Made by a program: the position numbers and the translations under genes. A DNA stretch of 64,000 bases. Source: Yuukianura sp. NJ FZ-2021 (Eukaryota). This document shows, in pieces, positions 1 through 64,000 of this stretch (its first letter is position 1; every line of letters begins with the position of its first letter). The notes below the pieces were generated by a model that saw only the letters and a list, made by a program, of their open reading frames with translations, ran no database searches and was not told where the DNA came from. Location: assembly GCA_046563655.1 (NCBI GenBank), contig CM102288.1, positions 3,410,001-3,474,000 on the forward strand. The letters run 5' to 3'.

Positions 1-457
1 CATTCGTACTCTATGCAATGAAGTGAACTTCCTACAAAAGATTCAGTAAAGATTCAAAAACAATTTTCAAAAAACATTTCCAAAAATTTCTAAATACATT
101 TCATGTTTTAAAAAAAATGCTCATCGATTTTTTTTTCTGTTGCACGTTACCCCATTCGGAATGCTTTTCGTCTTGAGCTTTGTAGAATTTGACTTGGAGT
201 GAAACAACCAGTGACCCCCCACCACCCAACTGGAAACCAAAACATCAAAGGTCAACTTTGAAAGGTCAAAGGTCAACTTTCCAAAAAGTAGTTAATGTGT
301 CAATATCATAACCTGGATGACGAGTGGTATGTCATGTCTCACACCATTTTTTGATACGGGTATTCCAAATGTAGGGTAAAACGCAGAGTAGGCCGAGGCA
401 GTGCTATCTCTTGACTTCTCCGAGCATTCCAGATCCTGGTTTTGTACTTGCAGATTC
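1..457 (-). CDS. Unidentified spliced protein-coding gene, 5' portion; continues beyond the window start
   Basis: Three GT-AG bounded minus-strand exons (457-313, 229-151, 31-<1) splice in frame to ...NLQVQNQDLECSEKSRDSTASAYSAFYPTFGIPVSKNGVRHDIPLVIQ|LGGGGSLVVSLQVKFYKAQDEKHSEW|GSSLHCIEYE... with no stops. A candidate start exon ends ATGGT|gtaagt at 3597-3593 and is phase-compatible (inference). Family not recognised. Confidence 0.7.
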
Positions 458-3400
458 CTAATTCAGATTAAACATAACTGTCAATGCCAATTTTGACAGT
501 ATTGGCACACATGTCACACGTCAAATGTCAAAAAAGTTGACCTGAGGTCACGCCAGCATCATCATTCATGACAGACAGCCTAAACATATCAATTTTCCAC
601 AAGAAAATTTTCTTTTCAACCGATTTTCGAATCACATCTGCTGATCATCTCACAGATAAAAGAAAAGCCGAATTATGAATGTTTGTCCTCAAGCGTCAAC
701 ATGAAACACACGTACACGTCTTTGTACACGCTTTTTTTACGTGTTGAAATCAGACGTGTGTGTGTGTCTTTGCGTGGAGTTAATTGTCATTTTAGTTTTA
801 GCACCCGAACTTTCCCTGCGGAGAAAGTTATTAACCCATCAGACGATGAAACATGCGATGCACTACGGAGATTTCCCGCTCTTTGCAAAAGCCATTTTCC
901 GCTTTTAACTTTCACTCCTGTCACGAACTTCCTCCTATTCTTCATTTTCAAAAAAAAAAATCAAAAAAGCGGTTTTGAAAAAATAATTATCTTGTTTTGT
1001 CAAAAAGTGTTGTTGAAAATCTACTTTCCATGGAATAGCATCAGTCAATTCCATTTTGAGTTTTCGTTTTCAATTTCCATTTTGGAAGAAGTTTGGATAA
1101 TTCGAAGAGACATGCCAAAAAACAGGGAACCGCCAAAAACCAATTTGCAAATGCGAAAACATTATTTGGAGTAGGAGAGGAAACAGACGCTAAAAATAAA
1201 CCGGGCCTGAGTAGAACAGAAGTCGTCTTCCGCACAAAACGACTTCCTTTTGTTCTCTTTTGAACAAAAACGGAATGTCACCGTTGTTGCTACTCCGGAG
1301 GAGGAGGAGGCCGGAGGTGGAGGAGGAGGAAGGTAGGATCCGTTTTTACGGAGGATGTTATGTGGTTTTAGGCTTTTGTGTAAGTTTGTTCATCTGTCAA
1401 ACCATGATTGATGCGTTTCGGTTTACTACAAACTACACTCTCTCTCAGTTAGTGTACTCCAAGGTTTCTTCGCTGCTTTTTATGTTTTTGAACATGAAAA
1501 AACGAAAAGTTGTTTTGAAAACTGTGCTTCTCTTTTTCTCTGTTGTGGTTTTAGAAAGCTAAATGGCACTTTCGGAATGATTGGAGCGTAAATTCGATTA
1601 TTCTCAAATTCGTTTAGGGTTGCGAATTTCAGACTTTCACTTTTAAAGAATCTTCAGTCAAGTCAAAATTCAAAATTTCTTCCCACGCAAACTTTTCAAA
1701 AAAAAAATTTAGTTTCAAAAATCTGCCTTCTGAAGCTCGTAGCTTGTCACGATATCTTTGGATTTGACTTTTTAATTTCAAACGGGATTTCGTAATTTTA
1801 ATTTTCAAAAATTAATCCGCGGATTTCATGATTTCAAACTTCAGATACATTTCATCAATTTTTTCCAATTTTTTTTCGGCAATGTTCAGAAACCCTTGTT
1901 GACTAAATTGCTGTTGACGGTTTGTGTGTTGACCGAATGACTTCCTGTGGACTGTTGGCGTGTGGTTGCCTGAATTTGATTTTGCTATTAAGGAGTTCGT
2001 AGTGGCAGTGGGGCTTTTGAGGAATTTGTGCTGGAGGAAAGTGATCTTGTGGAAGTTGGACAGGATGAATAAAGCAGAGGAAGTCAATGAATAAATAAAA
2101 TTTCACTTTCCCCAACTCCAGCTTTCTCCTGCTCAAGCAGCTTTACGTTTTCAGGGGCTAAAGGATCGTAAAAGCTGTAAGCCTCTTTTAGAACGCCTGG
2201 TAGGGATTGAACCTACGGCTTCCAAAAACAGAAGCGGTGGAAGTCCGCGAGAGTCCAGAAACATTTCTGGACTTTCCCCTGCTTTCACTTTGCCGCTTCC
2301 CCACTCCTGTAATTAAATTATGACCAACTAACAACAGCAGAACAATGAACAACTTTCTCCGCTTTTCTTTGAGGCTTCATAACTTAAGTAAAGGTTTCAT
2401 AACATAACTAACCTAACCGTCACTAATTTACCTACGGAGGTACAAAAGAAACAATTTTGTTAGAAGTAATTATAAAGGACCTAATTTCCCAAATTGACTT
2501 TCACTTGTCTTTTGTCTTACCCAAAGAAGCCGTTTTTCTAAACAAAAATGTCAAATTTGCATACAAATTTCAAAAAAGGCACGCCAAATTTCATTTTCCT
2601 CCTGCACAAAACAATTTTGAAATGTTTTTCTTCAAAATGAAATTTTCCCGCACTTTTCCGACATTGACTTGGTTTAGTTTTTAATAAAAATTGAAGGCTA
2701 CGAAAAATGGCGAAAAATGTCAGATCAAGTACAAACATTGCAAAAACTAAATTACTGTAATTCTGCTAACTTTCCGTGAGTAAAAACGTTGCAAAATTGA
2801 GTTGTGCAAATGAATGAGCAAAGTTAAATTGTGGTGCATTTTTGGCAATATTAAATTGGGGTCATGCGAATGTGAAAGGTCATGACACGAATCCAGAAGT
2901 TGACGTTTGTGACTGTGTTGATTTGGTAAGTCACATTTTTCCATGGAAGGAAGTGACTCATTGACTTTGTGCAGACTCTAAATAATCGACTACTGTGATG
3001 GTCTGGGTAACTGAGCAAGAGAAAGTTGGTGTGATTATGTACATAAAACAATGGAATTTTCTCCCCTGTTGTTGTGTAAGACTAGAGGTTGTGCTAAAAC
3101 GAAAGAAACTCGTTCCACTCAGAGTGACACGGACATTTAAGAGCAAACCAAAACTTTCACCTTACGCCAACTTTTCATAGGCTTTCACCACCACACACTT
3201 AAAAAAACAACCCAAAACTTTGTTCCTTTGGCCAAAATACTGCAGCCTTAAGTTCAAAATATTGCAGCAAATGGCACAAACTCTTGATTTGGCCATGGTG
3301 ACCTTTGACCTGAGCTTAAAATTCTGTACGACCAAAAGTATTCTGAATCGATAACCGAGCAGAAACACCTAACTTCGGAAATGGCAAAAAATAAATCATT

Positions 3401-5625
3401 CGAAAATGCGAAGAGGTTTTGAGTGGCGGAAAATTCAAAATTGTTTTTTTTTTTGGAAATGACAGTTTGTTGAAAGGTGCTCAACAATTTTGAATATTAA
3501 GCGGGAAGTTAGCCTGTATTTAGTGGGGTGACAGTTGACGCTGAGGCGGTGTCAAGGTCAAGGTCAAATGTCAATTTTTGGTTTTTACTTACACCATAGT
3601 TTGTGGTGGCTTGAATGAAATGTCAATTCGGTATGACGTATCCACTGAGAGCTTCAAAAGTAAAAGAAGTAGTAGGTCACCGAAGGAGGAGAGAAAGCGG
3701 ACATGGGAGAGACAATTTTGGAAAAATTTTGAAAACTTTTTCAATTAAAAAAAGTTTGAAAAAGTTTTCAAATACAGGATGCAATACGTCAACTTGTTTT
3801 TGTTTTGCATCGCTTTGCATCCGGTTAAGTAAATAACATAACTTTTTGACTTTTCTTTTGGAGAAAGTCCAGTCTCTCGCATCTCCAATTTTTGCAAAGT
3901 TGAAATTTTGAAAACAGCGACTCATCATCGCTCATTGATTCCCTTAAGGGTCCTAGGGAGCTTGAAACGTCTTCCATCTTGTTTCATGTACACCACTGAA
4001 GGGTCCACCCCTTCCTTCCTTATAGACAAGGTCACCTAAACGTCAAAATTCAAAATTTTAGAATTCGAAATTGATTTTTCCATTTTTCAAAACTTGGCAC
4101 TTCTTGCTTCACTGCATTTTCTTTCCCTAATGATCTCCTTTTGCCAAGTACAAATTAGAGGTCGTAAATCACTTCATTTAGAACAAAGAAAACTAAAAAC
4201 CTACGCTCAATTCTGACTAATAGGGTAGCACAATTCGCGAGTGCACAAATCTGGTGCGAATCTTTTGCAAAAATGCAAATTCACCAAGTTTTGGCAAAAT
4301 GTTTGACTGCTTCTTCCGATTCCCATTTCCAGTTGAGTGCCGAAGAGTGATTTATGATGATGTGTCGGGAACAGGTAAACTTTCTCCCGCGCTTTCACTT
4401 TCTGTTTTGGAAAGATGATCTTGTCTAAGGTAACGAGAAATGATTCCCGCGAGAATTCTAAGGTATAAAAAGAGAACTTTGTTCCATTTTTGTAACAAAA
4501 TTGGTTCAACCAATCTCCTCCGCTTTCTCTGATGTCTCTTCACATTACTAATTCATTTCTGGAAATTCCTGGGTTAACCAAATCCCCAACTTCGACATCA
4601 AAATAACTTTCACCTCCAGTTACTCAAAAACGTCAAAAAGTCTAACATAACTTTGGCAAAAAAAAGTTGAATTCTAAATTTTGCTTTTTTCAAGTAAAGC
4701 TTGAAGAATTTTCTGCCTTTTTTAAACTTTCCCTTCTAAGCATTTACCTTCCATTGAAGAGCTTTGTTTCCGCCGATGAGCTAATACAGAAAAAAAAAAG
4801 TTTTGAAATTTCATTTTGTACACAACATTTTCCATAAAAGTTTTGTTTTGAGTACCTTGAGTGGCCCTTGAACTGGGTTGAGAGTCGTACAAGACGTGGC
4901 GCTCATCATTTTCAAAATCCAAAAAAACTAAACTTTCACTTTTTTCAAAATCGCTACCCACCCACAGCCCCTTAAAAACAAGCGCTGGCCACCCACCGCC
5001 CCCCACGTTTCTGATTTTTCACAGTTTACACATTTTAGAACGTTTTTACACTACAAAGTTTGTTTTAGAAAACGTTGTTAGATTCAAGGGCTTTTGAATT
5101 CTCTGAAGGAGAAAGTTTCAAAATTGTTTCCAAACAAAACGAAAACTCTGCAAGAGAAAATTTCCGTTTTCTTTGTAAGATTTTGCTCACATGAGTTGAA
5201 TAATTGAGTTGAGCGTTGGGTTTGAGGGCTGGAAGGAGACTGAAAGTTGTGTTTTTGTAAGAAAGTGAAACAGGTAAAAGCTGTGTTGGAATTGCATGGC
5301 AAAGATCCGTTTGCTTTCCCCGTTCCACTGGAAACCATACACTAGGCGCACCACTAGCTAAAACGGAATCCCGTCTTCAAGATTTTCTGGGCTGATAATA
5401 AAACTGGGATTTGACGGGGGGAACTCCGTCAGGGGAACTTACCCCACCCGGGGTAAAAATCCACCCACAAAATCAAGACGTCAACATTCCACACATCTTT
5501 ACTAAGGTAAACTGCTGAGGTAACTTTCAAATACTTGCGCAACTAATTAACAAAGTAATTAGTTAATTAACAATTTTTAATTACTAAACCATTTGTGAGA
5601 TCAGTGAAATTTCACTTTTGATCCT

Positions 5626-8132
5626 TCACAGTTTCGGTGTAGTTCTGACAATCGTGCCATTGAGTAGCCTGCTACCCGCTTCAGTCACGGCGTCGGTCAA
5701 GGTAGCGTTGATCAGTACAGACCGCGGCGGTGCAGTGCAGTACGGCATAGGGTGACCGTGGGAACAGTTTGAACTTTGACCATTGACAATCAGCATGATC
5801 AGCCCCACTGTGGACACTAATATTCCAAACGTCGCAATTCCAATTGCCGGAAACTTTTGTTTGCTCCAGAACCTCGACGGGTCTAATCGAATGAAACAAA
5901 GTGCTGGCAGTATAAATGCCAGTGGAACGGCTGCCAGTACTCCGTTCAGTTCCAGTACAATTCCCAAGCAGTCAGTGGACATCGATATGACATAGGCCAG
6001 GAGAACAATGGACAGAGTAATGCTGAAGTGTCTGGAGGTTGTCGACGGTTGTTTCTCTTTGAACCAAAAGTTTTCAATGACATCCCGGACAACGAAACAC
6101 TCCAGGGGGAATGTCAGTAGAATTGTTATACAAAACAAAAAGCGGGATACGTTGATGAGGTCATCGTCCCAGCAGTAGTTTTCTAGCAGGTCACCTTGAA
6201 CCAAACCCGTGAATGTCGCGTATCCGCCAAGCGAGAACACCAAACTGACCAAAAGTGACATTCCTATGGAGACATGCGTCACTTTCTTCCATTTTGACTC
6301 TGATGTCTCCTCCATGGATCCGTAGATCATAAAAGTGTTGTGGTGACACATAAACGCAAAGGCAAAAACGCCGCAGGCTTGAATCACTCCAGTATTTGCA
6401 AATTTCCAAGCATTTTCGGTCCAGGGCCTGGAAATATTGAAATTGTTTGTTGAAGAAAGTTGAAAAAATTGAAATTTTAAAAATTTTTGAAAACTTACTG
6501 AGGATTGGTTTCCAGTCGAATGAGAATTGAAACCATGATGAATGCAATGGAGATCAGAGAAAACAGTGAGACTTTGGACAAGCGTGCGACGTTTCTGTAG
6601 AGTGACAGAGGCAGAGTGACGAAAATCGTGGCGAAGAGAACAACGGCTTCTCTTTGGTACGTGACCTGCGCAGGGTCAGAGGTCATGTAGACCAATACTT
6701 TGGTCAGAGTGTCTCCTACGATGATGTTGTATGATATCATGGCTATGAGGGGATACACTAGCTGGACAACTGAGAGAACGTAGAAGCCTGGTCTGCCGAA
6801 AGCTGATTCCATCATGCCCTGATAGGTCAATGACCCGCTCAAGTGACCTGACCTGACCATCAGAACTAAAGAGTAGTCTGTGATATAGGCCACGAAGAAC
6901 ATCAGAATGAGGCCTAGACCGACGCCGGCTTGATGAAGTGCATAGGGCATACCTGAACAGATTCAAAATTGTAAAGTTTGAAAAACTTTTTTGAAAAAGT
7001 ACAAAATTTGATTTTTTTTTTGAAATTTTACCAATGACTCCGCTGCCAAGAATTGAGTTGATGTAATTGAAACTGGCATGGGCCATTGTACTTTGCGGTG
7101 GAGCACTTGCACCTCCGTTGCCTTCTAGATCGTCCTGTTTCGTTTTTTGACAAAAGAAAAGTTAGTTTTTAGAAAATTTTGAAGAAAAAAAAATGGGCCT
7201 ATTTTTTTGGAAATTCAGATTTTTCAAGTTCGACGCCACTTTCTGTAAAAGTTTTAGTTTTGACGATACTTTTTGAAATAATTTTTAGTTTTATAGTGAA
7301 ACGCGAGAAAATTTGACATATTTTTACACCATTTTTTTTTAATTTTGACTTAATTTTGACCTTTGACCTGTTGAGATTAGAGTTCCAAATGTCAAATTTT
7401 TTAACAAAACTTACCGTAGAAGAAGACTGGACGAGTTGACTCATGTCAGTTTCCGGCCGAGGTCGAAGTGGTGGCGGGAGGGACTCCATTTCAGTAGCTC
7501 CAGAATTCTCTTGTGACTTGACCTTTGACCCACTCTTTTTCGCGGTTCCAGTTCCAGCAGCGTTCAGCGATGCCAGTCCAGCACTTCCACTAGTTTTGTC
7601 ATTTAGCGGCTAGAAGTGAAAGAAATTGAGATGTCAAGGAATGCCTGGAATTTGTCCTGATCTTTGTCATCCCGAAAATTAAAAATTCCAGGAGACTCTC
7701 ATCCCGAAACCGTACTTTTCCTTTAGATCACAGCAAATCAAGAGCAAAAAACTTGGAGAATTAGTGAGGTCAAAGGTCACACCAAAACTTACTGTCAGTT
7801 TTAGTTAATCTGCATGTCACGGTTCAGTACAACTCAAAATTAGAAGTAAAAATCAACTGGATTCTAATAAAAATACATCAACTAAATATCAAAGTCCTCA
7901 AAATCACTTGACCTCTAACCCGACAGTTAACTTTGTGCTGACCTTTGACCTGTCGAAGTCTCGCTTGCTTCTCATTGGAAACTTGGACGCTAGTTACCTT
8001 GGTTTTCAGAATGTGACTTTTTTCTGTAGGTCTATTTTGATTTGTAGTAGCCGTCTTTGAGCCAGAACGTGAACTTTGTTTTTCGTTTTTGTTCTTAATG
8101 GAGTCACTTTTCCCGGGATCTTTGGAACTCAT
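5626..8132 (-). CDS. SLC38A11: Putative sodium-coupled neutral amino acid transporter 11 (SLC38/Aa_trans family)
   Basis: Exons approx. 8132-7998, 7609-7414, 7135-7032, 6951-6498 and 6428-5626. Family motifs FNYINSILGSGVIGMPYAL, FAFAFMCHHN, GYATFTGLVQGDLLENY and LLTFPLECFVVR; multiple transmembrane segments. Confidence 0.9.
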
Positions 8133-8259
8133 ATTGTTTCGAAACTCGAAATTTGGAAATTCTTCACTTTACTTTAAAACTTTGTTTCAAAATTGGTCTA
8201 AACGCCGATTCTGAAATCCGAAGTGTTTCTCTTGGTACCAAACGCTGGGACTAAACTTA

Positions 8260-9404
8260 GGGTGCATTCACACTAGACAAAAAGTATCTAGGAACAAGTT
8301 CCTAGAAACTTCGGGTAACTTTTTCGTGTTTCGAGGTTTCTGTTCACATCTACAAAAATTTTCGAGGAACTTTTCCGTGAGGAACTAGGAACAAGTTTCT
8401 AGGAACAAGTTCTCCCAACTTTCCATTTTTAGATGTGAACGCATCTAGGAACTTTTCCTTTTTCATTCCTTCATATCAGCTGTGTCGACACAAACTTATA
8501 TAATTAAAAACGAAAGTGCAGCATAATGGTTGCTTATACTGGCACATCATGTTAAACCATAATGTACTACTATAGTAGCATCTAGTAGTAACCTATAGTA
8601 GTAACCTAGTAGATTGACCTTGACCTGGAAGGAGGTCATCCTGGGTTACGGTAAGGTTAAGCCATAGTACTCACGATTCGGGTTTCAACTGTACTAATAT
8701 GGTGGTAAAGAAAGGTCACAACTGGAGGACAACGACCATTCGAGTCATCTGGGTCGACCCGGTTACCGTCTCTTCACTTCTGTCGTAGTACAAGTATTCT
8801 GTAATACCATTTCATACTGAATTCGAAACAAACGTAGAAACAAAAGTAGAAAAGTGGGGGGACCCACTGACCCAGTGCTTACTATTATCGGACGTGATGT
8901 TGCACAAGCAGTTGGTTCTGTAGTTAACGTTAATCAAATTCTGAAAAAGTTAATTAATCAGAATTAAAATTTAATGAATTTAGAATTTTCATGAAGTAAT
9001 CCTAAACACGGTACTTTTCATTTCAAAAACAGAGCAAATTTTAATGAATTGAAAATGGGTTTGAAATTAGCGGGTCGACCCGAAAAAGAAAAAAAAAACT
9101 TGAAGTGAGGCAATGTGAGACAAGATGAGCCAATCAGGAGCGAGTAACTTTTTTGGAGAAGAAAAGTTGAGTGATCGCTTCACTCACCAAAAGTTCTATG
9201 AACTTTTGGTGCTAGCACCAAAAGTTCATAGAACTTTTCTGCCAAGTGTGAACAGGAAAGTTTCGGGAACACGAAACTCGTGTTGCTAGGAACTTCACGA
9301 AAAAGTTCCTAGCAACTTTTTCTCTAATGTGAACGCAAGTTACCTGAAGTTCCCGAAACAAGTTCCTTGATGCTAGGAACTTTTGGCCTAGTGTGAATGC
9401 AACC
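8260..9404. mobile_element. Non-autonomous PIF/Harbinger-like DNA transposon (MITE-type), 1145 bp
   Basis: Left end GGGTGCATTCACACTAGACAAAAAGT versus reverse complement of right end GGTTGCATTCACACTAGGCCAAAAGT. Direct TTA duplication at 8257-8259 and 9405-9407. Many subterminal AGGAAC/GTTCCT repeats; no transposase ORF. Confidence 0.88.
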
Positions 9405-10306
9405 TTAGTTTGAGTTGTACAATTTTTGAGACTTTGACACTGAATTCAGAGGTGTGAAGTACTCCAGCCCTTGACACGAACTAAAAGTACAGATGAATTG
9501 GATCTAAGTCTATTTGAATTTGATTAAAAGTCCAACTGCGGGACTCTCACTTCTGTATCTCGAGAATCTCCATTGTACTTGCACAGAAGAAGCCACCAGT
9601 GGTATTGGCAATAGCCACAAAACATGATTCAACCACCAGCCTGTTGGAGTCCTATCGCCAAATTTCTCTCCTTTTCCATCTCCCTGTGTTATTTTTGCAA
9701 AATTTTCTGCAAGGGAGGATTTGGTTTTCGCAAAAAAACAGTTAGCTCAGGTAGGCGGTGGAAATGGAACAATAACCTCGCTTCCCTTGAAAAAGTTTCA
9801 TGCTAGTTTTTGCACGGTCCAATTCTTAAGGCCTAATTGTTGAAATCACCCCCGCACGCCCCGTGCTATTCCTAAACTAACTCTTGGAATTCACAAAGTC
9901 ACTGAAAATTAGGCTTCATCCTAACCCAAATCTAGATTTGAGACTGAAAACATGATGTTGCATTTAAGTAAGTACTCGAAGCGAGAAAACTAACTAATAA
10001 CCATTAGGAATGAGAGGAGTTTTGAAGTTAACTAGCAATTGATTACTAAATAATTAGTTGTATAATTAAGCATACTGATTTTGATAACAGAGTCAGGCAA
10101 AGTTGCGGTTTGCAAGTATACCTAGCACGGACATTGTGGTTTAAGCTGGAGACTTCAACTGAAATGCGACAACTGATAAACAAGGACATGTATAATAAGT
10201 TTCTAGGAAAAAAGGTTGAAATTGAAAAAATAGCAAGTGAAAAAATTGATCAAAACTTTGAGAAATTTCTGAATTTTGCAGAAATTCTTTTATTTATAAA
10301 GTAATC

Positions 10307-10517
10307 CGGTGTAACGATCCAATGTAAAGCAATGAAATCCAGTGTAACGCTAACCCATTGTAAGAACATGGAATCCAGCGTAACGTTCACGTTACTTTGG
10401 GTTTCATAACGTTGTACAAAACCCAGTGTAACGTAGCTTAGTAACAGCGTAGTAACACTCCGAATTCCATTTTATTGTAACTTCTAAAATGTAACCATAC
10501 AAAACTCAGTGTAACGC
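10307..10517. repeat. Cluster of about 5 short repeats related to CCAGTGTAACG
   Basis: ccggtgtaacg, tccagtgtaacg, tccagcgtaacg, cccagtgtaacg and ctcagtgtaacg within about 210 bp upstream of VPS50. Confidence 0.5.
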
Positions 10518-10889
10518 TGTGCTGTGCAATTCAGGCGGTCTCACAATGCCTCCGATGTGGTATTTCATTCCCGCAAAATTTAAATTATGAACTTTTACTT
10601 TTCAATATGCTTGCTAAAAAGTTGAAAACCAAACACAAAAATAATTTTTTTAGAAAAGTCAGATAGGAGCCAGTTGGTATTTGATCGTTAAAGGTCAAGG
10701 GTCAAATTTGATCCTCATTGCAATGTTAATTGAATTAGAGGATGAGAAATAAGTCATGTTAGAAATTGAGCCAGGTCACAGGGAAATATTGACAGATTTA
10801 ACTGAAATTCTTCTATACCATCGTCTTCGTCATCATCAAAGTCTATGGTGTCAGGAAATTCTGGGTTTGTCGCTCAATTCAATTTGCAA

Positions 10890-13800
10890 ATGGATTTCAA
10901 ATCTAAGCTGAAAAATATACTGCAGAAGGAGGTTAGTGACTTTCGCTAGTTACTAATTAATCAATTCATTTCGTTAATCTTCGAATTGTTTTCTGTTCAG
11001 GGAATCAAGAAGGTGCAGAATGCTTTAAAACCGAATCTCAAGTCAGCTGAATCGTTATTTCCTCCGGTCCAAATCAAGCACTTTTCCCGTGATGCAGAGA
11101 CAGAAATCAGAAGTCATCCGAGTGATCCTACTGCTGACGAGGCCATCTTGGAATCCATCAATCCCATATTCTTTACGTCTACGTTTGACCCTAGCTTATA
11201 TGAAATGCTGGTAAGCTTGTTAAATGGACATCCTCCAGCATTTGGGAAAATGTTTGATTTAATGCTGTGGAACGTTTGCAGAAGCTGAAGGATCCACTGG
11301 ACATTGAGGACTTGACGGCATCTCGGCAACGGCTGTTGAAGGAACTAACTGTTGTTTCTAAGCGAGTGTTTCAATTGATTCTGGAGAAACAATCGGGTTA
11401 TTCCACTGAAATACAGAGGTGAATCCACTCACTCAGTCAATTTGTGTACGATTGTCACTGATATTTTTTGTTTTCAGAGTTCGGGAAATAGAAGATGAGT
11501 TAGTTGCAGCAATTTTCACTTGTCAAGAAGCTCGTCGTGACCTTGGGCTAACCCGCAAGGAATTTACATCTAAAAGTCTAGGTCTGTTAGCAAATCATCA
11601 TAAACGACAAGCCGACAAAGAGTTACTTCAATCTCTCAAAACTATCCATACGCTTCAAAGTACTGAGACAAGACTACATGAACTTTTGGCCGAAGACAAT
11701 TACTTGGGTGCTATTCAACTTCTACTAGAATTTCAACAAACAGCTGAAACGTACAAGCATTTCACATGTATCGCTGAACTGTCCAAGAAGCTTCTGGACA
11801 CAATGGAAACCGCAGAGGAACAACTCGACGTAGCTTTATCCAAGGTACTAACATTGCACTACTAAAAATGCACAAATCTTTTTATAATTTTACAATAATT
11901 TTAATAATTCTAGGTTTGTATACATTTTGACGAGCGACACTACGCAAAGTTACAACGAGCCTATCAACTACTGGGCAAAACACACACATGCGTGGACCAA
12001 CTGCTCATGCATTACGCCTCTGCTATTCACAACACTGCGTTTAGTGTTGTTCACGGTTTTGCTGAACTCTGTCGATCTGCTTATGATCCATTGACTAATC
12101 TACAGAAAAGGCCATATCCAGACTTGTGTGCTGTAAGTTGAAATACTTGGACTAGTTGGCTAGTAATATAGGTAAAGTTCATGTTTTGAGTGACATTTGT
12201 TTTTGTAGTGTCTGAGCCAAGACATTTTTATTCCCTGTTTGGTCGACTTGTGTAAAGCAATGTGGAAGATTCTCGTCAGTTACCATCGACTGCTGACTTG
12301 GCACTCGTCAGAGTCAACTAAACAAACACTACCGTCTGAATCCTCATCTCCACTCGGTTACACGGAAGAGTTGGACGGAAGTGAAGAATATGTTGATCAA
12401 AAGCTTCAGCACGGATCGTCCCGGATATGGCAAGACATCCAAACCAAAATCAAAACATTCCTCCTTGCCTGTGATTTCTTTGGATTCAAAATTGACGACT
12501 TTATGAGAATCCTTTCGATTGTTCACACGTAAGATTCATTTTCTAAGCTAAAAGTGATTAAAAAGTTTAGATTAATTGCCAATGAGTTGTTGATTTTTAG
12601 ACTTCGTGTTGTGGGACGTGAGTTTTGTGCCAGTGAGTCTGAGAGCCTTCGAGACTGCATAAGGGAAGCGAGTCTTCGCTATTTTCTGAAGTACCACCAT
12701 TCCAAATTAGAGGAACTACGAATTTTTATTGAAAATGAAGGATGGGAAGTGTGTCCAGTTAGATCTGATTTTGATATTCATAAATTACAGGTAAAACAGT
12801 TGATGTTTTTGACATTTTTTCTTCTAAATTGTCATGATTTTGTATGTTTCAGGAGTTTAAATTTCTAAAGACCTGCAGCGATTCCCTCCATTTAACTAAC
12901 GGTGGTGGACCACCAGTGGAAGTCAGTTCCTCTTATTTCATTAACTTTGACGAATCTGGATCTCCGTTTGACATAGCAAAAGACACATCTGAAGAGGATA
13001 TTTATGCTGCTGCGAAGGTAAACTAACGACTCGAAATCAAATTTTCCATTTCTGTTGACCTTTGACCTTTCATTTGTCATTCAGGAGCGACCTAAGAGAA
13101 GTCAAAGCAAAAGTCCAAAGTCAAGGTCAGGCTCAGTCGGAGATCAGAACAGCCTGGACGAAGAAGATGACGGGGAAGATGCAGATTCAAGGACAGAAAG
13201 TGAGCTGGAATGTGGTTCATTACCTCCAATAACAAACACTTCGCTAACCATACTTCGACTTTTTGGACGGTAAGATCTGACTTAAAGCTTGAATTTCGTG
13301 TTCAAAACGTTTGAAAATGACAAAATTTTATTTCTACAGGTACCTGAATTTGATGCATTTGCTCAAACCCATCGCCCATGATGTTGCGATTGCAATGAGT
13401 CAACTGTTTGAGTACTACATTTACTCTGTCTTCCTCTTTTTTGGTTCCGAAAATGTGAGTTTTAGAACAACAATTTTCAAAAATCGTATTTTAAATGTTT
13501 GATTTTGATCAGGGTGAAATCATCATCGACAAAATTGCGAATACTCAACTTCGTGAGGGTCTCAAGAAGATTCAAACGCAGTTGATTCTAGTTGGTGACG
13601 AAGAGGGTGACCATGAGGCTGTGAATCAAGGCAGTACAAAGGTAGATTTTGCATTCATGTTTTTGAATTTGAGTTTGAACTAGTTTTTTGAACTTTGGAA
13701 ATTTTCAGATTCCCGAACCGAACGTATCTCCAATTTTGAATCTCAGCAGGGAAGAGGATCTGTTCGGTCTGCCGGAGAGAGTGGTTGCATCTGAGTCAGG

Positions 13801-14803
13801 AGTTTACTTGGCTCTGCAGTTTGACTCTCTGCGCAGATTCATAGAGTCTCATGTGCCTGAATCTCAGTGGGAGTCGGTGGCACAACTTGTGGATGAAGCT
13901 GTCATTCTATCCGAAGAACTCCGAAAACTTACTTTTGCTGGCGTGTCTTGTCGTGCAATCAACTATCAAACAACGGTCAATCGTATGGAGACGGTCAATT
14001 GGGTAAGGCGAGAGATTTTGAAAAAAGCGGTATTTTGAAAAACAGAAAATGTAACTTTACTTGTCGTTTTCGTTTTTTAGGAAGTAAAAGAGCTGATGTC
14101 CCAGCACAGTTCCTACGTTGACTTGCTTCTGCGCGAACTTCAAATTTTTTCGATGAAAGTTGAATCCATTTCAGCCAGAGTTTGCATTCCTCAGCCAGTT
14201 GTGACGATTTTGTGGGAACAAATCTTTAAGTATTGTTGTCGAGCGTTTGTTGACGGGTGAGAATTTGATATCGATATGAAATTCTATGAGCATGCGCATG
14301 TTAACTTTTCTTTTTTGGATTCCTAGATGCTCAAGTACCAAGAAATGTTCAAATAGTGGGCGTGGCCTGATGCAACTGGATTTTACTCAGTTTCTGTCCA
14401 AGTTGGAGAAAATTGCTCCAATTTCGTTCAAAGGTCACCCGGACAAGGAGTACGTAGAGTCCTACGTCAAAGCCTACTACATGCCGGAAGTCATCATGGA
14501 GGAATGGATTCAAAATCACTTTGTAAGTACTCCAGCCCAGTATTTGTAGTGAATCGCTGATGCTGACGCTGATTTTGACTTTGTACTAGGAGTATTCTGC
14601 GAGACAATTAGGGGCCTTAGTCCACTGTGCGTGGAATTCGAATAGGAAGGCCCGGCAAAACTTGCTGGGACTCATTGAGCGGTTAGAGAAAGCAAACAAG
14701 TAAGAACTTTTAAAATTTTAAAAAAAACCTGTTTTAGAAGTTTTTTGAAATCTTGAGTTGAAATCGTTTTTTTAACCTTCTTCGTAGGTTAACGAAGATC
14801 TGA
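10890..14803 (+). CDS. VPS50: Syndetin / VPS50 (EARP complex subunit, CCDC132)
   Basis: Multi-exon ORF from ATG 10890 ([14 protein letters not shown]). Motifs [59 protein letters not shown] and [11 protein letters not shown]. The stop is TAA 14701-14703 if unspliced, or TGA 14801-14803 if the last small intron is removed. Confidence 0.92.
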
Positions 14804-15485
14804 AGAATTTAGGACAAAATAGCGGGTAAACAAGGTACACTAGCGTGCTGTTGATTAGTGTCTTCACTGATGACCTCTTTGACCTTGACCTTTGACCTTC
14901 ACTTTTTTTTGGACATTGCAATTGAAGCGGCGTGTTTCATATCATTGGAGGCTCATGACTTTTGGACCAGAAGGTACCAGAATCCAGACAACACGTTAAA
15001 TCAGGAAATGTAGAGAATAAAAACTTTTTTATTTATATTTATTTATACAAGATCCTGAGAGGTTGATTTGAAATGAATTTTAACCTTAATTTTAATTAAC
15101 TTGGCACAATATTTTAAATATTTAGTCCAAACTACACGTTTTTCCTAAAAACTAAAAAAATTATGTCTAAAATTACTAAAATTTTAACCCTTGATGCTAC
15201 TTCAAGCGCACGAAAAAAAACTGAACGTGCAATTGCTCATAAATATTTTTTGGTTGAGAATTTAACCGTGTTTTAAAATTTAAATTGAAATACGTTTCTA
15301 AAAACGATAGTAGTTTTCATAATTTCCTATCGAAATGTTTACATTTTATACAAATTGGGTGGGAACTTATGATTTCCATGCCTATTCGACTAGAGTGTCC
15401 AAAGAAAGGTACATGGAGTTGTGAGTTTCAAAGGGCGTGACCTTTGACCTTGACCTCCGGCGGGTCAAGAAGTATGGTGGGGCAT

Positions 15486-18400
15486 CTACCAGACGTAGCA
15501 TTTGTTTGTAGGGTTCATTGGACTTCCGATGGGGCAGTTGAAGTCTTCATTGAACTTTTTCATGTTAGAGAAGGGCCCAAGGACACGGAATTCCCCTGGG
15601 GAGTGGACCCCCGTCAGAATTCGGAGTTTGAGGGACTCTGGTCGGTACTTGTTGCACCAAACATTGGCAGCACTGATCCAGAACAGTTGGTTCTGGCTGT
15701 ACTTGAGACCAGGGAGGCGCTGAAATTCAAAAGTACACATTTGACCTTTGACCTTTGACCTTAAAACATGCGCAACTGACCTTCTCCTGACCGTGACGTA
15801 CTATCCAGGACTGGTAGGCTTTGTAGGCTTCCTTAATCCCACCGTTGTCGGCAATATTTTCTCCTTGAGTATTGATTCCGTTCAACTGAAACGTGTTAAA
15901 ATAGGAATTGAAATGTCAGAGGTCAAAGTTAGGCTGAAGGTCAAAGGTCACGTACCTTGATACCCACTTCGGGTACCGTGTAGTTTCCGTATTGCGAAAT
16001 GATACACTGGGTTCTGCGGAGATAGGCTTCCTTGGTGGTTGGTTCCCACCAGTCGTACAAGTTCCCCTCCTTGTCAAACTGTCGTCCTTGATCGTCAAAA
16101 CCGTGCGTAATCTCGTGACCTTGAAATTACCAAAATTTTCAAATTGTTAAAAAGTGGAAAAAAGAAAAATTTATCATTAACTCAATAATGCAATGTCGAA
16201 ATCAAGTCTAACCTATGACCCAACCAATGCTGCCGTAGTTGAGGTACCTACAAAAAATAATTCAACGGATGATTTCAATTTCAGTTTTGCAAAATTTTGC
16301 AACTTTTTTTTTGTCAAAATTACCTCGGTCGATCATTTGCAAAGAAAATTCCTTGGAGAATTCCTGCTGGAAATTCTGCAAAGAAGATTATCAAAAAAAT
16401 TTCAAATTCAACTGGATTTTGTCAAATTGTTTCAGAATTTTGAGTTTCTTACGAATAGAGTTTTCGAGTGGAGCGTAGAAAGCGTTGACGACTGCTGGAC
16501 GACCATGTGAAATCCAATCAGTTTTGTTCACACGTTCTCGCAGTTTGTTGTACGCATAGTCAGTTCCAAACGTTGTCAAATTCAGAACATTCTCCAAGTA
16601 TGACTCGTTACCCATGTTCAACTAAAACACAAAAATTTCACAAATCTCAAAACTTCAAAAACCTAAATTTTTCAAAATTTCAAAAACTCTTTTTGAAGTA
16701 TTCACCCCTTCATAGAGTTCCGTGAGTTTGGTATTGTTGAGGAGTTCCTTGGGGTATCCAATGTGTGACTCCATGGACAGGGCCTTGTCATATGCCCTTC
16801 CCCTGTTTGAACAAAGAGTTAGAACAAAGTTTTAAAACAGGAGAAGATTTAGTTCCAGTGGGAGGGAGAGTGAAAAAGTGAAATTGAAATTATGGACAAA
16901 GTGGTCTCCAGAGACACTTTTTGTTCCGTCCAAGTGAAATTACATAATCCATCAGATAGGAAATGAGGAAATAGGAGAGAGAAAGTTAAGTGGTTAGATG
17001 AGGTCATTTCACAAATTCACTTTTCCTTTTCGAAAAAAACGAAAAGGAACACTAAGAAAAAAGTCTCGTCGTTTCAATTAGATTTGAACTTGGAGCGACT
17101 AAAAAAGCGATTTTAGTCTTGATAGACACCGCAATTTGCTTAGCTCACCGCGTAGTTTTATCCATCCAGTCAATGTCTTCCAAAATTTCCAGAAACGACT
17201 TTCGAATATCGGCTACCATTTCCAGAGCAGTGGCTCGTGCTTCTTCCTAAAAAGTAATTTTGACATGAAATTTTGAACATTTTGAAAATATTGAAAATTG
17301 ATTCGCTTTTCCAAAAAGGTACAACTAAACTTTAGTTATACAAAAATTAAACTAACTTGAAAGTGACGGCGGACGTAGAGAGCTCCAACGGCATTGGCAA
17401 GAGACGCTAAAGCACAAAGAATCAAAAACGTTAAACCTGATTTTCAAAATTTCGAAATTTTGAAATTTACCGGACACGACTCCTACGCATTCCTTCCAAC
17501 GCGGTTCACGTTCACCTTTTCCAGTGAGTGCTGTGGTGTAGTCTAACTGAAGTTTCCGAAGAGCAGAGTTCATGTAACTTACAGAAGCGGCCTAAAATTG
17601 ACACAGGTCAACAGAAATTGTTAGCGCTTGACCCGAATTCAAAATTTCAGCGATTTTTTTCATATTTAGCGATTATGCTTACTGCTGCTCGCCACATGAC
17701 GTAGTTAGCCTGGACACGCTTTTCAGTTTCAGACAGCAGCGTCTCCAGCTTCTCAATGTAGCTTGGGACTGTGACGATGATGACCTCGTCATTCTTGACT
17801 TGGACTTTGGGCGGAAGGATTTTGTTAATGTACTCCATCCAGGGGATGGACTGGAAGCGCTCTTGAAGTTCGCCCACGGTCATCGGATTGTACTTTTCAA
17901 AAAAAAGTACAAAATTTTGAACAAATTTTCCAAAAACGAGCAAATTTTTCAGTTTGAAATTTATTTTTGTACCAGTTTTGTAACATTTCGGCGTTCTTCT
18001 CTTGGGAGTGAAAACTGGAGAGAAAAGTGACAAAATGACAAATAAAATGGAAAATTGCAAATTGTTCCGGTTTTTGGTCAAATTTTTCAGTTTTTTCTTA
18101 CATTTGCCAGTTTTTGTTCAAACTCCAGCGCATCCGCCATTTCTCTTTCAGCGACAATCCGATCAGCTCCAAGCATCACAGCCAAATCAACCTTAAAGTA
18201 AAAAATGAATTGAAACAGAAGGAATTGTCCAGAGTTCCAGCGTCTGGAATCGCTGGAAAGGTCCTTCCAGGCCCCTCTGGCCACTACTTACTTGGTACTT
18301 GTGATAAGCCTTTACTTCCGGTTCGTCGAGCCCTTTGACTAAGTACTCTCGACTCAGCCCTAGAGCAGGTTGATCAATCTGGAAAGACACAATAAGTTGT

Positions 18401-21400
18401 ATTCCCCCATGTGAGTCAATAGCCGCCAGGTCGAATCCCACCAAAGTCGGACTTTTTTGTACTTACATCAATGACTCTGTACGTGGAGTTCTTGACATCC
18501 GTAGTCACTGAGAAATCAATAAAGTAGTCAACTGAGTACCCGTGTTGACGAAACCGGTAGACGGAGTCCTTCCACGTGAAGGTGGCAGGGTCCCACGAGG
18601 ACCCTTCCAGAACAGGCCAACCTCCCAGAGTCTTCAGGATGTTGATCATCGGATCCATTCCTAAGCTTTCTATGCGACCTAAGTAAAAAAAGTGACATCA
18701 GTTAGGCATAAATTGACATAAAACATAACGTAACATAACATCTAATTAGTTTAATTAATTTAAATAAGTTAATTAAGTTTTTGACGCCAACTTGCGACCA
18801 AAATGAAGAAAAAGAAGTTGAGGAAGTCATTTCGGGAGAATGGCTTTTCAGGTTTCTTCCTTGAAGTCATAAATCTACTTCTTATGACAATTTATATATA
18901 TATTAACATATTATATAATATTAATTGCTGGTTTGTTGTTAAACAAAGTTGCAATTCCGGTTTTGCAAGGTACATGTGTAACGATGAGTATTTTTACGAG
19001 TACGCGGAAAATTTTAATGAACTCCAAAGCGTCATTGATCTCAAATGAAAATATCTGTACATCATTGCGATACTCTTTCAAAAACGAAGTTGTTGTTTTT
19101 TTTCAAAAAGAAACTACATTTTTGTATTTCAAAACTGCGTGACATGTTTTAAACTGTGACTGGTCACGGAATTGTTACGATTGGCCAAACAAAACGGCGT
19201 GACATGTTTGCTGGACAAACCGTGACCATGTTTTGTCTAAACCTGCCGAATTTCAAAATCTTTAGAAATCTTTCCCCAAAATTTTTTTGGAGTCAACTGG
19301 AAGGTCAAATTTTGAATCACCTTGAACATTCAGAAAATATTCTGAATCACTTTTCAGAAAATGCGCACCAATCAAGATTTCCAGTTTTTCTCAGAATTGT
19401 TTTTAATTCGAAGACGAGTGCGGGGTAGGAACTGATTTTTTTTTCTAAAAGAGATTTGAGTTAAATCTGAGCAATTAGTTGAAATTGGTCTTTTGTTGAT
19501 TCAACTAAAGAGTAATTAATTGAGCACTTGACTAAATGTCAGTTAGTTAACTTACTTTTGTTCATGCATGATTGATAGAGGTTCTTGACTAGGACAAAGG
19601 GCTTTGGTTCATCGGGCATGAGTGGCTCCTCCACGAGGATCCGTACTTGCTCGTCCAGCTTGTCATTTAGCATTCCGAATGTCGTCATCTGCGTCTTGTC
19701 GTCAGGAATCACCGTATTCTTCACGAATCCACCACAAGCAAAGTCATAAAAGTTCTCACAAGGATTCACCGACTCATCCATATTCGCAATCAAAGTGGAA
19801 GCTAAAAAACAACACGTTCAAAAAAAGTTAGTGTAAGATGAAGAAATTCGTTGGAGTAGAGTGTATGAGTGTAGTAGAATGGAAGGAAATGCTAGGAAAT
19901 ATGAAATTTTGAACTCGGTTTCTGATTTTTCTGAAAATTTTTTGAAAAAATACCTGAGAGGACGCATCCCTTGGTGAGACAGACATTTGGGTCCCCTTGA
20001 CCTGCCTGCTCTTCATCAAGGTGGTTGTTGGAGAGAGCTTCTGGTGAAGGCATAAATTCAGATTTGTCAGTCGAGGACACTGGAAAAGCAAACGTGCAAT
20101 AGCAGTGAGGTGAACAAAGGCAAAGCATTTCAACAATTTACCATGCAACAATGTCCATTTTTTAAACATTTCAAATTCTAAACAAATCTAGAAACAAAAT
20201 GAAAAATGTGTGAAAAAGCCAAATAGTAACAATAAAAATCAAATCCAATTCCAGTTCACTGGAGCAGATCGATAGGGGAAATGTCAGTCAATCAACAAGT
20301 GACGGGCGGGACAATTCAATTTGAAAAAGTTGACCTTGACCTTGTGCCAAGGTCAACAGTTTGAACTACATTTTCAAAACTTTGAATTCGCAGGGAGAAA
20401 AAGTTTTGTGCCCAAAACCATCTTTTGTTATTGTCATTTTTCAAACGAGGTCAAGTTGACCTCAAACCCTGTTTCTGCTTTCTCTCTAAACAAAAGAGCG
20501 GTTTTATGAGGAGAATCAACTTTTTTCAAGTTTATGAAAAAGCAGGAAAAGTGAGTTCCCTTTTGTTTTTATTCCAAAAAAGTAGGAAATTCTGCTTTTG
20601 TCTGCTACACCACTCTAACGTTAAAACAAGATTCTCCTTTTTTAGCAGATTCGTCAAAAAATGAAATTTTGTCTAACAAATGAAACTTTTCTTTTTTGTT
20701 TTTGTGAGAATTGTAATCCACTTTCCTCATTTTCAAGCACGAAATTGGCAATAGTAATTGAAATAAAATAAAAACTCGTTTTTTTTTGTTTGATTAACTT
20801 GCAAAAAAAAGTGAAAAAAAGTAAAGTGAGACACTTCCACAAGACAAATGAGGTTTTGCGAACATGAAGTTATGAGGTGAGATGCATCCTTGCATTTTTT
20901 TACATTTGTAAATTGCATCCCGATGACCTTTCAGTTTTCATAGTTGCAATTTTACAGTAATTTTAAAATTTCAACTTTTTCAAACTTTGGCGCCACTCAA
21001 GAAATTTCAAGCACTTTACTCGTTCGGAATTACAAAAAGAAGATCATTGAATCTAATGTCAAAGGTCCGGTCACAAAACCAAATCGAAATCATGCATTTC
21101 TACTTAAAGAGAGTGTACTTTTGCACAGAAAGCGAAACAGTGCTAGCGTGCATTGTCGTGCGCCAACATAAAATGGTGGACAATGCTATGAGGTGTCATG
21201 CTCGGGTTTCAAAAAATTTAATTTTCTAAAAACACGAATTTAAAAAAATTGTTTTTAAAATTTACCTGAAACACGACTTGAGCCAGAAGAAGCCAAAAGT
21301 ACAACGAGGGCTGCACAGGCAACGACAAACAACCCCACGGCAATCACCAAGTTGCGTTCCAAACGACTCCGTCGATTCCACCATGGTGGAGGTCTGAAAT

Positions 21401-24400
21401 TTAAAAAAAATGAAATTTTGAAAATTTCGAGATTTTGATTCAAGGGCTAAGGGGGGACCTGAGACTGCTAGTGTGATTGTGAAGATTCGGATTGTTGATC
21501 TTGTTGGAATGTTGGAATCCAACCCCACCAACCCCGTTGCTACTCGGTGAATTTTGCATTCAATTGCCAATGTCAAAACAGTATTTTTTTTAAATGCCTA
21601 ACTTTTTTTTAAACACCCGAGCTAAGTTTTTCAGTTTTTGTTCTACAATAATTAAACAGTCCACTTGTTCTTCTCCTCCAAAACATTGAGTTATTTCCAA
21701 ATTTCAATAAATTTGAGCAAAATTCAATTTCAAAATTGAACTTTGACCAAAATTGGACATCAACTTAAGTCCTGTACTCCACTTCATACACGATGGGCTC
21801 CATTGTTAAGGAGTTTAAATATGGATTTGTGTGAGTCAGGTTTGGACTGGTGCAGTTTCTGCGTAATTGTTAAATTCACACTTGACTTTCTAATTGTTTT
21901 GTGACGTAGAATTTAAACTTTGCTAATTGAAATGAACAATTTGGGACAGCGTGTGTGACTGACGCTTTCTCTTCGGTTAACGTCTGTGTCTTGAGGGAAC
22001 TCAGAGATGACTGAAACTCTGGTCCACAGAAGCAGTAGTAAATGAAGACGCTGCTACTTTCTCTTCTCGCTGTTTCAGCGATTAGGGTAGCACTAAAGCA
22101 TTGTTTAGTTCAACAAAAAAAAAGCATTCTATTTGATACAAATCAAAGGTCAACTCAATTCTTAAGATTTACTTTGTACAATTAACTAAAAAGTTCCAAC
22201 TTTGACAAAAAACTGATAAAAAACGAAATTTTGTCAAGCGATACAAAGATCTAAAACTTAAAGTGTAGAATTTACGCAACAATTTTTTGCCAAAAATATT
22301 TTGCAAAGAAAACTCTATTTTTTTGCAAATGCGTAGCCAGTTAACTAAGAATTGAATGGAAAAGGAAGAAGTGGACTTCCGATGTTGATAATTGTAGCAA
22401 CAGTGTGTTCTACTCTGATTCGCCAAAAAACGGACCACTTTTTTTCATACTGCACAACATCCGTCACACCAGAAGACCAAACAACTTGATTTACTTGTGC
22501 AAAAAGTAGCCAAATTTTAGCGAATCTAATCCCTAATAAATCCTGACTCAAATTATAATAAATTACAGTAAACTGTCTATTTTTTACAAAACAAAATTTG
22601 AAACTTTCTTTCTGGAAAAAGTCGGACTATAATGCAAGTCTTCTAGGAAGATGAAATTATCTTCCTTGTTATAACTAGGAAGTGTTAAAAAATTGAAATT
22701 AAAGTAAACAGTGTGCAAATTTTTCGCAATCAAGCGTCCTGTGTCGCCAATTTTAGAAATTTGGCACTCTCGTCTAAACTAATGATCTGCTCCATTTCCA
22801 CTTCACACGGAGTGAACAGTAGAGCGTTAGTATTAGCGTCTTAAGTTTAGCAGAAGTGGAAGTCCCCAGTGATTTAAACTCTAATTAAAACATCAACATT
22901 GCAAAAGAATGCAAATATATTAGTTCAAAACATAGGAACAGAAATTGGCAAAACCCTCTTTATGCATAAGCTCTAAGGCGCCTTTACCTTACAAAAACAT
23001 TCAAAACTTAATCTTACAAAAGTCGTTGTTTTGAAAACTCTAATGTTCACTTTTTAAAAACACTTGTCCCAAATTCGTCTTTCTGTTTTAAATTTCCATT
23101 TTGAAGAACTATTGTTTTTTCCGTGCCAAATCATGCGCGATACCCAAACAATATGGTTCCAGGAATGGAGGGAGTAACTAAGAGCTTAAAATTTCAAAAA
23201 ATTCCAAAAAATGATATTGCGTATCAACAATTTTGGGGAAAGTATTGAGTTGTTACTTTTTTTGAAATCCTATACTTGATAAATCAAGTTAAAATCCTGA
23301 ATTGAAAATTGTTAGTTTCAACACAAGGTTGTACTGGAATGGGAAGATGGGTGTCATGGACCGTGGACCAAGCTGTTGTGTTGGCACAAAGCTCAAGATC
23401 ATTTTTCATCATGTCAACTGAGAACAAGTTGGGCCAAAATGTTGATGTCAGCGACAGGTGCTGGAGGTGTCAAGTGACACTCTGATCAATTATTCATCAA
23501 ACCCCACCCAGTCAATCATCAAACATACTTTTACATAGCAAATTTCAAATTTTCAACAAAAAAAAACTACAACAATTTTTGGAATCTTCGAACTGAAAAG
23601 TTGCTGAGAATGGCGGAAGGAAGTAATCATGTGAATTTTTGGGGAGCAAAGACAAGGAAATTGAAATGGAAACACATCTTAATCCTAAGAATAACGTAAC
23701 GTGCTAAAAAAGCATCTTTTGTTAACCTAAACTTAAACATTCCTTCCGTCTCGCTTTCTGCATTTCTTGAGAAGACCAATTTTACACAATCTTTTGGCAC
23801 AAAAATTCTCAAAAGTGACCAAAACTGTTTTTTTTTCTCCAAAATCTAAAAATTCGCAAATCTGTATCATGTCGAATTTCAATGAAGTGGAAAATACACC
23901 ATTACCTAAATGAGAGTGATGACTATGTAACTGGTTTCATTTGACAAAGTTGGGGAACTGTAAACACCTAATTTGGCATTCTGCAGAAAATTGTTGCAAA
24001 ATTTTTGCCAATTTGGTTTCCAGTTTTGTCCAAAAACAGAAACAACGTCAACTTACGAAGAAATTCAGGTCTCAATCCGTTTCGTGGGAAAAAATAATTG
24101 AAAAGTGCTGGAATTTACCAGATAAGATCCAATTTCTAATTTTATGAAAAACATGAACTTCAGTTGGCCAGTTTTTGAAAAACAACAAAAATTTCCCATA
24201 CGAGTGAACTTTCTGACGTGTACGCCTTTTCCTTTGTTGGACTCCAAAATTCGCTAATGACTAAACACAATTCTGCGATTCTGCGACCTTTATCCATTGT
24301 GCAAAATTTTGACCTCGAAACCTAACGTCACACAATTAAACTTCAGCACGAATGGATTCAGTCATGATTTTTACAGTTTGCAAAAATTTTAAAAACGAAA

Positions 24401-27272
24401 CTGACTAGAGAATTGGAACGTGTCATTTCCATATCACATCAAAAGCCTATGTGACAAAAAATTGCACATGCGAAAAAATACCAAAAGTGACATGCCATTT
24501 TCCATGCAATTTAGTCCAACTCTTCCCCGGATAGGTTCATTTCTAGTTCTTTTCTCATGTTAAAAATTTTTTCGCAAAATCGTCCTTGAACAATAATTGC
24601 AAAATTTGTGTAATTTTCGGCTTTCCCTCAATCATGAGTAATTTAAGTGTAATTAAAACATCACATGCCTAAAATTGGCAAACACCAATCCATCTTATGT
24701 TTGCTTCCAACTTAACACACGTCTGACTTGTGTTCGACTTGCTAAAATTTGTAGAAGTGAAGAGCAATTTTGGCAATTTGGCACGAGATTCAAAATGGCG
24801 GGACATGTTTAACTAGTTGTAACATTCCATCTTTTGAAGTGCATAACAATTGTAAAACTCCTGCTTTTTCTTCAAATTGGCAATTTCGCCTTGTGGCGGA
24901 AGATTTTACATAATTTGGGCATTTGGAGTCTGGGAGTAGCCAAGCGTCAATGACTTTACTCAAAAGAGATGCTTTTTTAAAAAAATTGTAAAGAAATGGC
25001 AAGTTACGTTTATCATGCAGACACAACAAGCAAAAAAAAATTAAGCAATCACACACATTAATCAAACAAAAAAGATCTTGTGAGATGACACCAATTTGCA
25101 AAAATCTCCACCATCATCTTTGCAAACAAAAAGAAAAAACTGTACAAAAAAACCACACTCACTTCCTACTGCAATTGCAACCGACTTGCAAAAAAATCCG
25201 CACTATATTGCAAATTTTGAGGCGACTTTCTTTTTTTGCGAAAACTGAAAATCAGCACACGAGGGGCATTGAAAAAATTGAAAATAAGTACTTCAGGCTC
25301 TTTTTTGCAAAAAATGAAAGTCATTCATGTAAGCTCTGTGGCGTTTGGGAACAGTCCCACTCCCAACCGCCAAGGATAGAGGTGTATGGAATGGACAGTG
25401 CCTGTTATGGTAGCCTTCCGATTCTATCCTGTGCAGATTGTGACTCGATAGCTTAAGGGTTAGAGCTGTCTCCCCGGATTGGAGAAGGCGTGGGTTCGAA
25501 TCCCACTCGGTCACTTATTTTTTCTGCACTGTCATCGTGTGTCTCTCAAGCTATGTGAGCCCTGATCCCTCACATATGGTGCCGAAAGCCGGGAAGGCAG
25601 TGAGGGGGCTTGAGGGGCGGGTGATGTGGCGTTTGGGAACAGTCCCACTCCCAACCGCCAAGGATAGAGGTGTATGGAATGGACAGTGCCTGTTATGGTA
25701 GCCTTCCGATTCTATCCTGTGCAGATTGTGACTCGATAGCTTAAGGGTTAGAGCTGTCTCCCCGGATTGGAGAAGGCGTGGGTTCGAATCCCACTCGGTC
25801 ACTTATTTTTTCTGCACTGTCATCGTGTGTCTCTCAAGCTATGTGAGCCCTGATCCCTCACAGCTCTTCGCAGAAACATTCAAAACCGTATTCATTTCCC
25901 ATTGTACAAGGTTTTGCACATAATTGCAACAATAATTGCAATTTGTAAAATGATCTCCGGGGGAAGATGCTCCCAGGAGACTTCAGAGTTCAAAAACCTG
26001 TCAAAAATTGAATCGGAATACGTGCAGGACATGCACAAAAAAAGACGTCCAGTGGGTGCAACTTCCTTGTCAAGTTGTTTATTGCTCGGAAGCAAAAGAT
26101 GCTGTCAAGATGTGGTCAATGACCTTTGGCCACTGGCTGATTGCCAACAATTGCCAATCAAGATGCTGCTCCCGGGTAGACAATGACTTTTTAAATTAAA
26201 ATCACAATGTTGTCAAACTTTTGGCAGGCAGAGGCCGATGATTCCAGCGACACGCCCAATTTTTGCATTAAACTTTAAAGAAATGTGAATACGTCAATGG
26301 ACTTTGAAAACAATGGGATAATTGAAATTCAAAATTGTTTTCTTATGGTTCAAAATCTTTTCCGAAAAGCCTATCGTCTTGTTTATTTTTAGGAAAACAA
26401 CAATAGACAACGGGAATATTCAAAAGTTTCAGAAAAATATGCGTCAACGAACGGCACTTTTCTGGCCAAGCAAGCAGCGTAAGCAAATAACTGTTAAAAT
26501 TAAATTTTCAAAATAGGTAGCAATGAAATTTTCACTAAAGTGAAACTTCGCAAACCAAATTTTTGGTTTTTGAAAATGAAAAGTTTCATTTTTGGGAAGA
26601 CGGGAAGGACTTCAGAATGTTAGAAATTTCGGTTTTGGCGGACGACCTTTCCGTTTACCTCAAGATAAAACGAATGTAGTTAAAAAGCTGTGGATGGAAT
26701 TGCTGTTGATTATTTTGTCAGTTTAGCTAAATTTTTGTTAAAATTTTGAAAATTTGAGGTGATCATGATTAATTGCGGTTAATTGGAGGTGAGTAGTGTT
26801 GGGATTTAAGGAAGCCAGGACAATGATGTTGCAATTTCTGAATAATTTAGAAAGTGGACCAATCCATCTTGTTCTTTAGTCGATACAACAACAGGAGGCG
26901 GCATTTCACAGAACAAATCAAACTTTAACTAAATTTTGAATCAAAAACTTAATTATTTAAATTACTCTAAAACTTCCTGTTCCAATAAATGAAATTTTTA
27001 AAAATTTGCAAAAGTGGGACTTGAATGCCAGTGACAAAATGGAAATGCCAAAAATGCCTAAAAATATGTTAGGCTTTAGTTAGCAGTCCATAATCTAGGT
27101 ATAAATTAACTTAGGTTTTGAGTGGTGGTTCACTTTTTTTGGTGGGGCAATATTTTGGTGGGGCATGAAAAGTTGAAATGTGACTTTACCTGATGGTGGG
27201 GCCATGTCGATGACTGGCCAAGGTCACTTGACTGTCAGATTTCGTGTGATGCATCACTGCTTCAATTACCAT
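15486..27272 (-). CDS. Nep2: Neprilysin-2-like M13 zinc metallopeptidase (type II membrane protein)
   Basis: [10 protein letters not shown] (HExxH), [27 protein letters not shown] and C-terminal [18 protein letters not shown] exon [34 protein letters not shown] (21394-21266). Inferred first coding exon 27272-27190 (MVIEAVM...HGPTIR) splices in phase across a ~5.8-kb intron. Confidence 0.9.
25442..25513 (+). ncRNA. tRNA-like Pol III cassette in the 5' LTR (not a canonical tRNA)
   Basis: A-box TAGCTTAAGGG; D-stem GCTT/GAGC; anticodon-like stem TCTCC-CCGGATT-GGAGA; T-arm GTGGG-TTCGAAT-CCCAC (B-box GGTTCGAATCC); bulged acceptor stem; T6 run at 25518-25523. Confidence 0.8.
25730..25801 (+). ncRNA. 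tRNA-like Pol III cassette in the 3' LTR (copy of 25442-25513)
   Basis: Same sequence as the 5' LTR cassette, offset by 288 bp. Confidence 0.8.
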
Positions 27273-28784
27273 GTCTTTTTAAACGGCCTGCTTTTCCTAA
27301 AATTCCATTTAAAACCAACAAAGTTTTAAAAACTTTTTGTCCATTTGAGTTCTTTTTAGCAAGATTTGCACGCAGCGTATTTTCTAAATCTTCTAAAACC
27401 GGAATTTGAACGAATAAATTTTAGAATTTAAAATTTTGAAACTTTTCAATATGAACAACTAAGAAGTACGTTACTGTTGGAGTTGAGTCAGTTGTGACTT
27501 TGAAAAGAACAATGAAAGAAAATGCAGGAGAAATGGTTTGTTTGTTCTTATTTTTTTGTAGCGGAACAATTAGAGCAGGAGGCTCAACGAAAGTGAAATA
27601 ATTTTGCAACCGCTATTATTTACATTCCAATTATTTAGAGCACCACCATTACGCAACACTTCCAAATTACCAAAAATTTAAAAAGAAAAAACCAAAATTT
27701 TCCAAAAAAAATTTTTTGTAGTCTCCATTAACATTTTGTAAAAATTTCCTATCAAAACGCCTAGTCTTAAGGAGAAGTTCAATTGTAGTAGAAGAGTAGT
27801 TTGTGCAAAATTTTCATTACTTACTGAGAAATGTCGCAAAAAATGTTTCTAGTTCCGCTCAAATTGCTTTGTAGTTGTTTCCTGTTTTGTCTAAAATTGA
27901 ATTTGCGGCGTTCCAATAAAGGCCACCGTGTGAAAATTGTAATTAAAATTGTAACTTAATTGCCAAAAAATTAAGTTAGTCCCCGGTCGACACTCAAATT
28001 CCAAATGAATTCCAAATTCAAATCCTCCTCTTGTGAAGATCAAGCAGACTTAGTATGCCACCACTTCCACTTTTCCTGTAGCTCTTAAAATTAACAGGTT
28101 TCCTCTTCTGCTTTAAAAGCTAACCAAAAGTCCTCTTTTTCCCTAAGTGGATAAAGGTGGATTCTACTTTTGCCAAAACCAACAGGTTTTCAGTTCACTA
28201 GAGATGCAAAACCACAGAAACCAGGTAAGTTACCTTGGTTCTAATGGGAGAGACTTGTGCCAAAATGGTAACAAAATGTATCTTTTTCATGTCAATCTTC
28301 TCAATTGAAACAAACAAGATAAATTTTGACTCGTCTTCGGACAGATTAACCCCAAAAATCAATTGAGAGTTTGGGAACATGAAAAAGAATTGAACAGTGG
28401 CCACTTTCGGTGACCCACTCCAAGGTGAATTGGCAAATTTAATCTCAAAAACCTCAAATTTGTGATTTTAAATACAAGTTTCAAAATGGAAACTTGTTTA
28501 AAGAAGATGCTAACTTACTTATTTTTAGAATTTGAGGCTAACCGAAACACGCTTTGCGTAAAGGCATTCATAGTTACGTTGAAAGATTTAGAATCATTGC
28601 CAAAAATTTTGAACTTTTTGGAACTATTTTTAGATTTGTTGAGGAAGGATTCTCAAAGCAGTAAAAGGGACAAGAACTGAATTTCAACAGTTTCTGGAAA
28701 ACTGAAATCTTTGGAAACTTTTTTTTTTGGTTTTGGAGGATGCGAAATGCGATCCGGTTTTGCGGTTTTTTGGTTTGCGGCATC

Positions 28785-30516
28785 TCAGCACTTGTCTAGC
28801 GCCTGAGCCAAATCTGCCAACAGATCTTCTTCACTCTCCAATCCAACTGAAACCCGAATGAAGTTGTCAGTAATTCCCAGTTTTTGGCGCATTTCCGGCG
28901 GAAGAGAGGCATGAGTCATTGAAGCCCTAAGGAAATGACAGAAAATTCAGGTTGGGTATAATTTTAAAATTATCTGGTTCTAATATTTGGAAACCTACGG
29001 TACTTCTGCCAAACTTTCATATCCACCAAGACTTTCAGCGAGAGAAAAGATTTGGAGTTCTTGTAGGAACTTGTTTGGATCTCCAGCGCCTTCTTTGATG
29101 TAGAATGAAAGAAGTCCAGAGTGTCCAGAACATTGTTTCAGAGCAAGAGCATGTTGCGGGTGAGACGGAAGTCCTGGATGAAGAACTTTGGATACCTTGG
29201 GGTGCTTTTCCAGGAACTTTCCAACTGCCAAGGCGTTGCTCATGTGTAAAGGCATTCGGACGTGAAGAGTCTTCAAACTGCGATTGACCAAGAAGCAGTC
29301 AAATGGAGACGGAACTGCTCCGATTGCTACACAGAAAAAAATTCGTTTCTGAATTCTGAAAACGTTTTTTGAAAAGATGTTTGAGACAATGGTGTACCAT
29401 ATTGAAGAAAGGAAATTCGTTTATCAAGTTCTTCGTTGTTGGTGACAATGGCTCCCATCAACACATCGGAATGTCCATTCATGTACTTTGTAAGGCTGTA
29501 TACGACCAAATCAGCTCCGAGCTCCAACGGTTGCTGTGAGATGGTCGAAATCAAAAGTTAGAACAATTGAAAATTGAATTTAAGATGTTGTTTAAAAAAA
29601 ATTATAGCGCTGTGTACCTGATAGAATGGGGTGAGGAACGTGTTGTCCACAACCACAATGATATCCTTGTTATATGAATGAGCAATTTCAGAAACTTTGG
29701 CAATGTCAACGAGTTTCAATGTTGGATTGGTCGGTGTCTCTGCCCAAACGACCTGAAGCAAAGCAAAAATCAAAGCATCATAAGCATATGAAATTCACTG
29801 ATAAATGAACGACACGCTTCATAACCTTTGACTCTTCTTGAGTCAGCAAAACGAAACTTGCTTTATCTTTCTTTTACCTTGGTGCTGGGCGTGAGAGCGG
29901 CCCGCAGCTCCTCAGGGTTAGCAAAGTCAACGAAGTCGGCACAAAAGCCGTTGGTCTTGCCCAATTGTCGAAAGAGTCTTCCAGTTCCACCGTAGACGTC
30001 ATCTATGCAAACGATATGATCTCCAGACGTCATCAACTGGACAATTGCGGAACAAGCTGCGAGACCTGACCCGAAGCAAGTTGCTACACGAGAAAAGAGA
30101 TAACGTTGAGGACACAAGAATCATTCGCTTGCACGTACGTCACAGTAAAAGGGCTGATAAATTCTTAGTTACCGAATTTTGCTTTATCAAGAGCTGCCAA
30201 CGTTTCTTCCAGAACTTGTCTTGATGGATTTCCACTTCGAGTGTAGTCGTAGCCCTTGAAAAAAAAATCCTTTAACAATTTTGATAAAAATTTTGAATTT
30301 TTTGATTTTTTTTTTTTGAGTACTTACTCGATGTTTTGCAGGTTCATCTTGAACAAATGTGGTTGAAAGCGTAATTGCAGGAACTACGGGTGCGTGACTG
30401 AAATCTTTTGGTTTGTAACCAGCATGGATCGCTGCGGTTGCAAAATTTTTGCTCACAGCTTTCCAACCACTATTGTGCTCTCCGTTGACCACTCCGTTTG
30501 TTGTTCCGTTCATCAT
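28785..30516 (-). CDS. CTH: Cystathionine gamma-lyase (Cys/Met metabolism PLP-dependent enzyme)
   Basis: [48 protein letters not shown]-lysine motif [13 protein letters not shown] and [15 protein letters not shown], across about 7 exons. Confidence 0.95.
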
Positions 30517-32240
30517 CTAAAAAAACATAAATTCAAAAAAAGCGATTCTTTTTAAATTACACCTTCAAGGCCAAATAACATGAACTTTTGTTGGGTATTT
30601 TCCTCCTTACCTTCTTTTTTTCCCCAAAATACACAAGTTCAATAATACTGGAAACTTTTTGAAGCAGAGCAACGTCCGTCCGTCGAGTCCTGAGTCTAAA
30701 TCTGGAAAGAAAGTGAAAGCTCAAGAAGCGAAGTGAGCATATTTAACAAGGAATAGGAATCCATTATCCATTTTTATAAAACCCAATGTCGTCATCTTTT
30801 TCTAAATGGCAAGGTCAAACTGATAAATACTTGACACTAAAAAATAGCTTAACCATAACCTTCTAGCTAATTTTAAAAGTTTAGACTCCACTTCAGTTAA
30901 TGACAAACTGACAAGTGACAACGACACTTTAGCTGAGGTTTTGAGGAGAGTAATCAAATCACAAAGTAAATTAAGGCTAGGCACGCGTGTCACTTGATTT
31001 ACTTACCTACGTCTTTTTAGTCCCTGCCCCTCCACCGCTAAGCACGATTACGATTAGCCTTGAATAAAAATGAAACAGAACTAAGCTACTACGAAGGTCG
31101 ACAGCTGTCGAGGTATCATGTGAGTTGCTTACGTGACGTGTAGCAGGCTAAAAGTGACGGATGATGTAACCTACTCCGTGACGACTAGAAAAAAAAAGAG
31201 ATCAAGTGCCCGGGTTCTGATTTGCACCGCAAGAGATCAAGCTTTGGTAATAATTTGCATTATTCTTATCTTCAAAGATGTAAGTGGCGGCGAGTGTAAA
31301 AGCTACCCTAGGCGCCCACGTTTCACAAATCATGGCGACATAGTTACGCAAAATTTGTATCAAAAATAGTTTTACAAGTTAAAATTTACGCCGGGTTTTG
31401 ACTTTTAACTAACGAGAAATACTTTGTTTTAGTTTACTTTTAATTAAGTAATTGCTCAAATCATTTCTACAGTTAATTCAAACTGTTTTGCTCAAAGTAA
31501 ACATTATGTTAAAAAATATTTACATGATTCCCAGCTATTCATCTGACTATTTTGGTATGTAGTGCGGATTACCCTTACATGGGTTCAATATGTAAACAAA
31601 TCTTGAGATTTTTTGTGAATGAATGGAGTTTTGACAGGTGAAAAGAGATTAGCCGCAAGGAATTTTAAGTGTTATCTTCTTCATCTTCATCTCTTCACTT
31701 TCACTTGCTTTAGATCTGTTGTTCCAGGTGACCAAAGGTCAGTGACCTCTGGGACGACCATCTCATCTTACTCCCACTTGGGCTTGGCCCGGTCTTGGAC
31801 ATAAAACCTAACCTCACCTCTTCAGAAGAGGTTCGTCTCCCTATCATCATCTGATTCGTATCTTCATTCTCCACTTGTTCCTCTTGATTCATACTCAAAA
31901 TGTTCTCTGTGGGTGTGAGCTTCAAGTTCACTTCAGTCAAATCCCTTACTGACTCAAACATCAAGCCAATTCAACAGGTGAGAGAACAAATAGGACTTTA
32001 AACTTAAAAAAGTAATTTAACGGTGATTCTTAAGTCTTTCGAGTTATTACTTTGCTAATTTTTAAGTACTAGCCTACGTAAGTACTTCATGTTCTAAAAA
32101 TGTTTCTTCATGTTTCTCTTTTTAGGGTCCGAGCTCAAGTCGGAACTAAGAGGAATAGTATCAAGCACCGAGAATTTTGAAAACGCTGATCGGTGTTAGC
32201 AAAACTTTTGTCAGCGGAAGCCTGAAACCTGAGACACGAT

Positions 32241-33909
32241 ATGGATAACACAGAGAATCAACTGAGGACGCTGCTAAACGGAGGTGGATTGGATGATGAC
32301 TCGCTATTCTGTGACTTCAGCTTGACCTCGCAGAGTGAAGCACTGGGTGAGTTTGACATCGGGTGCTTTGTACGCGTTTCACTTTCAGTTTGAATTGTTT
32401 TCTTTTTTTGCGGTTTCAGCATCGAAGGGAATTACGGCAACAGGACCTACGGAATTTGTTCCAACGACCAAGAAAACTGTAACTTATATTGTGGCAGCAG
32501 TACTCGTGAATGACCAAAAAGAAGTCCTAATGATGCAAGAAGCTAAACAAATTTGTTATGGCCAGTAAGTTTTTGGTAATTTATTACACTAAGCACATGA
32601 AAGTTACACCAATTCTAATTTTAACTTTTCAAGGTGGTACTTGCCTGCTGGAAGGATGGAACCTGGAGAAACAATCAACGTAAAGCTTGTTCTTGACTTT
32701 TTAAAATTCGACAAAAACAGAATTTTACGACTGAAATTTTTAGGATGCTGTCAAACGAGAAGTTTTAGAAGAAACTGGATTGACCTTTGAACCAACGACG
32801 TTGCTTATGGTCGAATCAGCCACTGGAGTTTGGTATCGCTTTGTCATGACGGGAAATGTCACTGGAGGTCAACTCAAAACCGTATCAGATGGTGACAGTG
32901 AATCACTCCAAGCCAAATGGGTCCGAGATGTTCGTGAATTGAATCTAAGAGCCAGTGATGTCTTACCGCTAATCGATAAAGGTGCTAACTCTCAATTTAC
33001 TTCTACTAATTGTCTAGTTTGCTAATTTCTCCCGTTCAACTAAGTAGGTTTGGAGTACCACAATCGAAAATCAGAACCTTGGCATGCCAAACTCCTGCCC
33101 GCTGTGATCGGTCACACCAAGCTGTACATGCGTCTAGCCATTGTCATTCGGAAGAAGGTCAAGTACGTGACATTGTAACTCCGTTAGTTTACAAAGTTTA
33201 TTTGTATAATTTCTGACAATTTGCAATTACTAATTATCAGTAAGGTCACCTTCAATTGACACAATTCCTCTTCTCAAAATTTGTTTACACAAACTATTTT
33301 AAACATTTTCAGTAATCGAGTCCACGTGTTGGTATCAGAGAAGGATCATGTCCACCTTCCTCTATGCGAAATCCATCCACAAAAGAGCCTTCACTCCACT
33401 CTCAAAAAATACATGAATGTAAGCGGATAAAATTGAAATAGTATCTAGTTATTTGGCTTCGATCCGAAAGAAAATGAATTTAGCTCAGTAGTAACTTTAA
33501 AAACAATGATTTAATATAATATAATTTTTTTTATATCCAGGAAGTATTTGGTTCCGATCTGCCACAACATCGGCCACATGGAATCCTGAGCGTAGAGTAC
33601 AACGGCATTCCAGCAGCATCTCACGACGGAGTTTGTCTCAACATTTTAGTTTCAATTCGCCAACCATTGGAAGAGGTAAAAAATGTTTTATGTCTTATGT
33701 TTTGTCTGTTTTACGTAACTTCTTACTTGTCGTATTTAAAAAAGCAGTTTTTCAAAAACTTACAAACGATTTTGAAACCTAACTTCCTTCATTTTCAGGT
33801 GATGCTAATTGACAAGTACTCTTGGAAGGAAGTGAGTTCAGGATTGGGAGACGACCTCATCTCTCGCCTTGCTAAAAATCTCACTGTACCACTCCATGTC
33901 ATCCGCTAA
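32241..33909 (+). CDS. NUDT18: 8-oxo-dGDP phosphatase NUDT18-like Nudix hydrolase
   Basis: VTYIVAAVLVNDQKEVLMMQEAK; Nudix box [28 protein letters not shown] (split by an intron); WYRFVMTGNVTGGQLK; DSESLQAKW. Divergent from CTH. Confidence 0.9.
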
Positions 33910-36900
33910 ATTCCAAAATTACACCAACATGCAACGAAAAACAAAATCAAAACAACGGAAACAATGCAGCTACAACTTTTAACTCCAAAGTTATGTTTTT
34001 TAAACCTCACGTACTAAACTTTTACCAAATTATTCAAAATTGCAAAATTTTAATACAAAGCTTCACGCTCTTAAAATAGCTCCATTTTTACAGACACAGT
34101 TCAAGTATTCGCCTACGGTTTCCACTTAACCTACTGCTGATGATTTATTTTCAAGTGAATTTAAAGATAAGTCTGAGCAAATAATTGAAACTGGAAAGTT
34201 AATCTTCTTTTTTGAGAATGATGAGAGTGGAGTTACTTTGTATTTGAATATTTTTTTCAGTTTACATTTATAATGAGAATCGTGAGTAACTGGAGTGGAG
34301 TGAGTAATTGAAACTTGAGATTAGTTGTAAGCGTATCAATTTTTTCAGAAGAAGAAAGACGGTATTCTCACACCTTGAATTCCAGTATCGTCTAACATTT
34401 TGTTTGCTTACCCTTTAGCACTGTCCTGGAAGTTTTAGTCTCTTTATCGGTCGCAGTTTTTATCCTAACACAAATATCACCACAAATCAATCGATTCCAT
34501 TCAAAGACCAAAAAAAAGTTGCCATTTTTCTACACAACTTTACTTTTTGTCTGCAATATTGTAGGCGTCTGAGTAAATTTACACTAAACTTTTCAATTTT
34601 CATTGATTTTGAAGCATTTTCAACAATGCGGAGTTTTTTCCCGCCCTTTTTTGATCTGCGATAAGCGGTCACGTGCTAATACGCAGCAACGTGAACATTC
34701 CTCTCACTGTTTTCACATTCCCTCTTTTTTTTCGTTTTACTCCGTTTCTTTTTAAAAAGTAAAGTAAATTCTCTGTTATCCATAAAATTCTGTGTTTTTA
34801 ATTGCCAATTTTTAGAGCGCAGTTAATTCCAAAAAGGAAAAAATTGTTTACAAAATGTAAAAGTTTATGATTCGTGGCCAAACCCAAATTGCAAAAATGA
34901 AAAACCTCTTAGGCCAAAAAATTTCAGTTTTGAGTATATCGTAATTACAAGTCCTAAAAATAGAAAAGTCTGAAGTTTTTAGTACATCTTTTGCTCTCTC
35001 ATCAACCGGAAGGTTCGTAATGTTTCAATCTTTGAAATTCAGACTTACTTTTGAAAAAAACGGAACAACCGGTACGGGGGGAGGGGTTGTTTGAGTGTTA
35101 CGTAATCTGCGGATGCTCCCTCCAACACTCAGATTCTTTTATGACCGAGTCACTTGGAACTTCATCTCCAGTCGGCTTGGACTCCTTGCCTCGAGCACAC
35201 TTCAAACAAAACGTTCGTTGTTTCTTCCAAAAGTGTCCAAACTTGGGAATTGACAGGCAGGGAAAGTTACTTTCTTTGACATTCTTTGAGTTAGTTTTAG
35301 AAAAGTTAGATTTAGTTAACATTTTAAAAAACTGCAGTGAGATTTGAGTTCAAGAGTTCAGTGACTTGAACTCCTCTTTTGAAAGGAAAGAGAAGTTCCT
35401 GAATCCTGACTATTAACATTCATCTCTCATTAGAATCTGCAACAAATCATCTCTGTTAAATTAGCAAAGTGTGCGAATTCTCAAGTACTGGACCACACCT
35501 TAAGAGATGTGATAGGTTCAGGAGATCTTGAAGATTAAGCTACTAAGTACCCCTTCCAACAACTTCTAAAAATAGACAAGTTGATCTCTTCGTTAAGAGT
35601 TCAAGAGACAGAGTACAGTGGTGGACTTAAGGAAGAACATGATTCTGAGAGGCCCTTCAGGGCCCTGGGCCCTTTTGGCCCTCACTACATTCCTCGTCTT
35701 CACACTTCTACAGGCCAAGGAGGCACAGGTCAGTTGACTCTTTTCATTTACTTTTGAATTCAGAATTTTTAAAATTTCTATTCATCTTTGTAAAGATTTG
35801 ATGCGTTTTTTAAATTATAAAAGGAATGTCGACGTTTTTGAATTTTAAAAACGAATTGAAATTCGCGCCAATTGGCCAATTCGATCTTAAACTGACGCCG
35901 GTCGTGTCACCAAGATGACCTCCTTATCGAAATGAAATTTTAATTTGATTTTGTATTTTTTCCTTTCAAAAACTTAACAAACTTTACTTGATTTCGACAT
36001 TTTTTAAAATTTTGAACTAATTTCACACACAGTTTAACCTGCAGTATTTTTTTTGTCGTAATGTTTATTTGCAAACGTACCGGGAGATTTTAGATTTTGA
36101 ATTTTGGCACCATGTCATCTTGGAACGAAACCCCAGTAGAAAATGAGGCTGTAGAAAGTGCAAAACTGCCTGTTTGCAAATTTTTTGCAAACCGCCCACG
36201 ATCCAATCTTCTAACAAAATATGAGGAGAGCATGAAAAAGTCAGTTTTGGAAGATCAACATGCAGATTTTGCAATATTTTTCCCGTGTGAACTAAAAATC
36301 CAAAGTGAGACAGATGACATAAGAAGTCACGCCCAGACGTTCTCCTAGTTTTTGTCTCTCCTTAACAAACCGTGTCAAATTATTTTTCAAACTTAAGCAG
36401 ATCTGCACAGATTAATCTCCAAAAGTGTCAAAAAAGGATTTGAGTAATGGTGCCGGTGTCGTCAATGTCTCGGATGCTCAAAATTGGCAAATTCGCAAAT
36501 TCAATTTTGCAATTCACTAAAGTTTGCCTCAAAAGTTCAAAACTGTATCTCAAGATTTCGCTTATTCAGATCTTCAGTTTTGAAATTGAAATACAATTCA
36601 ATTATTCTTTTATTAAGAAAAATAATGCCGTCTGTGTCTCAAGGCTTTTCTTTTTGAAAAGTTGCGAAAAATGAGACCAATGAACCACAGATTTGCCAAT
36701 TTTTGCCAATAAATTGTCAACTTGTGCCTGTCTTAATTGAAAATTGGCATCAATAACATTTGAAACTTCAATTTTAAATTGGAAAACAAAGAAAAATTGG
36801 CGACCAGCCAATTTGTGCGTTTTTTTAAATCACAGCAACTTTTTTTTTCAAATCGTTTTGTTTGATCTTGTTGGATTATTTAGCCAATTGGACAAAGCAG

Positions 36901-37729
36901 GCTAAAAACCTAAATTGTGCGTTTCAAAAAGTAGTTTTTGGTTAAAATTTTATTAAGTTCAAGTGATTTGGAAATGAATGGAGGACACTTTGGAGCCAGC
37001 CAGAGATCTATCTTGTGTCAAGTAGGATCTTCTAACAGAAATGAAATGTTTCTTTCCAAGTGGTGATTAAATAATTTTGAGAAGCTGTTGATTTCTATTT
37101 AAGAAAAGTTTAAAAAGAAAGGAGAATTGAGTTCGCAGACGCTTCTGTTTGGTCTGCACGGTTTATGGTTGAGTTGACCTCGGGGTCAACCACAGTTCAA
37201 CCAAGGTCATCAAAAACAACTGAAGCCAGAGACAAACTTCCAAGCGTCTTTTTGGAATTGTATTTTTAGCCCTGACTTGGTCTTTTACTTTCAATCTGTC
37301 TCTGTACTCTTAAATTTTTGCAAAGTTGCAAAAAAATAGCTGAAGCCGCCAAGATATTAGTCGCTTATGTCACGTCAATTTTTTTTACTCACCTCGTCGC
37401 GACACCTCCGTTTTTGCACATTTTATATCAAAAAGTGGTCGAAATTTGCAAAATTGCAGGAATAAAGTTAACATTTGGTAGAATTTTGAAAAATATTTGC
37501 GGAAAAACTAATTTTCTGGTGTACTTATGTTGTTTATTGTCCAAATTATGCTCATTTTGCCCATAACTTCATCGAATTTGGCTGCAGGTTGTCACTTACT
37601 AAAAACTTGGTCTTGACAAAACCAGTAACCGCACGGGGTCACATGTCACTTGCTCAGTTTCCGTTGACAGTTGACATTGTTTGTTAGTTTTTTCCATACA
37701 AAGGTGCGGCTAGTGGTCAGACAGCGCCT

Positions 37730-37761
37730 TGCGCATGCGTGACGCGCCGGTCGGCTCAGTC
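37730..37761 (+). promoter_or_regulatory. Candidate core promoter for perlecan
   Basis: Local GC-rich patch with TGCGCATGCG (NRF1/Ewg-type palindrome), GTGACG, and an arthropod Inr-like TCAGTC at 37756-37761. Confidence 0.45.
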
Positions 37762-38001
37762 ACTCCTTTGTCCTAAACAATTAAGCATAAATTTAAAACA
37801 ATTTCTAAACAAGTTTGTCTTAACTTAAGCAAAGTCTGAGACCTTAAGCACCCAATGAGTGATGAAGGACAGACGAACGCTAAAACTGCTTGTAATGCTT
37901 TTCCGGAATGATGAAGCACCTTGATTTATTCCCCTCTTGCAGCCCACGCTTCTTCCCAGCATCCCTGGTCCACGATCTTCAGGAAGCAAAGATCATGCAG
38001 G

Positions 38002-38070
38002 ATGCTGGACTCATGTTTTCCAAACTTCGCTTTCATAATTCTCTTTTTTTCAAAATCTATTCCTTTTAAG
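38002..38070 (+). CDS. Tentative signal-peptide exon of perlecan (MLDSCFPNFAFIILFFSKSIPFK)
   Basis: ATG downstream of the candidate Inr, a hydrophobic core, and a phase-0 donor AAG|gtttgt compatible with the exon at 48403. Inference only. Confidence 0.45.
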
Positions 38071-41000
38071 GTTTGTTGTGTATCTTCATTGTTTAGGTTA
38101 TGTTGTTATGTTGGTTAGGTTGAAAGTGCTATTAGCAGAAGCTTCTTTTGGTTTCCTCAAGATCCCACTTGAGATTTTGCTTTGACCTGGCCTATCTTCT
38201 CTGCTCATCTTCATTAAATTCCTAGGAAAACAAAGAGGAAATTGACTTCTTCTTGTTCAAGAGCATCGAGACAAAATCTTCGCAAAAAATGCAGACTTAA
38301 GTTTTCTGAATTTTTTGTGAAAAGAATTTTGGCGGTGTTTTTGAACTGCTTGAGTACTAAATCAACGTCTGAGATCTTTGACGTTGTGACATATTTTGGT
38401 AGGGGTGGTGGTCGTTAGAGCGTAAACAGCTTCAAGCGATCAGAACTGTCAAACCAGAACGTATGACGTTAAGATGCTTTTAAAAAAAATGGGCATTTTT
38501 TGAAAAGTCGTTTTTAAAAACTGTACGCAGCGGTGAGAAAAGTGTGGGCAGAAAGTTTTTAAAACCGTGGCGGTGTGAAAGGTGACAGATGCGTAGTGAC
38601 GCGGTGGCTGCAGTGAAAAATGAGTTGGCTTAGAAAAAATTTCAGGTCAAAGTTGAAAAAAATTCACAAAATTTCGGTTTTCAGTTGAATCCAAAAACGA
38701 GTTAAAGTGAGACTTAAGCTTGTTTGGACGAATTGAGGTTGATGGGGGATGAAAATGATGTATGCAGGTGAAAAATTTTGCTTTTGTAAATGGTCATAAT
38801 CTGTCAGCAACATTTTGGTTTTTGGGTTTCAAAATTTTGATTTTTTTTTAAGTTTTTGGCTTCAGGTGAAAGGCGTGGGTGGAGAAAATGGATTTCCACT
38901 TGGCAAATTACCAGCAATTTACAGTTTTTCTTGCAAAATTTTTGCTTTGTTTTCAAAACACAGACGCAGAGCAAAAATTGCTGTTTAATTTGAAAATTTT
39001 ATAATTAGATTTTCAAAATTTTGAAATTTGCACAAAATTGAGTTTGCGTTTAATTTTTTAGTCGAATTTTTGTCTAGTTTCAACGCCGTTCACTTCTTTC
39101 TCGCAGCCAAATTCTGTACTGTCAATGCAGAACTTGTTGAAGATCCGAATGTTAGAGACCTGTGATTCTTTACTTCAAAAAATTATTTGTATTTGTTTAA
39201 TTATAAAAATATATAAAAACATAACATATTTTTAGGTTAAGTGTAATTTGAGCTGTTTGTTTTGAGCAAATTGTTTGATGATGTCTCTTATTCCTCATTG
39301 TCTAACTTGTTTGAAAAGACTTCATTCAAAGACCAATTCTCATCAGGTTTTTATATCTTTTTTTCCTTATTTGAACATCCTCTTGCGGGCTTTGTACAAA
39401 TGAGGCATCACGTTTTAAACAGCAATTTAAAAAGCTATTTCCACTTTTCAACATGTTGCTTCTCCACAGTCAAGCAATTCAGAGGTCTCAAGGTCAAATT
39501 TTCCAGCTAAAACGAACATTACTTTCATAAAAGATTTTCTTAAACCGAATTTACACAAACTTTAGAAAACAAAGTTCTTATGCTTCTTCCATTCTTTTTT
39601 CAAAGTTTTAACATCTCGAAATTGCTTTTCCAAAGTGAAAGTTTCGAAATATTTTTTAGAATTCATGTTGGAATGTTTGCAAACACCTCCATTCGTGCCA
39701 GATTTTGACTTTGGAGTCAATTGAGTCCAACAATGGACTTGTATCATAAGAAAACTTGATGACTTTGCAAAAACTGTTCAAAAAAAGAGTAAATAGACAC
39801 TTCCTTGGAAGTAGTTAGGAGGTGAATGCTCTGTCTTGCTGTGACATGTGACATGTCCCTGTCACACGGAACAAAGGATCCACACAGTGTCCAGGAATAC
39901 ACGTGGGTTCGTCCATTGTCAATTGTTCTTTCTTCATTACCTCCAATCAGCCATAGTTAGATTAACGTCAACTTATGGAAATGACCACAGATCGGCCAAG
40001 AGCCAAAATTCAAAATGCATTTTGAAAAAAGAAGAATGTTTGCAACCTACACTCACTTTTTGAGACAACATAGGCGATTGAAGTAGAACACAAAGTGGAA
40101 AAGACCTTATCCTGTTCTACTCGTGTTTTGATAATGGAAAACATGCTTTGGCTCTTCCTTACTTCAACCAACTGGATCCACCCGCCTTTTGTTAACCCAG
40201 ATTTCGAAAAACATAAAATTTGGACAAAAAATTCAGCAAAACTGAAAATTTACACCAAAAAACTCAATCCTAAACCCAGAAACCTCAAAATCTGCCCATC
40301 CTGGATCAAAAACTGGAATTCTAAAGCGTTTTTTGTTAGTTCAGTTATGAATCATGAAACTTTTTTTTGAAAGTGAAATGAATTGTGGTATTTGGTAGAT
40401 GTTTGGATGGATTTCTTTATTTGGATTGTTGAGGGTAGGGCTAAATTGGATCAAGTTGAAGTGATTTACTGATCCTTCAGTCACTTCTCCACTGGGGACT
40501 TGTGATTACAGTCCATTTCCAATTGCATTAAGGGCTCCCCCTCTAAAGGCATCACTCTTCTTCCAACAAACTTTCTGGAATCCAGTTTTTTGGTGTTTGT
40601 CCTTGTAGGGGCAAAGGTGACCCCTGAAATCATCTACTTTACACAATACACTATCTATTTTCATTGAAAAAAGGAAGGGAGCCCTTGAAGGCTAACATTT
40701 TGAATTCAAGGGACCCTGAAGGCCCCTTTGTGGTATGTTTCTGAGAAATATACATTGCGGTAAAACTGGATGATGACTTCTGAAATGTGTCCAGTTAGTT
40801 AAGAAAATTGACACGCTCAAATCCTTTTTAGACACCTTCAAATTGAGGATTAGCCGCTCATTAAATAAGGGCCTTGTCGGTTGTAAATATTTCAAAAACG
40901 CCTACGGCTAAAACTAGTTTAGGGGGCCCTCAAGGCCTAGATTAAATTCAACTTATGAATTTCGAATTTCGAATTTCAAATTCAAATTCAAAATTTTGTA

Positions 41001-44000
41001 TTTTTCAATCCAAATAGTAGAAAACTCTTCCTGCAAGCCAAATCAAATCTGGTCATCTGATTTGTGTTTTCTCGAACGTTGGAAAAATTTGTCTCTCGAC
41101 TTTCAACTTGCGAGTGGTTGGGTTTCTTGCGGTGAAAGTTAGTTGAATTAGTTAAAGTTAGTTAGTTATGTTAAGTTTGTACAATTTGTGATTGAGTTGT
41201 TAAGCTGTGATTATAAAAATGTTGGAAGAGTAGTTAAGTCGTCATGTTTGCAGGTTTTACATGAGTGAAAACAAGGCTTCTTATAGAGGAATGTGGGAGA
41301 AAGTGGAGAAAGTCTGCAAGAAGGGCGTTTTGCCGTCGATATTTTGGCGCCAGCCTGGCGCCCCATTTTTTGTGAATTTCACTTTCTCCCCCACTTTCAC
41401 TTTTCTTTCACCAGCCATCCCGCCCTCAAAACCCTCCTTTGGTTCAACCACCGCATAACACAAAAATTCCAACCAGATTCACAAACTTCACAAAAAAAAA
41501 AACGAAAAAATAGCATCAAACACCCCTTGCTTTCTCTGTGCTACTTTTACACCACTTTTTTTTGAAACTTTCTTTTTTTGCACGAAAAATATCGAAATCG
41601 AAATAGATCTTTGGAGACAAGTAACTGATGAAATACTTTGTTTGATTTGCAAACAATTGCAAACCAATTTTAAAATTGAGTGAGGCAGTGTGTTCGAATC
41701 CCACAATCCCCAAAGAAATTAAAGTTTTTGAGAACATTGTTAGGCAAAAGTATCCAGGAGGGACTGGACAAAATTGAAATTTGACGAAAACGGGGGGCGG
41801 GGGAGGAGAAAGTTGGTTGGCTGAACAAAGCGATTCTCTCATTCGTTTGGAGTTTTATGCTTCACAGGAAGCTTTCACTCCCTACAACAAGAAAGTGTTT
41901 TTGACTTTATTGAAACTCCACAAAACCTAACAACCTAACATTAAACCTAATCCTAGCCTAACCTTAGCCTAACATTAAGGTGAAATCCTGCTGGTGAGAC
42001 ATTTTCGTTGAAACTATGTATATAAAAAAAGTTTTTGTTGATGAAATGAATGACTCATTTCTGGTAAAATCTGGAAAAGATTAGCCAAGTCAACTGTTTT
42101 TGTAGCACCGTTGGTTTACTTATACTTTTTGTGCTGCTTATGTTGAGAATTGCAATTTTGGCGAAAAATGGACCGTCAAAATTTTATGAGCCGTTTACCA
42201 TTTTCCAGAAAACTTGAAATCGTCGGCCAAAAGCTTTCCGAGGAAGTCGTTTCGAGCGAAAAGAAGCGGCAATGAATATTCGAAAAACGAAAAAAAAAGT
42301 TTACGAGATTTTTTCGAAAGGTGAAAAAGAGAAAGCACAAGATTCTGTCCCTCAATTTTTCTTTTAAAGCTTATTCCGAAACGTGTCTTGTTTCATCACG
42401 TGATTTCTAGGAAGTGTACTTTTTTTGGAAAAGTGAAAGTTTGACCAATCTCAAATTTCGGTGATCTGTCAAGGTCAAAGGTCAAATGTCCAAGGATATT
42501 GGTGTTTTGGAAATTCGATCTGGGCAGAGATTGGTTCTATTTGTAGATTTAAGTCAAACTGTGGACTATCTTTGGCTATTATTTTTTAAGGACATTCCAT
42601 TTTTTGTAATGTCTTTTCTCTGGACAAGGAAATGGCTTTCTCCAGCCTAAAGAGGAATGAAGATGTGATTTCACTTAGAGGAAAGCAGAGGCGTGGTTGT
42701 GCTTTGCGTTGTAATCGTCAGACACTGCTAAGGAAAATGTGGCCCAGATTCATCGCAGACTCCAATTGGCACTCACCCAATTCTCACATCCACAAAAACC
42801 ATTTTTCTAGACATCACAACGACCAAGGACAAAGACACAGCAATTCTACTCTGAAAGCTCTTTGGCTACAACTTATTTTAAACAAGAAATTATTGTATTT
42901 TAAGAAACAATTATTCTAAAACCAGGCGATTCTTATATCAAGATAGTCAAACAATTTAAATTTGGAACAAAACGGAGATAAACTATGAAAGTTAGCTGTA
43001 AAATATGGAAGATTGAGAGATATCGACGAAACTGATAGAATTGGGTAAAAAAAAGAGAAAGTGTTTTTGACCAAAAGTGTTTTTGTCTCACTGAAGTTTA
43101 GATCTTACTAAAACATTTTTCTAATTTAAATTTTTCCCTGAGGAAGGACAAAGTCAATTGTCCGAAAGCTTGGATTTTGTTCTCAATAAAAATAGATTCC
43201 ACAACTGGAGTACATCCGAAAAATGAAAACTAAAAAAAAGAGAAATTTTTTGAATTTTTGACTATTCGATTGTTCTTAGTAAATGAAAATATAAAAATTT
43301 GAAATCCATTGAGAATTTTTGCACTTCGGTACATTGACATACAAAATTCTGACACAGTTCTCCTCATATGGTAATACGGTACGGTAGCGTGGTGACTTCT
43401 CCTGTGACTTCGTGTTTTGCAACGTGCTAATATTTTTCTTTGGATTTGGGATTTCGCTTTCGCTGTATTATGAATGAGTTTTGTAAACCAAAATTGAACG
43501 TTTTTCAAGTAACAAAGTAACATTTTGAATTTTGAAATTATAAAGTTCACTAAAATTTGTACATTGTTTTCCTTTCTGCTTGAATACAAGAAGTCTTGTT
43601 ATCAAAGTTTAATTTTAGACCACAATTGAACCAACAATTGAGTCATTTTGCGAATAAAAATTTGCAAGCTGGTCAAACTGGTACCTAGGAACTTTGTGCA
43701 AAAATGCATTTTTACAACCATGTTAGCCAGAGTTGCATTTTATTTTTAGGAATGATCTGTTAAAAAAATGCAAACCTACGCATTGTGTCTCAAAAGTCAA
43801 AAGTTTTGCAAATGTTGAATTTCAGCTGACAGCTAAAAAGTTTTGGCTGAATAGGTTCCTTCCTGTCAAAACTTCAAATGACAAACTTCTAATGACTAAA
43901 TAACTTTAATTAACATCTAATTAATTAGTTTACTAAACTAATTTCATAACATATCATACGAAAATTTATGTATATTACACAGAAACCATCATTTTTAAAC

Positions 44001-45160
44001 TATGTCAACGCTTTGTTTTTCTGCACTTCCTCTATCTTCTGGCACCGCAAATCCAAAACTCAACACATGAGATGGAAAGTTTCTCAGAATTTGTAAACAC
44101 AAAAATTCAAATCTCATTTTCTAAGAATTTGTTCTTGAAAAGTCAGTTTATGGTTGCTTTTGTTTAAAATACAGTTTTTGAAGGAGATTTTATTTGTCAG
44201 GATTGTCAGCAGGAAATGAAACGCGTTTTTATTTTTGTATTTTTTGGAAATAAGCGAGACAGGCTGCTAAAATTTGGTCACAAATGTTTCTCATAAGCAA
44301 CTTTTTTGAAATTCTCTGTTCCAAAAACAATTCTGTTCAAGTGTGGCTCGTTAATTTAGTACTGTATAATTTCTAGTGCTAGTTCTGCTCTTTTAGTCAT
44401 AGGCTTAGACTATGTTCCTGAAAAGCAAGAATTTTGGCCATTTGTTGGCAAAAGTTACAGGAAATTCTTGCCAAGAAATTGAGAACACAGTCACAAAAAA
44501 AGATTTTATGTAAACTTCCATTATTCATCTCATCATGTACGAAACTGTTGAGGAGAGAAAGGAAACAGAGAAGCTTTTACTCCAACTGCTTCACAGTTAT
44601 TTACTTTTTCTGACTAACTCTCTTGTAGTCTAAATAAATTGTGCGAAAAACAGTTTTTCAAAAACTGGAACACGAAATTGCGAAAATTCGAGGCGGTGAG
44701 GATTCACAGAAGTAAGACTGCAAAGGAAACGAGGCGGTAGCGCGGAAAGGTGCATAAACGAAGAACTGGGTGTGCAAAAATGAATTATTGTAATGCTTTT
44801 AATATTGAAAAAGTTCAAAATTTCGACAAAAGTGACAAGATTTTCAAGGAAAAGATGAAAATTTAATGATTTTCCAAGGAAAAGTTTAGTACAGTTTTTG
44901 AATTGGCGTAGGAAGAAAAGTGAAAAATCACAAATTGATTTTAGGCGTATTTCCGTTTTATGACTTCAACGGAAGACGCAAAACCAGATGCGTGTCCTTG
45001 TGCTTTAGTGTCGGATTTGGGCCATAAAAAGCTGAAATTTTGGAAAAACAAAACAAAAATTTACTTTTGTGTATTTTTCGTATTACTGCGTTTGAATTTC
45101 TAAATCTTATGTTTTCCCTACATCTTTTGTTTTAACTTTTGAAACTAAGAAGTTTATTTG

Positions 45161-45326
45161 GTTAAAGTAAGCATTGACGACCGTCGTTGTAGCCGCATGG
45201 TGTAACCACCACTCTCGCCATCTTTTGTGGCTACATTAGGTGGCTACACTTAGTGGCAACAAAGGTAGCCACCCATTATAGCCGCAAAGTGGCTACAAAG
45301 TGCAGCTACAATGACTTCGTTAAACC
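45161..45326. repeat. Degenerate inverted-repeat element with GTGGCTAC/GTAGCC internal repeats
   Basis: GTCGTTGTAGCCGCA near the left end pairs with TGCAGCTACAATGAC near the right end. About 6 GGCTAC/GTAGCC units inside; no clean TSD. Confidence 0.45.
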
Positions 45327-45360
45327 TTACCTCAACTACTTACTTGGATGTTGATTCATT

Positions 45361-45915
45361 TTAGTTGGAATTTGCGATAAGTCCGAATGTGAGGAGCAGC
45401 ATTCCCAAAAACTTGCAGGAAAGCAGCGCCAGAGCAGTACTTTTTCCAGCTACTGTTACTGTTGCATTTCCAGCACTTCCTGCTGCCGTGTTACGTCCAA
45501 TCTCCGCCACACCGTCTGCTATCATCTTGTCCATCGCTTTTTGGGGACATCCGTTCAATCTGAATACGAACTCCTGACCTGCTTTTCGTGGCTGCAAAAC
45601 GCAACATTCCAGTGCAACTCTATGTGCGAGTGCGTAGTACTTGAGTGCAACTTCCTTCGAAACTTTGGTTTTCCCAAGTTGGATTTCTTCGCCCTCTGTG
45701 CGGTTAATGTAGTCCTTTTTATTTTTCAAGTAGAGTCTGAGGTTGTCGCGATCTACATTTAAGCGCCAGCAAGCCGCATCCCTAGCTTCAAGCAGTACAA
45801 ACTCCTCAAGTGTCAATTTGTCGAAGGATGACAAGTCGCCCAAAACCTGGACATGCAACCGGCCAACCAGCATCACTGCGCACAACATCCCAACCGTACT
45901 TTGGAACGTCTCCAT
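45361..45915 (-). CDS. Intronless hypothetical secreted, putatively GPI-anchored protein (184 aa), antisense to perlecan and probably nested in its first intron
   Basis: ATG 45915 (METFQSTVGMLCAVMLVGRLHVQVLG, signal-like); four Cys in the mature core; NRT and NAT sequons; small-residue spacer (AAGSAGNAT) followed by a hydrophobic C-terminus. GC is elevated relative to the flanks, and there is a minus-strand AATAAA at 45158-45153. Confidence 0.7.
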   Translation of the reverse strand: METFQSTVGMLCAVMLVGRLHVQVLGDLSSFDKLTLEEFVLLEARDAACWRLNVDRDNLRLYLKNKKDYINRTEGEEIQLGKTKVSKEVALKYYALAHRVALECCVLQPRKAGQEFVFRLNGCPQKAMDKMIADGVAEIGRNTAAGSAGNATVTVAGKSTALALLSCKFLGMLLLTFGLIANSN

Positions 45916-48402
45916 TTCAAAAACGTATGGATTCCTCCAAAAACTCGAAAAAATGGCGACGAAATACTTAGGGCGTCCAGATAGGTTTTGAATAACACAA
46001 AAAATAACACGCTTTCGAAATGTTGTACTGACCAATTGAATTTCTAGGATAGGCTTCTGCTAATTCGGACCGACTCGGCTGAAATGTAGTTGTTAAGCGA
46101 TTTTTGAACCTTGACCACGCGAATTTAGCGTCAAAATAAGCGAAAATGGCGGATTTTGGTTTGTGGCTGTTTCAGAAATTTAAGAAACTGACCGTTGAGT
46201 TTTTCACTTCTCTGTTATGACATTGAACCTGTTGTCATGAACATGGGAAGCGAAAATTTAAACACTCGTGACCCGCGATTCAAATTTTGAAAGATGCAGT
46301 ATGTATGTGCTTGACCTTTGACCTGGTCCGATGAACAAGAAAAAAGATCACGAATATTTTCAAAGTTCAGTTAGAATTTATCTAAGCCTTAAATCACCGC
46401 AAACACAAGGATAAAGATCAGTGTTGGTTTTTGTTCCCTGCAATTTGAGCATCTCACACCTTAAAAACTTTGCATAATAGGACCACCCAGCCTCACTTTT
46501 CAAAAAAACGCATTTTAAAACAAGTTTTTTAAAAAGTGATTTCGAGAAGCGCAATTTCTCTTTACTTTTGCTGAAGTTTATGTGAATTACGGCTGTCACT
46601 TTGTTAGTCTTACCTTTTCCTATCATTTTGAACATAACTGGTGACAAGGGGGTGAGAAAGTGTGTCTTTGCAGTTGGAATTTGTAATGAAGGGCTTTCTC
46701 CTTCATTGGTATTTATGAAGACACTCTTCCAGAATACCTGGACGATCCTAAGATGTGACACAATTTGGCACTCCATTTCCTCCTGTCAATTCATTAAGGC
46801 TTAAACACTTCCAGGGTCCTTAAGTCCCCCCTCCCCTTCCCCTCTTTTCGCCAAAAGTCTTCCTCAATTTTCATAACCGTATCATTATCCAATTTAAGGG
46901 AACTCAACAGGATTAAGTACCCAAAGACCATCAACTCACTTTCACCCTCACTTTCTCTTCGTTACTCTTTTCAAAGGATAAATTTTACTCAAACATTTTT
47001 TGGCCTGGAAAAAAAATAAAAAGTGAATATGAAATTTTGAAGAATTTTTTGAGGGGTTGACTTTTGTTCTATTTCTGTTTACAATTTAGGACATGTGCAT
47101 CAGTGCATCTCAATTTGACGCCAGGTCATAGCGTCATTATGAATGTCACGGCTTTTTTGAAAAATTTTGACATAAATTTTGTTCAGTTCCTCCTCTTTTT
47201 TGAATCGTTTTTGAAAAGTGCATGTTAAGACGTGTGCTAAAATTAAAGTAACAGCTGGAAATGGGCGTGGTGGGAATTGAAAGCGATCTGTTTCGTTTTT
47301 TTGAAAAGACAAATTTGGAATCCTTTGAACTCTGAAATGATTTTGGATTCTTTTTTTAAGTTTCCAGTAAATTTTGAAAATGGAGTAGGCGGAGAAGTAG
47401 GTGTTGAAAGTGACAAAAGCTAAGTTTGTCTCTTGTGCAGATGGAAGTGAAAGTGAAGTAAATTTGGAAAGAAGCTTAAGAAAGTGAATGGGACGTCCTC
47501 CTTTAACACTCAAATCCTATCCAGCATAATCTAAATTGAGTCAACTGTCTCTTCCCTTCCTACAAATCCAATTATTTTCTAGGAAACGACTCATTCAGTT
47601 TACTTTTTCAAAAAAAGACTCATAGATCACGATTTGAAAAAAATTTAAATAGTAAATAACATGATCGGTTCGATTTCGACTTCGGCAAGCCAAAACCGTA
47701 ATACCGAAATTCAAATTTTTGAAAAGATTTTTCTGATTTTCGATTTGTAACACATGTGTAAAATTTTGTACCCCCTGCACCCCCCTACTCAATGCGTACA
47801 GCGTAGCTGTTTCAAACTCGTTTTGAAATCGCAATTTGTAAAACGAAAATTTTTGAACAGATTTGAAATTGTGTTTTTTGGTTTTTGAATTTCTTGAATG
47901 AAGGCACAACTGCATTGGTTGTTTGGGTTCAATTGAAAAAGCAAAATTTGGTGAAAGTTTTTCTAGTTTTCTAGGACACAATAATTTTTTTTTAAAACGA
48001 GATTTTTCTTGAAAAACTTCGTTTTTTTTCTGAAAAGGATGAGAAACTTTTTCTATTATTAGAAGTCTCTCTTCCGAGTAAAAGTGCAGTGAACAGTCTT
48101 GTCTCGTTCGAATAGTTGAACAGGAACTGAACTTTTTTTTGGAGGGAGTAACTATTGCTATAAAAACTTTTTTGTGTAGTGAAAAATTTCGATGATGTTT
48201 TCAAAATGATTGTATTCTGCTTACTTAATAAATCGATTTCTCCAAAAGTAATCTCTTTAACCCTAACAAAGAAGATCTCAAACCTTACCGCTGACGCATC
48301 AAATCTTTACGATTATGAATTTTCCATTCATTTTGAAAATGTGGCTTTTTGGTTAAAGATGCTGATGAACTAATCCGTGATCTTTCTTTGTAACTTTTGT
48401 AG

Positions 48403-51400
48403 CCCAACTCAGTGTCACTTGGTCTTGAGTCACCTTCATCCGCCAGTTGGAGAAAGTCCAATGGCTCATCAGATTCTGGAAGACTCAAAAGAAACGACGA
48501 CGGTTGGGACGACTTTGGAGATGACTTTGACGATGACATTTTTGGAGAGCCACCAGAAATCAACGAGGTCAACGATCATGTCACGACGACCACTGACGTG
48601 TCAACGACCATTGGTCTCACGACGACCACTGAGCGATCGACGACCGTTGGTCTCCCGACGACCGTTGACTTGCCAACAAGTCTCGGAGCGGAAGAGCATC
48701 TGAGAACTGTCCGAGACACTGATGATGAAGATCTGATTGGATCTGGAGAAGAGGGATCAGGAGAAAGTCCTGACCAAGGTCAATCGTCCACTTCTAGGCC
48801 AGCGGGTGACCCACACAAACGTAAGATTAACATAACCTAATGATAAACTAACGTTAATCTTTGACATTTGACCTCTGACCTTGTTTTTTTTACAATTTCA
48901 GGATTCTATCGCATCACACTGACGATCAACAAAAGCTGGAGCCCCGCCCTAGCGTCAAACACTTCTGTGAGTTTCGGAAATTTAAAAATAGAGAATTTTG
49001 TTGAACTTTTGTTTGAATTTTTTTTAATTTTGTTTTTGTTTTACAGCCTGCTTTCAAAGTGTACGAAGAACAGCTCAGTGATGCCATTACAAAGTCGTCA
49101 GCCTACGACATTGCTTCAGTCAAAGTAACACAATTTACGTAAGTGACGAGAGACTAAACAGTTTAGACTTTTTTGAAAATAATAAAATTTGAAAAAAAAA
49201 TCGATTGTAACTCTTTTTCTGTTTTAGTGACATACAAGATCCAGCCTACGTTCAAGTCACATTTGATCTTGGAGTAGAAGACGTTCCGAAAGAAGAAATT
49301 GAAGCAGAATTTAACACTTTTTTAAATGTTGGAGCCGTTGGAAACATTCGACTCAAACGTTCAAACTTCTCCATTCGTGACGTTGGATGTGAGTTAATAA
49401 CACACTCACTGAAAAAGTGACTATTACTCGGAAAACGTCTGAATTTATTCAAGTCACGTGCCGTGTCACATAACTTTTACCCCTTGTTCAAATTTCCTCA
49501 ATTTGGATTTTTTTTTGAAATTTTATTTTTTTGGGACAAATTACTGAATTTTCCCCTCATAGTTTCCGGCTCTCCTCCAATCAGAATCGTGACAACGATT
49601 TTTGATTTATGAGGGACCGATCCAAAAGCATGACAAAATGCATATTTCGAAATGCATATTTTTTGTTTCGCAAATTTTTGTTTATTTTGCTGAATTTACT
49701 TAGCAAAATTTAGTTTTGATTTTTTTTTCATTACAATTTTGTGTTTAGCCCCGCTTGAGCCTGTTTGTTTCGACAATGAACTAAAATGTCGAAACGGTAG
49801 ATGCCTTAGTGTAACCGTTCGTTGTAACGGTGCGGATGACTGTGGTGATGGTACAGATGAAGAAAATTGTCCAGGTAAGAAATTTTCGTCGGGAAAAACG
49901 AAGAGGTGTGAACTTTTCGGTTTTTGATGGGCACTTATGGCACGTCTGGAAGCAAATGAGCTTAGTATCTTACCTAAACTTCAAAATCCCATCATCAAAA
50001 ACTTTCCAAAATGCTGGAAGCTTTGTTCTTTGCTGCGTTGGTTAATGATGATGAAGATGAAAATTTTGTTCAAATTTTTTTTGGCACCTTCCACAAAATA
50101 CTTGTGGACGTGGTTCTCATGGCCAATGAGCTTTTTCGGGAAGGGGATTACCTTGGTGTCGTAGAATTTGCATAGCCTTTTTCCTTTCACCTTCCCAAAT
50201 CGCTGCGATTCAAACTTGTCACCACCTTTCACCCGCCTTTTCAAAATGATGATTTTTGGCGGGAGATTTTAAGTTCGGGGCTTGGGAAAAGCATGTTTTA
50301 TTAGGTTACCTTAACTATATTTTTTCATAAGATGGATCTTTGCATGAGTTTACAGTTCCGACAACAACCGAACTGCCGCCGACTCCTCCGCCGGTACCGA
50401 TACCGACTCCGACACCATTTGAGGAAATGGAGGACTGTCGAGCGGATGACCAAGTGAGATGCTTTGACGGACGGGCAATCATCTGTGCTGACCAAGTCTG
50501 CGATGGGCATGTAAAATTTTAAGAACATTTTAAGAAAGAGAACGCTTTTTGAAAATAGTTTTTCAAAAAAGAGGAGCTTTTTAGAAAACTTAAAATTTTG
50601 CTGGCTATAGATCAACTGTCCTGGAGGAGAAGATGAAGACGCAAGAATGAACTGCAGCATGAGCGGTTTGTTCAATTTTTAAATTTTCAAAATTTTATGC
50701 ATGACCTCAGTTCAAAATTTGGCGATTGACCTTGCTTGACCCTTGACCTAAGCATTCTCAGAGACGCGAAATACAAACTTCCCAAACCCTAACATCCTTC
50801 CTGGGTTGCAAAAATATTTTGAGGAGTGTATAGGAATAGCACTAACCTCAAAATTTAAAAAATTTTGAAAGTTTTGAAATTAAAAAAAAACACTGGGCTT
50901 TTGAAAAACTTATCTTTTCGTGTGGTAACAAATGGATTTGAAAATTAACACAAAATGTTTCTAATTTCAGTGTCTTGAAAATTCAAATTTTCAAAAAACT
51001 AAAATAATTTTCAAAATTTTGTAGATCGTGACTGTGGACGTGGTTTCTTCAACTGTGACTTGGACAAATGTTTGCCAGACTCTGCCAAATGCAACGGAAT
51101 CCAGGACTGCAGTGATGGATTCGACGAAAATGTCAACGACTGTCGTAAGTTTGACCTTACTATTTCTTACTTTGTTAACCTTTGACCTCTAGCCGAAAGG
51201 TCACAGAAGTCAGACTTCCTCTTGACACTTGAGTAGAAAGTGTGGAATAAGTGCTTTTTAATACTCCGTCTCTCTCTCTCCACTTTCTCAGTTAATCATC
51301 ACTTGAGCACTTTTAGCATGCATGACCAAATGCCAAACAGTTTAATTCATAAAGTATGGAGTCATAACTAAAATTAACACACCCACTGTCTTCTAGAAAT

Positions 51401-54400
51401 AGTAAGACTAGTGTTCTAGACCAATTGAGTATTCTAGACCACTTAAATGACTAATTACCAACGATTAATTACTGCAGAAGTGTCAGATGAAATAAGTGTT
51501 AGGCAGTCAGCACTTGGAAATGACTTTCCCACGCACGCGTGGCTCCACTCCACACCCAGTCAGTCGCCGTCATCATCATCATCATTGATGAATGAAACAA
51601 ACAGTCCGTTTTCCTCAAAATTTTTGCAATTTTGCAATTTTTTACAAGTTTGCTGGTTGTCTAAATTTTTCAAGTTTGAATGTCATTTTAAACTCTGTCA
51701 AAATCCACAATGGAAAATCTGCAACAAAAAATTGCAGATCTGTATGATGAAGTCTACCCGAATATCTTCTGTTTTTGCAATTTGAATTTCGCAATTTGCA
51801 AAAAATCAAAATTTTGACACATGCAAAGTAGAGTGGGGGCGGAAACCCCTCTGGGTTTGTTGTGTTTCTTTCTCTTCATGTTAAACTTGAGACTCATGGT
51901 TTAATAATTTGCAAAAAGTAGGTTTGGCGGGGGTGGGGGATGAAAGTACGGGGGCGGGGGTTTTTAACTGTTAAATTGGCGTAAATTGTGAAGTGGATGG
52001 ATGATGATTGGTGATAGGAGGAACACAAAGGACTCTTAAATCATTCTGGACACGATACAAAGGCCTATTCAAAAGCATTCCTTCAATTTACAGGCACAGC
52101 AGGACTCAGGTCCTTATTCGAAACGAGTCACTTTCGCCTAAACTTCCTTCGACTTTGCTCAAAATCGCTTCGTTTCTTACGAATCGCTGATTTTAAACTA
52201 TGTTCATCTGGAAGAACAAGCAGGATTTCCTGTTTAGTCATGCGCACTGCCTAAACTTTCACTTCATCGCACAGGAATCCAGTTCTGCAAAAACCGAAAG
52301 TCAAATTTTACGATTTTTGGTGAAATTCAAGATTTTTGATTTCTTGTTCCCACGTTTTTTGAAATTTTAGGATGAAACAACAACCTGCTGCTTTTTAAAC
52401 TCAAAATCCTTGGTGGAGAAAACCGGATTTTTTCTGGTCAATTGAAGTTGAAAAAAATCGAACAAAAGATTTTGAAATTTCAGCGCTCCTGGTTCTTTTC
52501 GGCATGAAATGGATTGAAAACGTGCTGTAGGTTAGTGTAGCACGGATTTGTGTGTCAAGATGAACCTGAGCTGATTGCATCTCGAATCTCACGCGTTTCT
52601 GACTTTCCTTTTTTGGACTTTTTTGAAAGTACCGCTTGCTCTGCGCAATGTCACTTTTTGAACTCTTGTCGTGCCTTTCTAAAGGAATTGGATAATTGAC
52701 ATTTTACGATTACGACTCTGGTCGAATGACTTTGGTTTCAAACGAAGTGCGAGACCAGCATCTCGTTGGTTAGGTTTTGAGGATTTTATGATTGGCTTTC
52801 ACTTTGATAAAAAAAAAGAGAAAAGTGATCTTGGGATAGTTTGGGATATCTTGGGATAGTTAGGATACAAAAGAGAGGATAATGGGGGATTGGAAAGATT
52901 CAATTTATGTTCCAAAGGAGGTTTTGTCTGGAAGTGTCCTCTGTCTATTGTCATCTTTTGTCCTTGGAAGTGTGAACGCACACAACTCTCGCTTTTTTGG
53001 CTGACATTTTGTTCTTTTCGAAAAAAAAATGTCCAAAAAGAAAAAAAATTGTCCAAAAAGAAAAGAAGTGGGCCAAAGAGAATTGAATTGTGCCAAGGGA
53101 TGATCTATGGTGTAGAAATGGCGGTTTATAGTGTTGGTTATGGCGGCGTCTCCGAAAACCTTGAAGAGCATTTGACACTTTTTAGTAGAAAAAAAGAAGA
53201 CAAAAGCAGTGAACAACTCCCTATTTTGGCAAGTCCTTTTTGGGTTCAAAAAGCGTTTTTGTAAAAAATTTGCAAAAAGTCACCCCCGCCCGGTCATGTA
53301 GAAAAGTGCACAACAATGAAAGGCTGATTGGGTTAATGGGATTAGCGGAATACAAAAGACCAAGGTTTTTGCAAATTCTGAAAATTTGCAAAAATTTGCC
53401 AAATTTGCAACCGTAAAGTCCTTGTGTCTGACACTAGATTTCAATGAGCAGATATTTTCGCAAATTCCCCAAAAAATGTAAAATGTGTGTGCTTCAAAAT
53501 GAGAACAAACTTTCCATAAAATTTCTATTTTTCAAAATTTGCCCACCCGAAGATTATGAAATCCAACTTTTAATTTGCTTCTTTCTTCGCTTTTTCGATT
53601 TTTTTATCATAAAAAATTGGAGGGAGAAACTATTTACTTTACGGTGGTGTTTGTTCTAGTGGAGTTTTTGAGGAAAGTGAAAGTCGAGAGCGTCTTGTGG
53701 GAAGGTTTTGATTTTGTTGAGAGAAAATTCTTTGGTTGATGTTCTTGACTACTTGAAAGGAGAGATGAAGAAGTGAAGTTTTTGCACAGCATCCAGCATC
53801 CCTGGTCCAGCATCTTCACAAAGTGCCTCTCTTGACGCCATGGAGCTTTGATTGACAGGGAGAAATGTTCAGAGCACCAGCTCCCTCCTTCCACCGACAC
53901 AAAATCATCGTTAAGGGCTTTACGAACTTCAGTCCATGGGCTGGGAATTGCTCAACTCTTTCAGACTTCAGGGATCGACTCAAGTCTTTGAGGATGTCCT
54001 CAAATTTTCACTAGCCCTCAGCTTTTAATCTCAGCTACTCAATTTGAAATTACGAACTGAAAATAGAAATACCGACTTGGCAACAGTCTGAACGTGACCT
54101 CGAGCAGAATCGGGATTGTTTTTTTTTCAAAAACGCAGGAAACAGATTTTCAATATTTCTGCAAATACTCTGGTTGGCTGAACGGCTGTTTTCGAAAAGA
54201 CCGTGATTATGGCTCAATGGCTATTTCAAAGATTGTTATTGGCTAATTGCCTATTTGCTAAGCATTGACTGATCATTTTGAGGAGGTTGAGTATTATTTC
54301 TACGAATCCTTTTCTGTTTTGAGTCTTTCCTCGATTCTTGAGTAAATTTGAGTATTTCCTCAAATTCTTAAGATCTCCTTAGCCTAATGTTGATTTGAAG

Positions 54401-57400
54401 GAGGATGAAGTTAGACGGAGGAAGTTCCCCTCGGAGTGTCCTCCTCTTCGGTTGGTTTTCTTGAGCTGTTTGAGTTGATTTGATGGTGAGCTGAAGATGA
54501 GTTGAGTTGTGTGTCGTTTATCATCATTTGATCAGAAGTCGTGGAGCTCTTAAGTTGATCAGAAGTGTCTCTAATGGTTTCCTAGGATCAACTGACCCCT
54601 GCCCCTTAAGTACCCCCGCGTCAATCCAAGTGAAATGGAGCCCCCCACATTCCCCCAAGTGAACTACCTTGCACTTTCTCTCTTTCTCCTCTGCACGCTC
54701 CCTGTCGTCTCTCCGCAGCAAAACCTCAGTAAGACACAAACTTCATTTCATTTCAATAAAAAAAATTTTAAGTTTTGCGATAAAATTTTCCAAAAGTTCA
54801 AAAATTTGGACTTTGCTGTGACACTTGAACCTGTCAGTGCTACACAAAATGACCGTAAATGAACTATTTTCAAGTTTTTAAAGTTGATGAAGGCGTGTAC
54901 GGCAAAATTTTGACTGACCTCAAAAGAAGAATTTGGATTTTTTTTACTACTTTTGGCGTTTTTTTGTTGAAACGTAAAAATCAAAATTTGTTGCTTTTTT
55001 AATTTCACAGCATTTTCTGACTTAGCAACTACCAAAATTATCCTTCAAAAAGTCATAAATTTCAGTCAAGTTTACGAAGGAGGGTGAGGGCGTGTGTACG
55101 ACTTGAGAAAAACAGAAATTTTTTCTTGGAATTCGATTTTAAAAATACTGTTTTCTCAAGCGCCAACCGGATCGTTTTTCTGAAATTTTTGCCAAGGCGG
55201 TTTTCGTTAAGCCGCTGATTTTTTTAACAAAATTTTGGCACGCTTTTGGCCTAGTTTTAAGAATATGCTAACCATTAAAATATCAGTAGGGTGTTAAATT
55301 CTTGGTGTGCAGGCTCCCGAGACAGTCCAGGCTTAAACCAATTCCTGTTTTTCTAAAAAAGAAGGTCAAGTATTTTTAAAACGTCCGATTGAACAAGATC
55401 AAGTACGCTTTTAAAACAAATTTAGAACAAACCGTTTTGTTTTAAAAAAGGAGGAAATGGATGTAAAAAAGATGAAAAGTATTTTAAGTGAGACTTTTTT
55501 GAAAGATTTAAAGACTCAGCTTCAAAAAAACTGAAAAAAAAAGCAAGACGTTTGGCAGAAGTGAGAGAGAAATGGAGCAGCTGGATTGAAAATCAAAATC
55601 CGATTTTCGGATTTGTTTCAGAACCGGGTTTTCTTGTGTCACTTTTAATCGGATTGGACATGAGGATTGTCAAATGTCAATCTGGAATTCATTGAGGCTT
55701 GGAACTTACAAGGCTCCTTTGAACCGTGAGACTTTTTTAGAACAAGCTTAGAGCCCCGAGAGTGTCACTTTTTAAAAAACGATTTGAAAGAGCAGAACAG
55801 TTCGTTAATACGGCCAAAGCCTATGGTTATGCCTGTCTAATCTTGGACAGAGTCTTGTTTAAAAAAGCGTCTGAGAATTTAGAACAGGAATTTTAGAACA
55901 AGCTGTAGTAAGCTGATCTCTGAATTCCAAAAAGAAAAGTTGTCAAAGGTCGAAGGGCGAATTCTACCATCATTTGCATATGGAATTTTCAAAAAACTTT
56001 CTTGGACATTTTGACTTTTAGAAATTCACGTTCACACGACAAATTTTTTTGAACTTCGGTCTCTGAACTTTACCCTTTGAATAATTTGGGGAGTATAATT
56101 CAAAATTGTTGAAATACGGCGGAATTTTGGGGGTGGAAACAGAAAATTTTTGACGTTTTTTATGTTTTGTGTTTTTGCTTTCCGAAACTTGCTTTTTTGT
56201 TTTTGAATTTTCGTTTTTGGGGTGGTTTGTGTGGTTTTTGAGGGAATGTGGAATTGAAAAGCTTTTGAATTTTGAAAGTTGGGTTTGGCGGGGCTGGGCC
56301 TGTTTGTTTAGAACAGAAGAGGGAAATTTTGAATTTGAATGACGGAGTTAAGAGAGGGTAATTGATGAGAGTTAGAACAAAAGGCAGAAGATGCAAAGGG
56401 GAGGATGCAGAGAAGATGCATTTTTGTGTAGATCTTGTTTACAGATGAACAGATATATTTTTAGACCACTTAATTTACATATAATGCCGTCCAAGGACTC
56501 TACTTTCTCATCTTTTAAACATTTCCAAAATCTAAAAAAATCAAACTAGTTTTTCACATCGCATTTCAAATTTGACTTTGATGAAATCCGAGCCTGAGGG
56601 GAGGGAGGGGGTTAATCAAATCGGAATTTGATTTTTTTTTTGAAAAGTTAGAATTTTGTTTTTCTAAAAAGTGGTTTTCCCTCCGTCGAACAGAACCGTG
56701 GACTCCAGGGGGCAGCAGTGGTGGTGCTACCTGTGGGCGTGACGAATTTAAATGTCGCCGGAGCCTGCTTTGTATTCCCGTGTCCAGCCTTTGTGATGGA
56801 TCCTTCGACTGTGGGCCGAATGACAAATCGGACGAGGACTTCGGATGTCGTGAGTTGACGTAAATTTACAATTAGAATCTTCTGCGTCGCCGCCATTTTG
56901 TCCTGTCCATGTCACCTTGTCACCCGGAGTTACTCGGGCTTCTGTCGCTTCCGTGGTTTCCGTCCAGAGGTTGCGTTCCGGGGATGGTGGTGGTTACATG
57001 TCGACGGTTACGGTTGGGGTTGTCCTTGTGGTGGTTACAATATAATGTGTGGTTACGTCTTGTTTTGCTATTTTTGTTGGTGGGTTTCCTGTTGTTCTTG
57101 TCTTGCTGGGTGGTTAAATGGCGGTTATACGTATTGGGTGGTTACTTGGTGGTTAAATGTTTGCTGGCTACCTGGTGGTTACATATTGGGTGGTTACTCT
57201 GTTTCTACGGTGGCTGACTTCTTGGCTACTTCGCAATGACTTCCAGACGATCCTGTTCAAATAAACAGTTCAGGAGATACAAATAGCATTGCGAAGGTCA
57301 CGTGTTAGGTGGTGATGGCAGATTTTACATGTTCTAAATCTTTTTTGTTCAAACCTTGTTTTAAAAAATGTGAAAATTCAAAAAATGTGACCTATTTTGT

Positions 57401-60400
57401 TCTACAGCGTGTTCAAATGAACAGTTTAAGTGCGGCTCAGGAGTATGCATAGACCGAGCCAACGTCTGCGACGGCCTCGTCCAATGTAGTGATCGCAGTG
57501 ACGAACGGAATTGTCGTAAGTCTCATGACGCAAATCCCCGTACCAGGAGAATCCCACTGTTCTAACCCGTTTGAACAAACTTTTGTTTAAACAAAGTCAA
57601 ACAGTACTCCCTTGTTCAGTTTGTTTAGTTCTGAGAATGAGTATGGCAAAAATTGACGTTTAGAGAAAATTAGTTTTCAAAAAATTTGCACTCTGAAATT
57701 TGCAAAACGTTTTTTGTAATTTTCTTGTACTTGGGATTTCCTTGTGTCGCTCTGTCCATGCTGTGTCATGTTGTAAAATGTTTTTGTGATTGACGTGACT
57801 TGTTTATGTTTTAAGTGTAGGGTGTGAAGTAATTTGTTAATTGTTAAACAGGGGCTGTCACTTGAACACAGCAGTTGTTTATTGTTTATGTTGTTTGTGT
57901 GTGTTGTTTAAAGTGGTTTTGGGTTTCTTTGTGTCTTGTCACGGTTTAATCTAAATGTTAATTAACTTTAACCCTCCCTTCGCAGTGGGGGGCACAAGTA
58001 CCTAACACTTGAAAACATCAAGTGTAAAAAACACTTATGAAATGGTGGCGGTGATACACTTGATTAACGGTTACTTGAGATGTTAAGTTAAAGTTAACCT
58101 TAATCTGCGAGGTGTTGGTCATTAACACGAATTTGACCTCTTCTAACACGTTAAGGAGATTTTCCGAAATTGGTTTTGGTTGGATTTGGATTTGGATTTT
58201 ACAGATAAAAATTTCTGCAATTTGAAAGTTTTTGTAAAAAGGTATTTTGAGTTCAAAATTTTGAAAAATTTGGTTCAAACTTTTCAGCTCCAAAACGCTG
58301 TAGCAGTTCGGAGTTTACGTGTCATTCCGACGGCGCTTGCGTTCCAGCCTCTGCAAAATGTAACCAGCGTCGTGACTGTCAAGACGGAAGCGATGAAGCC
58401 AATTGCGGTAAGTATACTACGCAAAAGCGTAACTTACAAAACTAACTACACAAACTTTTTTAGGTTTCGCACTTTAAGTTTAAAAATTTGAAAGACTAGG
58501 CAAATACGAAGATGAAAATCAAAAATTCAGATTCTAAATTCTGAAAAAGACACTAAAGAAAGCATTTTATAACGATTTTTTGAAAAACCGAATTTCGACG
58601 AATGAAAACTGCACATAAGCTTAGTTTTTATTGTGAAAAACATTCATATTTTCTTTAGACTTTGAGAATTTTGAGAATTTGTGTTTGTTTCCAAGTTTGT
58701 TGAGAGGAACCGAGGCACGTTCTTCCTGTCAATTGTGATTTAGGCAAGACTTAAGTCTCTTAACGTTTTGCTTGGAGCAAAAGAAAAGCAGAAGAGCGGA
58801 TGTGCCTCAAGTGCCATTTCTTATTTGTTTTTCACGATAATATGCGCAAGAGTCATTAATTACATGCGCCATTTATGGACTTCTCCAAGATCCTCTAAAA
58901 CACTCAATTTATGGCAGATCTTCTGAGACTAAAAAACTAAGACTTTGGAAGAGAAGATGAAGAGATCAAGTGGAGAGTAGCCTCTATTTCATCATTTGTC
59001 TTCATTTCTTCATCTCCATCATCCTAACTATTATTATAATTAAATTGCTACTAGACTACCTTGAGGTCAGGTCATTCGCAATTATACTCCCACGCATAGG
59101 CTCACAATTTATCAAAAAATGCTTAAATTATGACAAGTTTCTGAAATTTTTAAATTTGAAGAGTCAATTAATCCCGAAGATCAAAGATCAACAGGTTGGA
59201 GATTAATCAAATTTTTCCATGATTTGGGAAGATCCAATTAATTTTGGGATCAGGGGGTCAATTAGCTTGTTTGTTTTTTCATAATTTTTTGAAATTTGAA
59301 TTTGTGCAATTTTTATAATTTGCTTTTGGTTTGACCTGTAGTGACCCCAAGCTGTCGCCAGAATGAATATAGGTGTGAGCAGGGCGGTCAATGCCTGAGT
59401 ATCAACCGACGCTGTGACAGACAGGAGGATTGTCCTGGAGGGGATGATGAGCGTGGGTGTGGATTTCCAGCGCCACCAGGTAAATCGCTTCAAGCGTTTT
59501 AGAAAACAGCGATTTGTTTTTAGAAGAAGCGGAAGTGAAAGTTGAAAGTGATTGGTTGGATTTTTATTGTGAAAAGAGAAGGAAGCATGCATATTCCTTC
59601 CTAGAGGCTATTTGCATTTAATATTTCAAGGCAAAGGAGACTGTTTCAAACAAACTTTTCAAAATAACGCGTTTTTAAAAAAAGTGAAAGTCAAACAGTT
59701 CTAGAATAGGCAAATATTTAGTAAAGTGAAGAGAAAGTTGAAATTTTTTATTGAAAATTTTGATTTTGATTTGCCGTTTTCCAGAACCTGCGCAATGCAC
59801 AAGTTTTCAGTTTAGATGTCGAGACGGAACCTGTATTGATAGCATTCTCAAATGCGATGGATTTTCAGATTGTCCAGGTCAGTACTTCAAAAAAAAGTTT
59901 ATAAGATTCGAAAAATTTTGAACTTTTTTCAATTCTAAAATGGCTTTTGAATTTCAGACAACACGGATGAAGACGCCACGACTTGTCCAGGTTTGTACTT
60001 TGTTTAAAATGTCTATATGGCTTGTGTAAAGTATCGAATTTTCTTAAGCTAGGTTTAGCTTGGCGCCAAAATTATTTAGAACGAATGACAAATTGTTGTT
60101 GACCAAATGACACTGTGGGTGTTTTTTATGTTGATCAAATGTGCACTTTCATGTCTGTGACAGGATTTGAGATGAGATGTCGATCGTATGAGTTTGAGTG
60201 TTTCGATCGCAGTAGTTGCATCAGTGATACACTCAAGTGCGACGGTGTGCCTGACTGCAGGGATCGAAGTGACGAGCACCCTGACTTATGTCGAGGTAGT
60301 TAGCCACAGTGCCAAATGCCGCTGCATGTTGACCTGCTTTAACTGTTGACCTCTGTGTGACCTCTTAGGGTCAAAGTCATGTGCCAACTGGGAGTTCCAG

Positions 60401-63400
60401 TGTGATGATGGGCGCTGCATTGAGAAGGAACTCATGTGTAACGGCCGATTTGACTGCTTCTCAGGAATTGATGAACGAAACTGCAGTAGGTTCAGCCAGT
60501 ACATTTTAAAATGCTTCCAGGAGCCGAGAGCTGTGCCTCCTGGTTAGATTAGGCAATAGCTTAATCTACTCCTAAGCAAAAGAAAAACCGGGTTTCATTT
60601 GGAGATCATACTCCAAAAAGAGTTTAGATTAAGCTAATTTTTAGTTTAGCTTTAATCCCATTTTCGGTTCAAATACGGAGCGCGGCGGACAGTGTTCCCA
60701 ATGGGAACTTGCTCCTTAGGGAGACGGCTCTGAGTTCAAAACCTGCAGCAGCTATAATTTTTTTATTTTGTCAGAACGTGCCTACTCATATAATACTGCC
60801 TTTCAGAGATGGCAGGTGACCCCAACATGTCGAAGTAAGGTCAAAGGTCAAGCCAAATTCGGTTGACCCCTCGTGACCTCAAATATTAACTGCATAAAGT
60901 GGTTTCCTTAAGAAAACACTCACAATATGCATAACACAAGACCATGCGTGACCCAGCTGAGGTCAACATGACATTTTTAGTTTGAAGTGACCTGACCTTT
61001 GACCTTACAGGAATGCCATTAGATCTTACATTGAATTGAACAACGAAATTAAAGCTGACAAGCATTAAAACTCACTCTAGATGTCAAGAGGGGTCATTTA
61101 CAGTTGACCTGAGCTTTGACCTTGCCGAGGTCAAAGGTCAGGTCGCGGGAATATGTATCGTACATGAGATATATTATCTACTTAATCGAAACAAGTTTGT
61201 TATGTGTCATTTTTCAGGTCAAGGCCATCAAATTTGAAGCAAAACGAACTTTTTTTGCATTAACCCAAAAGATAAAACTGCTCCGGAGTGGTTTTTGTTT
61301 CAGCATCAAAATCTGGTTAGATTAGGAAGGTGTGATCTCTGAAACTCTTAATCGGTATTAATTTTCTGGGTGATCACATTCTAACCAGATTTTTTTGGGT
61401 TAGCTTACGATTATCTCAAGATTAGAGATAATCGGAAAAATTCCGATTAGTGGTTTCGGTGTGCTCGTCCTTTTTTCTTAATCGGGAAATAAATTCCGAT
61501 TATCCAGGCACAGCTCTCGGCTCCAGCACATTATGTTGAAGTAGGGACGACAAGCCTAACTGAACCTAAGAATCTTAGCATTTGAAGTTGGCTTTATAGA
61601 ATATTACAAATGTGACGGTCGTCCTTACTTCAACCTTCTAAATGTCGTCCTATCACCGGGGCTTAAATTTTATGTCGCTCTTGCTTTGTTTCTTGCATTT
61701 TGTGAATAGCGTTATGTCGTCCGGGAGAGTTCCGGTGTGTCAGTGGAGGCTGCATTCAGTGGAGTCAGCGGTGTGACTACATTCCAGACTGTCGGTAATT
61801 GACACTTTGCGACCACTTTTTCTGGACATCACGTGATGTTACTCGGCGACATTTCATTACGACATTTCTGTTGAAAATTTTCAGAGACAACAGTGACGAA
61901 GACCCGTCCATGTGCTGTAAGTTGCTTTTCTTGGTTGCAATTCGCGCATGATTTGTGCAAGGCACTTGTTCCCAATCATTGCTTTTGCATGGCGATGAAA
62001 TTTAAAAACTTTGAAAAAAAAGAATTCAAAAACGAAATGCCGCTAGACGAAATTTGAACTAACGCGCCGGTATTGCAGTTATTTTGCGGTAGTTAGTGTG
62101 GCATTGTAATACCAGACTAAACTAGTACTTCAAAATTTTGGTGTTGGTTTCATGTGTTAAATGTTAATTTAATTGTGTTAATTGTAATTAATGTGGAGGT
62201 GACTTACTCTGGTAGTGGTTAATTGTAAATTGTGTAGTTTAATTGTAATTAATTGTGTTGGTGTTAACTAATTAACTTAACTTAGATGGTCTATGTGGTG
62301 ACGAGGATGTGCTGTGTGGCGATGGTATAACTTGTGTTAAGGGTCCCAACAAGTGTGACGGTACTTGTGACTGCCCGGGGTGCGAAGATGAGCGTGAGAG
62401 CTGTTACGACCAAGGCGGAACCCCAAGCCCCCCAGAGGTCACGCGTAAGTACATGCTACAAGGGGTTGCCTACGCCTGACTAACCTAACATCAACTAACT
62501 GCTAAGCAGTTTAACCTAAAAGTGTTACTAATCAATGTTAACCTAATGTAAATCAACAAATTAGGCTAAGTTAACCTAACTCTTCAGCGTCGTCGGAAAG
62601 TTTAGCACACCTTTGCTTGTAACTTAAGTTTGTAGATGTTAGTTCAGAAAGACTTGAATTGGCTCTGGAAATTCTTAAGATTTCAGACTTTTAACCAAAA
62701 CTTTTTGAAAAAGTTTGGATTTTGTTTTCAAAATTTGGCTTAATTTGTGTAAATTTTTGTTAGCGAGACCCACTCCACCGCCCATCCAGTGTTCCTTTGG
62801 CCAATTCCGATGTCGAGATGGAACTTGCATTAGTCAACTGGAGCGATGTCAAGGGAAAGTGGACTGTCCAGACTCCTCAGATGAAGAGGGATGCAGTAAG
62901 GACTAAAATACTTTAAATTTAATTGTATTTAATTAATTGAGTTAAAATTAACTATCCCTCTCTTTTTCAAACATTTTGCGGCACATCAAACGCAAAAGGT
63001 TTCAAAAAGTTTAAGTCAATGGCCCAATTTCTAAAGAGATTTATTGACGTTCTTTTCAGTTGCTTGTCTCGATTCTTTTCGATGTTCAAATGGCCAGTGC
63101 ATTGACAACAGATACAAGTAAGGTCACTTTGAAACGCGTGGAAAAGGTCAAAGGTCAAATTTTGAATTTTTAACTTTAGATGTGATGGTACTCCGCAATG
63201 TCCGAATGGCGATGACGAACAGAACTGCGGATCTACTTGCAGTCGAGACCAGTTTTCATGTGCAAATGGCCAGTGTATTCCGCTTCTCTACAAATGCGAT
63301 TCCGTTCCAGATTGTGCTGATGGCACAGGTAAAATAAAATTTTCCAATGAAAAAACGAAAAAAGTAAAATTTTGCAGCGACAAAATTTCTTGTACTTTTT

Positions 63401-64000
63401 AATTTTTAGACGAAACACCAGAAACATGTCCAGGTAATTTCAGGCATTTTTTACAGTGCGAAATTTCGAAGTTTTTGTCTAATTTAAAGGACTAAAACAC
63501 CAAATTTTCCGTTTTCTGTTTCAGATGTGATGATCTGTGCTGCAGATGAGTTCAAGTGCATTGCAGGCGGATGCAGTGAGTGACCTTACAAAATAAAAAC
63601 TGAAAAGTTAGTGTACTAAAAAAGTTTTTTGCATTTTTTTGAAATAGTTCCTCGTGAGAAATTGTGTGACCAAAGGTTTGACTGTGCTGGTAAGACGGAC
63701 ATTGCTACAGCTACTCATGAGAGGCACAAAAAAACTCAGCGAACTAACTTTGAAATTAAATTTAAAACGAAAAATTTCTGCATTTTGGATTTTTAGATGG
63801 GTCCGATGAGGTTTCAGCAAGTTGTCCGCCAGGTTAACAAAATTTTTACATTTCAAAGCAAACCTTGATTCTGATCATTTCGATGATCAGCTCGATCAGT
63901 GTTTGCATTCCCTAATCATCTTTTTCGAAATTTTTAATTTTTTCCAGCATGTCGCGAAGATCAGTTTCGTTGCGTCAAAGACGGAACCTGCGTTCCGTTG
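48403..64000 (+). CDS. trol: Perlecan / basement-membrane heparan sulfate proteoglycan core protein, 5' portion (runs off the window end)
   Basis: Acidic Ser-Gly GAG sites ([18 protein letters not shown]) and a Thr-rich segment; SEA-like domain ([16 protein letters not shown]...VQVTFDL, 48902-49388). Then more than 15 LDL-receptor class A repeats, e.g. [35 protein letters not shown] and [35 protein letters not shown]. Ig and laminin domains are not reached in this window, so the identity rests on domain order. Confidence 0.85.
56990..57196 (+). repeat. Intronic cluster of 8 GTGGTTA motifs
   Basis: GTGGTTA at 56990, 57031, 57049, 57110, 57138, 57149, 57175 and 57190, all on the + strand with irregular spacing. 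Confidence 0.75.
60521..61523. mobile_element. Non-autonomous Harbinger-like DNA transposon with CAG TSD, 1003 bp, in a perlecan intron
   Basis: Perfect 18-bp TIR GAGCCGAGAGCTGTGCCT (60521-60538) / AGGCACAGCTCTCGGCTC (61506-61523). CAG immediately on both sides (60518-60520, 61524-61526); no coding capacity. Confidence 0.8.

Follow-up and report, generated by a model that had tools for sequence, protein, structure and literature searches.

The feature at positions 25333-25866 on the forward strand of the window, that is, of the whole 64-kb stretch of DNA analysed here, is very probably an intact TRIM of the Helenus or 'TRIMp3' type, a non-autonomous LTR retrotransposon of 526 bp. The replication in trans and the Pol III steps proposed below belong to this reading. 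Helenus elements are TRIMs that carry tRNA-derived sequence in their LTRs, and their animal members generate 4-bp TSDs (Kojima 2024, PMC10886601). An earlier note on this DNA had described such a class and had placed the feature in it as a SINE/LTR hybrid; the class exists as it was described, and every structural property by which that paper defines Helenus is found here. As far as the text and tables of Kojima 2024 go, the class has been known since that year, and what is new is the springtail-like host and the tRNA-Phe primer.

From left to right, the feature consists of GCTC, an LTR, the dinucleotide TA, a PBS, a purine-rich tract, a second LTR, and GCTC again, and the element proper comprises two 238-bp LTRs and a 50-bp internal part. 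The left TSD (GCTC, 25333-25336) recurs as the right TSD at 25863-25866; matching 4-mers 530 bp apart are present at 0.68% of window positions. The 5' LTR (25337-25574) has TG...CA termini (TGTGGCGT...CCCTCACA) and is 100% identical to the 3' LTR (25625-25862), and the pair is the sole direct repeat in the 64-kb window (seed 14, minimum 45 nt). Two nucleotides (TA) past the 5' LTR lies an 18-nt PBS (25577-25594) complementary to the tRNA-Phe 3' terminus. Compared with the published 3'-end oligos of Drosophila and human tRNA-Phe(GAA), which are not the host's own, it matches at 17 of 18 positions, and the sole mismatch falls at position 12. A 30-nt polypurine-like tract (25595-25624; 23/30 purines) follows and ends directly at the start of the 3' LTR. 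The layout, the length, the identity of the LTRs, and the tRNA-Phe PBS are all as the earlier note had given them, as is its description of the element as non-coding: recognisable coding sequence is absent, the three ORFs that overlap the element lack a Pfam match, and none of the 152 ORFs in the 64-kb window (stop to stop, at least 75 aa) matched RT, RNase H, integrase, protease, or Gag families. TATAAA, TATATA, AATAAA, and ATTAAA do not occur within the element. Its GC content is 52.7% (51% for the LTR alone) against 35.4% in the flanks, a composition foreign relative to the surrounding DNA, which is apparently intergenic. The genes on either side indicate that the host is probably a springtail. 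A protein atlas gave no lineage beyond 'Eukaryota', and the phyla most common there, Streptophyta or Chordata, are uninformative.

Each LTR carries a tRNA-like unit, at 25442-25513 in the 5' LTR and at 25730-25801 in the 3' LTR. Both score 39.0 bits against the Rfam tRNA family (RF00005; gathering score, 29), and they are the only two gathering-level matches to any of 4227 Rfam families in the whole window. ARAGORN likewise finds two genes in the whole window, at 25440-25515 and 25728-25803, both inside the LTRs and both called Ser-GGA. The minimum-energy fold predicted for the unit is a cloverleaf whose acceptor stem is bulged; by energy alone the signal is weak (z-score, -1.78), with 10 of 200 shuffles folding equally well. 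The Rfam alignment places one non-standard pair and one missing base in the acceptor stem, and the anticodon loop, CCGGAUU, has a C before the anticodon, where tRNAs have U. Within the 5' LTR unit lie the box A region (25449-25459) and box B (GGTTCGAATCC, 25493-25503), the latter recurring at 25781-25791 in the 3' LTR. Both boxes had previously been called intact. For box B, with its GGTTC, this stands, whereas box A carries TRGCY (as TAGCT) and lacks the YGG of most Helenus elements, so that "intact" was slightly generous in its case.

A T6 run resembling a Pol III terminator is located 5 nt past the tRNA-like unit of the 5' LTR (25518-25523) and recurs in the 3' LTR (25806-25811); these are the only runs of at least four T's in the element. 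Judging from the position of the unit, and assuming transcription by Pol III from its 5' end, the unit at 25442-25513 would be the R region, with a putative U3 upstream of it (25337-25441) and a putative U5 at 25524-25574, the 3' part of which is complementary to the tract that follows the PBS. In the predicted fold of 25442-25811, U5 pairs with this purine-rich tract and leaves the PBS in a loop (z, -3.3; 0 of 100 shuffles fold as well). That no T4 run separates the two T6 runs was considered as a signature of Pol III transcription and rejected, since 45% of 5000 shuffles also have none. Rfam matches with an E value of at most 1 over 25000-26200 listed only tRNA and a chance match to Plastid-ycf2; they include neither 5S rRNA in the LTR nor a hammerhead or other ribozyme family of the kind that would mark a retrozyme.

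Evidence on mobility and on the family comes from contigs of public sequencing runs, namely, X1 and X2 (same sample), X4 (a second organism label, organism B), and X6 (an RNA library from another study). One X1 contig joins 25331 to 25862 and thereby skips 530 bp, the length of the 526-bp element plus one 4-bp TSD; it retains a single GCTC and is an empty-site allele. Six letters at the joint fit both sides (A-GCTC-T), the shorter side measures 37 nt, and the contig has a depth of 145, compared with 162-187 in single-copy contigs nearby. This joint was seen in one contig of one run and not in X2, which comes from the same sample. A second joint, from 25306 to 25864 with 28 replaced letters, is found in both X1 and X2 and represents either a diverged haplotype or a diverged copy of the site, likewise without the element. 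The insertion thus appears very recent, as had been claimed before on other grounds, with support from both the empty-site contig and the second uninserted haplotype. Because the insertion is polymorphic, the copy is probably active, and so, probably, is the family.

That the element belongs to a multicopy family, which the earlier note had also held, is supported by contig pieces and by the summed word depth, which is far higher over the element (3,800-32,700 in the six bins wholly inside it) than over its flanks (0-550 in the bins wholly outside); since such summed depths do not measure copy number, we take them only as a sign of repetition. On this basis, the family appears to be repeated and diversified and to be present under two organism labels. 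X1 supplied 246 contigs for the region, 174 of which fit two places, and X2 supplied 235, with 155 fitting two places. Loose ends and internal joints point to subfamilies: the first ~28 nt of the LTR are shared, with joints at 25364/25365, and a core from box B to the T6 run is common to the subfamilies, with one loose end at 25490 and another at 25523, the position as far as which other subfamilies match before they diverge. In organism B, contigs covering 25546-25653 and 25694-25806 show 0 differences to the element, and X4 coverage is absent over 25083-25343 and 25866-26039, that is, around the insertion site. The RNA library yielded a contig over 25357-25518 with 0 differences and a contig over 25489-25674 with 0 other letters and 2 gaps, the latter of which runs across the T6 run. 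Both contigs show the presence of element sequence but carry no information on strand or ends, and both are compatible with RNA as well as with carried-over high-copy DNA. Depth in X6 is confined to 6 of 30 bins, all within the element, and the flank bins are without cover; the X6 share of 0.10 reflects the element alone. The 64-kb window holds no further copies, the next best blastn match being 22 nt at 91% (E, 0.096), and scans of metagenome contigs returned 0 loci with the 5' end of the LTR (24 nt) and 0 with the core from box B to the terminator (27 nt).

Duplication, or misassembly of a repeat, could in principle also produce direct repeats around a short spacer, and the feature might then be no mobile element at all but a local 288-bp tandem duplication, a pair of neighbouring SINE insertions, or an assembly artefact. 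We consider this vanishingly improbable. The TG..CA ends, the PBS 2 nt past the first repeat, the purine tract abutting the second, the 4-bp TSD, and the absence of an A-rich or simple-repeat tail all argue against it. A contig exists that lacks exactly the whole 530 bp, and the LTR-internal-LTR junction is spanned by independent contigs from another organism label and another study (X4 and X6). The empty-site allele, the raised depth within the element, and the identical pieces of it found under another organism label and among RNA-library contigs together exclude an artefact or tandem duplication, so that the duplicated 238 bp do not owe their existence to the assembly, a danger of which the earlier note had warned.

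Granted a TRIM, one may ask whether the tRNA-like unit is itself a working tRNA-Ser (GGA) gene, in which case the element would spread functional tRNA genes. The ARAGORN call, an Rfam tRNA score above the cut-off, and the terminator directly downstream of the unit speak for this. Eukaryotic tRNA-Ser has a long variable arm, which the unit does not possess, and both the defects of the acceptor stem and the C in place of U before the anticodon count against any working tRNA. A few Helenus families might encode tRNAs, but most Helenus tRNA-like units are judged non-functional in the parts of Kojima 2024 (PMC10886601) that deal with them. A working tRNA is therefore unlikely, and the version in which the element disperses functional tRNA-Ser genes is highly improbable.

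The assignment to Helenus, which we favour, rests on a comparison with the descriptions in Kojima 2024 (PMC10886601). The TRIM architecture is present: the LTRs are short, nothing but a PBS and PPT separates them, and the element lacks coding capacity and is short overall. A tRNA-derived sequence with boxes A and B is found in each LTR, bar the YGG of box A, which most Helenus families have. A PBS for a host tRNA lies directly downstream of the 5' LTR, at 17/18 by comparison with the Drosophila and human oligos, and the 4-bp TSD of animal members is seen at this one insertion. The 526 bp of the element fall within the 311-1263 bp reported for Helenus, as does the 238-bp LTR within the range listed, and the signs here of coexisting subfamilies and of a change of PBS match Kojima's description. 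The internal part, at 50 bp, is far shorter than the 197-621 bp of the wasp families and closer to those of fish (43-48 bp) and Lingula (58-60 bp). The primers given for animal Helenus elements are Lys, Leu, Trp, Arg, His, Ile, Pro, Glu, and Ser, whereas here it is Phe; the main text of that paper nowhere uses the term "tRNA-Phe". All 40 listed families of arthropods belong to Hymenoptera, and arthropod Helenus elements are reported as known only from parasitoid and gall wasps, in contrast to the springtail-like host of our element (PMC10886601). Helenus-type elements in Collembola are mentioned neither in the text, Table 1, or Table S1 of Kojima 2024 nor in the literature searched. A look-up of just two short words in the supplement gave 0 matches for an 11-mer of the PBS and 1, in a fungal family, for a 14-mer of box B. 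The Helenus group is held to be polyphyletic (Kojima 2024, PMC10886601).

Other small elements share some of these features. Cassandra of plants and Ajax of a nemertean are likewise TRIMs with a small-RNA gene and a Pol III promoter and terminator in their LTRs, and for them transcription from the unit of the 5' LTR to that of the 3' LTR is reported, the same working model as we propose here. As reported, their small RNA is 5S, whereas ours is tRNA-like and shows no 5S match; their TSDs are 5 bp (for Ajax, Table S2 of PMC10886601) rather than 4 bp; and the terminal redundancy reported for Cassandra is 18 nt, compared with the ~80 nt implied here. Ordinary animal TRIMs, such as PbTRIM of ants and those of bivalves, are described as also miniature, with a PBS and PPT, without ORFs, and moved in trans, but their LTRs contain no small-RNA gene, which is the distinction that Kojima draws between TRIMp2 and TRIMp3 (PMC10886601). 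The tRNA-derived SINEs (SINE2) resemble our element in being non-autonomous short interspersed repeats with a tRNA-like head and internal Pol III boxes, and Helenus elements are proposed to have originated by insertion of a SINE2 into the LTR of a TRIM (Kojima 2024, PMC10886601). SINEs, however, lack LTRs, PBS, and PPT and are moved by LINEs, and their tRNA-like unit continues into a body and tail, whereas here T6 directly follows the unit, as at a tRNA gene. A tRNA-derived SINE was accordingly rejected on the LTR-PBS-PPT-LTR structure, the TG..CA ends, and the missing tail.

The element would copy itself as any LTR element does, wholly in trans. Gag, RT, and integrase of a helper element, probably Gypsy-like by analogy with animal Helenus and without a candidate among the 152 ORFs of the window, would package its RNA; host tRNA-Phe would prime the minus strand at the PBS and the purine tract the plus strand; and integrase would create the 4-bp duplication. 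Pol III, starting from the promoter inside the 5' LTR's tRNA-like unit, would make the template RNA, reading through the T6 run there and stopping at that of the 3' LTR. The product would be an RNA of ~370 nt with the tRNA-like unit as its terminal redundancy R and the U3 and U5 delimited above. Such a Pol III-made template, beginning at the first tRNA-like unit and ending at the second T6 run, has about even odds in our estimation. The T6 run directly past the unit would normally stop Pol III at ~80 nt in the 5' LTR, and a full-length transcript therefore needs read-through. More specifically, and tentatively, we suggest that the whole tRNA-like Pol III gene, its own T6 terminator included, may serve as the R region, giving mostly an ~80-nt tRNA-like RNA and, when Pol III occasionally reads through the terminator in the 5' LTR, a ~370-nt terminally redundant RNA that a tRNA-Phe-primed helper copies. 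The proposed read-through would be the Pol III counterpart of poly(A)-signal bypass in retroviruses.

The same TRIM might instead owe its template RNA to Pol II or to transcription reading in from adjoining DNA. In that case the tRNA-like unit would be a passenger, a captured tRNA gene or SINE head, whose Pol III product is only ~80 nt long and plays no role in transposition. We regard this as possible though on the unlikely side. It is favoured by the T6 run, which lies 5 nt past the unit, the normal place of a Pol III terminator, and by the X6 contig over 25357-25518, which includes sequence upstream of the start of the unit but could equally derive from U3 of a 3' LTR; moreover, the Pol III function of Helenus is stated not to have been validated (Kojima 2024, PMC10886601). 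The lack of the four TATA and poly(A) motifs in the element argues against it, as does the conservation between subfamilies of the core from box B to T6, which is expected under selection. A further argument comes from the related Cassandra, which is reported in the introduction of Kojima 2024 (PMC10886601) to be transcribed by Pol III from LTR to LTR.

If the assignment is correct, it widens the host range of Helenus to a basal hexapod lineage and adds tRNA-Phe to the primers that these elements use. Elements of this type inflate tRNA gene counts, both "tRNA-Ser" calls in this window being element-borne, and they are usable as insertion-polymorphism markers. With an R region consisting of the tRNA-like unit and its terminator, the element described here is a very compact one for testing how a Pol III transcript can serve as the genome of an LTR retroelement. 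If the Pol III model is true, a family that is polymorphic in a small arthropod and present in an RNA library could become the first animal system for directly testing LTR retrotransposition driven by Pol III.

The 526-bp element at 25337-25862 (25333-25866 with its flanking duplications) is a genuine, intact Helenus-type TRIM that was apparently mobile in the recent past. Its two direct repeats, the 5' LTR at 25337-25574 and the 3' LTR at 25625-25862, are each 238 nt long and 100% identical, and a repeat search together with a reading of 25100-26100 placed their starts 288 nt apart. By script, both repeats begin with TGTGGCGT and end with CCCTCACA, GCTC stands on the left (25333-25336) and on the right (25863-25866) as the TSD, the internal part is 50 bp, and 23 of the final 30 nt preceding the second repeat are purines. 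The LTRs are the sole direct repeat in the 64-kb window (seed 14, minimum 45 nt), within which no second copy of the element was found, and the G+C content of the element is 52.7%, versus 35.4% in 2 kb of flanks.

Each LTR carries a tRNA-like unit. ARAGORN reported two tRNA-like genes in the entire window, one per LTR, and the Rfam tRNA model scored 39.0 bits (gathering score 29) at 25442-25513 and 25730-25801, the only gathering-level matches in the window out of 4227 families. A T6 run lies 5 nt past each unit (25518-25523 and 25806-25811); the element has no other run of at least four T, a lack that is not significant. The anatomy given in the earlier note was borne out in every particular, from the repeats, their ends and the TSD to the primer-binding site (PBS) and the tRNA-like units. 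Its description of box A as intact holds for the TRGCY part; the YGG part, reported for most Helenus members (PMC10886601), is absent. The unit folds as a cloverleaf with a bulged acceptor stem, and its energy alone is unremarkable (z -1.78). It is unlikely to be a working tRNA, because the Rfam alignment shows an imperfect acceptor stem, a C just before the anticodon and no long variable arm despite a Ser anticodon; the latter two are recognized signs against a working tRNA.

Evidence for mobility comes from contigs of four public sequencing runs (X1 and X2 from one sample, X4 and X6) aligned to window positions 24300-26900. A contig of X1 joins 25331 to 25862 and so skips 530 bases, made up of the element (526 bp) and one GCTC. 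Six letters at this joint fit both sides (A-GCTC-T), the shorter side is 37 letters, and the depth is 145, with 162-187 in adjoining single-copy contigs; the exact joint is a single contig from this one run. It is the empty-site allele with a single GCTC that the earlier note had proposed to look for. A further joint, from 25306 to 25864 with 28 replaced letters, occurs in a contig of X1 and X2 alike; by eye, the replaced letters are a diverged form of the 30 nt preceding the element. The contig represents either a second haplotype or another copy of the site, likewise without the element. An assembly artefact, considered in the earlier note as a source of the duplicated LTR, is excluded because the LTR-PBS-purine tract-LTR junction is present in data independent of the assembly, and a local duplication or a pair of SINE insertions is excluded because the 530-bp absence is precise. 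Identical LTRs and a segregating empty site, to which the second haplotype without the element can be added, imply a recent insertion, as first proposed, and hence a recently active helper, the autonomous element supplying proteins in trans. In X1 and X2, the flanks at 24300-24560 and 26214-26560 have elevated summed word depth, numerous alternative letters and short indels, and 102 nt are skipped at 26563-26666; these features point to further repeats, or to haplotypes in the sample that have strongly diverged.

The same contigs bear on the family. X1 and X2 yielded 246 and 235 matching contigs (174 and 155 of them with two possible placements), and summed word depth was 3,800-32,700 in the six bins wholly within the element versus 0-550 in bins wholly outside it; this depth is not a copy number and is taken, with the contigs, solely as a sign that the element belongs to a repeated family. 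Joints at 25364/25365 and loose ends at 25490, 25523 and the 3' LTR equivalents mark related subfamilies; these share the initial ~28 nt of the LTR and the segment from box B to the end of T6, and differ between and beyond. Upstream of this core, other subfamilies have a different anticodon arm (25464-25486), as judged from the loose ends that precede 25490 and 25778: by eye, both members of one stem pair are substituted (C-G to T-A) and the loop GGA is kept. The loose ends compared are consensus sequences (agreement 0.72-0.88), and the comparison gives a hint that the tRNA-like fold is maintained across subfamilies. X4 bears a different organism label, and its flank contigs are a few percent off the window; its contigs at 25546-25653 and 25694-25806 show no differences, and the insertion site is not covered. 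In X6, a sediment metatranscriptome, the contig at 25357-25518 has no differences, that at 25489-25674 has no other letters and two gaps, and that at 25645-25806 (162 nt) has 17 differences, with no flank bin covered. LTR words gave no matches in two metagenome-contig scans.

The PBS (25577-25594, 18 nt) begins 2 bases past the first LTR and agrees at 17 of 18 positions with the tRNA-Phe 3'-end oligos as printed for Drosophila (preprint 10.1101/699934) and human (PMC10993922). An X2 contig with a loose end at 25603 represents a family variant whose PBS is three substitutions away; over its first 12 nt it is identical to the beginning of the tRNA-Lys1,2 PBS given in PMC1084362, and its positions 12-18 are the same as in the window copy. 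This one contig suggests that a switch from a Phe-type to a Lys-type primer may have occurred inside the family, and that the G at PBS position 12 may be ancestral rather than a new mutation.

When all 152 stop-to-stop ORFs of at least 75 aa in the window were scanned against Pfam, none matched reverse transcriptase, RNase H, integrase, protease or Gag families, and the three ORFs overlapping the element had no Pfam match. The genes around the element are ordinary animal genes: an amino-acid transporter (5.6-7.0 kb, minus strand), a Vps54/syndetin-like gene (11.4-14.5 kb, plus), an M13 peptidase (15.5-19.8 kb, minus), a cystathionine gamma-lyase (29.0-30.1 kb, minus) and LDL-receptor class A repeats (49.7-63.4 kb, plus). 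The element is probably intergenic, since no Pfam-recognized ORFs occur across 20-28 kb, where it sits. The transporter ORF is 70% identical to that of Folsomia candida and 67% to that of Orchesella cincta, which are 73% identical to each other; the next named matches are insects, at 57% or less. The host is therefore most likely a springtail outside these two genera, with which the best match of the cystathionine gamma-lyase exon among named single-domain proteins is weakly concordant (75% for Orchesella dallaii and O. cincta, with mosquitoes close behind at 72%). For the exon at 28995-29420 (minus), JGI relatives encoded on contigs of 1.3-1.5 kb are 88% and 78% identical. Close relatives of the host seem to occur in environmental transcript or contig collections, although metagenome contigs gave no match to the LTR words. 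Elsewhere in the window, 8253-9411 is a segment of ~1.16 kb bounded by paired inverted repeats (46 nt, 83% complementary, 1067 nt apart), with many CTAGGAAC-like repeats in subterminal position at either side; ORFs of at least 75 aa there had no Pfam match, and the segment looks like a non-autonomous DNA transposon.

Helenus comprises TRIMs of 311-1263 bp with tRNA-derived sequence in their LTRs; animal members have TSDs of 4 bp, and those of fungi and a plant have TSDs of 5 bp (Kojima 2024, PMC10886601). The assignment to this class made in the earlier note stands, as architecture, tRNA-like unit, PBS and TSD all fit that definition and multiple copies are indicated indirectly. All 40 arthropod families listed there are from Hymenoptera, whereas our host is likely a springtail; word searches of its text and supplement gave no occurrence of Collembola, springtail or Folsomia. 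The element uses a Phe-type PBS, whereas tRNA-Phe is absent from the animal primers listed in that paper and the term does not occur in its main text; the PBSs themselves are drawn in its Figure S2. Its internal part is 50 bp, versus 197-621 bp in the wasp families (PMC10886601). Cassandra and Ajax have a working model in common with the element but carry 5S sequences, none of which the Rfam search found in it. Among the literature matches listed, no title or abstract reports a Helenus-type TRIM in springtails; an unpublished Repbase or Dfam entry may exist. The class itself is already described; neither this host lineage nor this primer tRNA has been reported for it.

The element is thus a complete LTR-retroelement cis-apparatus without any protein, bounded by a 4-bp duplication and absent from other haplotypes. 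An autonomous element would supply the proteins that package and copy its RNA, with tRNA-Phe priming at the PBS, the purine tract priming the plus strand and the helper integrase making the 4-bp duplication; LTR retrotransposition and the replication of TRIMs in trans are well established. Animal Helenus elements have been linked to Gypsy elements via common PBS regions, and Pol III transcription from LTR to LTR has been proposed as a model for the class (PMC10886601). We give this model roughly an even chance here. Pol III would start at the tRNA-like unit of the 5' LTR and end in the 3' LTR, and because the two T6 runs are the only candidate stops, the full-length transcript would have to read through the first and end at the second. 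The predicted RNA would be ~370 nt long; its R would be the entire tRNA-like unit, its U3 25337-25441 and its U5 25524-25574. The model is favored because a motif search found no TATAAA, TATATA, AATAAA or ATTAAA within the element, because the core from box B to T6 is common to the subfamilies, and because a contig from the X6 RNA library extends past the first T6 through U5 and the PBS into the following LTR. Against it, a T6 run is normally an efficient stop, and the X6 contigs carry no information on strand or ends and could be carried-over high-copy DNA. When the putative 370-nt RNA is folded computationally, the PBS sits in a loop and the tract following it is paired with the 3' part of U5 (z -3.3; none of 100 shuffles folds as well), a hint of resemblance to the stems known around the PBS in retroviruses. 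This compact, polymorphic copy, with a complete tRNA-like gene and its terminator as the presumed R, is a good object for testing whether Pol III drives LTR retrotransposition in animals.
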